NCBI GenBank assembly: GCA_049967855.1
Contig: JBMFRX010000002.1
Location: forward strand, 1-64,000
DNA length: 64,000 nt
Origin: Caldisericaceae bacterium
GTDB taxonomy: Bacteria; Caldisericota; Caldisericia; Caldisericales; Caldisericaceae
Direction: 5' to 3'
Below are positions 1-64,000 of the stretch, one piece after another; the stretch's first letter is position 1; each line of letters opens with the position of its first letter. The notes below the pieces were generated by a model. It was not told the DNA's origin. It ran no database searches and saw only the letters and a program-made list of their open reading frames with translations. The position numbers and the translations under genes are program-made.

Positions 1-360
1 ACTGAATCCTTAAAATGAGATTGCCACGGGCTTAAAAGGCAAGCCCTCGCAATGACAATGACATGGTCATCCCGAAAAGTCGTTCTGAGGAATCTCCGCC
101 TTTGCCTTTCTGCTTTTCTATCATCGCGAGGAGCCCGAAGGGCGACGTGGCGATCTCTCTTTGCTTTACTGAATCCTTAAAATGAGATTGCCACGGGCTT
201 AAAAGGCAAGCCCTCGCAATGACAATGACATGGTCATCCCGAAAGGTTTTTCTGAGGGATCTCCGCCTTTTCTTTGCCAGTTGTTTCTTGTCATACTGGA
301 GAGCTTCATCTTGAAGGTTTGATTTTCCCTTTTAAAGAGGGCTTAAGGATGAGATTCTTT
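1..360. repeat. Cluster of palindromic REP-like repeats (GTCAT..CGA...GATCTC / GAGATTGCCACG...CGCAATGAC), including a ~100-bp unit repeated at a 167-bp period
   Basis: 1-~103 recurs almost identically at 168-~270; internal hairpins such as GCCCGAAGGGC; 121-174 matches 6171-6224 with 1 mismatch. Confidence 0.85.
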
Positions 361-377
361 TTGACAATATCTCTTGG

Positions 378-1001
378 TTAAATAGTTTTTAGTTTTGCAA
401 GGATTTTCTTTGCAAAGTAGGTGATTTTGTTGAATCTTTTAATCACGACTACAGCAGTAGAAAGGAAAACGTATGATTCAAACGTGTAATCCTGACTAAT
501 GTGTGCAAAGTAAAGAATTACAAGAAAGCCAACTACTTCTCCTATCTCGAGAGCAGAGTATTTTGATTGAATTCTTGTTTTAATGATATACATTATGAGG
601 ATTAAAGTTAAGGCAAACACCAATACCTGGATGGCTAACGTTGTTGACATAAACAGGAGGCCTCCAATGAACGAGGAGATACCTGTCCCTCCTTTGAACT
701 TGTGAAAAATCGGAAAATTGTGTCCGACAATTACAAAAGTCCCAATAATTGCTAATTGTCCTCCTGTGATACCATACCTTCGTGCAAACCAAAGCATAAA
801 GAAGCTTTTTGAAGCATCGAGCAGAAAAACTATTATTCCGCTTAACCTGTTTACGTGTAAAAAAACATTGGTTGCTCCAGGGTTTCCGTCACCAAATTCT
901 CTGATATCCCTTTTGAGATGAAAATAAGTAAAAAGTGTTGCAGGGTTTATAGAACCTACCAAATAAGCAATTATTGCAAATAGCAGAATTTTAGTGTCCA
1001 T
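378..1001 (-). CDS. Glycerol-3-phosphate acyltransferase PlsY-like membrane protein
   Basis: YLVGSI, DIREFGDGNPGATN, LDASK, GHNFPIF..FKGG motifs of the PlsY family. Confidence 0.8.
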   Translation of the reverse strand: MDTKILLFAIIAYLVGSINPATLFTYFHLKRDIREFGDGNPGATNVFLHVNRLSGIIVFLLDASKSFFMLWFARRYGITGGQLAIIGTFVIVGHNFPIFHKFKGGTGISSFIGGLLFMSTTLAIQVLVFALTLILIMYIIKTRIQSKYSALEIGEVVGFLVILYFAHISQDYTFESYVFLSTAVVVIKRFNKITYFAKKILAKLKTI

Positions 1002-1072
1002 TGCTTTTTTAAATTGCCCAAAGAGCCTTCCTTTTTTCGGAAAAGCCTTTGGGTATAATTATCACTTCAGTG

Positions 1073-1198
1073 TCAGAATTCTCTTTCCTTAACGATTTTA
1101 ATATCATTGTCTTTAAGGAGTCTGCGTATTTGGTCCGAATTTTGCCTAATTAGACCTGAGACTGCCTTTGCAATTTCCATACAATTCTTGTTATTCAC
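1073..1198 (-). CDS. Small hypothetical protein, 41 aa (MNNKNCMEIAKAVSGLIRQNSDQIRRLLKDNDIKIVKEREF)
   Basis: GTG start 5 nt after GGAGG; same strand as, and fills the gap between, the flanking operon genes; below the ORF-track length cutoff. Confidence 0.55.
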   Translation of the reverse strand: MNNKNCMEIAKAVSGLIRQNSDQIRRLLKDNDIKIVKEREF

Positions 1199-1212
1199 TT
1201 TTTCCTCCGAAC

Positions 1213-1704
1213 CTATTCCTTGAAAAATGCACCAACAAAGAAACCTGATACGATTGCAAACACAAAGATTAATCCGTTAAAAAGCAATACAAACTTCCAC
1301 CCAAGAACTGTTATTGCAAATGGAATCCAGGCAACTTTTATTGCCCAGGCACCGATTGTCGCTGCGATAACACCTGCTGAAGCCCCTTTGCCTCGCAGTT
1401 CTTTGAAAAATGAATAGAACATATACGCAGGTCCTATCATTACAGTGCCAAAAAGAGCGCCGATAAGGATTCCTTTAAGTCCGCTTTGCTTGCCAATGAT
1501 TTTCCCAATTGTCTGTTTTGGAATAGTTGCTGAGATGAAAGACGAAAGGAGAGCCACTGAAATGATGACAAGAAGAAGGTTTAGATATGTCTTTGTTGCA
1601 GAAAGTAGAGCTGAGCCAACTTTTGAAGGATTAAAGAATGCAAGCACAATCGCAATTGCAAGTATCGTTATTTCAATTGCCCAATCCTTCAGTACGGTCT
1701 TCAT
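1213..1704 (-). CDS. Permease half-subunit (DUF318/ArsP-like)
   Basis: Hydrophobic; IGKQSGLKGILIGALFG..GP motif; ATGA overlap with the upstream paralog. Confidence 0.7.
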   Translation of the reverse strand: MKTVLKDWAIEITILAIAIVLAFFNPSKVGSALLSATKTYLNLLLVIISVALLSSFISATIPKQTIGKIIGKQSGLKGILIGALFGTVMIGPAYMFYSFFKELRGKGASAGVIAATIGAWAIKVAWIPFAITVLGWKFVLLFNGLIFVFAIVSGFFVGAFFKE

Positions 1705-2195
1705 AGTATTACCCCCATAACTAGTGCGATAAGGATTGCAGCAGCAAATGTAAATCCATTCCTAAGCAAAGCAAATTTCTTTCCGAGAAACTTAAATTCA
1801 AGAGGCACAGCAACTACTCCTATGCCAACCCAGGTAAAGAGAAATGCTGATACAAGGGACACACTTGCATTATGGGCAAATAGATACTGCCCTATAGGAT
1901 AGCTTGTTGCTGCAGGACCCATCATCACCGATCCTGTAAGAGCTCCTACAATAATCCCTACAAAGCCCTTAAATTTCAAGAGAAATTGCGACACGGATTG
2001 AGCAGACAAGAATTTTTCAAGTATTGCGATGATAACGAATATTGCGAAAAGCCTAATTGAATTTTGGATAAACATTTTTACACTTTTCTTTGAAGCGTCA
2101 TTGAATTTGCCCTTGTCTCCTCTTATGAAATAGACGACATACAGAATAAGAACCAGGGTAAGAAGAATGATGCCTTCAATTATGTTTGTATTCAC
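1701..2195 (-). CDS. Permease half-subunit (DUF318/ArsP-like)
   Basis: Hydrophobic; GALTGSVMMGP..YP and PLEFKFLGKKFALLRN motifs. Confidence 0.7.
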   Translation of the reverse strand: MNTNIIEGIILLTLVLILYVVYFIRGDKGKFNDASKKSVKMFIQNSIRLFAIFVIIAILEKFLSAQSVSQFLLKFKGFVGIIVGALTGSVMMGPAATSYPIGQYLFAHNASVSLVSAFLFTWVGIGVVAVPLEFKFLGKKFALLRNGFTFAAAILIALVMGVIL

Positions 2196-2208
2196 TTGGA
2201 ATCAACCT

Positions 2209-2706
2209 TTACTTAACCTTCTTGTTAATCTCTAACAAGAGAGACTTAAGGTCTCCGATGTCTTTTCTTAAGGCAACGATGTCTTTTTTCATTCGGTCAA
2301 CTTCTTCTCTAACATCGGTTTCTTTGGCCTCATTTGATTCTTCGCCTTCTGAACAACAAGCTTCCTCATTTGGAGCATAGCTAACTTTACCTTGCAAATA
2401 CTCTTCGAGGACATCTTTAACCTTGCCATATGCACCCGTTATTGGAGTGATTCCATAATCTTTAAAGAAATCCTGTGCCTTAGGCCCCATACCACCAGTT
2501 ATAATTACGTTTATGTTTCTTTCTTTCATAAAGAGTGGTAAGTCGCCTGCGTTATGCTCGTCTGCGAGAGTGTTGGGAATGGACTCAACATTCTTCACCA
2601 CGTTCCCCTCTACATCCACAATCACGAAATACGGACAATGCCCAAAGTGATAGCTCATTGTACTGTCAATTCCTTTTTGTTCATCACTTGTAAAACAAAT
2701 TCTCAT
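2209..2706 (-). CDS. NifB/NifX-family (dinitrogenase FeMo-cofactor-binding domain) protein with C-terminal coiled coil
   Basis: HFGHCPYF, VIITGGMGPKA motifs; GGAGG RBS. Confidence 0.8.
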   Translation of the reverse strand: MRICFTSDEQKGIDSTMSYHFGHCPYFVIVDVEGNVVKNVESIPNTLADEHNAGDLPLFMKERNINVIITGGMGPKAQDFFKDYGITPITGAYGKVKDVLEEYLQGKVSYAPNEEACCSEGEESNEAKETDVREEVDRMKKDIVALRKDIGDLKSLLLEINKKVK

Positions 2707-2746
2707 TTTTTGCCTCCTTAAAGTTTTTTAGATTTAAATAATAGCT

Positions 2747-2769
2747 CCCCGCTAACTAAATTAGCGGGG
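2747..2769 (-). terminator. Intra-operon stem-loop
   Basis: CCCCGCTAA-ctaaa-TTAGCGGGG, a perfect 9-bp stem just after the stop of the 2778-3062 ORF. Confidence 0.55.
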
Positions 2770-2777
2770 AAAGAAAA

Positions 2778-3062
2778 TTACTTTGTAGCTTTGGCAATTA
2801 AATCGTTAATGTAGGAAATCCTATTCTCGATATCGCGCTTTGCAAAGTTGAGGTCAGCATCATCTGGATGTGCTTCAAGTTCTTTAGAAAGATATTCTAA
2901 ACGAAGTTCAAGTTCCTTTTTTGCAAATTCAAGATGTGCTTTGTCGTCTTCGTAGAAACGCCTGTAACCATAACCTCTTCCCAAACCATAGCCATAACCA
3001 TAACCTCTTCCAAAATAGGGTTCTTCGCCATAAGCATTATGCATTCTTCTGTTATAAAACAT
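2778..3062 (-). CDS. DUF5320-like Gly/Arg/Tyr-rich protein with C-terminal coiled coil
   Basis: GRGYGYGYGLGRGYGYRRF followed by a heptad-rich helix; GGAGGTGA RBS; common neighbour of NifB/NifX genes. Confidence 0.6.
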   Translation of the reverse strand: MFYNRRMHNAYGEEPYFGRGYGYGYGLGRGYGYRRFYEDDKAHLEFAKKELELRLEYLSKELEAHPDDADLNFAKRDIENRISYINDLIAKATK

Positions 3063-3063
3063 A

Positions 3064-3459
3064 TTATTTCACCTCCTCTTGTGTAATACTATTTAAAAAG
3101 TTTTTTACAAATTGTTCTGTTTGTTCAATGTATTTTACAATTGAGTTTAACTCTTCCTTACCGTGCTCAGTGATACTGTATATTCTCCTTGCAGGACCGC
3201 TTCCTGAGGTGTCCCATTCGGAGGTTATCAAGCCATCTGTCTCAAGTGCTCTTAAAATTCGATAATAATTTCCAGTAATACTTGAAGATTGCGCTTCTGC
3301 AGCAGGCATAGCCCTTGGAATGCTATTCATTAGTTCATAACCATAGGATTTGCCTTTCGAAAGTGATGCAAGAAACCAGGCTCTCGCCCAGAAATTCTGG
3401 CTAATTCCAATATCACTAAAACAACTTCCTCCTTCTCTTCTACAACTTCTTCCGCGCAT
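3064..3459 (-). CDS. PadR-family transcriptional regulator
   Basis: SYGYEL..Y..LRALETDGLITSEW..GPARRIYSIT..G winged-HTH pattern. Confidence 0.85.
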   Translation of the reverse strand: MRGRSCRREGGSCFSDIGISQNFWARAWFLASLSKGKSYGYELMNSIPRAMPAAEAQSSSITGNYYRILRALETDGLITSEWDTSGSGPARRIYSITEHGKEELNSIVKYIEQTEQFVKNFLNSITQEEVK

Positions 3460-3476
3460 CTATATCATCTCCATAC

Positions 3477-3525
3477 TTATATATAATTTACACTTATAGT
3501 ATAATAACACTTAAAAATTTGTCAA
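3477..3525 (-). promoter_or_regulatory. sigma70-type promoter of the PadR operon with candidate operator palindromes
   Basis: TTGACA(3525-3520)-16 bp-TATACT(3503-3498); palindromes TTATATATAA (3477-3486) and TTATAGTATAA (3494-3504). Confidence 0.6.
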
Positions 3526-3661
3526 GAGGGTGAAGCAAGTTTTTTTGAAAAATCTTTTTGTTTAATCTTGATGAGTGAAAATCCTTGAATTTTTAATTAG
3601 ATTTGATTAATTAGTCATGCGAGAGACCTTTGAGATGCGGAAAACTTTAAGCAAAAGTAGA

Positions 3662-4063
3662 TTATGGTTGGAATTTTTTCCTTCTTTCTCCAATATCTCT
3701 TTGTGCTTCTATGATTAAGGCTTTTAAATCGATATCACTTATTTCTTTTTCGAATAGGTTTGCGTAGGCTTCTTCATTTTTACAATAACGCGAGCCGTCA
3801 ACTTCCCTTGTTAAGAATTCTTCGTCGACAAGATACCTTCGTATTTTAACATAATCAACATTAACTCCAGAAGCTACTGACAGAAAGTCTTTTATTACTT
3901 CGTTTACCTCTTTTTCAGTGTAGCAATCTTTACTAAAAAGGAGAGCTATGGCTTTCAAAATAATCAATTTATCTTTCCTCTTTGTTGGAAGCTCTGACAA
4001 GGTGCTTCTCACTAAAAAGTCTACAACGCGTTTCTTAAATTCGTTTATTCCTATTTGTTCCAT
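3662..4063 (-). CDS. DUF2087-domain protein
   Basis: LPTKRKDK..YTEKEVN..DYVKIRRYLVDEEFLTR..DGSRY pattern. Confidence 0.7.
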   Translation of the reverse strand: MEQIGINEFKKRVVDFLVRSTLSELPTKRKDKLIILKAIALLFSKDCYTEKEVNEVIKDFLSVASGVNVDYVKIRRYLVDEEFLTREVDGSRYCKNEEAYANLFEKEISDIDLKALIIEAQRDIGERRKKFQP

Positions 4064-4094
4064 ATGCTCTCCAAAGTTCCATTATAAATTCTTT

Positions 4095-5849
4095 TTAACT
4101 TTCCAGGGCTCTAATCTCATCTCTCACAAAATCGACAATACCTTTAATATATTCCTCCGAAAAATTGAATTCTATTCCTGCGGCATTGTATAGGTCTTTT
4201 ACGGGGAGAGAGTAGCCAAGTTTAAGAAATTGTTTGTATTGTTCGACAGCTTTCTCAGGGTCCAGTTTGTAATTCTTATATACAGCAAGCGCTCCAAGTT
4301 GAGACATTCCATATTCAATATAGTAGAATGGCACTTCAAATATGTGAAGTTGCTGCATCCATAGTATTTGTTCAATATCTTTTAGCCCAGACCAATCAAC
4401 TCCGCCGTTAAACCTTTCCATAAGATTCTCAAAATATGCCTTCCTTTCAGTTGAGTTGTGTGGCGTGGTGTAAATCCAATGTTGAAAAGCATCCACCGTC
4501 ATACACCATGGCAAGAACGACAATGCTCCTTCGAGTTGTTCCAGTTTTGCCTTCTTCAGCTGTTCCTTATCATTATAGAAGTGATTAAGATGGTCAACGG
4601 TAAACAATTCCATTGACATTGAAGCAAGTTCTGCTACCTCCATAGGATAATCTTTGAAGTAGTTTATCTTTATTGGCGATGTCAGCTTGCTGTGCATCGC
4701 ATGCCCTGATTCATGTAGGAGAGTCTTTACATCGCTGTTTACACCGACAGCATTCATAAATATAAACGAAGAGCCATATTCTGGAAGGCCAAATGTGTAA
4801 CCTCCAGGAGCCTTGCCCTTTCTATTTTCAAGGTCAAGAAATCCTGAGGCTTTCATTGAAGCAAAGTTCATTCCAAACTCTTTATCGGCATCTGTTAAGG
4901 TTTGAATGGCCTTGTCAGTGAATTCTTCGATTTGTACAAACGGCTTAAGCGTGTCTCCATCGGTTTCGACGGAGGTGTCCCAGGGTCGCAGTGTGTCAAG
5001 ATTTAGTTTGTTCTTCCTTACCTCATTGCGCTCCTTCACAAAAGGGACTACAATATCTTCCACTGCTTTGTGAAATTGCATAAGGTCGTCTGGGGTGTAT
5101 GAGAATCTGCCTTTCTCTTTGTGCTTGTAATCTCTGTAATTATCAAACCCAGCATTTTTAGCTTCTTTATTGCGAATTTCTTTGAGCTCGTCAAAGATTG
5201 CATCCAGCTCTTCAGCGTGTTCTCTAAGATTGGTGTATTTTGCATTCCAGGCTTCTTCTCTCACGGAACGGTCTTTGTCTTTGAGGAAGACATTCATCTG
5301 ATTAAATGTCTTTTCGGTCCCTTTGAAGTTGATGACAATTTTTGAAATCACTTCTCCGTATTTGTTTGAAACTTCTCGCTCCTTTACAAATAAAGGGACG
5401 TTCTCTTCTCTAAAAATCTCTATGTCGTTTGCTATTATTCTATTTAGATGTTTAAAGCTTGGTTCTTCAAGCTCGTTTCTGAAGGGACTCTCGTAGAACT
5501 TCTTCTTCAGTTCAAAATCGTAGCTCATTGAGAGGGAAATTGAATTGCTGTAGAACTCATTGAATTCCTTTTGATAGTCCTGGTTGTCTGCAAAGCGTGT
5601 CATATTAATGTATTTCCACGCATATTCTTCGCCGATAATGTCTGATAGCTCTCCGCACTTTTCAAGGAAAGTTATGAGTTCAGCCCTGTTTTTGATTTGC
5701 ATTGCAAGCAGATTTTCAAATTCTCTTTTAAGTGTATTCTTGTCAGAAGGAGAGAAGTTTTCGTCAAAGTAGATTCTTTTCCTCTTTGAAAGCTTTAAGC
5801 TTGATTGATTTGTTAAACTTGAATTTTCCATTGTTTCCTCCATTGTCAC
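4095..5849 (-). CDS. M3B oligoendopeptidase (PepF family)
   Basis: RKGKAPGGY, HESGHAMH zinc motif, EVAELAS, PFYYIEY. Confidence 0.9.
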   Translation of the reverse strand: MTMEETMENSSLTNQSSLKLSKRKRIYFDENFSPSDKNTLKREFENLLAMQIKNRAELITFLEKCGELSDIIGEEYAWKYINMTRFADNQDYQKEFNEFYSNSISLSMSYDFELKKKFYESPFRNELEEPSFKHLNRIIANDIEIFREENVPLFVKEREVSNKYGEVISKIVINFKGTEKTFNQMNVFLKDKDRSVREEAWNAKYTNLREHAEELDAIFDELKEIRNKEAKNAGFDNYRDYKHKEKGRFSYTPDDLMQFHKAVEDIVVPFVKERNEVRKNKLNLDTLRPWDTSVETDGDTLKPFVQIEEFTDKAIQTLTDADKEFGMNFASMKASGFLDLENRKGKAPGGYTFGLPEYGSSFIFMNAVGVNSDVKTLLHESGHAMHSKLTSPIKINYFKDYPMEVAELASMSMELFTVDHLNHFYNDKEQLKKAKLEQLEGALSFLPWCMTVDAFQHWIYTTPHNSTERKAYFENLMERFNGGVDWSGLKDIEQILWMQQLHIFEVPFYYIEYGMSQLGALAVYKNYKLDPEKAVEQYKQFLKLGYSLPVKDLYNAAGIEFNFSEEYIKGIVDFVRDEIRALES

Positions 5850-6012
5850 TATTTTCTTTTCTGCATTAAATTATACAGCAAAAAGATAACTTCTGTAATG
5901 CCTATAGAAAAAGTTATTTTAATTGTTTTTGTTATTGCTTGGTTCATTGAGAATGCCTAAATCAACCTGACAATGCAAATTTGATACACTGATTGGCTAT
6001 AAACCTTCTAAA

Positions 6013-6490
6013 CAGATTGCCGCTTGCTGGATACTTGTTCCAGAGTCGGGATTGCAACGACTCCTGTCATCGCGAAAAGTCTTTTTGAGGGACCTCTGCT
6101 TTGTCTTTTTTCAGAGAAAGTATTAAAAGAGGAGATTCCTCACTTCGTTTCGGAATGACACCACTTTCTGTCATCGCGAGGAGCCCGAAGGGCAACGTGG
6201 CGATCTCTCTTTGCTTTACTGAATACTGAACGACGAGATTGCCACGCTCACTGCGTTCGACTTGACTTCGTCAAGGGAAGGAGTGCGCAATGACTGGGTC
6301 TGAGGAGATTGCCACGTCGGCAAGAGACAAAAGCGCCTCACTTGCTTACGCAAGGAAAGGGTTGCAGAATTACCAGATGGAGGTAAAGATTGCGCAATGA
6401 CGGCGCTCCTCCGTCATCCCGAAAAGTTTTTCTGAGGGATCTCCGCCGTTTATTCTTTCTCTGCTTCATTTTCTTGTCACTGCGAGGGGG
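6013..6490. repeat. Second cluster of palindromic REP-like repeats, same family as 1-360
   Basis: Several GTCATCGCGA/GTCATCCCGA...GATCTC and GAGATTGCCACG...CGCAATGAC arms in alternating orientation. Confidence 0.85.
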
Positions 6491-6524
6491 GAAGACTAAT
6501 TGAAATAATATTCAGATTCATATC

Positions 6525-6552
6525 TTGACTAAACTTAAAATAATTATAAAAT
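6525..6552 (+). promoter_or_regulatory. sigma70-type promoter of the heliorhodopsin operon
   Basis: TTGACT-16 bp-TAAAAT, then AAGGAGG RBS before the ATG at 6575. Confidence 0.6.
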
Positions 6553-6574
6553 AATTAATAATAAGGAGGTTCAT

Positions 6575-6967
6575 ATGAGTGGAAATGTATTAGGTCACGT
6601 TGTGTTGATGTTAGTTGGAGTGTTGATCCTTGTAGTTGGTGCGTTTGTCGGCTCAACTGACAAGGGAGAGGAAAAGCTTAATCTTCACAGAGGTTTAGGG
6701 GTAATTGGTATCTTGGTGTTTCTTTTGGGAGTCGTTGCTTTGTTATTCACAGGCAATGTTCACGCAAATCTTCCTCACTTTTTTCTCGGACTAATTGCTG
6801 TCATATTCTTTATTTTAGCTGCGATAGGAGGGATTGCTTACACTAAAGCCGATAAAACAAAGAAACAAGGACTTCGCAAATCTCATAAGGCAGATGCAGC
6901 CATTGGTTTCTTGTTTGTTTTGGTTGCTATCGTTTTTGGGATAATTGGCATAAAGGCTCTTAAGTAG
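6575..6967 (+). CDS. 4-TM membrane protein with one His per helix (cytochrome b561-like, putative)
   Basis: GHVVLM, LHRGLG, PHFFLG, SHKADA spacing resembles di-heme b561 folds; strong RBS. Confidence 0.55.
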   Translation: MSGNVLGHVVLMLVGVLILVVGAFVGSTDKGEEKLNLHRGLGVIGILVFLLGVVALLFTGNVHANLPHFFLGLIAVIFFILAAIGGIAYTKADKTKKQGLRKSHKADAAIGFLFVLVAIVFGIIGIKALK

Positions 6968-7012
6968 CTTGGAAATACAACTTAGGAACAAAAAACTTTA
7001 AAGGAGGTTTTT

Positions 7013-7783
7013 ATGGACGAAGAGAAAAGGTTTGTTGGTTTAAGAAAGTTCAATTTATTTATGGGATTCCTTCATCTTTTGCAGGGTATTCTGATGATTG
7101 TGCTAAGCAATAACAAGACATATCCAATTTTCTCAAATTATTTGACATTTGACAAGGCAACTTTTTCGCTGAAACCGAATCCTCAGTTGATTTATAATCT
7201 TAGGTTTGGGCCAGCTGTTGCCGCATTCTTGCTTATCTCTGCCGTTGCGCACTTCTATATCTCAACCGTCGGTTATAAGCAATACGTGAGTTTGCTAAAA
7301 AGGAAAATGAACCCAATAAGATTTTATGAATATGCCTTAAGCTCATCGCTTATGATTGTACTTATTGGAATGCTTGTGGGAGTGTGGGATATTGGAACGA
7401 TGATTGCAATCTTTGGTGTCAACGCAACAATGAACTTGTTTGGGATAATGTTTGAGATACATAACCAGTATACCAAAAAAACTGACTGGACAGCGTTTAT
7501 TTATGGTTCGATTGCAGGAATTATTCCGTGGATTGTTATATTAATGTATTTCTATGGCGCGCTAAATTCTTCGGGGGCAAAGCCACCTGCATTTGTATAT
7601 GCAATTATCCCTACAATTTTTGTTTTCTTCAATATGTTTGCGGTGAATGCGTTCTTGCAACACAAGAAAGTTGGACCCTGGAAGGACTATCTCTTTGGAG
7701 AAAAAGTGTACATAATTCTAAGCTTGCTCTCAAAAACTGCCCTTGCCTGGATGATATTTGCAGGCACTCTTGCGCCAGTTTAG
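7013..7783 (+). CDS. Heliorhodopsin (HeR)
   Basis: N-terminal FN..MG.LHL.QG, SAVAH, NPIRFYEYALSSS (counter-ion Glu), YIILSLLSKTALAW (retinal-binding Lys); 7-TM profile. Confidence 0.92.
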   Translation: MDEEKRFVGLRKFNLFMGFLHLLQGILMIVLSNNKTYPIFSNYLTFDKATFSLKPNPQLIYNLRFGPAVAAFLLISAVAHFYISTVGYKQYVSLLKRKMNPIRFYEYALSSSLMIVLIGMLVGVWDIGTMIAIFGVNATMNLFGIMFEIHNQYTKKTDWTAFIYGSIAGIIPWIVILMYFYGALNSSGAKPPAFVYAIIPTIFVFFNMFAVNAFLQHKKVGPWKDYLFGEKVYIILSLLSKTALAWMIFAGTLAPV

Positions 7784-7791
7784 AGGATTTT

Positions 7792-7823
7792 AGTGGGGGG
7801 AAAATATCTTTCTCCCCACTTTT
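7792..7823 (+). terminator. Rho-independent terminator after heliorhodopsin
   Basis: AGTGGGGGGAAA...TTTCTCCCCACT stem followed by TTT. Confidence 0.7.
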
Positions 7824-7915
7824 CAAAACATAAGGCTTTTTGAATGTTTCTGCCAAAATTTATTTTTGTAAAAACCTCAAAAGAGGTGGCATAGTTTTGT
7901 TATGCGAGCTTTAAA

Positions 7916-8869
7916 TTGAAATTTATTGCACTGTCAGCAATTATTTTAGTTGTATATTGTTGCTATTCAGTTCTTTCGGTGAAGCTTTCCTACCACAGTC
8001 CGCAGCAGTTTGCTGACCGTGATTCAAAGTTTATTGACGTGCTTGGCATAAGAATTCATTACAAGGATTTTGGGAAAGGGGAAAACACATTTTTGCTTAT
8101 TCACGGCTTTGGTGCAGGGACGTTCACTTTTGGAAACGTCATAAGGGAATTTACAAAATTCGGTAGAGTAGTTGTTTTGGACTTACCTGGATTTGGACTT
8201 TCAGAAAGACCCAGCAATTCAGAAAACAATTTGTTCGACCCCTATAGCAGAGTAGGGCAGGTGGAAATTGTGCGAGCTTTTGTAGCAAAGCTGAGTCTGC
8301 ACGACATTATTCTTGTAGGCCATTCAATGGGAGGCGGAATCTCTGCGCTACTTGCAGAAAGATATCCAGAGCTTGTGAAAGCTCTTGTGCTTGTTGACCC
8401 TGCAATAGATTCCTATAGTGCACCTAAAATTATCTCTAATATTATGAAAAGCCACGTGGGAAAAATAATATTCCTGTTAATCATAAAACCGATTACATTA
8501 AGTCTTGAAAGCGCTATAAGCAAAGCATATTTTGACAAATCAAAAATCACTCGAAAGTTGAGAAAAAGCTATCTACAGGCATTAACTGTAACTGACTGGG
8601 ACAAGGGTCTGTATTATCTATTGATTGCAGATAACAGTGTCGATATTAAAAGTGGGCTTTCAAATATTTCTATTCCAACTCTTGTAATTGCTGGAGCGAA
8701 TGACAAAATTGTCGACCCTGCATCAATCAGGAAGGTTGCAGTGAAAATTCCCAGCAGTCAATATGTTGAGATAGAAGAATGTGGCCATTTACCTCACGAG
8801 GAAAAACCGGGCGAATTCCTTCAAAGCGTGTTAAATTTCTTAAGGAGTGCTAATATTGGCATCGTTTGA
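7916..8869 (+). CDS. Alpha/beta hydrolase with N-terminal anchor
   Basis: LIHGFG, DLPGFGLS, GHSMGG nucleophile elbow, GANDKIV, CGHLPHEE. Confidence 0.9.
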   Translation: MKFIALSAIILVVYCCYSVLSVKLSYHSPQQFADRDSKFIDVLGIRIHYKDFGKGENTFLLIHGFGAGTFTFGNVIREFTKFGRVVVLDLPGFGLSERPSNSENNLFDPYSRVGQVEIVRAFVAKLSLHDIILVGHSMGGGISALLAERYPELVKALVLVDPAIDSYSAPKIISNIMKSHVGKIIFLLIIKPITLSLESAISKAYFDKSKITRKLRKSYLQALTVTDWDKGLYYLLIADNSVDIKSGLSNISIPTLVIAGANDKIVDPASIRKVAVKIPSSQYVEIEECGHLPHEEKPGEFLQSVLNFLRSANIGIV

Positions 8870-9502
8870 AAATCCACGTTCTTCCCAATAGCCCTTGTAG
8901 TTAGGATCATTTGTTAATTCAATTTTTGTAACCCACTTTGCCCACTTATAGCCGTATTTTGATTCAGCAACAACTCTGAAAGGAAATCCATGGTCCTCAG
9001 GGAGTGTAACTCCATTCATCTTGTATGCAAGTAGAATTTTTTCAGCCTTGATGTAATCTAAAGGAAGAGACGTAGTGTAGCCGTCTGAAGAATAGAAAAC
9101 TACCGTATTTGCATCTTTATAGACCTGGGCATCATTTATCAAGTCTTCTATGAGGACGCCCTCCCATAGTATTTTTGCGCTCCAGCCTTCGACACAATTC
9201 AGAGTGACAACTTTTGTATAAGATTGATATTTGTTAATAACTTCATCGTAGGTGTAGCTTATTTTATTTTTCGCAAGCCCTTCAACAGATAGTTTGTAGT
9301 TTGAGACGTCAATTTTTTGTACACCCTTTATACCTAAAGCAGGTGTTTCAGAAATTGGAGTAAGTTTTTCTCCTTTGTAGTTATCAACTTCTATTCCAGG
9401 AAGGCTTTGAGAAACGTTTGCCTTTGGCTTGGAAAGAGAAATTAAAGCTAAAATCGCAATGATACTTATTACCACAAAAATCGCTATTTGAGTTTTTTTC
9501 AT
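8840..9502 (-). CDS. Molybdopterin-dependent oxidoreductase, sulfite oxidase/MsrP-like, membrane anchored
   Basis: LNCVEGWS, LAYKMNG..LP..HGFPFR, YGYKWAKWV, GYWEERG. Confidence 0.85.
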   Translation of the reverse strand: MKKTQIAIFVVISIIAILALISLSKPKANVSQSLPGIEVDNYKGEKLTPISETPALGIKGVQKIDVSNYKLSVEGLAKNKISYTYDEVINKYQSYTKVVTLNCVEGWSAKILWEGVLIEDLINDAQVYKDANTVVFYSSDGYTTSLPLDYIKAEKILLAYKMNGVTLPEDHGFPFRVVAESKYGYKWAKWVTKIELTNDPNYKGYWEERGFSNDANISTP

Positions 9503-9699
9503 TTTTACCTCGTAGTTAATTATAACTACTTTAGAAGAATTACAAAAACAAGCATAGATTCATTTATGACTATTTTCAAGCAATTCAAAAGCTCATTGAC
9601 ATATACCCAAGAATGCTTTGAGATGACATTTACCTTGGGTACAGAGGCTCATATTTTAATGCAAGTTGATTTAGTTGGTAACAGGTAATTTATGATTGC

Positions 9700-10308
9700 T
9701 TAAGGATTTCTAAACCTGAAAGCAAATGACTCAAACGCACTGAATAATTCTATTCTGTGTGCAAACAGTAAAAGCAAAGCATTAATTGACCAGACCAAGA
9801 AGAGACTCTTGAAATAGATAAAAACCAAAATACCTGTTGCAAGAAAAGCCACGTTTATTCTGATAGCATTATATTCGGGACTCTCTTCGTAGTTTTTGTG
9901 GAATATCAATATAAAAACAACAACCATTGCCGCAAAGAAAAGCGCAACCACAAAATTTGTCAAGGCAGTCCAGATTCCAAATGATACTGACACGCCTTTC
10001 CCGCCTTTGAACTTTAGAAACGGAGAAAACATATGCCCCAATAGAGGGGCAATAGCAATAATTGCAATTTGATATTCAGTTAATTGGTAATGGTTAATGA
10101 TGTAGTAAAGAGGAAAGGCGCCCTTTGAATAATCAAGCAGCGAACCTATCAGGCTCGCCTTAAGCCCGAGGGCTTTTTTCAGGTTGAATCCCCCTGGGTT
10201 GCCATCGCCAAAAGAACGTATGTCTTTGCCGAATATTTTCCCAATAAAGTAAGAAAACATAATGGAGCCACTCAAAAACTCAATCAAGAAAAGATATAAG
10301 ATTTTCAT
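9700..10308 (-). CDS. Glycerol-3-phosphate acyltransferase PlsY-like membrane protein (second paralog)
   Basis: DIRSFGDGNPGGFN, LDYSKG, GHMFSPFLKFKGGKGV. Confidence 0.8.
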   Translation of the reverse strand: MKILYLFLIEFLSGSIMFSYFIGKIFGKDIRSFGDGNPGGFNLKKALGLKASLIGSLLDYSKGAFPLYYIINHYQLTEYQIAIIAIAPLLGHMFSPFLKFKGGKGVSVSFGIWTALTNFVVALFFAAMVVVFILIFHKNYEESPEYNAIRINVAFLATGILVFIYFKSLFLVWSINALLLLFAHRIELFSAFESFAFRFRNP

Positions 10309-10525
10309 TTCCGCTCACCAAAAATATTATAGCAATGATTCTCTTTTATTGCAAGCATGCAAAGTATAAGATTTGATGAGCTGCAATTGGCATTTTTAGG
10401 TTTATTTGGAACAATATCAGCAAAGCGAGAAAATTGGGATTTGAAATAAAACTCCCAGTTCTTCAAGAGTATGAAGTTGCTCTTGCGGCCTATAGTGAAT
10501 CTGAATTAGCTTTATATTTGCAATG

Positions 10526-10987
10526 TCAAATCCGCTTTAGAAATTCCTCGACTTTTTCAGAATATAGATTCTTATTCATATCGTCTTCTTTTAGCATCAG
10601 CGAATCCATAGACTCTCTTCCGAGATATTTCCTGAATTTAAGTTGGAATTTCTTATTTCTCTCTCCAAAGCCCGACACCGATACAAGATAAACATCTTTA
10701 CCTTTCAACGAATCGTTATAGTCCTCAAGAAAAGATCTTACTGCGGCAGGAAGATTTCCCGCCCAAACAGGAGAAAGAATAAATATTTTGTCGTACGAGG
10801 CGATATCAGACTTAATGGGCTCAATTTTAACGTGTCGCTCTAGCATTGCATACATTCCGTCTCTTAGAAAACTCCTTTTTCCATTGTCCTGAATTCTTTC
10901 CAAATCACAATTGAGTTTTTCCTGCAAATTCTTTGCAACTTTCTCGTTTTGACCGCTTCCTGTAAAATACAAAATAAGTGTCTTCAT
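10526..10987 (-). CDS. Flavodoxin-family protein
   Basis: LILYFTGSGQNEKVA, YDKIFILSPVWAG. Confidence 0.8.
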   Translation of the reverse strand: MKTLILYFTGSGQNEKVAKNLQEKLNCDLERIQDNGKRSFLRDGMYAMLERHVKIEPIKSDIASYDKIFILSPVWAGNLPAAVRSFLEDYNDSLKGKDVYLVSVSGFGERNKKFQLKFRKYLGRESMDSLMLKEDDMNKNLYSEKVEEFLKRI

Positions 10988-11427
10988 ATTGTCTCTCCTT
11001 TTGGTTTGTCTATTAATCCTAATTTTTCGAGTCTGTGTGTAATTGCATTTATGCTTCTTGAAAACTCTTTTGAGAGTTGTTCTATGCTTTTGCCTTTAAT
11101 GTATTCTTCTTTGAGAAGTTTCTCTTCTTCAGTAGTCCAATTTTTGAATTCGTTGGGCGATTTAGCGATTACCTTCTCTCTATCGAAATGGCTTTCTGTG
11201 CGCTTCTCCATGAATTTTATTGCTTTCTGTATGGCCTTGTTGACGTCTTCAAGATGGTCATCGTAAATCATAACACTGTTTCTTGTAAGTGTCCCATCAT
11301 TGTTTTTAATCGACTCAGCAACAACAAGGTAAGAGGATCCTTTGGAAGCCTTCCTTACCGAGATAAAATAAGTTCTTTTGCCAGCGGTTACTTTTTCAAG
11401 AAGCAACTCTTTAATTTCCTCTTCCAT
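10984..11427 (-). CDS. PUR-alpha/DUF3276-like nucleic-acid-binding domain fused to a small Myb/HTH-like domain
   Basis: KVTAGKRTYFISVR..YLVVAES in the N-terminal half; WTTEEEKLL..SIEQLSKEFSRS..AI..RL in the C-terminal half. Confidence 0.6.
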   Translation of the reverse strand: MEEEIKELLLEKVTAGKRTYFISVRKASKGSSYLVVAESIKNNDGTLTRNSVMIYDDHLEDVNKAIQKAIKFMEKRTESHFDREKVIAKSPNEFKNWTTEEEKLLKEEYIKGKSIEQLSKEFSRSINAITHRLEKLGLIDKPKGETI

Positions 11428-11458
11428 TTAGCCCTCCATAAAGCTATTATTTGAAGAT

Positions 11459-11734
11459 TTACCCACCAGCAACAGGCGGGAAAATTGATATTTTGTCTCC
11501 ATCTTTAAGAGGAGTATCTCCTTTTTTCAAGAACTCCACATTGCGGCCATTCAACAAGTATATGTAATCGCTTTTAAGATTAAGTTCATCATCGAGTATT
11601 TCGCCTCTCAAAGCAGGATATTGTTGAGAAAGTTTTTGTACCGCCTCTATTACGGTATTGGCATCTAACTCAGCCACTCCGTCCTTGAATTTTTCCCTTA
11701 TTGTCGCATACATCTTAATTATTATCTTTGCCAT
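11459..11734 (-). CDS. MoaD/ThiS-family ubiquitin-like sulfur carrier
   Basis: C-terminal LKDGDKISIFPPVAGG; start placed at ATG 11734 (MAKIIIK), 6 nt after TATACT. Confidence 0.85.
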   Translation of the reverse strand: MAKIIIKMYATIREKFKDGVAELDANTVIEAVQKLSQQYPALRGEILDDELNLKSDYIYLLNGRNVEFLKKGDTPLKDGDKISIFPPVAGG

Positions 11735-11801
11735 ATTAATAGTATACAACAAATTCGGCTATAAGCTAAAGCAATTTGGAAATTGAATAGTTATTGAATT
11801 A

Positions 11802-11829
11802 AATTGCCCCTGTTTTTGCAGGGGCAATT
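11802..11829 (-). terminator. Stem-loop terminator after the aminotransferase
   Basis: AATTGCCCCTG-loop-CAGGGGCAATT, 11-bp perfect stem. Confidence 0.7.
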
Positions 11830-11845
11830 AGCTATCAGATAATTC

Positions 11846-13057
11846 TTAGTGTATTTTCTTCTTAAGAAGATTCCCCAGTCTTCTTATACCCTCGTCAATC
11901 TGTTCAGGAGTTGAAAGAGTAAAGTTGAGTCTCATATGATGCTTGTCTTCCCCATAAGGGTAAAAGGCGCTTCCTATAACGTAGGCAACTTTTTCCTGTA
12001 CAGCCTCTATGAAAAGAGCGTCAGTATCAATGTATTCAGGCACCGATGCCCATACGAACATTCCACCGTGAGGTTTTGTCCAGCTGCAGCCTGCGGGGAA
12101 ATACTTCTCAAGAGCAGAAAGCATAGCATCTTTCTTAATTTTGTAGTTCTTGCGAACCAATTCAAGATAACTGTCAAGGTGGCCATCTCTTATAAACTTG
12201 TCAGCAATATATTGTGTAAGAGATGGAGAGCACAAGTCGGCTCCTTGCTTTGCAATGGATATTTTTTTGATAACTTCGGTATCAGCTATAATCCAGCCAA
12301 GCCTGAGTCCAGGTGCAAGTATTTTGGAGAAGGTCCTCAAGGCAATAACGTTGCCAATTTTATCAAGTTCGATGAGTGAGGGAAGTTTTTCTCCTTCAAA
12401 GTAAATGTCTCCATAAGGATCATCTTCAAGTATTATTAAATTACTTTTGTGGCTGATATCAAGAAGTTTTTTTCTGCGCTCAAGAGTCATTGTAACTCCT
12501 GCAGGGTTTTGGAAATTTGGTATTACGTAGATAAATTTGGGGTTGATTCCTTTGTTTGCCAAATCATCTAAAGTAGATTGAAGAGCATCAGTATTTAGAC
12601 CGTCTTCGTCAAGTGGCACTGTAACAAAATTTGCCTGTACAGCATGAAACGCTTGCAAACCTCCAACGTAAGTTGGCGCCTCAACCAAAATTGTGTCGCC
12701 AGGGTCAACAAAGATTCTTCCCACAAGGTCAAGGCCTTGCTGAGAAGCTGTTGTAACCAGGACATTGTCAATTGCTACACTATCGATTCCTTCTTTGTGA
12801 GCTAGATTTACGATTGTTTCTCTAAGCGGTTGTATTCCTTCGGTTGGTCCATACTGCAAAGCTTTTCCACCGTGATTTACAGTGACATCTTTTGCAATTT
12901 CTCCAAGAATCTCCTTTGGAAAGAGTGTAGGATCAGGCATTCCACCTGCAAGTGAAATAATTTCTGGATTGTTGATGAGGTTTAAAAGCTCCCTTATTGC
13001 CGAAGCCTTCATTCCTTTACTGCGAGTCGAAAATTTTTCGCCCCATTCGATTCCCAT
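11846..13057 (-). CDS. PLP-dependent class I aminotransferase (LysN/2-aminoadipate-aromatic type)
   Basis: IISLAGGMP, LQYGPTEG, PNFQNPAG, EDDPY, TFSKILAPGLRLGW. Confidence 0.9.
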   Translation of the reverse strand: MGIEWGEKFSTRSKGMKASAIRELLNLINNPEIISLAGGMPDPTLFPKEILGEIAKDVTVNHGGKALQYGPTEGIQPLRETIVNLAHKEGIDSVAIDNVLVTTASQQGLDLVGRIFVDPGDTILVEAPTYVGGLQAFHAVQANFVTVPLDEDGLNTDALQSTLDDLANKGINPKFIYVIPNFQNPAGVTMTLERRKKLLDISHKSNLIILEDDPYGDIYFEGEKLPSLIELDKIGNVIALRTFSKILAPGLRLGWIIADTEVIKKISIAKQGADLCSPSLTQYIADKFIRDGHLDSYLELVRKNYKIKKDAMLSALEKYFPAGCSWTKPHGGMFVWASVPEYIDTDALFIEAVQEKVAYVIGSAFYPYGEDKHHMRLNFTLSTPEQIDEGIRRLGNLLKKKIH

Positions 13058-13145
13058 AAAAGCCTCCTTTCAAGTATTTTGCCAGTTTATTATACAACTA
13101 TTTATTTATTTTCAAAGTGAATTATAATTAATCTGGTGAGGAGAA

Positions 13146-14579
13146 ATGGAGATTCAAAAAGTCGATGAATTCAAATATTTTGTTCCCAAATCTGGTGATA
13201 TGAATGTGCCTGCAGTTATTTACACTTCCCCAAAACTCTTTGCAGCGATTAGCAGAGATTTATCACTGTCTCAGTTGATTAATGTAACCAAATTGCCAGG
13301 CATAATCAACTATGCTATCGGAATGCCAGATATGCACCAGGGATATGCTTTTCCGATTGGAGGCGTTGCGGCTTTTGATTTGAGCGAAGGAGTTGTTTCG
13401 CCAGGCGGGGTTGGTTTTGATATAAATTGTGGAGTGAGAGTCATAAAGACAAATCTTAGATACGAAGACATCGAAGGATACCTTGACCTTCTCGGAAGAA
13501 CACTATTCAAGAATATTCCTTCAGGGGTTGGTTCACGGGGACTTGAGAAATTCACCGAATCGGAAACAATAGAAGCAATGAAGCTTGGTACAAGATGGGC
13601 AGTTGAGAAAGGATTTGGAGAGTTATACGATCAGGAATCGATAGAGGATTATGGTTCGTTGAACTACTCAGAGCCAGAGTCCGTAAGCAAAAAGGCTATT
13701 GACAGAGGTCGTGAGGAGCTGGGCACACTTGGAGCAGGGAACCACTTTATAGAAGTTGATTCGGTAAACAAGGTTTTTGATGAGTCCATTGCAGAAAAGT
13801 ACGGACTGTTTGAGGGGCAAATAGTGATATGGATACATACTGGCTCAAGGGGACTCGGTCATCAGATTGCCACTGATTATCTCGAAATGATGAGACCAAG
13901 AATGGATAAGTATAAAATACCTCTATTTGAGCATGATTTTGTATCTCTCCCAATAAGAGCAGATGAATCTCAAAGATACCTTGGAGCAATGGCAGCCGCC
14001 GCCAATTTTGCATGGGTTAATAGACAAATTATTACATATTATATACGTAAATCCTTTGAGCAAGTTTTCAAAATGCCTTTCGATAAGTTGGGAATGTCTG
14101 TTCTTTATGACGTTGCCCATAACATTGCAAAAACAGAACAATATGTGATAGGCGGAAAGGAAAGAAGCTTACTTATTCATAGGAAAGGTGCAACTCGTTC
14201 TTTCCCCAAAGAGCATAAGGCTCTCAATGGAATTTACAGGGAAGTTGGTCAACCTGTACTCTTGCCAGGTGATATGATGAGGGGCTCATATATTCTGGTG
14301 GGAAGTGAAAAATCAGTAAAAGAAAGCTTTGGGAGCGTTGCTCATGGCGCTGGAAGACTTTTAAGTAGAGGTAGCGCAGTTAAGCAGATAAGCTATGAGG
14401 AAGTTCAGAAAGAAATGCATCAAAGCAACATATTGCTTTTTGCGGCTGACAAAATTGTTGCTAGAGAAGAAGCCCCAATTGCTTACAAAAGTGTTGACGA
14501 TGTAATTGAGCCTATTGTCAAAGAAGGGCTTGCATCCACTGTTGTGCGCACAAAACCTGTTCTTGTGGTGAAAGGATAG
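13146..14579 (+). CDS. rtcB: RNA-splicing ligase RtcB
   Basis: MPDMHQGYAFPIG, GFDINCG, GNHFIE, HTGSRG, HRKGAT, HGAGR, EEAPIAYK. Confidence 0.95.
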   Translation: MEIQKVDEFKYFVPKSGDMNVPAVIYTSPKLFAAISRDLSLSQLINVTKLPGIINYAIGMPDMHQGYAFPIGGVAAFDLSEGVVSPGGVGFDINCGVRVIKTNLRYEDIEGYLDLLGRTLFKNIPSGVGSRGLEKFTESETIEAMKLGTRWAVEKGFGELYDQESIEDYGSLNYSEPESVSKKAIDRGREELGTLGAGNHFIEVDSVNKVFDESIAEKYGLFEGQIVIWIHTGSRGLGHQIATDYLEMMRPRMDKYKIPLFEHDFVSLPIRADESQRYLGAMAAAANFAWVNRQIITYYIRKSFEQVFKMPFDKLGMSVLYDVAHNIAKTEQYVIGGKERSLLIHRKGATRSFPKEHKALNGIYREVGQPVLLPGDMMRGSYILVGSEKSVKESFGSVAHGAGRLLSRGSAVKQISYEEVQKEMHQSNILLFAADKIVAREEAPIAYKSVDDVIEPIVKEGLASTVVRTKPVLVVKG

Positions 14580-14584
14580 CGTTG

Positions 14585-15424
14585 ATGATACTTGGAGCTC
14601 ACGTTTCAATTGCTGGTGGAATATCAAATGCGCCTGTAAATGCGCACGATGCAACCTGTGATACTATTCAAATATTCACCAAAAACCAGATGCAATGGAA
14701 GGTGCCTCCGCTAAACAGAGAAGAAATACGTCTGTTTAAGCAAAGAATGAAGAAGTATAGAATTGCCTCTGGAACAGTTCATTCATCATATCTTGTTAAT
14801 ATTGCCTCGGCCAATGAAGAAATTAGGAGTCGCTCTATCGAGGACCTTGCCCGTGAACTTGAAAGAGCAGATGAGCTTGGGATTCCTTATGTTGTTTTCC
14901 ATCCAGGTGCACATAAAGGAATGGGAGAGAAAGAAGGTTTGAATAAAGTTGGTATAAGCATTAAAGAGATTGTTAACGCTAGCAAATCAAGAAAATCTCT
15001 CCTCTTGCTTGAGACAACTGCAGGTGAAGGGACAACTCTTGGATACACTTTTGAGCAGCTTGCGGAAATTTTGCACATTGCAGGTGAATCACGAATCGGA
15101 GTTTGCCTTGACACTTGCCATATTTTTGCTGCAGGATATGACATACGCGATGAAAAATCGTATAATACTACAATGTCTTCGTTTGATAGGACTATAGGAC
15201 TCAAATTCTTGAAAGCTATTCACCTTAATGATTCGAAACGTGAACTTGGTTCACGAATGGACAGGCACGAGGAGATAGGTCTTGGCAAGATTGGTGTCAA
15301 AGCGTTTAGCCTCTTTGTAAACGACGAAAGACTCTCAAATATCCCAGGAATACTTGAAACGCCAGGCGGCATTGAAGGTTATAAGAAAAATCTTAACATT
15401 CTAAGGGGGTTGATTAAAAGATGA
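14585..15424 (+). CDS. nfo: Endonuclease IV
   Basis: GAHVSIAGG, HSSYLVN, HPG, LETTAG, CLDTCH, HLNDSK, DRHE, ETP. Confidence 0.95.
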   Translation: MILGAHVSIAGGISNAPVNAHDATCDTIQIFTKNQMQWKVPPLNREEIRLFKQRMKKYRIASGTVHSSYLVNIASANEEIRSRSIEDLARELERADELGIPYVVFHPGAHKGMGEKEGLNKVGISIKEIVNASKSRKSLLLLETTAGEGTTLGYTFEQLAEILHIAGESRIGVCLDTCHIFAAGYDIRDEKSYNTTMSSFDRTIGLKFLKAIHLNDSKRELGSRMDRHEEIGLGKIGVKAFSLFVNDERLSNIPGILETPGGIEGYKKNLNILRGLIKR

Positions 15425-16083
15425 GTACAATTAAACAAAATGTGGAAAGGCTACTTTCTGAAATTCCAAATAACGTTCTATTGTTGGCGGCAGTTAAAGG
15501 AACAAGCGCATCAGAGGTAAATGAGGCAATAGATGCTGGTATAAGAGCCATTGGTGAAAATTACCTGCAAGATGCTATATCAAAATTTGATGCCGTTGGG
15601 CATTCTGTTGAATGGCATTTTATAGGGCACATTCAGGAAAGAAAAATCAAGAAAATAGTTGAGATGTTTGACTTAATTGAAACGGTGGATTCTTACAAGT
15701 TAGCTTTGGAGATAGACAGACAGTGCAAGATTGCTAGCAAGAAGATGCCAATTTTTATTGAAGTCAACAGTGCCAAAGAACCCCAAAAGTCTGGAGTGCT
15801 TCCAGAAGAAGTGAAAGATTTGGTTGAGGAGATATCAAAACTTGGAAATGTTGACATACAAGGGCTAATGACAATGGGTCCTGCGGGTAAAACAGGCGAG
15901 GACATCAGGCCTTATTTTAAATTGACAAGAAATCTTTTTGAATCAATCAACAAAGCTTGTTCACCTGTCGTCAGAATGAAATATCTTTCAATGGGGATGT
16001 CAGATTCTTACAAAGTGGCTATCGAAGAAGGAGCAAATATAGTTCGCATTGGTACGTTGATATTTGGCCCTCGTGAGATATGA
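15421..16083 (+). CDS. yggS: Pyridoxal-phosphate homeostasis protein YggS
   Basis: GENYLQ, WHFIGHIQ, GLMTM, LSMGMSDSY..AIEEGA..VRIG. Confidence 0.93.
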   Translation: MSTIKQNVERLLSEIPNNVLLLAAVKGTSASEVNEAIDAGIRAIGENYLQDAISKFDAVGHSVEWHFIGHIQERKIKKIVEMFDLIETVDSYKLALEIDRQCKIASKKMPIFIEVNSAKEPQKSGVLPEEVKDLVEEISKLGNVDIQGLMTMGPAGKTGEDIRPYFKLTRNLFESINKACSPVVRMKYLSMGMSDSYKVAIEEGANIVRIGTLIFGPREI

Positions 16084-16086
16084 TGA

Positions 16087-16638
16087 CTATCGTTTCTTCT
16101 TCAGGAATTCAAAAACAAAAAAGCATAATCCAATGGTAAGTATGACGTCGCCGATGCTGTACACCCCTGCGTACGGCTTAAGGAAAGTTGGAGCAATTAT
16201 GTCTCCTAAGAAATTGAGATGAGTCTTTGCAGACATAATCGTGCCATTGTAATAAGAGCCATATTTCTGAAGCAGATTAATCTTTTCAAACTCACCAATG
16301 AGCTGTAATTTTGATATATCTTGTGGCATGTAGCCACCATTAGCAACAATGACAGCTGTGTTGAGCAAGAAGCCTATAAGAATGATTCTTATCCCTGTAT
16401 ATTTTAGGTTAATCAGGACCACAATAAGCAACATCAAAAGAGAAAGCATATAAAGGTATGGGGTGAAGAAGGCAAAATTAGAGGAAGCAAATTTGTCGTT
16501 GAATATAAAAAACTGTAACGCAAACCCTAGAAGTATCAACGCAAAACCTTTGAACTGCTTGTTTTCAACTCCTCTAATGCCCTTGTTAATTACAATTGCA
16601 AAGACTGTAACTATTACAACTGCTGCTGCGAGAACCAT
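16087..16638 (-). CDS. DUF5317-family membrane protein
   Basis: G..LN...ANGGYMP, L.FLGDII and YSIGDVI motifs; overlaps the 3' end of the HD-GYP gene by 25 bp. Confidence 0.8.
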   Translation of the reverse strand: MVLAAAVVIVTVFAIVINKGIRGVENKQFKGFALILLGFALQFFIFNDKFASSNFAFFTPYLYMLSLLMLLIVVLINLKYTGIRIILIGFLLNTAVIVANGGYMPQDISKLQLIGEFEKINLLQKYGSYYNGTIMSAKTHLNFLGDIIAPTFLKPYAGVYSIGDVILTIGLCFFVFEFLKKKR

Positions 16639-17957
16639 GCCTCTATCTTTGAACGTGCGTCATCTATTATATCTTGATATTTCTGTTTATTTTCTCTCAC
16701 CATTTTTATAAAAACATCTGCAATATGAGGGTCAAATTGTGTTCCCCTGTTTGCATAAACTTCATCGAGAGCCTCGTCAATTGTTCTTGGATTTTTCTTG
16801 TAGTTCCTTGGAGTGGTCATAGTATCAAAAGCATCTACAACTGCAATTATTCGGGCACCAAGTGGAATTTGTTCGTTTGGAAAATTATCCGGGTAGCCAG
16901 TTCCGTCGTACCTCTCGTGATGGTGTCTTATCAGGTTGGCGCCTTTTCTAAACCTGGTGAGGGAGCCTGCAATTTTGGCACCATCTACAGGGTGAAGCTT
17001 GATAACTTCATACTCTTCATGGGTTAGCTTTGCTTTCTTTTGAAGGATTTTATCTGGAATCGCAATTTTGCCTATATCATGAAGCTTTGCACTCATTACT
17101 ACAACATTTGCTACATCCTCATCCACATTTAACGCATCGCAAAGGTCTCTTGTAATCTTTGCAACTCTATCGGAGTGAAACATAGTGTCAGGAATTCTTG
17201 CATCTACAACTGCAGCTAGAGCGTATAAAGCTTGTTCTGTTTCTTGAGTAACCTGCACATCGCGCTTAAGAGCAAAATACACCGCAATAAATGTAGGAAT
17301 TATAAAAAGATTCATTAATGGCTGTGTTTGAAAAAAGAAGATGATTACAAGTCCAAGGAAGAAAAGTGCTAAAAGCGTGAAAAAAACTTTTTTCATATTT
17401 TTATACCAGAAAGGAAAAAAGGGTCTATTGTTAAGTATTGAAAGGAGCCCAAAAAGAGACACAGAATCTAATATTAAATCAATTAAGAAAGCAGTTATTA
17501 CGATAAGGAGATTGTGCGGAGTAACAAGCTGTGTGCTGAAAGAGTAATTGCCGTAGAAAAATAAGCTTGTGACGCCTATTTCTAGACCTATTTTTGAACT
17601 ATTGAAAAACAACTTTACAGGTTGTTTCTTCGTAATTGTGTCTGATAATAACGTGGAAGTAAATGCCAAAACGAATGCAATTAACGGGTTAAACAAGAGT
17701 GCTACTGCGAAATTTATTGCAAATGTAAGTGTTATCTCAGCCTTATTTTCAGAAGCATCAATTGAATAAACTATCGGGAATAAATCAGCTAAAATATCTG
17801 CGGCTATTAAGCACAAAATTATTACTACTGTCTTTGTCGAGTGTAGACTGTCTATAAAATTTGTTTTGAACATTACAGCAAAAACTGCAAATACAACAGC
17901 AAAAATCAACCACTCCAAAGCTATAAACAGCCTTGCCTTAACAGGAAGTTCTTTCAT
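16614..17957 (-). CDS. Multi-TM sensor fused to an HD-GYP cyclic-dinucleotide phosphodiesterase domain
   Basis: ~230-aa hydrophobic N-terminus; HSDRV, LHDIGK, HP..G, HHERYDGTGYP, DAFDTMT..R.Y, GTQFDP. Confidence 0.9.
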   Translation of the reverse strand: MKELPVKARLFIALEWLIFAVVFAVFAVMFKTNFIDSLHSTKTVVIILCLIAADILADLFPIVYSIDASENKAEITLTFAINFAVALLFNPLIAFVLAFTSTLLSDTITKKQPVKLFFNSSKIGLEIGVTSLFFYGNYSFSTQLVTPHNLLIVITAFLIDLILDSVSLFGLLSILNNRPFFPFWYKNMKKVFFTLLALFFLGLVIIFFFQTQPLMNLFIIPTFIAVYFALKRDVQVTQETEQALYALAAVVDARIPDTMFHSDRVAKITRDLCDALNVDEDVANVVVMSAKLHDIGKIAIPDKILQKKAKLTHEEYEVIKLHPVDGAKIAGSLTRFRKGANLIRHHHERYDGTGYPDNFPNEQIPLGARIIAVVDAFDTMTTPRNYKKNPRTIDEALDEVYANRGTQFDPHIADVFIKMVRENKQKYQDIIDDARSKIEAWFSQQQL

Positions 17958-18064
17958 AACAACTTATTATAAACAAAAAGCCAAAAACAAAGAAATATCT
18001 CCCTTACCTTATTCTCTCCTCATATATTAAACTAGTAAGAAGTTTTCTTTTAGATTTTTACTTC

Positions 18065-18151
18065 TTAATGCCACTTAAGGCTTGCTGCAACTGACATTAC
18101 AAACAGTGCTACTCCAAGAATCAATGCTAAAACTTTGCTTCCCCACTTCAT
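18065..18151 (-). CDS. 28-aa signal-peptide-like precursor MKWGSKVLALILGVALFVMSVAASLKWH (downstream copy)
   Basis: Manual translation; GGAAGGTGA RBS 5 nt before ATG; TAA stop; basic N-terminus, hydrophobic core, V-A-A, then SLKWH. Confidence 0.8.
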   Translation of the reverse strand: MKWGSKVLALILGVALFVMSVAASLKWH

Positions 18152-18184
18152 TTCATTCACCTTCCTTTTTTAGATTTTTACTTC

Positions 18185-18271
18185 TTAATGCCACTTAAGG
18201 CTTGCTGCAACTGACATTACAAACAGTGCTACTCCAAGAATCAATGCTAAAACTTTGCTTCCCCACTTCAT
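18185..18271 (-). CDS. 28-aa signal-peptide-like precursor MKWGSKVLALILGVALFVMSVAASLKWH (upstream copy)
   Basis: Identical in nucleotide sequence to 18065-18151, with its own RBS. Confidence 0.8.
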   Translation of the reverse strand: MKWGSKVLALILGVALFVMSVAASLKWH

Positions 18272-18312
18272 TTCATTCACCTTCCTCTTTTAGATTTTTT
18301 ACTTCTAATTAA

Positions 18313-18339
18313 ATTATGTATAATTTGGAAATTTGTCAA
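18313..18339 (-). promoter_or_regulatory. Candidate promoter of the peptide genes
   Basis: TTGACA(18339-18334)-15 bp-CATAAT(18318-18313), ~40 nt upstream of the first peptide ATG. Confidence 0.5.
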
Positions 18340-18361
18340 TATCTTTTGCAGATAAAATTGG

Positions 18362-19390
18362 CTAATTCTTTTTCCTTGTAGCAAGCTGTCCACATGCTGC
18401 CGAAATCTCTGTACCTTTTGATTTTCTGAGAGTTGCTCTGATATTTTTGGAAAGCAAAAAACTCTGAAATTCTATTTCCCTTGGGGATGGTTCGAAGTTA
18501 GCAAAAGGCACTTTGTTATAGTGAATCAAATTTACCTTTGAAGATTTTAATTTACTCACAAATCTTACAAGTTCTTTGGCATCTGCAATTGAGTCATTAA
18601 AATCTTTTATAAGCAGGTATTCAAGAGTAACTGTATTCTTAGTTTTGGAAAAGTAATAGTTTATCGCACTTTCGAGCTTGATAAGGGTGTTTTCTTTTAA
18701 GCCAGGCATTATTTCATTTCTTTTTGCCTGGTTTGCGGAGTGCAATGAAATTGCAAGATTTACCTGACCAAGCTCATCAGAAAGTTGGTAGATTTTCTCG
18801 ACAACTCCTGAAGTAGAGATTGTGATTTTTCTCTTTCCGAAAGCCCTGCCATATTTATCTGTAATAATATTAATAGACTTCTTTAAGTTGTCATAATTTA
18901 GAAGTGGTTCACCCATTCCCATAAAAACTATGTTGTTAATTGGGTTTACGTTGTCTACCAAGAGGAACTCCTCTAAGATTTCGCCTGCAGCAAGATTTCT
19001 CAACAAGCCCATTTTTCCTGTGGCGCAGAACTTGCATCCCAGAGAACAGCCAACTTGCGAAGAAAGGCAAATAGTGTTCCTTTTATTGCCAAATTTGTTT
19101 TTCTCTCTTATAAGGACTGTTTCAATCAGCGAGGCGTCTTGTAATTTAAAAAGGTATTTTGTTGTGCCATCGTCTGAATTTATCGTATCAGTTGCCTCAA
19201 ACGCATAAATGTAAAATTCATTCTGCAAATGCGCTCTCAACGCCTTTGGCAAAGTTGAAATCTCTGAGAATGACGAGAGTTTTTCTTTGTATACTGCATT
19301 AAATATTTCTCTTGCCCTGAAGGCTTTTTCTCCAACTGATACAAAATAGTGTTCCAATTCTGTTAGTGTAAAATCCTTAATATCTTGCAT
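18362..19390 (-). CDS. rlmN: Dual-specificity RNA methyltransferase RlmN
   Basis: CLSSQVGCSLGCKFCATG radical-SAM motif, MGMGEP, ISLH, AACGQL. Confidence 0.95.
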   Translation of the reverse strand: MQDIKDFTLTELEHYFVSVGEKAFRAREIFNAVYKEKLSSFSEISTLPKALRAHLQNEFYIYAFEATDTINSDDGTTKYLFKLQDASLIETVLIREKNKFGNKRNTICLSSQVGCSLGCKFCATGKMGLLRNLAAGEILEEFLLVDNVNPINNIVFMGMGEPLLNYDNLKKSINIITDKYGRAFGKRKITISTSGVVEKIYQLSDELGQVNLAISLHSANQAKRNEIMPGLKENTLIKLESAINYYFSKTKNTVTLEYLLIKDFNDSIADAKELVRFVSKLKSSKVNLIHYNKVPFANFEPSPREIEFQSFLLSKNIRATLRKSKGTEISAACGQLATRKKN

Positions 19391-19469
19391 CTTCCACCAC
19401 CTATCCTATATTATACTTACATTCACAGAAAACTCTCTTGACTTTTTATAGATTATGCCAAAAAACATC

Positions 19470-19497
19470 TTGACAGCGAATCGAAAATGTATAAAAT
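19470..19497 (+). promoter_or_regulatory. sigma70-type promoter of the catabolic cluster
   Basis: TTGACA-16 bp-TAAAAT; GGGAGG RBS before the ATG at 19533. Confidence 0.65.
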
Positions 19498-19532
19498 AAT
19501 AACATATTTCACGAAAGGGAGGCAGTAAAAAA

Positions 19533-20261
19533 ATGAAGAAACAACCACCAGTAAAGGTTTCACAAAGTGAAGTGGTGTTTAAGGTTGAGGAAATCGAGCC
19601 GATCCTTAGTGGCCCGTCAATGGACATCCCTCATTGGAGTCCTATGTACATCACGCTCCCAAAGAGCGGTAAAACAATGGTTATTAGGGAATTACGTACC
19701 GAAGAGATTCCCCTTTTGATGCCAGCAGTTAAACAACTTATCGATGTCGACCATGATTTTTATGACATCGTTGGAGTAAGAGTTCTTGCAGAGCTTCTTG
19801 GACAGTACAGAAACAGGCTTAAAGATCCATATTCTCTTGTTGGAATTGTTGATGGAGAAATTGCAGCTTTTGCAAATGGAAGGCTAATGAACAAAGATAT
19901 CAATATCAGCCTTCATACTCTTTCGTTTATGAGGGGAATGAATGCCGGTGCAGTAATGTACTACGCAAAGTGCTATTACACTTTTGAAATTCTCGGACAG
20001 AATGAATTCTGGGCAACTTACGAAAGCTACAATGGTTGGAAGAGATGGGGAGTTGGGATGGCACAGCCATCTTACCCATGGCCTGACGTGCAGCATGAGC
20101 TAGGCGGTGCAAGGGTTTACTACGTAACAAAAGAGTATTGGAAGACAACAGTTAAAAGGTATCTTGAGGATATGGTTGGCGCTCAACTTATGAGTCCTGT
20201 TCCTGAAGATTTGTTGAAAAAGTCACAGACGTTCAAAGCACCTGAAACAGTAGAAGTGTAG
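19533..20261 (+). CDS. Hypothetical protein, possibly GNAT-like fold
   Basis: Clean 242-aa ORF with RBS; 'MVIRELRTEEI', 'LVGIVDGEIAAFA' and 'MRGMNAG' recall GNAT strands and motif A. Confidence 0.55.
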   Translation: MKKQPPVKVSQSEVVFKVEEIEPILSGPSMDIPHWSPMYITLPKSGKTMVIRELRTEEIPLLMPAVKQLIDVDHDFYDIVGVRVLAELLGQYRNRLKDPYSLVGIVDGEIAAFANGRLMNKDINISLHTLSFMRGMNAGAVMYYAKCYYTFEILGQNEFWATYESYNGWKRWGVGMAQPSYPWPDVQHELGGARVYYVTKEYWKTTVKRYLEDMVGAQLMSPVPEDLLKKSQTFKAPETVEV

Positions 20262-20275
20262 TTTTAAATTAACAG

Positions 20276-20312
20276 GCACCCCCAACTTTTGTTTGGGGGT
20301 GTTACTCTTTTT
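20276..20312 (+). terminator. Stem-loop / partial terminator after the first gene of the cluster
   Basis: CACCCCCAA...TTGGGGGTG stem followed by TACTCTTTTT. Confidence 0.5.
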
Positions 20313-20328
20313 AGAGGAAGGCGAAATA

Positions 20329-21156
20329 ATGGGGATGGTAGCAGTTTCTGTTGGTGATTGTGTTAACCTGAACGTGCTTCAGGGTAGAGTGCACACTGCC
20401 TTCAGAGAAGTTTTGAACTGTGAGATTGACAATAGTATTGTCTCTATAGTCACGCCCTCTATTGGTTCTGGTCCTAACAACATTGTAGTAAACAGGGATG
20501 ATTTTGATTCTTTTGGCGACGTTCAGAGCAATTTTGATTTCAGTTCCATTAACTTCAACGGTGCGAAAGTATTTGATTCGAGGATTGCTTTGAGCAATTT
20601 TGATTATCAGGAGTTCCTATCAAACCTAAATTTGTTTGAACGAATTGTCATAAAAGAAGGTTCTCCTTTAAGTTGTGCTTTCATACTGGATAAAAGAAGG
20701 AACAATTTTTTCATAACTCCTTTCGAAAGAAATCTTAGAGACCGTTTAAGAGATTCTTATCACAAATTTATGAGTGGTTCAATTGAGGAAGTTAATAACT
20801 TGAAAGGTGTGGGATATGGGCTTACGCCACAGGGAGACGATCTTATAAGTGGAACTCTTGTTGCAATTTATATGTACGGACTAGTTAAGCAGATTGATAC
20901 TGACAAAATTAGGAATGAAATTTATAACCTTGCAAAGGGTGAAAATGAAATTTCCAATACTTTTCTATTTTATGCATCTCAGGGTAGAGTCTACGAGAAG
21001 TTTAAAAACCTTCTTGAAGCTCTGATTAGTGACAGAAATAAAATTTACTCTTCGGCCATGAGGTTTCTTGATATTGGAGAAACTTCAGGTGCAGACTTGT
21101 CCACGGGATTTATTATTTCCATGAAGAAACTTTTTGAAGGAGGTTTACCATGGTAG
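20329..21156 (+). CDS. DUF2877/YlbF-like protein (oxamate carbamoyltransferase subunit-like)
   Basis: G.G.GLTPQGDD..G and IGETSGAD motifs; ATG at 20329 follows GAGGAAGG. Confidence 0.75.
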   Translation: MGMVAVSVGDCVNLNVLQGRVHTAFREVLNCEIDNSIVSIVTPSIGSGPNNIVVNRDDFDSFGDVQSNFDFSSINFNGAKVFDSRIALSNFDYQEFLSNLNLFERIVIKEGSPLSCAFILDKRRNNFFITPFERNLRDRLRDSYHKFMSGSIEEVNNLKGVGYGLTPQGDDLISGTLVAIYMYGLVKQIDTDKIRNEIYNLAKGENEISNTFLFYASQGRVYEKFKNLLEALISDRNKIYSSAMRFLDIGETSGADLSTGFIISMKKLFEGGLPW

Positions 21157-22706
21157 TAAAAGGAATTATAAAGAAAGGCGAGTATTTTGACTCAGTTACT
21201 CTGATGCTTGTAGCTCGCGATGCCTCTAAAATTGACGGTGTGGTTGATGCTACAATTGTTATGGGTACAGCTCAAAACAAATCGATTCTTGAAATGTCAG
21301 ATATGCTTCTTGACGAATTCAAGAATACTTCTGATAATGACTTGGTAATTGTAGTTAAGGCAAATGATGAGAAGTCAGCTGAAGAAGGGCTTAAAAAGAC
21401 TGAAGAGCTTCTTGAAAAAAGCAGGCAGAAAACGAATGAGTCTTCTGAATATATGCCCAAGAGCATTGAAAGTGCTCTTAAGGTGCTGCCAGGAGCAAAT
21501 ATGGTTATTATATCAGTGGCTGGTAAATATGCAGCAGAGGAAGCAATGAAAGCTCTCCAGCACGACTTACACGTAATGATATTTTCTGACAATGTCCCCA
21601 AGGAAAAAGCTTTAGAAGTTAAAAAACTTGGGTATGAGAAAGGCTTACTTGTGATGGGACCAGATTGCGGTACAGCTATTATTAATGGTGCACCACTTGG
21701 ATTTGCAAATGTTGTGAATCGTGGAGACATTGGTATTGTCTCTGCTGCAGGGACTGGTTTGCAAGAAGTTTCTTCGATAATCTCTAATGAAGGTGGCGGT
21801 ATTTCACAGGCAATTGGAACTGGCGGAATTGACATGAAAAAAGACTACGGTGGACTTTCATTTTTAACTGGCTTAAAGGCTCTAATTGCAGATCCTCAAA
21901 CAAAAATCATAACGCTTGTGTCAAAACCACCGCATCCAGATGTACTCGCTCGAATTGGCGAGGTTTTAAAAAGCAACCAGAAGCCTGTGGTTGCAGCGCT
22001 GCTTGGGGCAGATCCTTCTCTTGTTAAGAGTATTGGTGCTATTCCTGCATCAACCCTTGAAGAAGCAGCCTTGCTCTCTGTAAGTATTTCTAAAGGGATA
22101 TCAATGGATCAATTTAACAAAGAGATAGAAGACAGTGAAACCAATCTTAAAGAACTTGCAAAAGACCTTTCAAAGAAGCTAAACCCAGAGCAAAGGTATT
22201 TCAGAGGTTTATTCCAGGGTGGTACGCTTGCTTATGAGACTCAGGTTATACTCAAAGATATGATTGGCAGTATTAATTCAAATGTGCCTCTTTCTCCCGA
22301 ACTGAAATTGGCTGACTCCTGGAGGAGCGTTGGGCATACAGTAGTAGACCTTGGTGAGGATGAATTTACTGTTGGGCGTCCTCATCCTCAAATTGATTTT
22401 GCTTTAAGAAACAAGAGAATTCTTGACGAGGCTCATGATAAGAACGTTGCCATAATATACCTTGATGTTGTAATTGGCCACGGAACTAATTTGAATCCAG
22501 GAGAAGAGCTGGCCCCAGTTATTGCGGATGCAAAGAAGATAAGCAATGCTCTTATTATTGTTAATGTTACTGGCACTGATAGAGATCCACAGAATAAGAG
22601 CAAAATCATTCAAATGTACAAAGAGGCAGGAGCAGTAGTGCTAGAGAGAAATGCTTCTGCAACACGACTTGCAGGCTATATTCTTCAAGATGTAGGAGGT
22701 AAATAA
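21150..22706 (+). CDS. fdrA: FdrA acyl-CoA-synthetase-like protein (oxamate carbamoyltransferase subunit-like)
   Basis: YFDSVTLM, FSDNV, MGPDCGTA, AAGTGLQE, SKPP, GGTL, DLG.DEFTVGRPHP.ID. Confidence 0.9.
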   Translation: MVVKGIIKKGEYFDSVTLMLVARDASKIDGVVDATIVMGTAQNKSILEMSDMLLDEFKNTSDNDLVIVVKANDEKSAEEGLKKTEELLEKSRQKTNESSEYMPKSIESALKVLPGANMVIISVAGKYAAEEAMKALQHDLHVMIFSDNVPKEKALEVKKLGYEKGLLVMGPDCGTAIINGAPLGFANVVNRGDIGIVSAAGTGLQEVSSIISNEGGGISQAIGTGGIDMKKDYGGLSFLTGLKALIADPQTKIITLVSKPPHPDVLARIGEVLKSNQKPVVAALLGADPSLVKSIGAIPASTLEEAALLSVSISKGISMDQFNKEIEDSETNLKELAKDLSKKLNPEQRYFRGLFQGGTLAYETQVILKDMIGSINSNVPLSPELKLADSWRSVGHTVVDLGEDEFTVGRPHPQIDFALRNKRILDEAHDKNVAIIYLDVVIGHGTNLNPGEELAPVIADAKKISNALIIVNVTGTDRDPQNKSKIIQMYKEAGAVVLERNASATRLAGYILQDVGGK

Positions 22707-24133
22707 TGAAAACTCTTGAGCTTTTTAATTCCGAACTTAAAGTAATAAACGTCGGACTGAATTCATTTAAAGAGAGTCTCGAGGCTGAAGGTTTCAAGGT
22801 TGTTCAGGTTGATTGGCGACCACCTGCAGGAGGAGATGAAGAGGTAATAGAGGCTCTCAGTAAGATTACTATGTTGCAAGCTTCAGGTAAAACCGATATT
22901 GACAAAGCTAACAAAGAGGCTTACAGAAGACTTGTCTCTGCAACGCCAAGATTGGTTGGAATGGGTAAAGCGATTGATGTTGTTCCTGGAATGAAAAAGA
23001 ATATGCTGCTTCATGCAGGTCCCCCTATTGGCTGGGACAGAATGTGTGGTCCAATGAGAGGTGGTGTAATTGCCGCTCTTATGTATGAGGGATGGGCTAA
23101 GGATAAAGAAGAGGCAGAAAAAATCGCTGCATCTGGTCAAATTGAATTTTCACCCTGTCATCATCACCAGGCGGTAGGCCCAATGGCAGGTATCGTATCT
23201 CCGTCAATGCCTGTTTATATAATCGAAAATACAGCTTTTGGTAACAAGGCGTACGCCACAATGAACGAGGGTCTTGGTAAAGTGTTGAGGATGGGTGCAT
23301 ATTCACCCGATGTAATAGAAAGATTAAAGTGGATGGAAGAAGTTCTTTATCCTACGCTTGATAAAGCCATTAAGTATTTAGGCGGCATAGACACTAAGAA
23401 TATTATTGCCCAGGCATTGCATATGGGTGATGAGGTACACAATCGAAATAGAGCAGCAACCTCGCTTCTTTATAGAGCAATTGCGCCTGCTATTGTCCGC
23501 ACCAGCAACGACGCAGTGACAATTGAAAAAGTTCTCAAATTCATTGATGGAAATGATCATACATTCCTTAATTTGTCTATGGCTACTGCGAAAGCGAGCC
23601 TTGACCCTGCAAGAAACATAGAGGGCAGCACAATGGTTGTTTGTTTGGCTCGCAATGGGACTGACTTTGGCATTCAGGTTTCTGGACTTGGTGATGAATG
23701 GTTTACAACACCTGCAACAGTTCCACCCAATGCGCTTTATTTTGCAGGTTTTACAAAAGAGGATGCAAATCCTGACATTGGTGACAGTTCAATTACAGAA
23801 ACTGCAGGCCTGGGAGGGTTTGCAATTGGTGCCGCGCCTGCCATTGTCCAATTTACAGGTGGAACACCTCAAGATGCTTTGAACAAGACAATTTCGATGT
23901 ACGAAATTACTATTGGAGAGAACACTGCCTATCAGATTCCCTACCTAAATTTTAGGGGTACTCCTACAGCTATTGATGCAAGACTGGTCGTTGAGAAAGG
24001 ACTACCACCTTTTATTGATACAGGTATAGCCCATAAGGATGCAGGTGTAGGTCAAGTTGGGGCAGGCCTTGTAGATGCCCCTATGGAAGTATTTAAAAAG
24101 GCTGTAATAGCTTTTTCAAAAAAATATTCATAG
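22706..24133 (+). CDS. DUF1116/YlbE-like protein (oxamate carbamoyltransferase subunit-like)
   Basis: VDWRPPAGG, LHAGPP, PCHH..AVGPMAG, NEGLGKVLR, MGDEVHNRN, NPDIGDSSITE, TGIAHK. Confidence 0.88.
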   Translation: MKTLELFNSELKVINVGLNSFKESLEAEGFKVVQVDWRPPAGGDEEVIEALSKITMLQASGKTDIDKANKEAYRRLVSATPRLVGMGKAIDVVPGMKKNMLLHAGPPIGWDRMCGPMRGGVIAALMYEGWAKDKEEAEKIAASGQIEFSPCHHHQAVGPMAGIVSPSMPVYIIENTAFGNKAYATMNEGLGKVLRMGAYSPDVIERLKWMEEVLYPTLDKAIKYLGGIDTKNIIAQALHMGDEVHNRNRAATSLLYRAIAPAIVRTSNDAVTIEKVLKFIDGNDHTFLNLSMATAKASLDPARNIEGSTMVVCLARNGTDFGIQVSGLGDEWFTTPATVPPNALYFAGFTKEDANPDIGDSSITETAGLGGFAIGAAPAIVQFTGGTPQDALNKTISMYEITIGENTAYQIPYLNFRGTPTAIDARLVVEKGLPPFIDTGIAHKDAGVGQVGAGLVDAPMEVFKKAVIAFSKKYS

Positions 24134-24147
24134 AAAGGGAGGTTTTT

Positions 24148-24963
24148 ATGAACGCAGAAGAATTTATCAGGTTTATGACTCAAGATGTAAAGATGTATGA
24201 CCTTACTCAGCCTTTGAGTATCCATACACCTCCATGGCCAAGCTATATGCCGCTTGGTCTTCAGTATTTCAAGCGAATTGCTGGAGCGCATATGGGACAA
24301 GGAGCAAATGGCCAAATTATCACTTCAAGCAATCATGTAGGGACACATATGGATGGAGAAATCCATTTCTACAGTGCCGGAAGGCCTATCGGGCAAGTTC
24401 CACTGCCTGAATGGGTTGGTCCTGGTGTAATTGTTGATATTTCTGATGAGGTTGAAGACTATGGCCTTTACACCCCAGAAATGCTTATGAAAAAAGCTGA
24501 AATTCATCCTGGCGACATTCTTATCATTAACACAGGTTATCACAAGTATGCATGGTATGAGAAGGAATGTGATGAAGTAAGGTATATGGTGAAACACCCT
24601 GGACCAAGCCCAGAATTTCCTCAGTGGGCATTGGATATGAAATTCAAATGGATTGGCGTTGACTGTGGCAGTGCAGACCATCCTATGAATACTATCCTTA
24701 GAAATTGGCATCCTAACCTTTTCATAGAGGCTGATAAGAAGCTCAAAGAGAAATACGGAAAGTCATGGGACGAAATGTTCCCACCCGAAGAGTTCTATCA
24801 GGTAATGCACCTTAAACTGTTCCCCAAAGGTCTCGTTCATGCCGAAAACATTGGCGGAGACATTGATAAGCTTAGCAACAAGAGGGTTTATATGGGTGCG
24901 TTCAACGTTAAAGGCATTGAAATGGAGTCTGCTTGGACTAGAATTGTTGCATGGGCTCCGTAA
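24148..24963 (+). CDS. Cyclase-family (kynurenine formamidase/KynB-like) metal-dependent amidohydrolase
   Basis: HVGTHMDG..H metal motif, IGVD..S.D, ENI. Confidence 0.85.
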   Translation: MNAEEFIRFMTQDVKMYDLTQPLSIHTPPWPSYMPLGLQYFKRIAGAHMGQGANGQIITSSNHVGTHMDGEIHFYSAGRPIGQVPLPEWVGPGVIVDISDEVEDYGLYTPEMLMKKAEIHPGDILIINTGYHKYAWYEKECDEVRYMVKHPGPSPEFPQWALDMKFKWIGVDCGSADHPMNTILRNWHPNLFIEADKKLKEKYGKSWDEMFPPEEFYQVMHLKLFPKGLVHAENIGGDIDKLSNKRVYMGAFNVKGIEMESAWTRIVAWAP

Positions 24964-24972
24964 AGAGGCAAG

Positions 24973-25854
24973 ATGAAGACTTTTGAATATTTCAAGCCAT
25001 CAACGCTAAGTGAAGCATTTGAGATGTACGGGAGGTTTGGAAGTGGTGCAAAGCTTTTGATGGGAGGAACAGACCTTACCGTAATGATTGACGACGGCTT
25101 GGTTGCCCCTGACTACCTCATTGATCTCAAAGGAATAAAAGAGTTCAAAAGCATCGAAGTGAAAGAAGGCTATGTTGAGATTGGGGCGAATGTTACATTC
25201 ACTGAACTAATTGAGTCACCTATCATCAGGGAGAAAATTCCGGTGCTCTGGGAAGCCTCAAGAACTGTAGCATCAACTGGCGTCAGAAATAGAGCGACTC
25301 TCGTTGGCAATATCTGTTCTGCTGTTCCATCTGCTGATTCTGCTCCTGCTCTTCTTGTTCTTAAGGCTTTGGTTGACGTCCAAAACAACTCAGGAACAAA
25401 AGAAGTTCCTATTGAAGAGTTTTTTGTTGGACCAAGGAAGACAGTACTTTCAGTGGGAGATGTTGTAACAAAAATAAGAATCCCTGTTAATACCGGGAGA
25501 TTTGGTTCAAGTTATATAAAAATGGGACGTTATGATGGTGAAGATCTTGCTCAAGTCGGAGTTGCAACATTTGTTAATGAAACAGGCGATGTAAGAGTAG
25601 CTTTTGGTGCTGTTGCTCCAAAACCTGTCAGAGCCTATGAAGCCGAAGAGTTTTTAAGGGGCAAGGCTCTAACTGAAGAACTTCTTGATGAGGTTATTCC
25701 TCTTGCAATGAAATCTATTTCTCCGATTTCTGATGTAAGAGCAAGCAAAGAATATAGGCTACATATTAGCGGAGTGCTTCTTAAAAGGTCACTCAGAGCA
25801 TCTCTTTCAAGGCTCCAGGGTAAAGGGCCTGAATACGGCGTAAGCCTTGTTTAG
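24973..25854 (+). CDS. Xanthine dehydrogenase-family FAD subunit
   Basis: YFKPSTL.EA, GGTDL, RNRATLVGN, ISPISDVRAS.EYR. Confidence 0.92.
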   Translation: MKTFEYFKPSTLSEAFEMYGRFGSGAKLLMGGTDLTVMIDDGLVAPDYLIDLKGIKEFKSIEVKEGYVEIGANVTFTELIESPIIREKIPVLWEASRTVASTGVRNRATLVGNICSAVPSADSAPALLVLKALVDVQNNSGTKEVPIEEFFVGPRKTVLSVGDVVTKIRIPVNTGRFGSSYIKMGRYDGEDLAQVGVATFVNETGDVRVAFGAVAPKPVRAYEAEEFLRGKALTEELLDEVIPLAMKSISPISDVRASKEYRLHISGVLLKRSLRASLSRLQGKGPEYGVSLV

Positions 25855-25868
25855 GGAAAGGTGGTAAT

Positions 25869-26330
25869 ATGAAAAAGGAAATTACATTCAAACTTAATGG
25901 CTACGATACTACAGTTGCCGTAGAACCTTACGAAAAGTTGCTTGATGTCCTTAGGGATAAACTTGGAGTGAGAAGCCCGAAGTATGGTTGTGGAAGAGGA
26001 GAATGTGGTGCCTGTTCAGTTTTATTGAATGGCAAAAGCGTTAGAACTTGCATTATGTATGCTGTTGAGGCAGATGGTCAGGACATAGTGACGGTTGAGG
26101 GATTAGAGAAAGGTGGAATTACTCCATTACAGCAGTCTTTTCTTGCTCATAATTCATTCCAGTGTGGCTTTTGTGCACCAGGAATGACTATTTCTGCAAC
26201 CGAGCTCTTAACAAAGAATCCTCACCCGAGTGAAGAGGAAATTAGAGAAGCAATTGCAGGCAACCTGTGCAGATGCACCGGGTATAAGAGCATTGTTGAT
26301 GCAATTGTTGATGTAGCCAAAAAGGCGTAG
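25869..26330 (+). CDS. Xanthine dehydrogenase-family 2x[2Fe-2S] subunit
   Basis: GCGRGECGAC..C and QCGFC..CRCTGY. Confidence 0.95.
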   Translation: MKKEITFKLNGYDTTVAVEPYEKLLDVLRDKLGVRSPKYGCGRGECGACSVLLNGKSVRTCIMYAVEADGQDIVTVEGLEKGGITPLQQSFLAHNSFQCGFCAPGMTISATELLTKNPHPSEEEIREAIAGNLCRCTGYKSIVDAIVDVAKKA

Positions 26331-26339
26331 GAGGGCAAA

Positions 26340-28682
26340 ATGAAGGAATTTGACCTTAAAGTAGTTGGCCATGATGCAGTAAGACTTGATGGACTCGAGA
26401 AAATCACAGCTACTGCAAAGTACGTTGATGATATTGACCTAGGTCCAAGCATGCTTTATGCGGCAGTTCTTGAAAGCCCTTACGCTCATGCTAAGATTAA
26501 TAGCATTGATACAAGTGAAGCCGAGAAACTCCCTGGTGTACATGCAGTTCTCTATGGAAAGGATTTCCCAGGAAGATTTGGGCTATATCTTAAGGATAAT
26601 CAGTTGTTTCCAACAGATAAGGTTCGCTACGTAGGGCAACAGGTGGCTGCAGTTATCGCATCAAACCAGGAAGTAGCCGATAAAGCTTTGAGCCTGATTA
26701 AAGTGGAATACGAGCCTTTGCCTGTGCTTCAAGACCCTGTGGAAGCGTTCAAGCCCGACGCTATTCTCATTCACCCAGACCTTGGCAGTTATGAAGTCGT
26801 CCCATGGCTTTACCCGCAACCCGGAACAAATGTTGCTCATGTCAGGAAGATTAGAAAGGGAAATGTGGAAAAAGGTTTTGAGGAAGCTGACTATATACTC
26901 GAAGATTGGTATCACGTGCCACATGTTGTCCATGCACCCATAGAGACACATGTTTCTGCTGCACTTTACACTTTGGATGGCAGACTTACAATGTGGAACT
27001 CAACTCAGTCTCCTCATACACAGAGGAATATTCTTGCAAACGTTCTTAAAATGAAGCACAAAGATGTAAGAATTATTGCTCCTTATGTAGGTGGAGGCTT
27101 TGGTGGGAAGGCAGGCGTCAATATGGAAGTCATTGCTGCTGCTTGTGCTATGAAAGTGCCAGGACATCCTGTAAAGATACGGTACACTCGTAAGCAAGAA
27201 TTCCAGAATACCTCACAGCGGCAAGAACTCAAAGCCTACATAAAGATGGGAGTCAAAAAAGATGGGACGATAATTGCCCTTAAGCACCAGCTTTTCTGGG
27301 ATGTTGGAGCATCTGCTGAATATGGGTCTAACGTTGTCAATGCTACAGGTTTTTCAGCCATAGGCCCATACAGGATTCCGAACGTCTGGATTGATTCATA
27401 TGCAATTTACACAAATAGGCCTCCATGCGGAGCCTACAGGGGTTTTGGCTATTCTGAGTTCCATTTTGGTATTGAGAGCCATATTGACAGAGTTGCAAAA
27501 GCTCTGAATATGGATTCTGTAGAATTCAGAAAGAAGAACGCAATTCAGGAAGGAGACACTGTTGCCTATGGAGTTGAAATGGGCCCTACAGGTATACTGA
27601 AATGTATCGACGAAGTGGCCAAAGCAATTGAATGGGGGAAGGAAAGCAAATCAGAAGACCCCAATAAAGTGAGAGCAAAAGGTTTTGCTGCTGCATGGAA
27701 AGCTCCTGCAATGCCAGCAAATGAGTCTTCAGCAGCGTTCATCAAATTCAGCGAAGACGGAAGTATCAATGTGTTGGTTTCTGGTATGGAGCTTGGTCAA
27801 GGTTTTATGACTGCAATGGGCAAAATTGCTGCCGAGGAGCTTGGACTTTCTCTTGATAAGGTGAGGGTAGAGCTTCCTGATACAGATAGGAACCCCTATG
27901 AGTGGCAGACTGTCGCAAGCCATGTTACCTGGAGTTGCGGCAATGCCGTGAGGCGTGCTGCTATTGATGCAAGAGAGCAGATTATCGGAACTGTTTCGAC
28001 TGCGTACCATATAGAAAAGGCGAATCTTTACCTTGAAGATGGTAAGGTAAAATGCTACACGAAGCCTGATTTTGAACTTCCTTTTGAGAAGTTTGTGATT
28101 AATGGGATTGAAATGCCTGATGGAACTTTCCGTGGCGGACCGATACTAGGAAGAGGCGCATTTATGCCAGAGTTTACATCGGCAAAAGTAGATCCTGAAA
28201 CGGGTATGGGTGGACATCCTAATGTACATTATACTACTGGAGCAGGCGCTGTGGAAATTGAGATTGACAAAGAGACAGGCAGAGTTAGAGTGCTCAGAAT
28301 GGCTGAAGCCTTTGATGCAGGGAAAGCTATCAACCCTGACCTTGCAAAAGGGCAAATTGAAGGTGGTTTTGTACAGGGGCTTGGGACAGCTCTGTGGGAA
28401 GAGGTAATGTTTGACGAGAATGGCAAGATACGCAATCCCAATTTTACTGACTACAAGATTCCTACCTCTCTTGATGTGCCTCGCGAGATGCATCCAATTC
28501 TTGTTGAAGTACCTCAGCCAGATGGACCATTTGGAGCAAGAGGCATTGCAGAACATACTATGATACCCGTAATGCCAGCTGTAGCAAATGCAGTCGAGAA
28601 TGCTCTTGGCATAAGAATTAAGAATCCTCCAATTACAGCAGAAAAAATTGTGCAGGCAATGAAGGAAAATTCTGGCAAGTGA
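26340..28682 (+). CDS. Xanthine dehydrogenase-family molybdopterin subunit
   Basis: STQ, GGGFGGK, AYRGFG, ELGQG, GQIEGG, GARGIAE. Confidence 0.93.
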   Translation: MKEFDLKVVGHDAVRLDGLEKITATAKYVDDIDLGPSMLYAAVLESPYAHAKINSIDTSEAEKLPGVHAVLYGKDFPGRFGLYLKDNQLFPTDKVRYVGQQVAAVIASNQEVADKALSLIKVEYEPLPVLQDPVEAFKPDAILIHPDLGSYEVVPWLYPQPGTNVAHVRKIRKGNVEKGFEEADYILEDWYHVPHVVHAPIETHVSAALYTLDGRLTMWNSTQSPHTQRNILANVLKMKHKDVRIIAPYVGGGFGGKAGVNMEVIAAACAMKVPGHPVKIRYTRKQEFQNTSQRQELKAYIKMGVKKDGTIIALKHQLFWDVGASAEYGSNVVNATGFSAIGPYRIPNVWIDSYAIYTNRPPCGAYRGFGYSEFHFGIESHIDRVAKALNMDSVEFRKKNAIQEGDTVAYGVEMGPTGILKCIDEVAKAIEWGKESKSEDPNKVRAKGFAAAWKAPAMPANESSAAFIKFSEDGSINVLVSGMELGQGFMTAMGKIAAEELGLSLDKVRVELPDTDRNPYEWQTVASHVTWSCGNAVRRAAIDAREQIIGTVSTAYHIEKANLYLEDGKVKCYTKPDFELPFEKFVINGIEMPDGTFRGGPILGRGAFMPEFTSAKVDPETGMGGHPNVHYTTGAGAVEIEIDKETGRVRVLRMAEAFDAGKAINPDLAKGQIEGGFVQGLGTALWEEVMFDENGKIRNPNFTDYKIPTSLDVPREMHPILVEVPQPDGPFGARGIAEHTMIPVMPAVANAVENALGIRIKNPPITAEKIVQAMKENSGK

Positions 28683-28695
28683 TTATAATGTAGAA

Positions 28696-28723
28696 AAGGG
28701 GAGTAACGAGAAGGGCTCCCCTT
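28696..28723 (+). terminator. Intergenic stem-loop between the Mo subunit and the permease
   Basis: AAGGGGAG...CTCCCCTT inverted repeat. Confidence 0.45.
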
Positions 28724-28806
28724 CTTAGAAGGTAAAAAGGGGTGATATCAAACAAGAAAATGTGAAAAGTGCGGAGAGAAAAACAAAATTTTAAAGGAGG
28801 CTTTAA

Positions 28807-30213
28807 ATGGCAGAAGAACAAGGTGTCTTCAAGACACGAGTAGTACCATGGCCAGTGGATTCTTATCCACCATGGGGTTTCTCAGTAATCGCTGGGCTCC
28901 AGCACATTCTTACGTTGTTTGGTGCGACGACTCTTGTCCCAATCCTTTTTGGGCAAGCAATGGGAATGGATTCAAAACAGCTTGGGATCCTTATTGCAAC
29001 TGTTTACATGGTAACTGGTATTGCAACGCTTCTACAATGCGACACGAGAGTTGGCTCGGGACTTCCAATTGTTCAGGGCTCATCTTTTTCATTTATTCCA
29101 GCCGCAATGATTATTTTTGACAGTGTCAAGAAAAATGGTGGCGGAGTACCAGAAATGATGCAGGCTCTTGGTGGAGCCCTTTTCTATGGAGGTATCTATG
29201 AGTTGGTAGTTGGCTACTCAGGACTTATAGGACTTCTGAAGAAAGTCATCACTCCAGTCGTCATTGGACCTACGATTATGTTGATTGGCTTTGGACTTGC
29301 AGGAACAGCAGTTTCAACTGCCTCATCCAACTGGATTGTTTCTCTTGCTGGTGTTGCTATCATTCTGACATTAGCTCTTGTTGTTAAGAACAAAAGCATC
29401 AATGCCTTCCCAGTCTTTATTGCAATGGTAGCTCTCTACTTATTTGCTGCTCTTGGAACAGCTGTTGGCTGGTTCCCAGCTGGTAATTCAATGCATGTGA
29501 ACTTCCAGGCAATCGGTGAGGCACCGTGGCTTGTCTTCCCAACAGTATTCCGTTGGGGAAGCATTGGACAGACTCTAAAATTCAATACCCTTGCATTCAC
29601 GGCAATTCTTGCCGCTTATACTTCTTCAATGATTGAGTCATTTGGAGACTATCACAGCATAAGCTATGCCTCAGGGCTTCCTGACCCATCTGCAAAGACT
29701 ATCTCTATGGGTATCGGTTCAGAAGGGCTTGGCTGCATCATCTCAGGCATGATGGGCGGCGTTGGAACTACAAGCTATACCGAAAACATCGGTATCGTTG
29801 CTCTCACTGGTATTGCATCAAGAAGAGTCATAAGAACTGGTGCTGTAATACTGATCGTCCTTGGATTCCTCTGGAAGTTTGGTACAATCATAGGCACTAT
29901 TCCTTCACCGATTATTGGCTCAGCTTATCTCTCATTGTTTGGCCTTATCGGTGCTCTTGGACTTCAGGTATTCACTCGTGCAGATGTAACCTCGACAAGA
30001 AACCTTCTTATTTTTGGAGTTGCGTTTACGATGGGTCTTGGACTTCCAGGTTGGATGGCTCAGCATACCGTTGCATTTGCAAATGCAGAATGGCTTGCGG
30101 GCATTATTAATGGACTTTTGAAAAATGGAATGGCAGTTGGTGGTGTCACTGCAGCTATTCTTGATAACTTTATCCCTGGCACGCCAAAAGAGAGAGGAAT
30201 TGGCATAAGGTAA
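28807..30213 (+). CDS. NCS2-family uracil/xanthine permease
   Basis: GLQH, LPIVQGSSF, ESFGD, TTSYTENIG....TGIASR NAT signature. Confidence 0.92.
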   Translation: MAEEQGVFKTRVVPWPVDSYPPWGFSVIAGLQHILTLFGATTLVPILFGQAMGMDSKQLGILIATVYMVTGIATLLQCDTRVGSGLPIVQGSSFSFIPAAMIIFDSVKKNGGGVPEMMQALGGALFYGGIYELVVGYSGLIGLLKKVITPVVIGPTIMLIGFGLAGTAVSTASSNWIVSLAGVAIILTLALVVKNKSINAFPVFIAMVALYLFAALGTAVGWFPAGNSMHVNFQAIGEAPWLVFPTVFRWGSIGQTLKFNTLAFTAILAAYTSSMIESFGDYHSISYASGLPDPSAKTISMGIGSEGLGCIISGMMGGVGTTSYTENIGIVALTGIASRRVIRTGAVILIVLGFLWKFGTIIGTIPSPIIGSAYLSLFGLIGALGLQVFTRADVTSTRNLLIFGVAFTMGLGLPGWMAQHTVAFANAEWLAGIINGLLKNGMAVGGVTAAILDNFIPGTPKERGIGIR

Positions 30214-30237
30214 TTATTTAGGAATTTTGCATTGCTT

Positions 30238-30266
30238 AGAGGGAGACTGAGTCTCCCTCTTTTTTT
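30238..30266 (+). terminator. Rho-independent terminator closing the catabolic cluster
   Basis: AGAGGGAGAC-tga-GTCTCCCTCT followed by TTTTTT. Confidence 0.85.
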
Positions 30267-30307
30267 GGCTATTCGACAGGCGATAGATTGAAAATTCATA
30301 TAACCAC

Positions 30308-30335
30308 TTGATTTTTTATTTCATTTATATACAAT
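30308..30335 (+). promoter_or_regulatory. Promoter of the tRNA operon
   Basis: TTGATT-16 bp-TACAAT, 40 nt before tRNA-Pro. Confidence 0.55.
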
Positions 30336-30375
30336 ATGAAATGCGCAAAGTGCAGTATGTTGGTGGTTGAACGTT

Positions 30376-30452
30376 CGGGGTGTGGCGTAGTTTGGTAACG
30401 CGCATGGTTTGGGACCATGAGACCGGTGGTTCGAATCCACTCGCCCCGACCA
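30376..30452 (+). tRNA. tRNA-Pro(TGG)
   Basis: Cloverleaf; CATGG-TT-TGG-GA-CCATG; GTTCGAATC; encoded CCA. Confidence 0.95.
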
Positions 30453-30457
30453 TAGAA

Positions 30458-30534
30458 GCGCCCATAGCTCAGTAGGATAGAGCAACGGATTTCTAATCCG
30501 TCGGTCGCTGGTTCGAATCCGGCTGGGCGCGCCA
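30458..30534 (+). tRNA. tRNA-Arg(TCT)
   Basis: ACGGA-TT-TCT-AA-TCCGT; encoded CCA. Confidence 0.95.
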
Positions 30535-30537
30535 GAT

Positions 30538-30614
30538 GGTGGGTGTAGCTCAACTGGTAGAGTATCGGACTGTGGATCCGACCGTTGGGAGTTCGAGCCT
30601 CCTCACCCACCCCA
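30538..30614 (+). tRNA. tRNA-His(GTG)
   Basis: TCGGA-CT-GTG-GA-TCCGA; encoded G-1 and C73; CCA. Confidence 0.95.
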
Positions 30615-30629
30615 CAGGAATGCGAATGT

Positions 30630-30706
30630 GCGCCCATAGCTCAGTAGGATAGAGCGGCGGATTCCTAATCCACAGGCCACAGGTTCGAATCCTGTTGGGC
30701 GCACCA
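30630..30706 (+). tRNA. tRNA-Arg(CCT)
   Basis: GCGGA-TT-CCT-AA-TCCAC (one C.A mismatch); CCA. Confidence 0.92.
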
Positions 30707-30713
30707 GTAAGAT

Positions 30714-30790
30714 GCGCCTATAGCTCAAATGGATAGAGCGACGGACTTCGGATCCGTTGGTTGCGGGTTCGACTCCTGCTAGGCGCGCCA
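30714..30790 (+). tRNA. tRNA-Arg(TCG)
   Basis: ACGGA-CT-TCG-GA-TCCGT; CCA. Confidence 0.95.
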
Positions 30791-30800
30791 TTTTATATGT

Positions 30801-30876
30801 GGGTTCTTAGCTCAATTGGTAGAGCAACGGACTCTTAATCCGTAGGTTGCGGGTTCGATCCCCGCAGAACCCACCA
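30801..30876 (+). tRNA. tRNA-Lys(CTT)
   Basis: ACGGA-CT-CTT-AA-TCCGT; CCA. Confidence 0.95.
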
Positions 30877-31113
30877 TAAACATTTTTTAGTAATTTTTCC
30901 CTGAGTCTTTAAGGAATTCTTGAATGTTCCCAGTTTTTTTAGAATTCCTTAAAAATGCGCAGGGAATTTCTATTTTATAGCTAAAACCCTTTATGTTTTG
31001 CTTAAGTTAATTGCGTTATTTTATTTTTTGTATATAATTTAATGGTTAAAGACAAATTTTGCATTAATTTACAAAGAAAATTTGCTTTTTGCAAAAGTTT
31101 TGTTTGCGCTTTT

Positions 31114-31198
31114 GCGAGGGTGGCGGAATTGGCAGACGCGCTGGACTTAGGATCCAGTGAGGCAACTCTTGCGGGTTCAAGTCCCGCCCTTCGCACCA
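31114..31198 (+). tRNA. tRNA-Leu(TAG)
   Basis: CTGGA-CT-TAG-GA-TCCAG; long variable arm; CCA; usual position upstream of tig. Confidence 0.95.
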
Positions 31199-31218
31199 AT
31201 TAAACTAAGGGGTGAAAG

Positions 31219-32436
31219 ATGGATTATACAGTAAAAGAGAAAACTCAATCCAAGATTGTTTTTGATGTCAAGAACAATAAAGATGAGATTGAAAAGACAA
31301 AATTAGAAGCATACCAGAAGCTGTCAAAAGATGTGAGGATTCCTGGTTTCAGAAAAGGCAAAGCACCATATGATGTAGGGGCAGCGTTCATTGGAGAAGC
31401 GAATTTGCTTGAGGAAACACTTAAAATACTACTTGACAGGGCTTATGTTGAGCTTCTTGAGAAGGAAAAAATATCGCCAATCGACGATCCTGAAGTTAAT
31501 GTCGATAAATTTGAGAATGATTCTTTTGAATACACTGTAACAGTTGAATTCCTTCCAGAAATTGCAATAGACTTCGACAAGAAAATAGAATTGGATGTTG
31601 ATAACAGCGCATCAGAGGAAGAAGTTAAAGGAAAAATGCAGGAACTTGTTGACTCTTTCACTCAGATTAGACCTGTTGAAAAGCCTGTTGAAGTTGGCGA
31701 TATAGTTGAAGTTGGTTATTCTGTAGACGGCAAAGAAACGAAGAATCTTACTTTAGAAGTTGGCAAGGAGCGCGTAGTCGGAAACTTCAATGAGCAAATT
31801 CTTGGCAAAAAGAAAGGCGATACATTTACTGTAATTACCGAGTCAACTTCAATTCAATTTACTGTTGTCGAAGTAAAAGAAAAAATTGTCCCCGTGGTAA
31901 ATGATGAATTTGCAAAGGAAGCTGGCTTTGATAGCCTTGAGAGCTTGAACGAAAAAATCAAGAAGGAAATCTCCGAAAACAAGAGACTGCAAGCAGAGGA
32001 AATGAGAGGAAACACTGCTCTTACTAAAATTGCTGAGTCTATTGATATTGAACTTCCCAGGAAATTTATTGAGCATGATGTCGATGATCGCATAAAAGAA
32101 CTCGAAAAAAATTATCTTAAGAGGGGTTATAAACTTGAAGAAGTGCTCAAGAAAGAAGGAAAAACCATTGAAGACCTTCGAAAAGAGATTGAGAAACAAT
32201 CAGAAAAAGACTTAAAAGAGGATTTGGTATTAAGGTCGCTTATCTTGAAGAAAGATATACAGGTTACTGATGACGAAATAAAAGATGAATTTAACCACAT
32301 TGTTGAAACCGAACTTGCAGGCAAAAAAGTTGCCTTAACAGATGATCTTAAGAAATACATAAGACAGGAGATACTTCGTTCTAAAGCAGTTTCAATATTA
32401 AAAGAAAATGCTATAATTAAAACGGGAGGTGAGTGA
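31219..32436 (+). CDS. tig: Trigger factor
   Basis: [10 protein letters not shown] ribosome-binding signature; tRNA-Leu-tig-clpP-clpX-lon synteny. Confidence 0.93.
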
Positions 32437-33040
32437 CTTGCCTATTATTCCGTATGTTATTGAAACAACCGGCAGAGGAGAACGTAGTTACGATCTTTAT
32501 TCAAGACTTCTAAAAGATAGGATTATTTTCCTAACAGGAGAGATAGACGGTATCCAGTCTGATTTAATTGTTGCAGAACTTCTTTTCCTTGAGGCACAGG
32601 ACCCTTCCCAGGATATTTATCTCTACATAAACAGTCCAGGAGGCGAAGTTACACCTGGTATGGCAATTTATGATACAATGCAGTATATAAAAGCTCCTGT
32701 TGCCACAATTTGTCTTGGACAAGCTGCTTCCCTGGGTGCAATTATTCTTGCTTCGGGGGCACCTGGCAAACGATTTGCACTTCCTCATTCGAGGATACTT
32801 ATCCACCAGCCCTGGGGAGGTACTCAAGGGCAAGCAACTGACATTGAAATTCAGGCACGCGAGATGCTTAGAATAAAGCAAATGATAAATGAGATACTTG
32901 CAAAACACACTCATCAGACAATCGAAAAGGTGCAGAAAGACACCGAGAGAGATTACTATATGTCTCCAGAGGAAGCAAAAGAATATGGATTAATCGACAG
33001 TATTGTGGAGCGTTCGCTTGAGCTTGGGGGTAAAGAATAG
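32429..33040 (+). CDS. clpP: ATP-dependent Clp protease proteolytic subunit
   Basis: [36 protein letters not shown]. Confidence 0.97.
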
Positions 33041-34269
33041 TGTCTTCAGATGAACCTAGATGCTCGTTCTGTGGAAAGAGCCATTTAGATGTAAAAAGGC
33101 TAATTGCAGGGCCTAACGGAGTTTATATATGCGACGAGTGCCTTACTAAGGCGTATCGAATTCTTCAGGCATCTGAAAAGGAGAACCATTTAAAGCAGAT
33201 AAAAGACCTCCCGAGTCCTCCAGAGATTTATGCAGAACTTGATAGATATATAATTGGCCAGGAAAGCGCAAAGAAAACTATTTCTGTTGCTGCTTATAAC
33301 CACTACAAGAGAATAATTTCAAATAAAGATGAGAACACTTTTATCGAGAAGAGTAATGTTCTTCTGATAGGGCCAACAGGCTCTGGGAAAACGCTGTTTG
33401 CTCAAGTGCTTTCCAAAATTATTGGGGTTCCACTTGCGATTGCGGATGCCACTTCCATAACAGAAGCAGGTTACGTTGGTGAAGATGTGGAGTCAATTAT
33501 ACAAAGGTTGCTCCAGGTTGTTGATTATGATGTGAACAAAGCTGAAGAAGGCATTGTTTATATTGATGAGATTGACAAGATAGCACGAAAAAGTGAAAAT
33601 CCTTCTATCACAAGAGATGTATCAGGAGAAGGAGTGCAGCAAGGTCTATTGAAGATACTTGAAGGCACAACTGCCAATGTACCGCCTCAAGGAGGCCGCA
33701 AACATCCCTACCAGGAGTTTATTAAAGTTAATACCAAGGATATACTTTTCATTGGGGGCGGTACTTTCGAGGGAATCGACAGGGTGATTGAAGAACGCAC
33801 AAGCAAGAGAAAAATTGGTTTCAGAGGAGAACAAAGCGATGATTCAGGCAATACCAAAATTATCCCTCATGACCTGATTAAGTTTGGTATGATTCCAGAA
33901 TTTGTTGGACGTTTCCCTATTGTTGCGACACTTGGAAAGTTAACGCACAAGGAACTTGTAAGAATACTCACTGAGCCTAAAAATGCAATAATATCACAGT
34001 ATAAGAAGATGTTTGCCCTCGATGGAGTTGAACTCGAATTTGAGCAAAGTGCACTTGAATATGTTGCCGATAGAGCAGTTGAGCTCAATATAGGAGCAAG
34101 AGGATTAAGGTCAATTTTAGAGCAATCAATGATTGAATTGATGTATATGGTTCCAGAAATGGAGCAGGTGAAGAAGTGTATTGTCACTGAAGGATTCCTT
34201 GAAGGAACTGAGGGCGTCGTATTTTTAGACGCAAGCGGAAAAAGAGTTGAGCAGAGAAAAATAGCATAG
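33040..34269 (+). CDS. clpX: Clp protease ATP-binding subunit ClpX
   Basis: CSFCGK/CDEC zinc finger, [23 protein letters not shown] loop. Confidence 0.97.
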
Positions 34270-34277
34270 GAGGTTTT

Positions 34278-36596
34278 ATGGATAAGAATTGGAATTTAGC
34301 AGAAGCACCTTTCATTCCATTGCGCAATGTTGTTTTATTTCCATATACTGTTGTGCCGCTGACAGTTGGAAGAATGAAGTCTGTTAATGCAATAGAACAG
34401 GCTTTGGCACATAACAAGATGATTGTTGTTGCAACACAGAAGAACGGGCTGGTTGAGGACCCAGAGCCTGGAGATGTATACGACGTAGGTGTGGGATGTG
34501 AAATAGTGCAGGTCCTCAAACTACCCGACGGGACCTATAGGATTCTGGTTGATGGTCTTAAGCGAGTAAAAATAACTAACTTTGATACTTCAAGAGACTT
34601 CTGGAGTGTTTCCGTTAGCCCAATTGAAGATATCGAAGAACAATCTATTGAAGTTGAGGCACTCACAAGAGGCGTTTCAGAGAGGTTTGCTATTTACTCT
34701 GAGATGAACAAAAAGGTGCCTCAGGAAGCAATTGTCAACATCTCAAACGTTGAAACAATCGAGAAATTTATTTCAATGGTTGCCTCGAACTTGTTTGTTC
34801 CTGTTGAGGATAAACAGAGAATTTTGGATGAACCTGATACAAAAAAGCAGCTTAAAGATCTCATTACTTTGCTTGAAAAAGAGAATATTATTCTTGAAAT
34901 TGCCCAAAAGATAGATGATGAAGTTAGGAATAAGATTGAGAAAAGCCAGAAAGAGTATTACCTGCGAGAAAAATTGAAGGAGATTGAAAAGGAACTCGGC
35001 GAAGAAGGAGAAGGAGTCGGAATTGTTTCTGAAATTAAGAGGAAGCTTAAAGGCAGAAAGCTTCCTAAATATGTTTCTGATAGAGTTAATGAAGAGATTG
35101 ATAAACTGAAACGTACTCCTGTTTTGAGCCCAGAGAGTGGCGTTATTCAGAATTACCTTGATTGGTTAATTTCTCTCCCCTGGGATAAGAGCACTGTTGA
35201 CACTGTTGATGTTGTGAAAGCAAAAGAAGTTCTTGATAAGAATCATTATGATCTTGCTGATGTGAAAGAGCGAATCGTAGAATTGATTGCTGTTAAGAAG
35301 CTCAAAAAAGATTTAAAAGGTCCCATAATTTGCTTTGTCGGGCCTCCAGGAGTTGGAAAGACTTCTCTTGGGAAATCTATTGCAGAGGCTTTAGGTAGAA
35401 AATTTGTCAGAATGTCTCTCGGAGGAATACGCGACGAAGCTGAGATTAGAGGACACAGGCGTACCTATGTAGGAGCACTTCCTGGAAGGATAATTCAGGG
35501 AATAAGAACAGCAGGTGTCAAGAACCCCGTGTTTCTGCTTGACGAAATTGACAAGGTTGGGGCAGATTTCAGAGGAGACCCCACTGCTGCTTTATTGGAG
35601 GCGTTGGACCCAGAGCAAAATAATACTTTCTCAGATAATTATCTCGAACTTCCTTTTGATTTGTCTGAGGTACTTTTTATTACAACTGCAAATATGATAG
35701 ATACTATACCGCCTGCTCTGCTCGATAGAATGGAAATGATAATGCTTCCAGGATACATTGACGAGGAGAAGCTGCACATAGCTAAAGAATTCATTATTCC
35801 TAAGCAAATCAAAGAACACGGACTTGAAAAGACAGACGTTGAATTTTCAGATGAAGCAATTTTAAGAATCATAAATGAATATACAAGGGAAGCAGGACTC
35901 CGTAACCTTGAGCGTTCAGTAATGAAGGTCCTTAGGAAGGTTGCGAAGCAGAAAGCTCAGGATGGGAGTTTGCATTTGCGTATTACCGAGAAGAAACTTA
36001 CAAAGTATCTCGGAGCGCCCGACTTTATGAGGGAATCTGCTGAGAATAGGAATTTGATTGGCGTTGCTTGTGGGATGGTGGTAACTCAAGCTGGCGGTGA
36101 TATTGTATACATAGAGGCGACAAAAATGCAAGGGAAGGGAGCGCTTCTCTTAACTGGTCAGCTTGGAGATGTTATGAAGGAAAGTGCTCAGGCTGCGATG
36201 AGTTATATCAGGACTTACGCAGATAGGCTTGGGGTTCCTCAGGACTTCTACGATAAGTTTGATGTGCACGTTCATGTACCTGAAGGCGCAGTTCCTAAGG
36301 AGGGACCATCAGCAGGAGTTACTATTTTTGTTGCGCTTGTTTCAGTGCTCAAAGGAAAATCAGTTAATAAAGATGTTGCAATGACAGGTGAAATAACCCT
36401 TCGAGGAAGAGTTCTGCCTGTCGGTGGGATAAAAGAAAAAGTGCTTGGAGCTTACAGGGCTGGTATAAGAAAGATTATACTTCCGAAGGCAAATGAAAAA
36501 GACCTTGAGGAAGTGCCTAAGGCGGTATCAAAGAAAATTGAGTTTTATCTAATAGACAACGTTGAGGAGGCGTTAAAAGTTAGTCTGGAAGAATAA
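34278..36596 (+). CDS. lon: Lon protease
   Basis: GPPGVGKTS, RGHRRTYVG, PKEGPSAG, GGIKEK. Confidence 0.97.
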   Translation: MDKNWNLAEAPFIPLRNVVLFPYTVVPLTVGRMKSVNAIEQALAHNKMIVVATQKNGLVEDPEPGDVYDVGVGCEIVQVLKLPDGTYRILVDGLKRVKITNFDTSRDFWSVSVSPIEDIEEQSIEVEALTRGVSERFAIYSEMNKKVPQEAIVNISNVETIEKFISMVASNLFVPVEDKQRILDEPDTKKQLKDLITLLEKENIILEIAQKIDDEVRNKIEKSQKEYYLREKLKEIEKELGEEGEGVGIVSEIKRKLKGRKLPKYVSDRVNEEIDKLKRTPVLSPESGVIQNYLDWLISLPWDKSTVDTVDVVKAKEVLDKNHYDLADVKERIVELIAVKKLKKDLKGPIICFVGPPGVGKTSLGKSIAEALGRKFVRMSLGGIRDEAEIRGHRRTYVGALPGRIIQGIRTAGVKNPVFLLDEIDKVGADFRGDPTAALLEALDPEQNNTFSDNYLELPFDLSEVLFITTANMIDTIPPALLDRMEMIMLPGYIDEEKLHIAKEFIIPKQIKEHGLEKTDVEFSDEAILRIINEYTREAGLRNLERSVMKVLRKVAKQKAQDGSLHLRITEKKLTKYLGAPDFMRESAENRNLIGVACGMVVTQAGGDIVYIEATKMQGKGALLLTGQLGDVMKESAQAAMSYIRTYADRLGVPQDFYDKFDVHVHVPEGAVPKEGPSAGVTIFVALVSVLKGKSVNKDVAMTGEITLRGRVLPVGGIKEKVLGAYRAGIRKIILPKANEKDLEEVPKAVSKKIEFYLIDNVEEALKVSLEE

Positions 36597-37282
36597 TGGA
36601 TATCGGTAAAGCATTAAGGGAAAAAAGAGAAGAACTTGGTTTATCACTTGATGATATAGCGGAAAGAACTCTTATAAGGCAGTATTATCTTGAGGAGATT
36701 GAAGATAATAAATTTCCTTCGTACGATGGTTACACTGCTGCATACATTAGAAAATATGCCGAATCCCTTGGTCTTGAACCTGAGCCTCTCATTGAACAAT
36801 ATAAAGAGCTTTTCAAGGGGAAGGAAGATGTTTTAAAACCGAAGGACAAGCACAGGTCAAATTCATTAGCTGTTATTGTTATAGTTATTGCTATAATCGG
36901 TTTGTTGCTACTTATAGTTTATAATAACAGGGTGAAAGCTCCTACGGTAAATCCTTCCCAGGAAACCTCAAATCCCTCTTTGCCAGTAACGCCTGTAACG
37001 CCATCTCAGCCAAATCCTTCCCAAAATAACCAGACATCTCCTCAAGAAACAGGGGTGCACCTCGTATTAAAAGGGACTGGTCTTTGCTGGCTTGGGGTGA
37101 CTATCGATGGTAAATATTCTCAGACTTACATTCACTCAGGTGAAACACTTGAGTTCAAGGGAACGCAATATATTACAATCCGTTATGGTTTTGCTCCATA
37201 TGTCAGTGTCACAAAGAACGGCAAAGAGCTTGGGGTAGTTAGCACTAAAAATAAGGTTGTTGAAATTACTTACACTCCTTGA
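36596..37282 (+). CDS. rodZ: RodZ-like HTH / TM / DUF4115 protein
   Basis: N-terminal HTH (LREKRE..GLSL..IA..T.I), single TM, Pro/Gln linker, C-terminal beta domain; usual neighbour of rimO. Confidence 0.8.
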   Translation: MDIGKALREKREELGLSLDDIAERTLIRQYYLEEIEDNKFPSYDGYTAAYIRKYAESLGLEPEPLIEQYKELFKGKEDVLKPKDKHRSNSLAVIVIVIAIIGLLLLIVYNNRVKAPTVNPSQETSNPSLPVTPVTPSQPNPSQNNQTSPQETGVHLVLKGTGLCWLGVTIDGKYSQTYIHSGETLEFKGTQYITIRYGFAPYVSVTKNGKELGVVSTKNKVVEITYTP

Positions 37283-37300
37283 TTTTAATAAGTAAAAGGT

Positions 37301-38620
37301 ATGGTTATGAAAAGAGAGCGTGTTTCTATAGTAAGCCTTGGTTGTCCAAAGAATCTTGTGGACAGCGAAAGGATACTTGGGATTTTCAATAAAAATGGTT
37401 TTACTGTAACATTTGATGCAGATGAAAGCGATATTGTTGTTATTAATACTTGTGCTTTTCTTCAATCGGCACGTGAAGAGTCTCTTGACGTTATTGGTGA
37501 ATTTGCTAGCAAGAAGAATAAAGGCCTTATCAAGAAAATTGTTGTAGCAGGTTGTTATCCATCGCTTGATGGCAAAGCTCTTAAAGAAAGATTCCCTGAG
37601 ATTGACGCTATAATTGGCACCAATAATATAGGCGATGTTGTTGATGCCGTAAAGAAAGGCAAAATAGATATTTCAAGAAAATATGAACCATTTATGTACC
37701 AACGCGTAAAAGCGACTCTTCCACACTATGAGTATCTTAAAATAGCTGATGGCTGCAATCATAGATGCGCTTTTTGCATAATCCCTAAAATTAAAGGGCA
37801 CACCCACAGTTTCTTAAAGGAGTCAATTATCAATGAATCAAAAGCTCTCGTAGAAAGTGGCGTTAAAGAGCTCATTGTAATTGCTCAGGATATAACTCAG
37901 TATGGCATAGATTTGTACAAGAAGAATGAATTATTATCGCTACTTGGCGCCATTGATAAGATAGAAGGGATTTCATGGATAAGGCTTATGTATACTTATC
38001 CATCTCTATCAATGCTTGATTTGATTGACTTTATGGTTGATTCGGAGCATATAGTGCCCTATATAGACATTCCTATACAGCATATTAGTGATAGAATTCT
38101 TAAACTTATGCGAAGAGCAACAAATAGAAAAGACATCGAGACTATTTTTACTAAACTCAAGAATAACGGTATTGCCATACGTACATCAGTAATTGTCGGT
38201 TTTCCTCACGAAACAGAAGCTGACTTCAATGAGCTTAAAGGTTTCCTGGCAGATTATCAGGTAGACCATCTAGGAATTTTTGAGTATTCAAACGAGGAAA
38301 AAAGCGTAAGTTATAAGATGACTGAACAAGTATCACCCGAAGACAAGTCGAGACGTTTTGAAGAACTATCTCAAGTTAGAGATTTGAATGCTTTTAAACG
38401 CTCACAAAGCCTTCTTGGAAAGACAGTAGATACAATAGTTGACTACTTTGACGAAAGTGCTAAAAAGTTTGTTGGTAGAACTATTTTTGATGCGCCTGAA
38501 ATCGACGATATTGTTTATTTTATGGGAACGCAGACTTCAGGCGAGATACTTAAATCCAAAATTGTTAATGCAAAGCCATATGAGTATGTTGCAAAGAGAA
38601 TTAAGGAAAGCCGAAGATGA
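37301..38620 (+). CDS. rimO: Ribosomal protein S12 methylthiotransferase RimO
   Basis: SLGCPKNLVDSE, NTCAF, GC, CNHRCAFC, DAPEID. Confidence 0.95.
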   Translation: MVMKRERVSIVSLGCPKNLVDSERILGIFNKNGFTVTFDADESDIVVINTCAFLQSAREESLDVIGEFASKKNKGLIKKIVVAGCYPSLDGKALKERFPEIDAIIGTNNIGDVVDAVKKGKIDISRKYEPFMYQRVKATLPHYEYLKIADGCNHRCAFCIIPKIKGHTHSFLKESIINESKALVESGVKELIVIAQDITQYGIDLYKKNELLSLLGAIDKIEGISWIRLMYTYPSLSMLDLIDFMVDSEHIVPYIDIPIQHISDRILKLMRRATNRKDIETIFTKLKNNGIAIRTSVIVGFPHETEADFNELKGFLADYQVDHLGIFEYSNEEKSVSYKMTEQVSPEDKSRRFEELSQVRDLNAFKRSQSLLGKTVDTIVDYFDESAKKFVGRTIFDAPEIDDIVYFMGTQTSGEILKSKIVNAKPYEYVAKRIKESRR

Positions 38621-39159
38621 GGACATTCATTGCATTGAAAACGCCTCCTTTTGAGGAAGAGCTTTTCGCAATCGAAACAAGCTATAAAGAAATTATTAGT
38701 GATGTTAGTTGGGTTGGATGTGATAATTTACACGTTACTGTTAAGTTCCTTGGTGAAATTGACGCGAAGATTCTGATTGATGTTGGCAATATGCTGCAAA
38801 TAATAGCTGAGAAACAAAGCCCTTTCAATTTTTCTATCTCAGGAGTATCTGGTTTCCCTGTCAGCAGTAACGCGCGAGTACTATTTTTCAGGATAGACGA
38901 TGGCTACCATACAATAAGCTCTCTGATGAAAGAAGTAAGCCTTAGCCTGACTAAATTTGGTTTTGAGGAAGAGAAAAGTTATGTTCCTCACATTACTTTT
39001 GCAAGGGCGAAGCGTTCACCTGTTAATCTTGATAAAATAGCATTTGAAAGATTTACAATTCAATCAAAAGCAACAGGTTTGATTATTATGAAAAGCGATT
39101 TATCTAGAGGAGAGCCAGTTTACTCTGTTGTAAGTGAATTTGATTTCTTTGGCAAGTAA
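38617..39159 (+). CDS. thpR: RNA 2',3'-cyclic phosphodiesterase (2H family)
   Basis: MRTFIA, LHVTVKFLG, PHITFAR. Confidence 0.9.
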   Translation: MRTFIALKTPPFEEELFAIETSYKEIISDVSWVGCDNLHVTVKFLGEIDAKILIDVGNMLQIIAEKQSPFNFSISGVSGFPVSSNARVLFFRIDDGYHTISSLMKEVSLSLTKFGFEEEKSYVPHITFARAKRSPVNLDKIAFERFTIQSKATGLIIMKSDLSRGEPVYSVVSEFDFFGK

Positions 39160-39249
39160 GTTATAATAAATTGAAGGTTTTTAGAGATAATATTTCTGAA
39201 GTAGCTAATTTTTAATAATATTTTAAGAGCGGAAAAAAGGAAGGTAAAG

Positions 39250-40293
39250 ATGGCAAACAATGCGAATAACAATGAGCAAGATAAAGAGCAAGCCTTAAAG
39301 CTTGCTATGGCGCAAGTAGAGAAGGATTTTGGTAAGGGTTCAGTTATGCGATTGGGAGATAGGCAGTCTGCTTTAAATATTGAAGCGATACCTTCTGGTA
39401 TCTATTCATTAGATAAAGCACTTGGAGTAGGGGGATTTCCTCGCGGTAGAATCGTTGAGATTTTTGGCCCCGAAGGTGGAGGCAAGACCACTCTATCTCT
39501 TGAGGCTATCGCGATGGCTCAGAGGAGTGGAGGCAAAGCTCTTTTTGTTGATGTAGAGCATGCTTTTTCCCCAGAATACGCTCAGAAACTTGGAGTAGAT
39601 GTTGAGAACCTAATTATCTCTCAGCCTGATTATGCAGAGCAGGCGCTTGAGATAATTGATACCTTTGTGAGGTCAGGTGCTATTGATATTTGTGTTCTTG
39701 ACTCAGTTGCAGCACTTGTCCCAAAAACAGAGCTAGAAGGAGACATGGGCGATTCATTTATGGGAGTACAGGCTCGACTTATGTCGCAGGCTCTAAGGAA
39801 ACTTGCTGGTTCTATCAGCAAATCTAAAACCGTTATGATTTTTATTAATCAGCTTAGAGAGAAAATAGGAGGCTACGGAAATCCTGAAGTAACACCTGGA
39901 GGCCGTGCTCTTAAGTTTTATTCTTCTGTGAGAATTGATGTGAGGAGAACTGAGAGCATCCTTGGAGATAATGGGCAACGAGGCAACAGGATTCGCATTA
40001 AAATTGTTAAGAACAAGGTTGCTCCACCATACAGAGAAACTCAAGTTGATTTGATTTTTGGTGAAGGTGTTTCAAAACTGTCTGACGTGTTCGATTCTTC
40101 AGTAGAGTGTGGAATAATTAAGAGGTCTGGCTCTTTTTATTCTTTTGGCGACATTAAGTTGGGTCAGGGAAAGGACAATGCTGTTAAACTTATTCAAAAT
40201 AATGCTGAACTTCTCGAAAAAATAAAGAAAGAGCTCGATGAAAAATATTTCCCAAAATCAGTCAAAGAGGAAGAAGAACCAGTTGAAAAATGA
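39250..40293 (+). CDS. recA: Recombinase RecA
   Basis: GPEGGGKTT, DSVAAL, ARLMSQALRKL, GGRALKFY. Confidence 0.98.
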   Translation: MANNANNNEQDKEQALKLAMAQVEKDFGKGSVMRLGDRQSALNIEAIPSGIYSLDKALGVGGFPRGRIVEIFGPEGGGKTTLSLEAIAMAQRSGGKALFVDVEHAFSPEYAQKLGVDVENLIISQPDYAEQALEIIDTFVRSGAIDICVLDSVAALVPKTELEGDMGDSFMGVQARLMSQALRKLAGSISKSKTVMIFINQLREKIGGYGNPEVTPGGRALKFYSSVRIDVRRTESILGDNGQRGNRIRIKIVKNKVAPPYRETQVDLIFGEGVSKLSDVFDSSVECGIIKRSGSFYSFGDIKLGQGKDNAVKLIQNNAELLEKIKKELDEKYFPKSVKEEEEPVEK

Positions 40294-40720
40294 CGATCGT
40301 GAAATGAATTATGCGCTTTTTCTTTTGGCACGCAAGGACTATTCAAGCAAAGAGATTTTTGATAAGATTGCCTTGAAGTTTGACAGAGAAAAAGCAAATG
40401 TAGTTGTTGAGGAGCTGTTGAGGAGAGGTTTAATTTCTGACGAACAGTATGCGGTGAAAATTATTCAAAAATATGCTTTTACTAAAAAGTATGGCTATTT
40501 GAAGGTTGAGGAAGAACTCAGAAAAAGAGGCATAAATAAAGACGTCTACTTGGAACTATTGAATGATATGTATCCACTAGACAGAGAGCTTGAAAATGCT
40601 AAGCACTTTTTACGCATAAAACCACCTGAAAAAATCCGCTTTTATCTCTTAAGCAGAGGCTTCAGGTTTGATACTGTTCAGAAATTACTCTCCGGTTTCA
40701 ATCATGTTGAACTAACTTAA
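40283..40720 (+). CDS. recX: Regulatory protein RecX (start uncertain; TTG at 40283 chosen)
   Basis: ALFLLARKDYS..E, D..YA, G..K...EL..RG, LLSRGF; directly follows recA. Confidence 0.85.
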   Translation: MKNDDREMNYALFLLARKDYSSKEIFDKIALKFDREKANVVVEELLRRGLISDEQYAVKIIQKYAFTKKYGYLKVEEELRKRGINKDVYLELLNDMYPLDRELENAKHFLRIKPPEKIRFYLLSRGFRFDTVQKLLSGFNHVELT

Positions 40721-40739
40721 GAAAAAGATTGAAAGGGAG

Positions 40740-42305
40740 GTGATTATATTGTTTAGCGGAGATGTTCCATATTTTTTGTATGTTGTAATAACGATCCTTA
40801 TGTTTGTTATAGGAGCTTTCATAGGTTGGGTTATAGAAGGATATATCTATAAGTCAAAAATTGGCTCAATAAATGAATACTTTAAAAAGAAAGAGCAGGA
40901 TTTTGAAAAAGAAGTTGCACAGGAAAAGCGAGAACAAGCACTTCAGATAAAAGAGGAGCTTGAGCGAAAATCTTTTGAGCTCGAGAAAAAATACAAAGAA
41001 CGTCAGAGAGAAATACAGGAAATAGAAGACCGCCTTTTGAAAAAGGAAGAATTTGTAGACAAACGTCTTTTGACAGTTGATAGGCGAGAAAAAGATCTCA
41101 TCAAAAGAGACGAAGAAGTAAACGCTCTGAAGCTTTCCCTTAGCGAAAAACACCAGCAAATCGAAGACGAACTTTACAAAGTTGCCAATCTTTCTGCTGA
41201 GGAAGCACGTAATATAGTGCTTAAAAAGGCGGAAGAAGAAATACAGAAAGACTATGCAAAGCGGATTGCTCAAATAGAAGAGGAAATTAAAGAAAATTCC
41301 GAGCAAAAAGCGAAAGTCATTCTCTCGCAAGCAATGGAGAGTTGCTCTATTGAATATGTATCGGAGACAACTGTTTCAGTAGTCCCTTTGCCATCGGACG
41401 AGCTTAAAGGAAGAATAATAGGAAGAGAGGGTAGGAATATTCGTACCTTTGAAACTCTTACAGGGGTTGACATTCTTATTGATGATACACCCGAGGCTGT
41501 AACATTATCATGTTTTGACCCAATGCGGAGAGAGGTTGCAAGAAGAACTCTTGAGAAGTTAATCATTGACGGCAGAATACACCCTGCAAGGATTGAGGAA
41601 TTTGCGCAGGAAGCAGAAAAGGAACTTGAAGTTGCCTTAATAAAAGAAGCAGATGATGCACTTTCAAGTATCTCTCTCTTTGGCTTTAATACAGAACTTA
41701 AGAAGCTAATTGGACAGATGAAATTCAGAACAAGTTATGGACAGAATCTATTGCAACACTCTCTTGAAGTAGCTGTAATAGCAGGGATCATTGCAGAGGA
41801 ACTTGGTGAGAATGTTGTGCTTGCAAAAAGAGCGGGTCTCCTGCACGATGTTGGAAAGGTAATTACCGCAGAAAGTGAAGGCCCTCATGCTATTGTTGGT
41901 GGAGATATACTGAGGAAGCTTGGCGAGAATGAAGCTGTTGTGCATGCAGTTCAGGCACACCACAACGATATTAAGCAAGAAACTGTCCTTGACGCAATAA
42001 TCCAGGTTGCAGATACGTTATCCGCAACTCGTCCTGGAGCTCGTCGCGAGAACCTTGAAACTTACATTAAAAGAATGGAAGAGCTCGAGAAGATTGCATC
42101 TTCTATTCAAGGAGTTAAGAAGGCTTTTGTTGTACAGGCAGGCAGAGAAATAAGAATAATTGTCAATCCTGAAGAGATTCACGAAGAGGAGGCGTTTAAA
42201 ATTTCTCACGACATTGCCAAAAAAATTGAGCAGGAGATGGTATATCCTGGAATAATAAAAGTGACAGTGGTTCGTGAGACAAGATATATAGACTATGCAA
42301 AATAG
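40740..42305 (+). CDS. rny: Ribonuclease Y
   Basis: N-terminal TM, coiled coil, KGRIIGREGRNIR KH domain, LLHDVGK HD domain, RPGAR. Confidence 0.97.
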   Translation: MIILFSGDVPYFLYVVITILMFVIGAFIGWVIEGYIYKSKIGSINEYFKKKEQDFEKEVAQEKREQALQIKEELERKSFELEKKYKERQREIQEIEDRLLKKEEFVDKRLLTVDRREKDLIKRDEEVNALKLSLSEKHQQIEDELYKVANLSAEEARNIVLKKAEEEIQKDYAKRIAQIEEEIKENSEQKAKVILSQAMESCSIEYVSETTVSVVPLPSDELKGRIIGREGRNIRTFETLTGVDILIDDTPEAVTLSCFDPMRREVARRTLEKLIIDGRIHPARIEEFAQEAEKELEVALIKEADDALSSISLFGFNTELKKLIGQMKFRTSYGQNLLQHSLEVAVIAGIIAEELGENVVLAKRAGLLHDVGKVITAESEGPHAIVGGDILRKLGENEAVVHAVQAHHNDIKQETVLDAIIQVADTLSATRPGARRENLETYIKRMEELEKIASSIQGVKKAFVVQAGREIRIIVNPEEIHEEEAFKISHDIAKKIEQEMVYPGIIKVTVVRETRYIDYAK

Positions 42306-43941
42306 TCTAAAATTCCCAGAAGAACTAACTTTTCTTCCCGCTGTTCCAGGTGTTTATTTAATGAAGGACCTGAGCGGGAAGATTATTTATGTAGGTAAGG
42401 CTAAATCACTCAAGCACAGAGTTGCCTCTTACAGGCATCCTCATGATCCCAAGACGGCGGCTCTGTCTTCTAACATAGCTACTGTTGAATTCATTGTCAC
42501 CTCTTCACAGGACGAAGCATTGTTGCTCGAAAACAACCTAATCAAGAAATATCTACCTCACTATAATATAAGGCTTGTAGATGACGAGAACTATCCTTAT
42601 ATTAAAATAACGGATGAGAAGTATCCGCGCATGATGAAAGTTTACCATATCAGAGGAGAAAATGGCTTTTATTTTGGACCTTTTCCTTACGGTCGTGCAG
42701 TTGACCTTACTATTAAAGCTATTCGCAAAATTTTTCCTGTCAGGACTTGCAATGTCAAAATCAACGACAAGAAGCCTATCACTCCTTGCCTTGCATATCA
42801 CATAGGTTTGTGCACTGCTCCTTGTGCCAACAAGATTAGTGAAAAGGAATATGCAACGATTGTAGATTCGCTTAAACGTTTTCTAAATGGCGAAACAAAT
42901 GGCGTAATAAAACAACTAAATTCATTACTTGACGAAGCAAAAAATAATATGAAGTTTGAAGAGGCTATTATTTACCGTGACGAACTGAAAAGCATTGCGT
43001 CTCTGATGGAAAAACAACGCGTAGTTGTCAATCAAAATGTTTCTTTCGATGTGTTTGCAATGGAAGTTGGTGAAAAGCTTTCTTGTGTTGTAAAGGTGAG
43101 CGTTCGTAGCGGCAGAGTTCTTGCATCCTATCCTTTCATAATCAATACTCCAAAATATGATACGAAAGGAGAGATTATACAGCAATTCATTATGATGTAT
43201 CCTTTTCATGCACAGGCCGATAAGATTTATTTTGACTTGTCAATTCCAAATAGAGTTTCTTTGGAGCATTTTATCTATGAAAAAACAGGTCGCAAGGTAT
43301 CTCTATTGAAAGCTCGTGGTGCTTTGTTTAAAGATATACTTTCCTTTGCACACGATAATGCTAAGACTCAGCTTTTAAGCTATTTAGAGAAGCACAACGG
43401 ACTGGCTGAAGAGCATTTAATGTTATCAATAAAGGATTTGCTTAGACTTACGCGCATTCCCAGAAGGATTGAGGGGTATGATATTTCTAATGTAAGTGGG
43501 GTGTTTGCAGTTGGCTCAATGGTTGTTTTTGAGAATGCAAAACCATCGAAAAAAGAGTACAGGAAGTTCCGAATTCGTCTCTTCAATAAGCCTAATGATT
43601 ATGGGATGATGTTTGAAGTACTTGCGCGGCGTTTCAAAGAAAAAGACGCTAATTTTGCTTCCTCAAAACCAGATTTACTTTTAATTGATGGAGGGCTTGG
43701 TCAACTTGCCGTAGCTTCCAAAGTTAAGTCGTTCCTGAATGTAGATGTTGACATTGCCTCTATTGCCAAGAAGGAAGAGCTTATATATGTTGAGGGTTGT
43801 AAAGAACCAATAAAGTTAGAGAAAGGTTCTAAGGAGCTTATGTTGCTTCAGCAAGTGAGAGATGAGTCTCATAGATTTGCCAAAGCTTATTTTTCAAAAT
43901 TGCATATCAAGAGTATAAATCAAACAAAAAAAAGGAGTTGA
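42295..43941 (+). CDS. uvrC: Excinuclease ABC subunit C (no C-terminal HhH domain)
   Basis: PGVY..IYVGKAK GIY-YIG, Cys cluster, UVR domain, IEGYDISN, IDGG.GQ, RDESHRFA. Confidence 0.93.
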   Translation: MQNSLKFPEELTFLPAVPGVYLMKDLSGKIIYVGKAKSLKHRVASYRHPHDPKTAALSSNIATVEFIVTSSQDEALLLENNLIKKYLPHYNIRLVDDENYPYIKITDEKYPRMMKVYHIRGENGFYFGPFPYGRAVDLTIKAIRKIFPVRTCNVKINDKKPITPCLAYHIGLCTAPCANKISEKEYATIVDSLKRFLNGETNGVIKQLNSLLDEAKNNMKFEEAIIYRDELKSIASLMEKQRVVVNQNVSFDVFAMEVGEKLSCVVKVSVRSGRVLASYPFIINTPKYDTKGEIIQQFIMMYPFHAQADKIYFDLSIPNRVSLEHFIYEKTGRKVSLLKARGALFKDILSFAHDNAKTQLLSYLEKHNGLAEEHLMLSIKDLLRLTRIPRRIEGYDISNVSGVFAVGSMVVFENAKPSKKEYRKFRIRLFNKPNDYGMMFEVLARRFKEKDANFASSKPDLLLIDGGLGQLAVASKVKSFLNVDVDIASIAKKEELIYVEGCKEPIKLEKGSKELMLLQQVRDESHRFAKAYFSKLHIKSINQTKKRS

Positions 43942-43947
43942 TGTTAA

Positions 43948-44304
43948 ATGAAGTCACGTTTCATATGGGGATTGTTTATTAACTCGGTGGCTTTTTATCT
44001 TGTGAGCCTTGTTGTTCCTGGGTTCGTTTTCACTAACACTGTCTCAATTATCATTGCAGCATTAGTGCTTGGTATTGCAAACACAATTATAAAACCCATT
44101 TTCATGCTAATTTCAATACCTTTCACTATACTTACGCTTGGCCTATTTATCTTTGTTGTAAATGGAATAGTTATAGAGATAGTAGCATTTCTTTCGCCAG
44201 GCTTTTCGATAACATCTTTTGGAACAGCGGTTTTAGGAGCCTTTCTACTTTCTGTGTTCAGCACTGTTCTCACGTGGTTGTTGTTTCCAAAGAGGGTTGG
44301 CTAA
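43948..44304 (+). CDS. YvlD/phage-holin-4-like membrane protein
   Basis: N.IIKPI...S.P...LTLGLF..VVN motif. Confidence 0.85.
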   Translation: MKSRFIWGLFINSVAFYLVSLVVPGFVFTNTVSIIIAALVLGIANTIIKPIFMLISIPFTILTLGLFIFVVNGIVIEIVAFLSPGFSITSFGTAVLGAFLLSVFSTVLTWLLFPKRVG

Positions 44305-45561
44305 TTGGGTAGCAAAGTAGTTCTTGTAGAAACAATTGAGCCTCAGAGAAAAATAATTTCAGAGGAATTGTTTAACGAATTTAGGCTTCTAATAGAAACT
44401 CTTAGCTTTGAGATTGTTGTTGAGACAAGTCAGGTGATAAAAGATGTTAATTTCGGCTACTTCATCGGGAAAGGCAAAGTAGAAGAAATAAAGCAAATTG
44501 TTAGACTAACCGCTGCCAATTATGTTTTCATAGATGCTTCGCTTACGTATCTTCAGCTTAAAAATTTGACTCGCGAAATAGGAGTTCCCTGTATTGATCG
44601 ACCAAGGCTCATATTAATGATTTTTTCCAAACGTGCTAAAACTGCTGAAGGGAAAATAGAGGTTGAACTGTCAGAACTAAAGATGCGATTGCCCGAAATA
44701 GTGCACAGTGACACCAATCTTGACCAGCAAACTGCTTCACTAATGGGGCTCAAAGGTCCAGGGGAAAGAAAAACTGAGCTTAAACGCAGGTATATAGAAA
44801 AAAGGATTCAATCATTGGAAGACAAGCTGAAAGTGATTAAGAAAAATAGAGAAGAACGAAGAAAAAAGCGAAAGAAAAGTGGAGTACCTCTTGTAGCAAT
44901 TGTTGGATACACGAATAGTGGAAAATCAACCATTATGAACAGGCTCTCTTCCGTCAATGATGCTTACGTGGAGGATATGCCTTTTGCAACACTCGACACA
45001 CTTGTACGCGATACTGATTTTGGAGATAATTTCCATGTTTTACTCATAGATACGATTGGTTTTATTAGAGACCTTCCACACTCTCTCATTTATTCTTTTC
45101 ATTCTACTCTTGAAGAAATACTTGATGCCTGGCTTCTTCTGAACGTAACAGATATCTCAGATGCAAACTTTCCTGAGAAAATGCAAACTGTTGCTGAAAC
45201 CGTTGAAGAGCTTGGAGCGAAGGATATACCAGTAATTAATGTTTTCAACAAAACAGATAAAGTCTCTGAGGATACGTTGAATGAGCTAAAATGCAAATTC
45301 AAAGATGCGGTTTTTGTTTCAGCGCTCAAAGGAGATGGAATTTCGGATTTGAAAAGTGCTATCGAATCAATGCTCGGCAAGTCACTCGTAAGAGAAAACA
45401 TTTTCATCCCATCTGACAGAGTGGATGTATTGAATTCTTTAGAGCAGTTTGGAAGAATACTTTCAAGAAGAGTTCTACCCACAGGGTTTGTCCTGGAGGT
45501 GGAAGCTCCACTTAAAGAACTAAAATCATTCAGCGCCTATTTTATAAAGAGCAAAGAGTAA
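44305..45561 (+). CDS. hflX: GTPase HflX
   Basis: G.GK..E, GPGE..E, GYTNSGKST, FATLD, DTIGF, NKTD. Confidence 0.93.
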   Translation: MGSKVVLVETIEPQRKIISEELFNEFRLLIETLSFEIVVETSQVIKDVNFGYFIGKGKVEEIKQIVRLTAANYVFIDASLTYLQLKNLTREIGVPCIDRPRLILMIFSKRAKTAEGKIEVELSELKMRLPEIVHSDTNLDQQTASLMGLKGPGERKTELKRRYIEKRIQSLEDKLKVIKKNREERRKKRKKSGVPLVAIVGYTNSGKSTIMNRLSSVNDAYVEDMPFATLDTLVRDTDFGDNFHVLLIDTIGFIRDLPHSLIYSFHSTLEEILDAWLLLNVTDISDANFPEKMQTVAETVEELGAKDIPVINVFNKTDKVSEDTLNELKCKFKDAVFVSALKGDGISDLKSAIESMLGKSLVRENIFIPSDRVDVLNSLEQFGRILSRRVLPTGFVLEVEAPLKELKSFSAYFIKSKE

Positions 45562-45562
45562 C

Positions 45563-45637
45563 TGGTGCGCCTGAGGAGAATTGAACTCCTATCTACGGCT
45601 CCGGAGGCCGTCGCTCTATCCGTTGGGCTACAGGCGC
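45563..45637 (-). tRNA. tRNA-Arg(CCG)
   Basis: Reverse complement GCGCCTGTAGCCCAACGGATAGAGCG-ACGGC-CT-CCG-GA-GCCGT...CAGGCGCACCA. Confidence 0.95.
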
Positions 45638-45644
45638 AGCTTTG

Positions 45645-45932
45645 CTATTTCTTTATGAGTATCGAATATAAAGCGAGTATTGCGATGAGAACCGAGATTA
45701 CAGTGTGTAACCTTCCAATAGCTATTGAGCTTTTTACAAAAACAAAGATGATTAAAAGTATGCCAAGAATAACTCGCAGCAATAAACGTGCAAACGGTTT
45801 TGGGTATAACAGACCAAAGAATATAAGAACAACTCCCACAGAAACATAAACAAGAACATTCAAATAAGTTTCTTTTATTAGGCTCGAAAGAATTAATGCC
45901 ACGGCAGCTATGATAACTGCTAACGCATCCAT
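45645..45932 (-). CDS. Small hydrophobic membrane protein
   Basis: 95-aa ORF of ~4 hydrophobic segments, 1 nt downstream of the Fur-family gene. Confidence 0.6.
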   Translation of the reverse strand: MDALAVIIAAVALILSSLIKETYLNVLVYVSVGVVLIFFGLLYPKPFARLLLRVILGILLIIFVFVKSSIAIGRLHTVISVLIAILALYSILIKK

Positions 45933-45933
45933 T

Positions 45934-46350
45934 TTACTTTTTGTTCTTACAGTCTTTGCACAAACCGTATATATTTAAAGATGTTTCCTGTATTTCCCAT
46001 CCTTGGGCTTCTGCAAGTTTTCGAAGATCAGAGAAGTCAAATGGCAAATCCTGAATTTTGCCGCATTTTAAACAAATTAGGTGTACATGATCTTGTGTGT
46101 TACCATCATATCGTTTCTTATTTTCTGTTGTTGCAAGCTCTTTAACAACACCTTTTTTGACAAACAGGTTAACAACGTTATAAATGGTAGCGTAGCTTAT
46201 ACCTGGCAACTCTTTCTTTACGCCGCTGTAGATTTCATATATAGACGGATGTGTATAATTGTTTTTCAGGTAATTATAAATTGCAAGCCTCGTTTTTGTT
46301 ACTTTAAGGTTATTTTCCTTAAGCAATATTTTCAATTCTGTATCTTTCAT
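45934..46350 (-). CDS. Fur-family regulator, PerR-like
   Basis: LKVTKTR, HPS..EIY, ATIYN, RYD....H.H.IC..CG, C..C. Confidence 0.9.
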   Translation of the reverse strand: MKDTELKILLKENNLKVTKTRLAIYNYLKNNYTHPSIYEIYSGVKKELPGISYATIYNVVNLFVKKGVVKELATTENKKRYDGNTQDHVHLICLKCGKIQDLPFDFSDLRKLAEAQGWEIQETSLNIYGLCKDCKNKK

Positions 46351-46390
46351 AGCACATATTATATTTATATTTCAAATTATTACAAAACAA

Positions 46391-46972
46391 TTATTTACAA
46401 TGACCTTCTAGTTTCTGTTTCTCTGCTCTCTTGTAAACCACAAGTTGTCCAAAATCTTCTGGGACTATTTCAAGAATTTCAAAAGGCAGATTTTTAGCAT
46501 CTTCAATCTCTTGAGAGATTTCTGTCTTTTTGCCAAGAACTACAAGAGAGGTTTCTTTGGTAACAGGCAAACTCCAAGAAAGAACAGTTCTTATTCTGTT
46601 GACTGCTCTTGCGCAAACAACGTCAAAATGCTCGTTCAATTTTTTGAGATCATTTGCGTCAATATTGAAAAGCTTAACGTTTTCAAGGTCAAGATAAGTT
46701 TTAACCTGACTTAGAAAGTCTATATGGGTCTTTTTCCTATCAACAAGATAAAATGATGCCGAAGGCATCATAATTGAAAGTGGTATTCCTGGAAACCCAA
46801 CGCCTGTCCCAATATCCAGTACTTTATCACCGCTCTTAACATACGGAAGATATATTTTTGCTTCCTCGACATGTTTGCTCATTAGAGCGTGTTTCTCGAG
46901 TGGTGACATTGTCACTGCACGTTTTGGCGCTTTCATGATGAGCTCTAAATACATTTCAATTTTATCCTGCAT
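46391..46972 (-). CDS. rsmG: 16S rRNA m7G527 methyltransferase RsmG
   Basis: KH..., LDIGTGVGFPGIPL, FDVVCARAV; start placed at the ATG after GGAGG. Confidence 0.88.
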   Translation of the reverse strand: MQDKIEMYLELIMKAPKRAVTMSPLEKHALMSKHVEEAKIYLPYVKSGDKVLDIGTGVGFPGIPLSIMMPSASFYLVDRKKTHIDFLSQVKTYLDLENVKLFNIDANDLKKLNEHFDVVCARAVNRIRTVLSWSLPVTKETSLVVLGKKTEISQEIEDAKNLPFEILEIVPEDFGQLVVYKRAEKQKLEGHCK

Positions 46973-47224
46973 AGTAACTTTTTCCTCCAAATTATCTGCT
47001 TCTCACTCAAGTTTGGAAATTTCACATCATTTATTGCCTAATTCAAAGATATTGAAGAACCCGACTACATCAATACAATTTTATACATAAAGAAGCAATA
47101 TTAAAACAGCAGGAGATGTTTTTGCGGATAAAATAGTGTTTGAGAATTTATTGTCTTGTCCTTAAGTTGCTGATTCCCGTAGCGTCCTTTTGTAAATTTG
47201 AATTTTCATTTATAATAATTTGTT

Positions 47225-49102
47225 ATGAATATTAGAATATACGGTGTCATAGTTGTTGGCGGTGGACATGCGGGTGTTGAGGCTGCTCTTGCTTCTGCAA
47301 GGATGGGAGTGGAGACATTGCTTGTCACTATCGATAATGATAGTTTTGGATGGATGCCGTGCAACCCGTCGATAGGAGGCCCTGGTAAATCTCAAGTGGT
47401 CCGTGAAATAGACGCGCTTGGCGGGGCAATGGCACTGAATACAGATGAAACTCTCACTCAGATTAAAATGCTTAACATGTCACGTGGTCCGGCAGTATGG
47501 AGTTTGCGGGCACAGGCAGACAAGTGGCAGTATTCTCTTGGAATGAAAAGAAGAGTTGAAAATCAAAACCACTTGCACCTTAGGCAGGGAACTGTTGACA
47601 GACTCATTGTTGAAGCTGATAGAGTAAAAGGTATCGTAACTGCAGACAATACAGAATTTTATGCAGATGCTGTTGTGCTAACGGCTGGCACATACCTCAA
47701 AGGAAGAATTTATATTTCTACATGGTCGGCTCCTGCAGGACGCTGGTCAGAACCACCTTCAAACTCTCTTTCTGACAACCTGAAGGAACTCGGATTCAGA
47801 ATGAGTCGTTTTAATACGGGAACCACGCCGAGGATTGACAAAAGAAGCATAGACCTTTCGAAGTTTGAAGAGGAAAAGGGCGATTTTGTTCCTCTGCATT
47901 TCTCTTTTTGGAATAAGCCGAAGGTTTATGAAGGGCAAATTTCTTCTTATCTTGGTTGGACTAATGAAAAGACTATTGAAGTAACCAGAAAGTATATGAA
48001 CCTCTCACCTTCAGTGATGGGTATTATGGTCAAGACAGGCCCGCGTACCTGCCCCTCTATGGAGGAAAAGGTTCGTTGGTTCCCTGACAAAATTCGCCAC
48101 CAGTTTTTCCTTGAACCAGAGGGATTTAATACTAATGAAATATATATGCAGGGAATGTATATGTCGATGCCTTACCCTTATCAGGTAGAGCTCTTGCAGA
48201 CTATCCCAGGCCTGGAAAATGTCGATATTATAAGACCAGCATATGTTATTGATTACGATTACGTTATTCCAACACAGCTCAGTCTGAACTATGAGACTAA
48301 AGTCATTGAAGGGCTTTTCATAGCGGGACAACCCAACGGAAGCACTGGTTATGATGAAGCAGCAGGACAGGGACTGCTTGCAGGAATCAACGCTGCATTA
48401 AAAGTCCAGGGGAAAGAGCCTTTTGTAATAAAGAGAAACGAAGGATACTTAGGCGTAATGACTGACGACATTCTTACAAAAGAATTATTTGAGCCATATA
48501 GAATTACCCCGTCTCATTGTGAGTATAGACTTCTTCTGAGAGAAGACAACGCTGACTTACGTCTTACAAGAAAAGGTTATGAATTGGGAGTTATAGAAGA
48601 GGACAAATACGCAATATTTCTTGAGAAGGAACGTATGATTTCTGAAGTGCGCGAGGCGCTTGAACTAAAACTTCTGACTCCAAACATCGAGACAGCCAAG
48701 AAACTGAAAGAGCTTGGAATCCAGGAAATAAGTCAACCTATGAAGCTTTTTGAGCTGCTCAGACGGCAGGACTTCACTAAAGATAGCCTTAAGCAACTTG
48801 ACCCAAGGTTCGCAGGTTATCCCGATGAAATACTTGAAATTGTAGAAACTGAGGCAAAATATGCAGGATACATTGCGCGTGAAACAAGTAAAGCAAAGGA
48901 GTTCGCAAGGCTCGATGATTTTCTCATTCCTAATGATTTGGACTATAATTTGGTGCCATCTCTTTCAAAGGAAGGAAGAACACGGCTTGCCCAAATAAAG
49001 CCTGCTTCGCTTGGCCAGGCAATGAGAATTTCAGGAGTTAGGCCAGCTGACATTCAGATGCTGGTCCTCTATATAAAGAATTCAGGAGGTAATAATGAAT
49101 AA
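47225..49102 (+). CDS. mnmG: tRNA uridine-5-carboxymethylaminomethyl modification enzyme MnmG
   Basis: [62 protein letters not shown]. Confidence 0.97.
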
Positions 49103-49847
49103 CTTCAAAGTTGTTTTTGTTAGACATGGTGAAAGCGAGTGGAACAAGGAAAACCGTTTCACCGGATGGACCGATGTTGACTTGTCTCAAAAAGGTCTTG
49201 ACGAAGCCCATTTTGCTGCAGATTTGCTTAAAAAGCAAGGTTTAACATTTGATATCTCTTTCACATCTGTTTTAAAGAGGGCTATAAAGACGTTGTGGAT
49301 TATGCTTGAAGACTTGGATTTGATGTGGATCCCCGAATTTAAAAGTTGGAGATTAAACGAGAGGCATTATGGAGCATTACAAGGTTTAAACAAGATAGAA
49401 ATGGTAAAGCAGTATGGGGAGGAGCAAGTTTTGATTTGGAGAAGGTCTTATGATGTTCCACCCCCAAAACTCGAACCATCAGATCCTCGAAATCCCGCCT
49501 TCGATAGCAGGTATAGTGACTTAACAACAAATGAGCTTCCTTTAAGCGAATCGCTCAAGGATACTCTTGCAAGGGCTGTCCCTTATTGGGAAAATGTCAT
49601 AGTTCCGAAAATCAAAGAGGGCAAAAGAGTTATTGTCTCAGCCCATGGTAATAGTCTTAGAGCAATCGTGAAATATATTGACAATGTTTCTAATGAAGAA
49701 ATCACTGGTTTGAATATTCCTACTGGTATACCTTTTATCTACGAGTTTGATGAAAATATGGAGCCTTTAAAACACTATTATCTTGCAGATGAAGCTACCG
49801 TAAAAGCAGCCGCAGAGAAGGTTGCTTCTCAGACAAAAGAGAATTAG
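49095..49847 (+). CDS. gpmA: 2,3-bisphosphoglycerate-dependent phosphoglycerate mutase
   Basis: [37 protein letters not shown]. Confidence 0.97.
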
Positions 49848-49878
49848 CAGCAATTTAATTTTTGAGTTTATAGGTTTC

Positions 49879-49924
49879 AGGCATAAAGCAAGCAGTTTAG
49901 ATATATTGCTACTTTATGCCTTTT
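49879..49924 (+). terminator. Terminator after gpmA
   Basis: AGGCATAAAG...CTTTATGCCT followed by TTT. Confidence 0.65.
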
Positions 49925-50116
49925 ATTCTGTACTTCCATCGTAGAAGAATGTAGATTTTTCTGAGAGGTTTTTCGATACTGCTAAATTGCTCTAGAATAA
50001 TTTCGCATTACGTTTTAGCAAAATATTATAAGTGAGAATTGTTTTTTAATATGTTATTTAACATAAACTAGGAAGCTAAGAATCAAATTCCCGTCTGTTT
50101 TCCAAACAGAACTTAG

Positions 50117-50149
50117 TTATCCACAATATCCACAAGTGCCTGTGTATAA
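50117..50149. promoter_or_regulatory. DnaA-box cluster
   Basis: TTATCCACA (50117), ATATCCACA (50126), TGTGTATAA (50141, = TTATACACA on the minus strand). Confidence 0.7.
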
Positions 50150-50257
50150 GTTTAATTCAATGCTGACAATTTATGATATTTTTAGCATCAGTATGACGCT
50201 TTTAAATATCGAATATGAAGTTTTGCACAAGAAATTCTCGCAGGACGCACAAGATGT

Positions 50258-50953
50258 TCAAAACCTAAGTAACTCGAAAAGATATATTACTATTGGAAGA
50301 TAAACCAGAGACGGAAGCAGATTGAGCACCTTCATTTTCTTTATTGAAAGAAGCTCAAATCCTATGGCAATTATAAGTACTCCTCCTAATCCCGTCAGAT
50401 TATTTATATAAATATCTCTTGTTAGAAACTGCAAATGACTTCCAAGAAGTGTTAGACTTCCCTGGATTACAAGAACAGAAACAGCCGAAAGCATAACTCC
50501 TATTCCAAGCCCTGAAGCAAGTGTGAGTGAAGTGATACCATCCATTATTGATTTTGTATAGAGGAGAGTGGCATCTCCAGTAAGTCCTTCCTGTATTGAA
50601 CCTACCACGGTCATAGCCCCTACGCAAAATACTAAAGTTGCGGTAATGAAACCTTCAACAAAATGCGGAGAATTAGGTGATATGCGGTTCTTAATGCTTT
50701 CCATAGTGCTATCTAACCTTGAGTCAAGACGTAAGGCTTCTCCTGTGATTCCACCAACAATCAGGGATATGAAAATCTCTATTAAATTTTGAGACTTAAC
50801 AACCATTGTTATTCCGATTAGAATTGTGAAAAGGCCAATAGCCTGAAGCACTATTTGTTTGAATCGCTCTGATAGTTTACCCTGAAGCAATATACCAAGG
50901 CTGCTCCCGACGATCACTGTTGCCACATTAACAATTGTTCCTATCATCACCAC
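50258..50953 (-). CDS. DUF554 (YdfK/YqgA-like) membrane protein
   Basis: GTIVN...VGS..G, GFITATLVFCVGAM..VG, KSIMDG, QG.LT. Confidence 0.9.
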   Translation of the reverse strand: MVMIGTIVNVATVIVGSSLGILLQGKLSERFKQIVLQAIGLFTILIGITMVVKSQNLIEIFISLIVGGITGEALRLDSRLDSTMESIKNRISPNSPHFVEGFITATLVFCVGAMTVVGSIQEGLTGDATLLYTKSIMDGITSLTLASGLGIGVMLSAVSVLVIQGSLTLLGSHLQFLTRDIYINNLTGLGGVLIIAIGFELLSIKKMKVLNLLPSLVYLPIVIYLFELLRF

Positions 50954-51064
50954 ACCCGCCTTATTACTCTAATTTAAGTAATTATATTGATTCTTTTGAA
51001 ATTGCAAAATGGATTATAGTTTACAAAACTAAGTGGTATAATATTTATGATTTAAGGAGGCTTT

Positions 51065-51859
51065 ATGTGTAGAATACTCTATCTTTCGGGCAACAATGGT
51101 AGCCTTGCAATTGCTAATTATTTTATAGATAGTTTTGTTGAGGCTTCCGAAAATGATGTTCTGGGCAAAGATGGTCCGATTCAGCATGGCGATGGATTTG
51201 GATACGTTATCTTTGGAGTGCATAATGGTAAGCGCAAGGAATTTTCTTTTAAAAGCATTAAGCCAGTATTCGAATCCAGTGAAGACATAAATGTTTTGAA
51301 GAGCACCTTAGGACAACTTGATAAATTTGCGCTTGGCATCCACTCAAGAAAAGCTTCGGCGGGAAGTGTAAACTTGTTTAATGTTCATCCGTTCCACTTT
51401 TCAACCAAGGCAGGCAGTTCCTTTTACTTAATGCATAATGGAACACTCAGCAAGGATAAACTTGAATCTGATGTTGGAATTGCTTCCGATAATGATTTGA
51501 CAGATTCATATATTCTTGGGTTGCTGTTGTCAAGAAAAATTGAAAAATTGGAGTCTGGTTTTGTGTTTGATTTCTTCAAAAATTCTCTGCAGTATGTGGA
51601 GTCAACTCTCAATGTAATATCAATGTTTAGGACAGTTGACAATAAGCAAAAAGCCTTTCTTACGGCTTACTCAAAAAAAGACTTTGATTACACAAAAATA
51701 TTCACGTACAAAAACGATTATACTTTTGCTTTGGCGTCGTCTACAGTGAGCCTTTATGCTGAAAAGATAGGAATTCAAATGGAGCTTCTTCAAAATGGGC
51801 AGACTGTTTTTATTGAGGATGTTTTTAAGAATGAAATAATGTTTAATTCTCTATTGTAA
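51065..51859 (+). CDS. Class II glutamine amidotransferase (Ntn hydrolase)-like protein
   Basis: N-terminal MCR, HGDGFG, HSRKAS.G, HPF, MHNG, TDS. Confidence 0.8.
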   Translation: MCRILYLSGNNGSLAIANYFIDSFVEASENDVLGKDGPIQHGDGFGYVIFGVHNGKRKEFSFKSIKPVFESSEDINVLKSTLGQLDKFALGIHSRKASAGSVNLFNVHPFHFSTKAGSSFYLMHNGTLSKDKLESDVGIASDNDLTDSYILGLLLSRKIEKLESGFVFDFFKNSLQYVESTLNVISMFRTVDNKQKAFLTAYSKKDFDYTKIFTYKNDYTFALASSTVSLYAEKIGIQMELLQNGQTVFIEDVFKNEIMFNSLL

Positions 51860-51881
51860 AATATCTTTAGGGGGTGAAAGT

Positions 51882-52670
51882 ATGGATTTGGGATTGAGCA
51901 GTAAAGTTGCTTTTGTTATGGCAGGAAGCAAGGGTCTAGGGAAAAGTGTTGCTCTCAAACTTGCAGAGGAAGGGGCAGACATTGCAATTGTTGCGCATAA
52001 TGCTTCCAACCTTGAAAAAGCAAAAGAGGAAATTGAGGCAAAAACAGGGCGTACAATTCTTTCTATTGTTGCTGATGTTACTAAAGAAATCGAAGTTAAA
52101 GACGCAGTTCTCAAGACAATAAATAAATTTGGAACTGTACATATACTATTCGCCAATGCAGGAGGCCCGCCATCTGGAGGATTCTTTGATGTCAGTCCTG
52201 GAAACTACCTGGAGGCAGTTCAACTTAACCTTATGAGTACAATATATGCTGTATATGCTATAGTGCCTTATATGAAGGAACAAAAATGGGGACGCATTGT
52301 TGCATCAACTTCAATCAGTGTTAAACAGCCCCTGGACAACTTAATTTTATCTAACGTTTCACGTGCAGGCGTTGTAGCATTTGTGAAATCAGTTTCAAAT
52401 GCTCTTGCCCCTTTTGGAATCACTGCAAATTCGATAGCCCCAGGCTATACTATGACGGAAAGAGTCGAAAACCTGCTTAAGGCACGCACGGAAAAAGAGG
52501 GAATCTCATTTCAAGAGGCGGAAAATGGTATGGTAAATAGCATCCCAATGGGTAGAATTGGAACAGTAGAAGAATTCTCTTCGACAGTTGCTTTTTTATG
52601 CTCTGAGAATGCCTCTTATATTACTGGCATTACCCTGCCTGTAGATGGCGGTTTTATAAAAGGGGTTTAG
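51882..52670 (+). CDS. SDR-family oxidoreductase
   Basis: GSKGLG, NAGGP, SNVSR variant active site, PMGRIG..EE, VDGG. Confidence 0.9.
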   Translation: MDLGLSSKVAFVMAGSKGLGKSVALKLAEEGADIAIVAHNASNLEKAKEEIEAKTGRTILSIVADVTKEIEVKDAVLKTINKFGTVHILFANAGGPPSGGFFDVSPGNYLEAVQLNLMSTIYAVYAIVPYMKEQKWGRIVASTSISVKQPLDNLILSNVSRAGVVAFVKSVSNALAPFGITANSIAPGYTMTERVENLLKARTEKEGISFQEAENGMVNSIPMGRIGTVEEFSSTVAFLCSENASYITGITLPVDGGFIKGV

Positions 52671-52674
52671 CAAA

Positions 52675-53178
52675 ATGTTCAAATTAGAACCAGAGAAGGA
52701 TAATTCAGTATTAATTGAGCTTGCTGAGAAGATATGTGTTGCAGCAAGGACAGCGCCAAAAGCAAATGGGCGAGACTTTATAGTGACCGCGATTGTTTAT
52801 GGCGATGAACTTAAATTAATTCAAGATGAAATGAGGCGCTTTGGTGAACAGAAAAATCTTCAGTACTTTGTGAGAGACGCCTCTAACATTGATGGCAGGG
52901 TTGTAGTGCTCATAGGCACAAGGCTCAAAGGGGAAGCTCATGGTTTTGATGATTCAAAGGGAGAAGACCTGAATAACCACTTGTCTTCTGCAGTTGATCT
53001 TGGAATTGCTATTGGTTCAGCAGTATCAGTTGCAGCAGACTTGAGAGTTGACAATAGAGTTATGTACTCTATCGGGAGAGCTGCAGTAAATGTTAAATTA
53101 CTCGGCGAAGATGTTAAAATTGCATATGGTATTCCTTTAAGCGTGTCTGGGAAGAATCCCTTTTTTGATAGGAGGTAG
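52675..53178 (+). CDS. DUF2148-family protein
   Basis: AARTAPK, RDA.N, DLGIAIGSA, DNRVMYSIG, GIPLSVSGKNPFFDR. Confidence 0.8.
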   Translation: MFKLEPEKDNSVLIELAEKICVAARTAPKANGRDFIVTAIVYGDELKLIQDEMRRFGEQKNLQYFVRDASNIDGRVVVLIGTRLKGEAHGFDDSKGEDLNNHLSSAVDLGIAIGSAVSVAADLRVDNRVMYSIGRAAVNVKLLGEDVKIAYGIPLSVSGKNPFFDRR

Positions 53179-53180
53179 AG

Positions 53181-54311
53181 ATGAAAGAATTACTTTTGAT
53201 TCCAGGTCCAACACCTGTAAGCACTGAAGTACTCGCTGCTCTCTCTCAGGAGACAATTTCTCACACTGATGAGAGGTTTGTCAGGATTATGTCAGATACG
53301 CTCTCAAAAACTAAGTTGGTATTTGGTGCGGCAAGTGGTTATCCTTTTGTTGTTGCAGGTTCTGGAACTCTTGGCATGGAGATAGCTTTAACAAATATTC
53401 TCAAAGATGATGAAAACTTGCTGGTTGTATCACACGGATACTTTGGCGATAGGTTTATAGACATTGCCAAGGCATTAAACGTAAATGCGGACTATTTGAA
53501 AGCTCCTACCGGCTGTACTGTGCCGATAAATGACATTGAAAAATCCATTAAGTCTAAGCATTACGATGCAGTCACCATTACTCATGTTGATACTTCAACT
53601 GGAACACTCGCTGATTTGGAGCTAATTGCAAAGTCTATACGCGAAGTCTCTCCTTCTACTCTTATTGTAGTTGATGCAGTTTGCGCAGCAGGTGGAGTCA
53701 GTGAGAAATTTGATGATTGGGGGATAGATGTCATATTTACTGGCTCTCAAAAAGCTATTGCAGTGCCGCCAGGCTTGACTATGCTTGCGTTCTCTGAAAA
53801 GGCTATTGAGAAAAGGAAATCTGTGCAGAAAGTTAGAACTTATTATGGAGACATCTTACGCTGGCTTCCTGTTATGGAGGACCCACACAAGTATTTTGCA
53901 ACGCCAGCCGTGAATATGGTGTATGCTTTGAATAAATCACTGAATGATATTGTTACTTTTGGACTGAGTAATTACATTGATAAGCATTACAAACTTGCTA
54001 AGCTTGTTCGAAGATCAATGTCTTCAATGGGATTTGAGCTTGTGAGCAAGAATCCTGCACCCACATTGTCTGTATTCAGGTACCCTCAAGGGGTAAACGA
54101 TTTGGATTTCAGAGACAGATTGTATAAAAAAGGCGTTGTTGTTGCGGGAGCTTTAGCAGAGCTTCAGGGTAAAGCTTTTAGAATGGGGCATATGGGTAGT
54201 GTAACAGAGGATGAGCTCTTCGTTGCAGTCAAAAAGATAGCTCAGGTGCTTGGAGAATACGGACTAGATTATAATTATGGAGAAGTTTTTTCAGGATTTA
54301 CTGAGAAATAA
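53181..54311 (+). CDS. Class V PLP aminotransferase (serine-pyruvate/alanine-glyoxylate type)
   Basis: LLIPGPT, GSGT, HVDTSTG, VDAV, GSQKAIAVPPG, FRMGHMG. Confidence 0.9.
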   Translation: MKELLLIPGPTPVSTEVLAALSQETISHTDERFVRIMSDTLSKTKLVFGAASGYPFVVAGSGTLGMEIALTNILKDDENLLVVSHGYFGDRFIDIAKALNVNADYLKAPTGCTVPINDIEKSIKSKHYDAVTITHVDTSTGTLADLELIAKSIREVSPSTLIVVDAVCAAGGVSEKFDDWGIDVIFTGSQKAIAVPPGLTMLAFSEKAIEKRKSVQKVRTYYGDILRWLPVMEDPHKYFATPAVNMVYALNKSLNDIVTFGLSNYIDKHYKLAKLVRRSMSSMGFELVSKNPAPTLSVFRYPQGVNDLDFRDRLYKKGVVVAGALAELQGKAFRMGHMGSVTEDELFVAVKKIAQVLGEYGLDYNYGEVFSGFTEK

Positions 54312-54403
54312 CTTTAGAAGGTTAAATAATATTACTCGGTCAGTTTTATAGGATTGCGTTTCAATAACAGATATTATGGAAGATTTGGTTTTATAGGAGG
54401 AAT

Positions 54404-55066
54404 ATGGGAATATTTGATATTATTGGTCCAATTATGATTGGGCCGTCAAGCTCACATACAGCTGGGGCTGTAAAAATTGGGTACTTTGCATCAAGAATAG
54501 CTGGAGGTAACTTTGATTCAGTCGAGGTTAACCTCTTTAATTCTTTTTCCGAGACAGGCAGGGGTCACGGAACAGATATTGCAATAATTGCTGGAATTCT
54601 TGGTTTTGGTGTTGACGATAAGCAAATAGTTGATTCCTTTGAGATTGCAAAGTCGAAGAACCTGAATTTCAAGATTAATTGGAAAGGGGAAAATGAAAAT
54701 TATCCTGAAAACTGTGCAGAGCTTATTTTCCACAGCAGTAGAGGCTTGTATGATATCGTGGGTAATTCGATAGGTGGTGGAGAAGTTAGTATCATAAATA
54801 TAAATGGATATGACGTGAGTCTTTCATTTAAACATCCAGTTCTAATGATTTTTTCGTTTGATGTACCTGGTGTTATAGCCTATGTTGCCAGTATAATTTC
54901 CGTAAACGGCATTAATATTGCAAAAATGGAAGTAGAGAGAGATTCTTCAAGGGGTGAATCGCTTGCAGTATTTAAACTTGATAGAGACTTTCCACCTGAT
55001 GAAATTAAGTTAATTAAGGAGAATAAAAGCATAAAAGAAGTCATAATTTTGGAGAGGTCAATCTAA
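54404..55066 (+). CDS. sdaAB: L-serine dehydratase beta subunit
   Basis: FDIIGPIMIGPSSSHTAGA, TG.GHGTD, SIGGG, C-terminal ACT domain. Confidence 0.95.
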   Translation: MGIFDIIGPIMIGPSSSHTAGAVKIGYFASRIAGGNFDSVEVNLFNSFSETGRGHGTDIAIIAGILGFGVDDKQIVDSFEIAKSKNLNFKINWKGENENYPENCAELIFHSSRGLYDIVGNSIGGGEVSIININGYDVSLSFKHPVLMIFSFDVPGVIAYVASIISVNGINIAKMEVERDSSRGESLAVFKLDRDFPPDEIKLIKENKSIKEVIILERSI

Positions 55067-55962
55067 TGAAGATAAAGTTTAAGACATTTTCTGATTTGAA
55101 AAGGCAAGTTTCAGAAAGCGGGCTTGGTATTGGCAAATTCCTGATAGCTTACGAAGCTCTTAATCTAAATGTTCCTGAGGAAAAAGTAATCGAGAGAATG
55201 CAGAATACTCTTTCTGCTATGAGGGGATCCATTGAGGCTGGGCTAAGCCATAAAAATACATCACGCACAGGGTTTGTTAATGGTTGGGCAAAGAGTATGC
55301 TTGATTTCTCTAGCAATGTTGAAAATCTACTAATTTCAAAGGAGTTCACAGAGATCATTTTTAGAACGTTAGCGGTATCTGAAATGAACGCATGTATGGG
55401 GCGGATAGTTGCAGCACCTACTGCCGGTGCTTGTGGTGTGCTGCCAGGAGCGCTTTTGACGGTGGCTGATCACAAAAGAATCTCAGAGGATAAAATCATA
55501 GAGGCTCTTTTTGTTTCTGGTGGCATTGGGGAGGTAATCAAGAACCAAGCAAGCCTTTCTGGGTCAAGGCACGGTTGTCAGGCTGAAATTGGTTCTGCTT
55601 CGTCGATGACAGCAGGAGCTATTGTATCAATGTTTACTGACGATGTTGATACAATAGAAAGTGCAGCTGCATTTGCAATGAAAAATATCCTTGGTCTTGT
55701 GTGTGACCCTATTGGAGGGTATGTTGAGATTCCTTGTATAAAGAGAAATGTAGCCAACACATTTAATGCTATATCTTCTGCCGAAATGGCACTCGCTGGC
55801 ATAAGGACTCTTATACCTTTTGATGAAGTTATAATAGCTATGAAACGCATAGGAGAAACTATGCCTGCTGCTCTAAAGGAGACCGGAATTGGTGGCATTG
55901 CTGGGACCCCAACTGCGCAATTGTTGCTGAAAAAGTATAAAGATGATAATCGACATAATTAG
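55066..55962 (+). CDS. sdaAA: L-serine dehydratase alpha subunit
   Basis: IVAAPTAGACG, GCQAEIG, GLVCDPIGG.VEIPC..RN, LKETG.GG. Confidence 0.95.
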   Translation: MKIKFKTFSDLKRQVSESGLGIGKFLIAYEALNLNVPEEKVIERMQNTLSAMRGSIEAGLSHKNTSRTGFVNGWAKSMLDFSSNVENLLISKEFTEIIFRTLAVSEMNACMGRIVAAPTAGACGVLPGALLTVADHKRISEDKIIEALFVSGGIGEVIKNQASLSGSRHGCQAEIGSASSMTAGAIVSMFTDDVDTIESAAAFAMKNILGLVCDPIGGYVEIPCIKRNVANTFNAISSAEMALAGIRTLIPFDEVIIAMKRIGETMPAALKETGIGGIAGTPTAQLLLKKYKDDNRHN

Positions 55963-56061
55963 AACTTCTCTTGATTTTATTAAAGCTTGTTCATTGGGTG
56001 GTTTTCTCTATGGATAATTGTGATAACAATACTTGATGCGAATTTTATTTAAATAAACTGG

Positions 56062-56090
56062 AACAGAGGGTAATTTTACCCTCTGTTTTT
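56062..56090. terminator. Terminator between convergent operons
   Basis: AACAGAGGGTAA-tt-TTACCCTCTGTT followed by TTT. Confidence 0.8.
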
Positions 56091-56119
56091 AATCAACTAA
56101 TGTTATGGTGAAAAATTAG

Positions 56120-58432
56120 TTACTTCTTCTCCTGTACGGCTTTCAAGACCCGCTCTGGCGTATAAGGAGATTTATGCATTCTTACACCAAGTGCGTCATA
56201 AATTGCGTTTCCAATTGCAGGTATTGGTCCGTTTATTCCAATCTCTGCGACTGATTTTGCTCCATATGGACCGGTAGGTTCGTATGTTTCCACCAGGATT
56301 GGCACTATTTCAGGGATATCTCTTGAAGAAGGTATTCTGTATTCCATAAAGTTTGGATTTAGCATTTTGCCGTTCTCTCCGAATTTGTATTCCTCAGTAA
56401 GAGCATAGCCAATTCCGTTTACTACAGCTCCAATGACTTGTCCCTTGGCAAGTTCTGGATTTAATGGGACTCCGCAATCAACTGCTGCAACATATTTAAT
56501 AGGAGTCACAATACCAGTGTCTTCATCCACTTCTATTTCAACAAAATGAGCGGCAAAAGGCGGCGGTGAATATGGAGAAACAAATGAACTCACTGCCATT
56601 ATCTGATGGTGGTTTTTGACATAAAGTGTTTGATAAGCTATTTCTGATAGCGTTACTGACTTACCACTTTTTTTGCTTTCAACCATTCCATCTTTGAAGA
56701 CGAATTCCTTTGTATCAAATTCACCAAACATTTCTTTTGCTACTTCTTCGATTTGCTCGCGTAGTTTTATAGCAGCATTTAAAACTGCTCCTCCAGATAT
56801 GTAAGTGCCGCTTGAAGCGTATGCACCAACATCAAAAGGAGTCATATCTGTATCTGAAGGATAAACGATTACTTGCTCGGTTTTTATTCCAAGTGTCTCT
56901 GCAACTAATTGCGCTGAAACAGTATCGAGACCAGTACCAATATCCGTACCACCGTATAGCACGTTGACAGAACCATCTTCGTTAAGTTTTATGGAAGCTG
57001 CTCCCATATCCACAAGGGGTATGCCTGAGCCTTGCATGTGAAGTGACATTCCTAATCCACGTACTTTTGAGCCGTTTCTATTCTTCTTTCCCCATTTTTC
57101 GTACCATCCAATTTCTTTAGCTCCAAGCTCAATAAGCTTATCAATCGCTTCGCTCTGAATGTACTGTGTTACTCCTTCTCTTCCTTCTCCAAGGGCCTGG
57201 AATATAGGAGAAGTCTCGCCCTTTCTTATGTGATTCTTAAGTCTTATTTCTAAAGGGCTAATGTTTAATTTTTCTGCAAGGATATCAATTGTCTGCTCAA
57301 GAGATGCGTAACCCTGTGTTGCACCGTATCCTCTGTATGCCCCAGAAATTGGTAGATTCGTATATACTACATCTGCAACAAATTCAACGTTAGGAGCTTT
57401 GTTATACAAAGGAAGGGTTTTTGAACCAGCATTTGAAACTACCGTGAGACCATGAGTTCCATAGGCTCCTGTATTGCTCAATGCGTACATTTTAATGGTA
57501 TTTATCATTCCATCTTTTTTTGCTCCGATTTTAACAGTAATTTTCATAGGGTGTCTTGTTCTTGCCGATATGAACTCTTCCTCTCTTGAGTATACCATTC
57601 TTGCAGGACGTCCTGTTTTCAGCGTTACAAAAGCGCATATTTCTTCAAGAATTATCTCCTGTTTTGCTCCAAATCCTCCACCAATTCTTGGTTTTATTAC
57701 TCTTATTTTCTGCACAGGTATTTCAAGAGATTGAGCCACAATTCTACGCACATGGAAAGGTACCTGAGTTGAAGTGCGTATAACAATTCTTCCATACTCG
57801 TCAAGATAAGAAAGAGTCTCATGAGGCTCTATGGGAGTGTGCTGTGCGTAATGTGTCTCAAAGGTGTTTTCAACAACAACATCTGATTCGGCAAAACCCT
57901 TTTCGATGTTTCCTGCTCTCACTTCGACGTGTGCAACTATGTTCTTTTTTGGGTCGTACGCTCCACTTATTCCTTCTTCATCATGGATTACTGGGGCGCC
58001 TTCTTTCATAGCCTCTTCAGCATCAAGAATTGCTGGAAGTAACGAGTATTTAACCTTGATAAGCTTTAAGGCAGCTGTGGCCGCCTCTTCTGTTTCAGCA
58101 ACAACGGCAGCAACTCTATCACCGACAAAACGCATTTTTTTGTTGAACATGCACGTATCATAAGGAGAAGGTTCTGGCCATCCCTGTCCTGCTGTTGTGT
58201 GGAGCACTTGTGGAGTATTTTGATACGTTAGCACCATCAGTACACCAGAAAGCTTCATAGCTTCACTTGCATCGATATCTTCGATTACAGCATGTGGGTG
58301 TGGCGAATATAGCAATTTAATCTGAAGTGTGCCAGGCAGTGCAACATCGTCAGTGAATAATGGCTGTCCTGTTGCAAGAGCCATTGCATCAATCTTGTCA
58401 ACGCTTTTGCCAACTGTATCAAAATTACTCAT
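56120..58432 (-). CDS. Xanthine dehydrogenase-family molybdopterin subunit (XdhD/YgfN-like)
   Basis: TTAGQG.PEPSPYD, STQVPFH, GGGFGAKQ, AYRGYGATQG, GAYASSGT, GAKSVAE. Confidence 0.9.
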   Translation of the reverse strand: MSNFDTVGKSVDKIDAMALATGQPLFTDDVALPGTLQIKLLYSPHPHAVIEDIDASEAMKLSGVLMVLTYQNTPQVLHTTAGQGWPEPSPYDTCMFNKKMRFVGDRVAAVVAETEEAATAALKLIKVKYSLLPAILDAEEAMKEGAPVIHDEEGISGAYDPKKNIVAHVEVRAGNIEKGFAESDVVVENTFETHYAQHTPIEPHETLSYLDEYGRIVIRTSTQVPFHVRRIVAQSLEIPVQKIRVIKPRIGGGFGAKQEIILEEICAFVTLKTGRPARMVYSREEEFISARTRHPMKITVKIGAKKDGMINTIKMYALSNTGAYGTHGLTVVSNAGSKTLPLYNKAPNVEFVADVVYTNLPISGAYRGYGATQGYASLEQTIDILAEKLNISPLEIRLKNHIRKGETSPIFQALGEGREGVTQYIQSEAIDKLIELGAKEIGWYEKWGKKNRNGSKVRGLGMSLHMQGSGIPLVDMGAASIKLNEDGSVNVLYGGTDIGTGLDTVSAQLVAETLGIKTEQVIVYPSDTDMTPFDVGAYASSGTYISGGAVLNAAIKLREQIEEVAKEMFGEFDTKEFVFKDGMVESKKSGKSVTLSEIAYQTLYVKNHHQIMAVSSFVSPYSPPPFAAHFVEIEVDEDTGIVTPIKYVAAVDCGVPLNPELAKGQVIGAVVNGIGYALTEEYKFGENGKMLNPNFMEYRIPSSRDIPEIVPILVETYEPTGPYGAKSVAEIGINGPIPAIGNAIYDALGVRMHKSPYTPERVLKAVQEKK

Positions 58433-58901
58433 CTTTCTTACCTCCTTTCATAAGTTGTGCGGCGTACTTTATGGCTTCAATCTGCTGGACATACCCAGTG
58501 CAGCGGCATAGGTTTCCGTCTATTGACTTTTTTATTTCTTCGTCTGTTGGGTCAGGATTTTTCTGAAGCAGTGCATAAGCCGAAACTATTGTCCCAGGAG
58601 TGCAAAAACCGCATTGAACTGCGCCTTTTTCAACGAACGCCTTTTGCAAAGGGCTGGGATTCATAATGGTCCCTATGCCTTTTACCGTCGTTATTGTAGC
58701 ACCGTCTATTTGTGCAGCAAGCGTCGTGCAGCTTGTCTTTGGTGTTCCATTTATTAGTACTGCACAGGCACCACATGTACCCATATAACAATTGCCTTTT
58801 ACCTCTGTGTAGCCGTAACGTCTGAGCACATCAAGAAGGACTTCCCCTTCTTTAATCTCGAATTCCTTGACTTCTCCGTTTATTGTATATTTAACTTTCA
58901 T
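58425..58901 (-). CDS. Xanthine dehydrogenase-family 2x[2Fe-2S] subunit
   Basis: CYMGTCGAC..C, QCGFC, CRCTGY. Confidence 0.93.
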   Translation of the reverse strand: MKVKYTINGEVKEFEIKEGEVLLDVLRRYGYTEVKGNCYMGTCGACAVLINGTPKTSCTTLAAQIDGATITTVKGIGTIMNPSPLQKAFVEKGAVQCGFCTPGTIVSAYALLQKNPDPTDEEIKKSIDGNLCRCTGYVQQIEAIKYAAQLMKGGKKDE

Positions 58902-58902
58902 C

Positions 58903-59754
58903 TCATTCCTCCATAAATGCTTTTAGTATATTGCGCGAAAAGACATCTGCAATTTTCGCTCTGTACTCTCTGCTCACTCTGACGTCCCCTTCAACATCAG
59001 CATTCTGGGAAGTGAAAGCTCCAAATTCATCTGCCAGGGCATCGTTTAGAGCTCGACTTTTCAGGTATTCCTCTCCTTTGGCGAATTCGACCGAAGGTCC
59101 AGGCCTGGATCCCATAATAATTTTGTTTTCTTCAAGAATGCCGTTTTGAATTTTTGACAGAATTGCAAGGTTCATTAAAGGGATGTCAGTAGCATTTCTA
59201 ACGTATCTATTCATACCAAATTTGTAAGAGTTATCATACTTCTTGAGTTGAATTTCTTTGATTATCGACGTTGATAACATTTCTCTGAAACGCGATGCAT
59301 AAAAGTCATTAATATTTACTTGTGAGTCTTTGTTGCCGTCGTTTAGAGTTATTTCTGCATTCAGCGCCATAAGAAGCGTTGTTATGTCAGAATAGGGCTC
59401 TCTTTGTGCTACAGACCCGCCAATTGTAATTTGATTTCTAAGTAACTCCGAGGCAATACTGTCTAAAACATTTTTCACTGTCTTGTTAAGGTAGGTTATA
59501 ATTGGTTGAGATTCTGCAAGTGATGAGATTGTGGTTGTTGCCCCAATTGCTATTGTTGATTGAGTTTCTCTTACGTAATTTAGGTTCAAATTATTAAGAA
59601 AAACAAGAGTCTTTATTGATGGGTTTGGGAAAACCGTAAGGTGCAGACCGCCTCCAACTACCCGTGCCCTGCCATCTCTTTCCTGCAACATCAAGGCTGC
59701 TTCTTCTATACTATGAGGGTAGAGGCATTCTTCAACTTCTTTTAGTTTCAACAT
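58903..59754 (-). CDS. Xanthine dehydrogenase-family FAD subunit (YgfM-like)
   Basis: YP.SIEEA, VGGG, IGATTT, LRNQITIGGS, GDVRVSREYR. Confidence 0.85.
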   Translation of the reverse strand: MLKLKEVEECLYPHSIEEAALMLQERDGRARVVGGGLHLTVFPNPSIKTLVFLNNLNLNYVRETQSTIAIGATTTISSLAESQPIITYLNKTVKNVLDSIASELLRNQITIGGSVAQREPYSDITTLLMALNAEITLNDGNKDSQVNINDFYASRFREMLSTSIIKEIQLKKYDNSYKFGMNRYVRNATDIPLMNLAILSKIQNGILEENKIIMGSRPGPSVEFAKGEEYLKSRALNDALADEFGAFTSQNADVEGDVRVSREYRAKIADVFSRNILKAFMEE

Positions 59755-59973
59755 TTCATACTACCTCCTATATTTATTTCTTTATTTAATTATAATACAA
59801 AGTATATTACGCTAAAATCGTCTATAGAAATTTGTTTTAAAGGGCATTTCCATTTAGGCGTGTTTTGTTAGAGCTAACCAATTATAACCGAAATTAAAGC
59901 TTGTTCAAAAGCTGTGTAATTATCAAAAAGTCTGGCCTTTTGCAAAAAAAATCAAAAGGTATAAAATCAGTGT

Positions 59974-61035
59974 GTGAAAAAAATTTTATTAGGTGTTTTT
60001 ATATTTATTTTTGCTTCTGTTCCCGTGCTTGGATGCGGAAGGCATACTGTTCAGATAGAGCTCTCCGATAAGGTAAATGCACTTGGGACTCTATATGCAA
60101 AAAGTTGCACTGTAGATGGAAAGAATGTTGCAATTAATTCTGGCAAAATAGACATACTCCCAGGACAACATACCGTAAGAGTTCCTGGTTATTATGATGC
60201 AGAGATTAATGTTGGAAAAGATTTGAAAGATACAAAAATCGTTTTAACCCCCAGGGCATATCTCGAAATTTCTACAAACGTAGTCGGAGAAAAAATTTTC
60301 CTTGATGATGCTAACTATGATTATGTAAGCTCTAATTCTATAACATTTTCTGCTGTAGAAAATTTCTCTTTCGAACCGCTTGTAATAGTAATATCGCCCC
60401 TATCTGTAGGAGAGCATTCGATTCTTCTAACAAATAAGTATTTTAAAGATTTCTCAACCATGACAGATGTTAAGGAAGGCAAAAACACTCTTGATGCTTT
60501 TATGAAGCCAGATGAACAGCAAATAATTGGGCTTCTCAATTCGATTTCATTTCCTGAGGACACACAAAATTTCGACTTCAAAATTGACTTAAGTGGCTCT
60601 TTGAATGGTGTTAACCTTAGCAACTCAACGCTTAATGGCAAGGTAAGTAGCAAAAAAGTAGTTGAAATTTCTGATACAAATATTGACTATACGCTTGATA
60701 AAGGCAAGCTGTACATTGGTAACACAGAAGTTGAAGATAGTGAAAAATCTCAGGCTCTTTTGTTTGCAATTAATACAGTCCAGGAATTTATCGAAAGCAA
60801 AAAATTGATGACTCAGATACTGCTCTCTGCAAGTGCAGAAAACGTTCGCATTAGTTATGATGGCAGTTCTGGAACAATTGGTTTTATTTCTACTAAAGCG
60901 TTTGAAGATAGGCCTGTAAGTGAGAAATATATTGTGGGCATTAAGGATAAGTTTGTTGAATCTGTTTCTATTTCTGTTGATTCAGACCCTCTTAAAACAA
61001 ACCTTAGAGTTTTTCTTGATATAACTAGGAGGTAA
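59974..61035 (+). CDS. Putative lipoprotein with PEGA-like beta repeats
   Basis: MKK, hydrophobic stretch, VLGC lipobox; 'ILPGQHTVRVPGY' and 'LSVGEHSILL' segments. Confidence 0.6.
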   Translation: MKKILLGVFIFIFASVPVLGCGRHTVQIELSDKVNALGTLYAKSCTVDGKNVAINSGKIDILPGQHTVRVPGYYDAEINVGKDLKDTKIVLTPRAYLEISTNVVGEKIFLDDANYDYVSSNSITFSAVENFSFEPLVIVISPLSVGEHSILLTNKYFKDFSTMTDVKEGKNTLDAFMKPDEQQIIGLLNSISFPEDTQNFDFKIDLSGSLNGVNLSNSTLNGKVSSKKVVEISDTNIDYTLDKGKLYIGNTEVEDSEKSQALLFAINTVQEFIESKKLMTQILLSASAENVRISYDGSSGTIGFISTKAFEDRPVSEKYIVGIKDKFVESVSISVDSDPLKTNLRVFLDITRR

Positions 61036-61037
61036 TT

Positions 61038-64000
61038 ATGTCTTTTACTCATCTTCATCTTCACACAGAATACAGCCTTTTGGATGGACTTAATAAAATC
61101 AATTTGTTAGCAGAGCGTATTAAAGAACTTGGTATGGATTCCGTTGCAATAACTGACCATGGAAGTATGTATGGAGTAGTTGACTTTTACTCGACTATGA
61201 AGAAAGCAAATATTAAGCCGATCATCGGTGTGGAAACTTACGTTGCTCCGAATGGCATCGAGGTAAAAGATAGAGAAAGCGATAGGTTTCATCTTATTCT
61301 CTTAGCAAAGAACAATGAAGGTTACAGGAACTTATTAAAGATAGTTTCTAAGAGTTATATAGACGGCTTCTATTACAAGCCTCGAGTAGATTACAAGATA
61401 CTTGAACAGTACCATGAAAACTTAATTGCAATGAGTTCATGCATTCAAGGAGAAATTGCTCAAAAGATTTTAAAAGCAACAAAGAAGGAAGCCAAAGAAG
61501 CTTTATATAGATACCTTGATATCTTTGGAAAGGGCAATTTTTTTCTTGAAGTTCAAAATCATGGAATTGAAGATGAGTTTAAAGTTATTAAGGGAATGTT
61601 GGAGCTTTCAAAAGACGAGGGGATTCCACTTGTGGCTACTAATGACGCACACTACCTTACGAAAGAAGATGCAAAAGCGCATGATATACTCTTGTGCGTG
61701 CAAACACTCTCAAATGTAGACGACCCAGAGAGAATGCGTTTTGAAACCCAGGAGTTTTATGTGAAGTCAGAGCAGGAGATGCGAGAAGCTTTCAAAGAAA
61801 TGCCAGATGCAGTTGACAATACTCAGATTGTTAAGGATATGTGCAATGTGGAAATGGATTTCTCAACTTATCATTTGCCGCATTTTACTGAAGATGGCAA
61901 AGAATGGAACCAGGAAGAAAATAATAAGCTCCTTGAGCAATTAACCTTTGCGGGCCTGAAAGAGCTGTACAAAGATAATCTGGAGGAACTTGAGAAGAGA
62001 GCCCGCTTTGAGCTTGATGTTATTGAAAAAATGGGTTTCACTGATTATTTTTTGATAGTACAGGACTTTATAAACTGGGCAAAGAAAAATAATATTCCTG
62101 TTGGCCCTGGGCGAGGCTCTGCTGCTGGAAGTATAGTTTCTTACTCACTTCACATTACCGAAATCGACCCAATAAAATACCAATTGTTCTTTGAACGTTT
62201 TCTGAATCCTGAACGCATCTCAATGCCCGACATTGATATTGACTTCAGTGACAGAGGTCGCGATAAGGTTATCGAGTACGTGAGAAATAAATATGGGGAA
62301 GACCATGTGGCACAAGTTGCTACATTTGGCAGGATGGAAGCAAGAGCTGTAATAAGAGACGTCGGAAGAGCGCTTGGGTTTACTTATGGTGAAATGGACA
62401 GATTTGCAAAACTAATTCCTATGGGAATGTCACTAGGAGACGCCATTTCTACTATCGCTGATTTGAAAAGTAGCTCACAGGACCCTAAATACAAAGAGCT
62501 TTTTGAAATTTCTCTTAAATTAGAAGGAGTAGTAAGAAATTTCTCTACACATGCAGCTGGCATTGTAATAGGTGATGCACCACTGACTGAGTATGTGCCG
62601 CTTCAAAAAGACAAAGATAATTCTATAATTGCGCAATTTGATAAGGATGTAGTAGAGCACATAGGATTACTTAAAATGGATTTCTTAGGGCTTAAGAACC
62701 TTACTATAATGCAGGATACGGTGGAATCTCTTAGGAAGACTGGGATTGATATTGACCTTAGAACAATTCCTGAAAACGATGAGGCAACATTTGCAATGTT
62801 AAAGCAGGGAGACTCTGTTGGCGTGTTTCAGCTGGAAAGCAGTGGAATGCGCAAAGTGCTTAAAGGTGTGCAACCTGAGAGCATTGACGACCTCACTGCT
62901 GTGGTTTCATTATACAGGCCAGGCACGATAAAGGCAGGCGGTATTGATGATTACATCAATCGAAAAAAGGGTGTTACTAAGGTCAAATACCCTCATCCAA
63001 GCCTTGAGCCTATCCTAAAAGGTACTTATGGTATTATAGTTTATCAGGAGCAAGTAATGCAGATTGCTAATACGCTCGCAGGGTATACGCTTGCTGAGGC
63101 AGACACTCTCAGAAAAGCTATAGGCAAAAAGATACCTGAAATAATGCAGGCACAGAGAGGTACTTTTGTTGAAAAGGCAATGCAGAAGGGAATAAGCAAG
63201 AACATTGCAGAGGATGTTTTTAATCTTATTGAATATTTTGCAGGATATGGGTTTAATAAAGCTCATGCGGTTTGCTATGCTACTATTGCCTATAGAACTG
63301 CCTATCTCAAGGCTCATTATCCAAGAGAATACTTTACTGCGATTCTTAACTCTTATATTGATAACCAGGACAAACTAACTCAAATTCTATATGAAATAAA
63401 ATCTAAAGGCATTAATATTTTGCCTCCTGATATCAATAAGTCAGACGTCTACTTCAAAGTTGAGAATGAATCAATAAGATTTGGGCTTCTTGTGATAAAG
63501 AATGTTGGTGAAAAGGCCCTTTCTGAAATAATTGATGAAAGAGAGAGGCAAGGGGAATTTACTTCTTATAATGATTTTGAAAATAGGGTTAAGTCACTCA
63601 AAGTGAACAAGAAAGTTTCAGAAAGCCTTGTAAAGGCAGGTTGTTTTGATTCTCTTAATGAGGATAGAAAGACAATCCTTCAGGGAGGGAATCATAGTGG
63701 GGAGAGTATTTCTCTTTTTGGGGGAGAGCCTTCTTCTCCGACAAAGCGTTATCAGACAACTGCTTCTGACATTATGAGTTATGAAAAGGAAATCTTTGGT
63801 TTCTACATTACGAATAATCCGCTCAACTCGTATATTCCCTTGCTAAACGAAAAGAATATTCCGCTTGTATCAGCTATTTTCGACGAAGAGCTAGATGGAA
63901 ACGTAGCAATAGCAGGTGTTATTAGCAATGCAAGGAAAACTAAGACCAAAAACGGCAATTTTATTTTCAGGTTTGACTTTGAGGATGGGATATCAAAAGT
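61038..64000 (+). CDS. dnaE: DNA polymerase III alpha subunit (partial; runs off the window)
   Basis: AGGAGG RBS; MSFTHLHLHTEYSLLDG, AITDHG, GPGRGSAAGS, MPDIDIDF, STHAAG, LLKMDFLG, FAGYGFNKAHA. Confidence 0.96.
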   Translation, partial: MSFTHLHLHTEYSLLDGLNKINLLAERIKELGMDSVAITDHGSMYGVVDFYSTMKKANIKPIIGVETYVAPNGIEVKDRESDRFHLILLAKNNEGYRNLLKIVSKSYIDGFYYKPRVDYKILEQYHENLIAMSSCIQGEIAQKILKATKKEAKEALYRYLDIFGKGNFFLEVQNHGIEDEFKVIKGMLELSKDEGIPLVATNDAHYLTKEDAKAHDILLCVQTLSNVDDPERMRFETQEFYVKSEQEMREAFKEMPDAVDNTQIVKDMCNVEMDFSTYHLPHFTEDGKEWNQEENNKLLEQLTFAGLKELYKDNLEELEKRARFELDVIEKMGFTDYFLIVQDFINWAKKNNIPVGPGRGSAAGSIVSYSLHITEIDPIKYQLFFERFLNPERISMPDIDIDFSDRGRDKVIEYVRNKYGEDHVAQVATFGRMEARAVIRDVGRALGFTYGEMDRFAKLIPMGMSLGDAISTIADLKSSSQDPKYKELFEISLKLEGVVRNFSTHAAGIVIGDAPLTEYVPLQKDKDNSIIAQFDKDVVEHIGLLKMDFLGLKNLTIMQDTVESLRKTGIDIDLRTIPENDEATFAMLKQGDSVGVFQLESSGMRKVLKGVQPESIDDLTAVVSLYRPGTIKAGGIDDYINRKKGVTKVKYPHPSLEPILKGTYGIIVYQEQVMQIANTLAGYTLAEADTLRKAIGKKIPEIMQAQRGTFVEKAMQKGISKNIAEDVFNLIEYFAGYGFNKAHAVCYATIAYRTAYLKAHYPREYFTAILNSYIDNQDKLTQILYEIKSKGINILPPDINKSDVYFKVENESIRFGLLVIKNVGEKALSEIIDERERQGEFTSYNDFENRVKSLKVNKKVSESLVKAGCFDSLNEDRKTILQGGNHSGESISLFGGEPSSPTKRYQTTASDIMSYEKEIFGFYITNNPLNSYIPLLNEKNIPLVSAIFDEELDGNVAIAGVISNARKTKTKNGNFIFRFDFEDGISK

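Follow-up and report, generated by a model that had tools for sequence, protein, structure and literature searches.

The locus lies on the minus strand of the window (the whole stretch of 64,000 nucleotides that was analysed). It begins with two micropeptide genes, each of 28 codons plus a stop (18185..18271 and 18065..18151), which are followed by a gene for a membrane HD-GYP protein of 447 aa (16614..17957; HD_5 match with E 2.9e-37) and a gene for a DUF5317 protein of 183 aa (16087..16638; PF17248 match with E 5e-29). The last two genes share a 25-nt overlap. This is the layout that the first-pass annotation had reported, and every element of it was found again. Both small ORFs encode MKWGSKVLALILGVALFVMSVAASLKWH and are identical at the DNA level, and GGAAGGTGA stands 5 nt before each ATG, which bears out the strong ribosome-binding site (RBS) noted earlier for each of them. 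They belong to a 120-bp tandem repeat (18046..18306, minus strand; 2.2 copies, 97% matches and score 506 in Tandem Repeats Finder), each unit of which consists of the RBS and one 28-codon gene, and it is the only place of its sort in the whole genome. The neighbours at the locus are RlmN, YggS, HD-GYP and DUF5317 only.

A -35-like hexamer, TTGACA, was read from the sequence at 18335..18340 (minus strand), 22 nt past the rlmN stop. Of the TTGACA promoter claimed previously, the hexamer is present, but its -10 is imperfect and the site does not appear in the list of the consensus promoter scan. No terminator was found between the module genes, and Rfam gave no match at E<=1 across 15500-19000, hence no c-di-GMP riboswitch was found there.

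The small ORFs are on the same strand directly upstream of HD-GYP, 107 nt before its start, and no separate HD-GYP promoter passes the scan. Such an arrangement would suit cis-acting leader peptides (uORFs), in which translation tunes the downstream genes and the peptide itself has no function. We regard this as extremely improbable, since the protein sequence is kept while codons drift: differences between peptide orthologues by codon position 1/2/3 are 244/118/368, mostly at the third position. Besides, the length of the uncharged span is fixed in nearly all family members (see below), the peptide gene lies downstream of DUF5317 in other phyla (often so in Peptococcaceae and Chloroflexota), and neither significant structure (z -0.85) nor an Rfam match was detected in the spacer that separates peptide copy 2 from HD-GYP. 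The spacer between the two peptide copies has no fold, either. The RBS precedes the peptide ORF in orthologues too, and a peptide profile run against six frames of the genome recovered both copies with E 7.6e-15. Because changes fall mostly at third positions, the RBS recurs in orthologues and the family counts 155 clusters, the small ORF is evidently a real gene under protein-level selection.

The family comprises 155 database clusters (E<=0.01), in which every given name is “hypothetical” and no Pfam domain was found. No Pfam family was found for seven longer homologues, and NCBIfam has no family for the peptide or for DUF5317. It is a hidden micropeptide family, mostly missed by gene callers. 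Its members follow one plan, in which a basic N-side is followed by 16 uncharged residues, a near-invariant Ala and x-x-Lys-Trp. The invariant Ala follows the last N-side charge at a distance of 17 residues in 132 of 135 members. The tail is the best-conserved part across phyla (W in 135/135, K in 131/135); position -4 is Ala in 134 of 135 members and position -5 is G/A/S. The window peptide contains no Cys, and any Cys occurs in 13 of 135 members. The micropeptide is predicted to be a single-pass protein, the N-terminus lying inside and the C-terminus outside. The array ranges from 1 to 6 copies across genomes, and within an array the copies are identical.

The HD-GYP protein matches HD_5 (PF13487) with 128.5 bits against a cut-off of 27.2 and carries HDIGK...HHERYDGTGYP. 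In 29 orthologues, H293, D294, E348, G354, Y355 and P356 are invariant and H347 is nearly so. The HD, HHE and GYP residues are all present, as the description of the motifs as intact had implied, and the protein is predicted to be a c-di-GMP phosphodiesterase with an intact catalytic motif. In the window's genome GGDEF matched 7 times and HD_5 3 times, and EAL had no match; therefore this genome makes c-di-GMP, and the only hydrolases known for it there are of the HD-GYP type. Seven hydrophobic segments were found in the first 230 residues, and the N-terminal ~235 aa are probably a MASE9-type multi-TM domain. Pfam MASE9 (PF20972) had no match in the window protein, either for the whole protein at E<=0.01 or for residues 1-240 at E<=0.1; it matched 13 of the 29 aligned orthologues (best E 1.8e-11). 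When the window TM domain was compared by hhalign with that of DUF5317-neighbouring GGDEF-EAL proteins, the probability was 97.5% (E 5.8e-12, 221 columns).

The MASE9-HD-GYP phosphodiesterases described by Galperin & Chou (bioRxiv 10.1101/2021.11.05.467447), such as T. maritima TM1467 and S. venezuelae HdgA, likewise join a polytopic N-terminal membrane domain to an intact HD-GYP. In that paper MASE9 is argued to bind its ligand inside the membrane. The accessible part of its text has 0 occurrences of DUF5317 and names no small peptide partner; the window protein also differs in falling below the MASE9 threshold. For HdgA, the only MASE9 member to have been tested, the accessible text of PMC6205966 reports no phenotype and an unknown signal, and its authors suspected that an activating signal was missing. 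HdgB of S. venezuelae is a degenerate HD-GYP protein and does not belong to DUF5317.

The DUF5317 gene is single-copy in the genome, and its product matches PF17248 with 101.7 bits against a cut-off of 25. It has five TM helices, and its AlphaFold2 model has a pLDDT of 93.6. Thirteen columns are invariant among 52 sequences (Q42, N77, G89, N93, N100, G102, M104, P105, L144, D146, S161, G163 and D164). The invariant Asp D146 and D164 are predicted to face outward, and the predicted outer face holds both the invariant polar residues of DUF5317 and the invariant tail of the peptide. Hhalign aligns D146 and D164 to the aspartates of the LspA motifs “V-x-D-F” and “F-N-x-A-D”, with a probability of only 2.5-4.9%, below significance. 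In the accessible text of PMC6952399 those aspartates correspond to S. aureus Asp118 and Asp136, the catalytic dyad at the outer surface.

This alignment points to one possible form of the membrane input module that we favour below, its proteolytic sub-case, in which DUF5317, as a dedicated aspartyl membrane peptidase of LspA type, would have the micropeptide as its signal-peptide-like substrate, and the MASE9-type domain would sense the membrane-retained remnant or the cutting rate. The two proteins are alike in being small membrane proteins with two outer-surface Asp (predicted in DUF5317) at the same spacing of 18 residues and with similar local motifs, and the partner peptide resembles a signal peptide followed by small residues. 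One of 200 column shuffles (mean 12.3, sd 2.3) scored as high as the real alignment, which has 20.4, and the reversed profile gave 14.6. Peptidase_A8 (PF01252; MEROPS A8) is the commonest second Pfam family in DUF5317 members (6 of 52), with co-linear matches that are all sub-threshold (best E 0.058, 14 bits vs cut-off 25); the window DUF5317 itself has no such match. With the first model, LspA chains 5dir and 6ryp came at ranks 6-7 of 48,161 (Z 4.9; rmsd 3.1 and 2.9 A, 17-20% identity), whereas a replicate model dropped 6ryp to rank 35 (Z 4.5, rmsd 5.3 A) and left 5dir outside the top 50. According to the structure aligner's notes, Z <8 is common among helical bundles. No match to the DUF5317 model was found by Foldseek in the PDB at E<=0.001, the DUF5317 profile had 0 matches among PDB sequences, and the ESM Atlas gave no usable match. 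The fold and profile evidence for homology with LspA is within noise.

DUF5317 differs from LspA, moreover, in having five helices instead of four, and most other conserved LspA residues (e.g. D109-R110; PMC6952399, accessible text) have no counterpart in the 13 invariant columns. Unlike LspA substrates, the candidate peptide has no lipobox Cys, and a canonical LspA is already present in all 31 genomes searched, that of the window included. We therefore consider the LspA-like peptidase doubtful. As for the first-pass suggestion that DUF5317 processes the peptide, the two invariant outward Asp on the LspA dyad and the sub-threshold Peptidase_A8 matches point weakly towards it, while the LspA structure matches do not rise above noise; DUF5317 might cleave the peptide.

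Within the phylum Caldisericota, the peptide profile was found in 29 of 93 genomes, confined to two families (13 of 25 genomes plus the window's genome in one, 15 of 23 in the other) and absent from all 44 genomes of the phylum's other families. Among 41 genomes searched for both, the peptide and DUF5317 occur together in 16 and are both missing from 14; 11 have DUF5317 without the peptide, and none has the peptide without DUF5317. Ten of the 11 genomes with DUF5317 alone have either a contig that breaks off inside the gene pair or within ~210 nt of it, or no more than a fragment of DUF5317. HD-GYP adjoins DUF5317 in 23 of 26 loci, the other 3 being truncated. These within-phylum counts overstate the evidence, because kin are not independent.

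Linkage in other phyla was also found. The peptide is linked to DUF5317 and a MASE9-type domain in Caldisericota, Thermotogota, Bipolaricaulota, Bacillota, Chloroflexota and Spirochaetota; in Thermotogota, Bipolaricaulota and one spirochaete, MKW...A-x-x-K-W ORFs lie upstream of MASE9-HD-GYP. Together, the family HMM and a motif search place peptide-type ORFs next to DUF5317 in at least 37 of 80 loci, and the motif search around DUF5317 gave hits on the same strand in 32 of 80 loci vs 0 of 80 on the opposite strand. Small ORFs beside DUF5317/HD-GYP pairs, which the first-pass annotation had proposed looking for elsewhere, thus occur in many genomes and phyla, and its view of the three genes as a unit agrees with their co-inheritance in the phylum and their linkage across phyla. 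Of 70 ORFs scanned upstream of DUF5317, 25 carry HD_5 and 7 carry GAF-GGDEF-EAL. Since the linkage spans HD-GYP and GAF-GGDEF-EAL outputs, and their TM domains align with a probability of 97.5%, the common partner, judged from sequence, is the MASE9-type domain and not the output domain.

This linkage to MASE9-type c-di-GMP enzymes across phyla and output types also bears on another explanation, namely that short, hydrophobic, multi-copy peptides are membrane-active toxins or bacteriocin-like, with DUF5317 as immunity or export protein (DUF5317-MFS fusions exist) and HD-GYP as a mere neighbour. The linkage argues against it, as does the 25-nt overlap of HD-GYP and DUF5317, which suggests coupled expression, and the searches brought up neither a known toxin family nor one of antisense RNAs. 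The chance that the peptides are toxins is in our opinion exceedingly small.

The first-pass annotation had read the locus as quorum sensing, in which cleavage of the precursor behind the invariant Ala (V-A-A|SLKWH) frees a Trp-containing pentapeptide, which diffuses as an autoinducer, and the TM domain senses it with a c-di-GMP output. Peptide quorum sensing with membrane processing is known from agr (AgrD/AgrB/AgrC), from Phr/Rap and from the enterococcal pheromones cut from lipoprotein signal peptides. The present locus is similar in clustering a small precursor-like gene with membrane proteins and in having a C-terminal penta-/hexapeptide that is releasable in principle: the N-in/C-out layout places the tail outside, small residues precede it, arrays of 2-6 copies fit a consumed product, and DUF5317 has the two outward invariant Asp weakly aligned to the LspA dyad. 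Pheromones usually diversify, whereas here the tail is the most conserved part across phyla and the array copies are all identical. Seven ORFs of other phyla that were chosen without MKW as a criterion retain it at the N-terminus, which would not be required of a mere signal peptide. Unlike agr and Phr, the module has no adjoining exporter, AgrB-like, kinase (histidine kinase included) or RRNPP gene, and its output is a second messenger. In addition, MASE9 external loops are described as short and poorly conserved in the accessible text of 10.1101/2021.11.05.467447. Of all parts of the first reading, the diffusible quorum signal has the weakest support, and we consider it very unlikely.

Our preferred reading, to which we give about an even chance (roughly 0.5), takes the locus for a membrane input module of three parts that serves a c-di-GMP phosphodiesterase. 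The data show the genes, their protein-level conservation, their co-inheritance, the predicted topology and the intact catalytic motif; from these we infer physical contacts, any cleavage and the direction of regulation. In this module, the 28-residue product would be a single-pass micro-protein, N inside and C outside, with an uncharged span of fixed length; it would remain in or at the membrane, with its Ala-x-x-Lys-Trp tail at the outer leaflet. An outward invariant pocket of DUF5317 (N100-G-G-Y-M-P, D146, S161-x-G-D164) would engage and bind this tail, and may also trim it. The MASE9-type domain would then sense the peptide, or the peptide-DUF5317 pair, sideways in the bilayer, and its reading would set c-di-GMP hydrolysis by HD-GYP, while the tandem identical gene copies may raise the dose of peptide. 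Because the partners occur together in at least six phyla, the trio looks like an undescribed membrane input device, not a proven cell-to-cell signal. When MASE9 (residues 1-240), DUF5317 and the peptide were co-folded, ipSAE came to 0.02 and 0.01, values that speak neither for nor against binding.

MgrB and SafA with PhoQ, and MzrA with EnvZ, are small single-pass membrane regulators of sensor enzymes. The peptide family resembles them as a single-pass peptide of <50 residues that is genetically tied to, and presumed to act on, a membrane sensor, a class defined by how its members work and not by sequence. It differs in the output (c-di-GMP turnover), in a third conserved protein, DUF5317, that is always involved, in the spread over at least six phyla, and in arrays of up to six identical copies. 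No paper was found on DUF5317 or on the peptide/MASE9/DUF5317 trio. Two constant genetic partners are now added to MASE9, an input domain that is widespread among c-di-GMP enzymes, and a first context is assigned to DUF5317 and to an unannotated small-protein family.

A bolder version, which we think unlikely, is that DUF5317 would be a new class of two-aspartate membrane peptidase with the co-encoded signal-peptide-like micro-protein as its sole substrate. The cut or fit of a 20-residue Lys-to-Lys “ruler” would report the membrane state (thickness, fluidity, temperature), and the product would be read by MASE9 inside the membrane. If true, it would be a proteolysis- or lipid-coupled c-di-GMP input pathway common to many, largely thermophilic, phyla.

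Several observations stand against the three-part module. For the regulatory subunit of a low-abundance sensor, as many as six identical copies in one array would be unusual, and the window protein falls below Pfam MASE9. One relative (G015) contains DUF5317 and a shortened HD-GYP ORF (346 aa), with the peptide absent both from 1.2 kb upstream and from the genome. Besides, the closest DUF5317 relatives outside the phylum search are in four MAGs (62-63% identity), where neither HD-GYP nor the peptide was found within the DUF5317 locus and a methyltransferase lies upstream of DUF5317 in 3 of 4. KW-type peptides occur elsewhere in 3 of these 4 MAGs, with weak E values of 2e-5 to 0.09.

A three-gene membrane module, which is real, conserved and undescribed, lies on the window's minus strand, between rlmN and a YggS-type gene. 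ORF reading gave two identical micropeptide genes of 28 codons (18185-18271 and 18065-18151; MKWGSKVLALILGVALFVMSVAASLKWH in both copies), and a 120-bp tandem repeat (18046-18306; 2.2 copies, 97% matches) has duplicated the RBS and the micropeptide gene jointly. A TTGACA hexamer with an imperfect -10 lies at 18335-18340 and is absent from the promoter-scan list. The HD-GYP gene (447 aa; 16614-17957) starts 107 nt past the second copy; its protein has seven hydrophobic segments within the first ~230 residues, and the C-terminal half is the HD-GYP domain (HD_5, E 2.9e-37) with HDIGK and HHERYDGTGYP present. It overlaps by 25 nt with the DUF5317 gene (183 aa; 16087-16638; PF17248, E 5e-29). The repeat, the ORFs and the two domain matches thus confirm the locus that the first-pass annotation described, namely twin 28-codon genes followed by an HD-GYP gene and an overlapping DUF5317 gene. 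No Rfam family matched the module region at E<=1. Besides, the HD-GYP ATG has no Shine-Dalgarno and is preceded at 8 nt by TATAAT (17958-17990), so this gene may have its own promoter and a leaderless mRNA.

Judged from its sequence conservation, the small ORF is a genuine gene. Genomes related to that of the window have the equivalent ORF between an RBS and HD-GYP, and it encodes 27-28 aa that follow MKWG..A..KW[HY]. We compared eight 28-codon orthologues (the second copy of the window and seven from relatives), and it turned out that the differences at codon positions 1, 2 and 3 were 244, 118 and 368, with conservative substitutions in the hydrophobic core. With a profile built from 11 sequences, the ORF was found in 29 of 93 phylum genomes, limited to two families (13 of 25 genomes plus that of the window in one, 15 of 23 in the other), and in none of 44 genomes from five other families. 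Carriers have 1, 2, 3 or 6 copies, which are identical within every array. For example, the single-contig genome G008 contains six identical 28-codon copies with a 104-nt period (L042:2037-2640) directly before the HD-GYP/DUF5317 pair. Several assemblies end within or beside the array, such as G025, in which a contig opens with one copy's final 20 codons.

DUF5317 has one copy in the window's genome and is present in 27 of the 41 relatives searched. An HD-GYP gene is directly upstream of it in 23 of 26 loci, and the three others are two contigs ending inside DUF5317 and one DUF5317 fragment. Among 41 genomes searched for both peptide and DUF5317, 16 contain both, 11 contain DUF5317 only, 14 contain neither and none contains the peptide only. 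For 10 of the 11 genomes with DUF5317 only, the contig stops at or within the pair, or DUF5317 itself is just a fragment. The sole clean exception, G015 (locus L043), keeps DUF5317 with an HD-GYP ORF that is cut to 346 aa and has lost its N-terminus, and no peptide gene was found within 1.2 kb upstream or in the whole genome; this locus resembles a module copy in decay.

Scanning one genome per species, we obtained 351 DUF5317 relatives, of which the best 80 loci were examined. These 80 are assigned to Caldisericota, Thermotogota, Bipolaricaulota/Acetothermia, Bacillota (Peptococcaceae), Chloroflexota, Spirochaetota, Actinomycetota and others. Domains were searched in 70 ORFs from these best 80 of 351 loci (67 upstream ones and 3 long ones that include DUF5317), and the matches were HD_5 (25), GAF-GGDEF-EAL (7), DinB_2 (5) and methyltransferase (3), with several of the 25 HD_5 ORFs also matching Pfam MASE9. 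When small hydrophobic ORFs with an RBS before them were listed without a motif criterion, seven loci (in Thermotogota, Bipolaricaulota, a spirochaete and an unclassified bacterium) had ORFs of 37-48 aa before HD-GYP with an MKW start and a [GA]-A-x-x-K-W-x-x end. Searching with a family HMM, and independently with a motif (18 hydrophobic residues followed by two small ones, x-x-[KR]-W, 0-3 residues and stop), showed related peptide ORFs at no fewer than 37 of the best 80 of 351 loci. With the motif, 32 of the 80 loci matched on the DUF5317 strand and none of the 80 on the opposite one, which served as an internal control. In Peptococcaceae, Bacillota and many Chloroflexota the peptide ORFs are downstream of DUF5317, with an identical pair at one Peptococcaceae locus.

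The GAF-GGDEF-EAL neighbours have an N-terminal TM domain that can be aligned to that of the window's HD-GYP protein (hhalign probability 97.5%, E 5.8e-12, 221 columns), indicating that the constant trio is peptide, DUF5317 and MASE9-type membrane domain, regardless of the output domain. Our literature search gave no published account of this trio, nor any relevant one on DUF5317, PF17248, IPR035168 or TM1467 neighbours; on MASE9 it gave one relevant preprint. The accessible part of the MASE9 preprint (10.1101/2021.11.05.467447) names neither DUF5317 nor a peptide partner, and that of the Streptomyces HdgA/HdgB study (PMC6205966) reports no phenotype and suspects missing signals. Rare natural fusions also exist, such as PAS-GAF-GGDEF-DUF5317 (925 aa) and DUF5317-MFS_3 transporters (P0121; L152:3692-6160; P0123-P0125). 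In two MAGs, G096 (L199:1495-1666) and G095 (L198:1302-1379), KW-tail peptides ending in ...SGANLKWW or ...GGANLKWW lie away from DUF5317, which has no HD-GYP neighbour in either; one case is a tandem pair that converges with an MFS transporter gene. Another locus (L184:286-423) has a second, degenerate copy ending in ...GAGWKCYG between the intact copy and HD-GYP.

With the peptide alignment as query, 155 protein clusters were retrieved at E<=0.01; every given name is "hypothetical protein" and none has a Pfam domain. We analysed 135 peptide sequences, all selected for an MKW start, so that the N-terminus gives no independent statistic. The tail Trp is present in 135 of 135, preceded by Lys in 131 and Arg in the other 4, and followed by one or two residues in 131 of 135. 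Ala stands at position -4 in 134 of 135, and a small residue (G, A or S) at position -5 in 130 of 135. Counting from the last charged residue on the N-side, the invariant Ala comes exactly 17 residues later in 132 of 135, corresponding to a 20-residue span from Lys/Arg to Lys. Since the peptide has a basic N-side and one hydrophobic segment, its predicted topology is N-in and C-out, which would place the A-x-x-K-W tail at the outer leaflet. One variant, P0215, has a duplicated tail (...DQKWHVLLDQKWH).

This tail bears on the first-pass proposal of quorum sensing by a peptide cut after V-A-A. Such a reading needs release of a pentapeptide, and it is unsupported: a tail conserved across phyla and identical array copies fit it poorly. 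The accompanying claim that DUF5317 is the processing enzyme is a possible reading with weak support, from a two-aspartate layout like that of LspA. Across 52 diverse DUF5317 members 13 residues are invariant, including N100-G-G-Y-M-P, D146, S161, G163 and D164. AlphaFold2 gave a confident five-helix model (pLDDT 93.6). The positive-inside rule predicts an outward orientation for the 60-residue loop with these invariant residues and for the beginning of the last helix; the invariant face and the peptide tail would then be on the same membrane side. In hhalign against 28 LspA sequences taken from the same set of genomes, D146 and D164 fall on the "V-x-D-F" and "F-N-x-A-D" aspartates, the counterparts of Asp118 and Asp136, which are the catalytic dyad that the S. 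aureus enzyme has at the outer surface (PMC6952399), and the spacing is 18 residues in both families. The real score was attained by 1 of 200 column shuffles, but the hhalign probability is only 2.5-4.9%. Among second families below the threshold, Peptidase_A8 is the most frequent (6 of 52 members, co-linear matches), whereas Foldseek and a PDB-sequence profile search gave no match for DUF5317. The first model placed LspA chains at ranks 6-7 of 48,161 (Z 4.9), but for a replicate model of another member 6ryp ranked 35 (Z 4.5, rmsd 5.3 Å) and 5dir was outside the top 50. Moreover, the helix number differs, most remaining conserved LspA residues have no DUF5317 counterpart, the peptide has no lipobox cysteine, and canonical LspA is present in 31 of 31 genomes searched. 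From these alignments, DUF5317 and LspA share a similar local two-aspartate layout; neither homology nor peptidase activity is proven.

Putting the trio together, we propose that its three membrane parts together make up the input side of a c-di-GMP enzyme. The peptide would cross the bilayer and DUF5317 would bind its outer-leaflet tail, the obvious pairing being the invariant peptide Lys opposite the two invariant Asp; cleavage after the invariant Ala may follow, and MASE9 would sense the outcome inside the membrane, which fits the argument of Galperin & Chou (10.1101/2021.11.05.467447, accessible part) that MASE9 binds its ligand within the membrane. Every contact in this scheme is inferred, as are any cleavage and the sign of regulation. 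The window's genome (G000; 1.3 Mb) has 7 GGDEF and 3 HD_5 matches and no EAL match in the whole genome, so c-di-GMP breakdown appears to depend solely on HD-GYP-type enzymes, and the HD-GYP protein of the window is one of three candidate c-di-GMP hydrolases.
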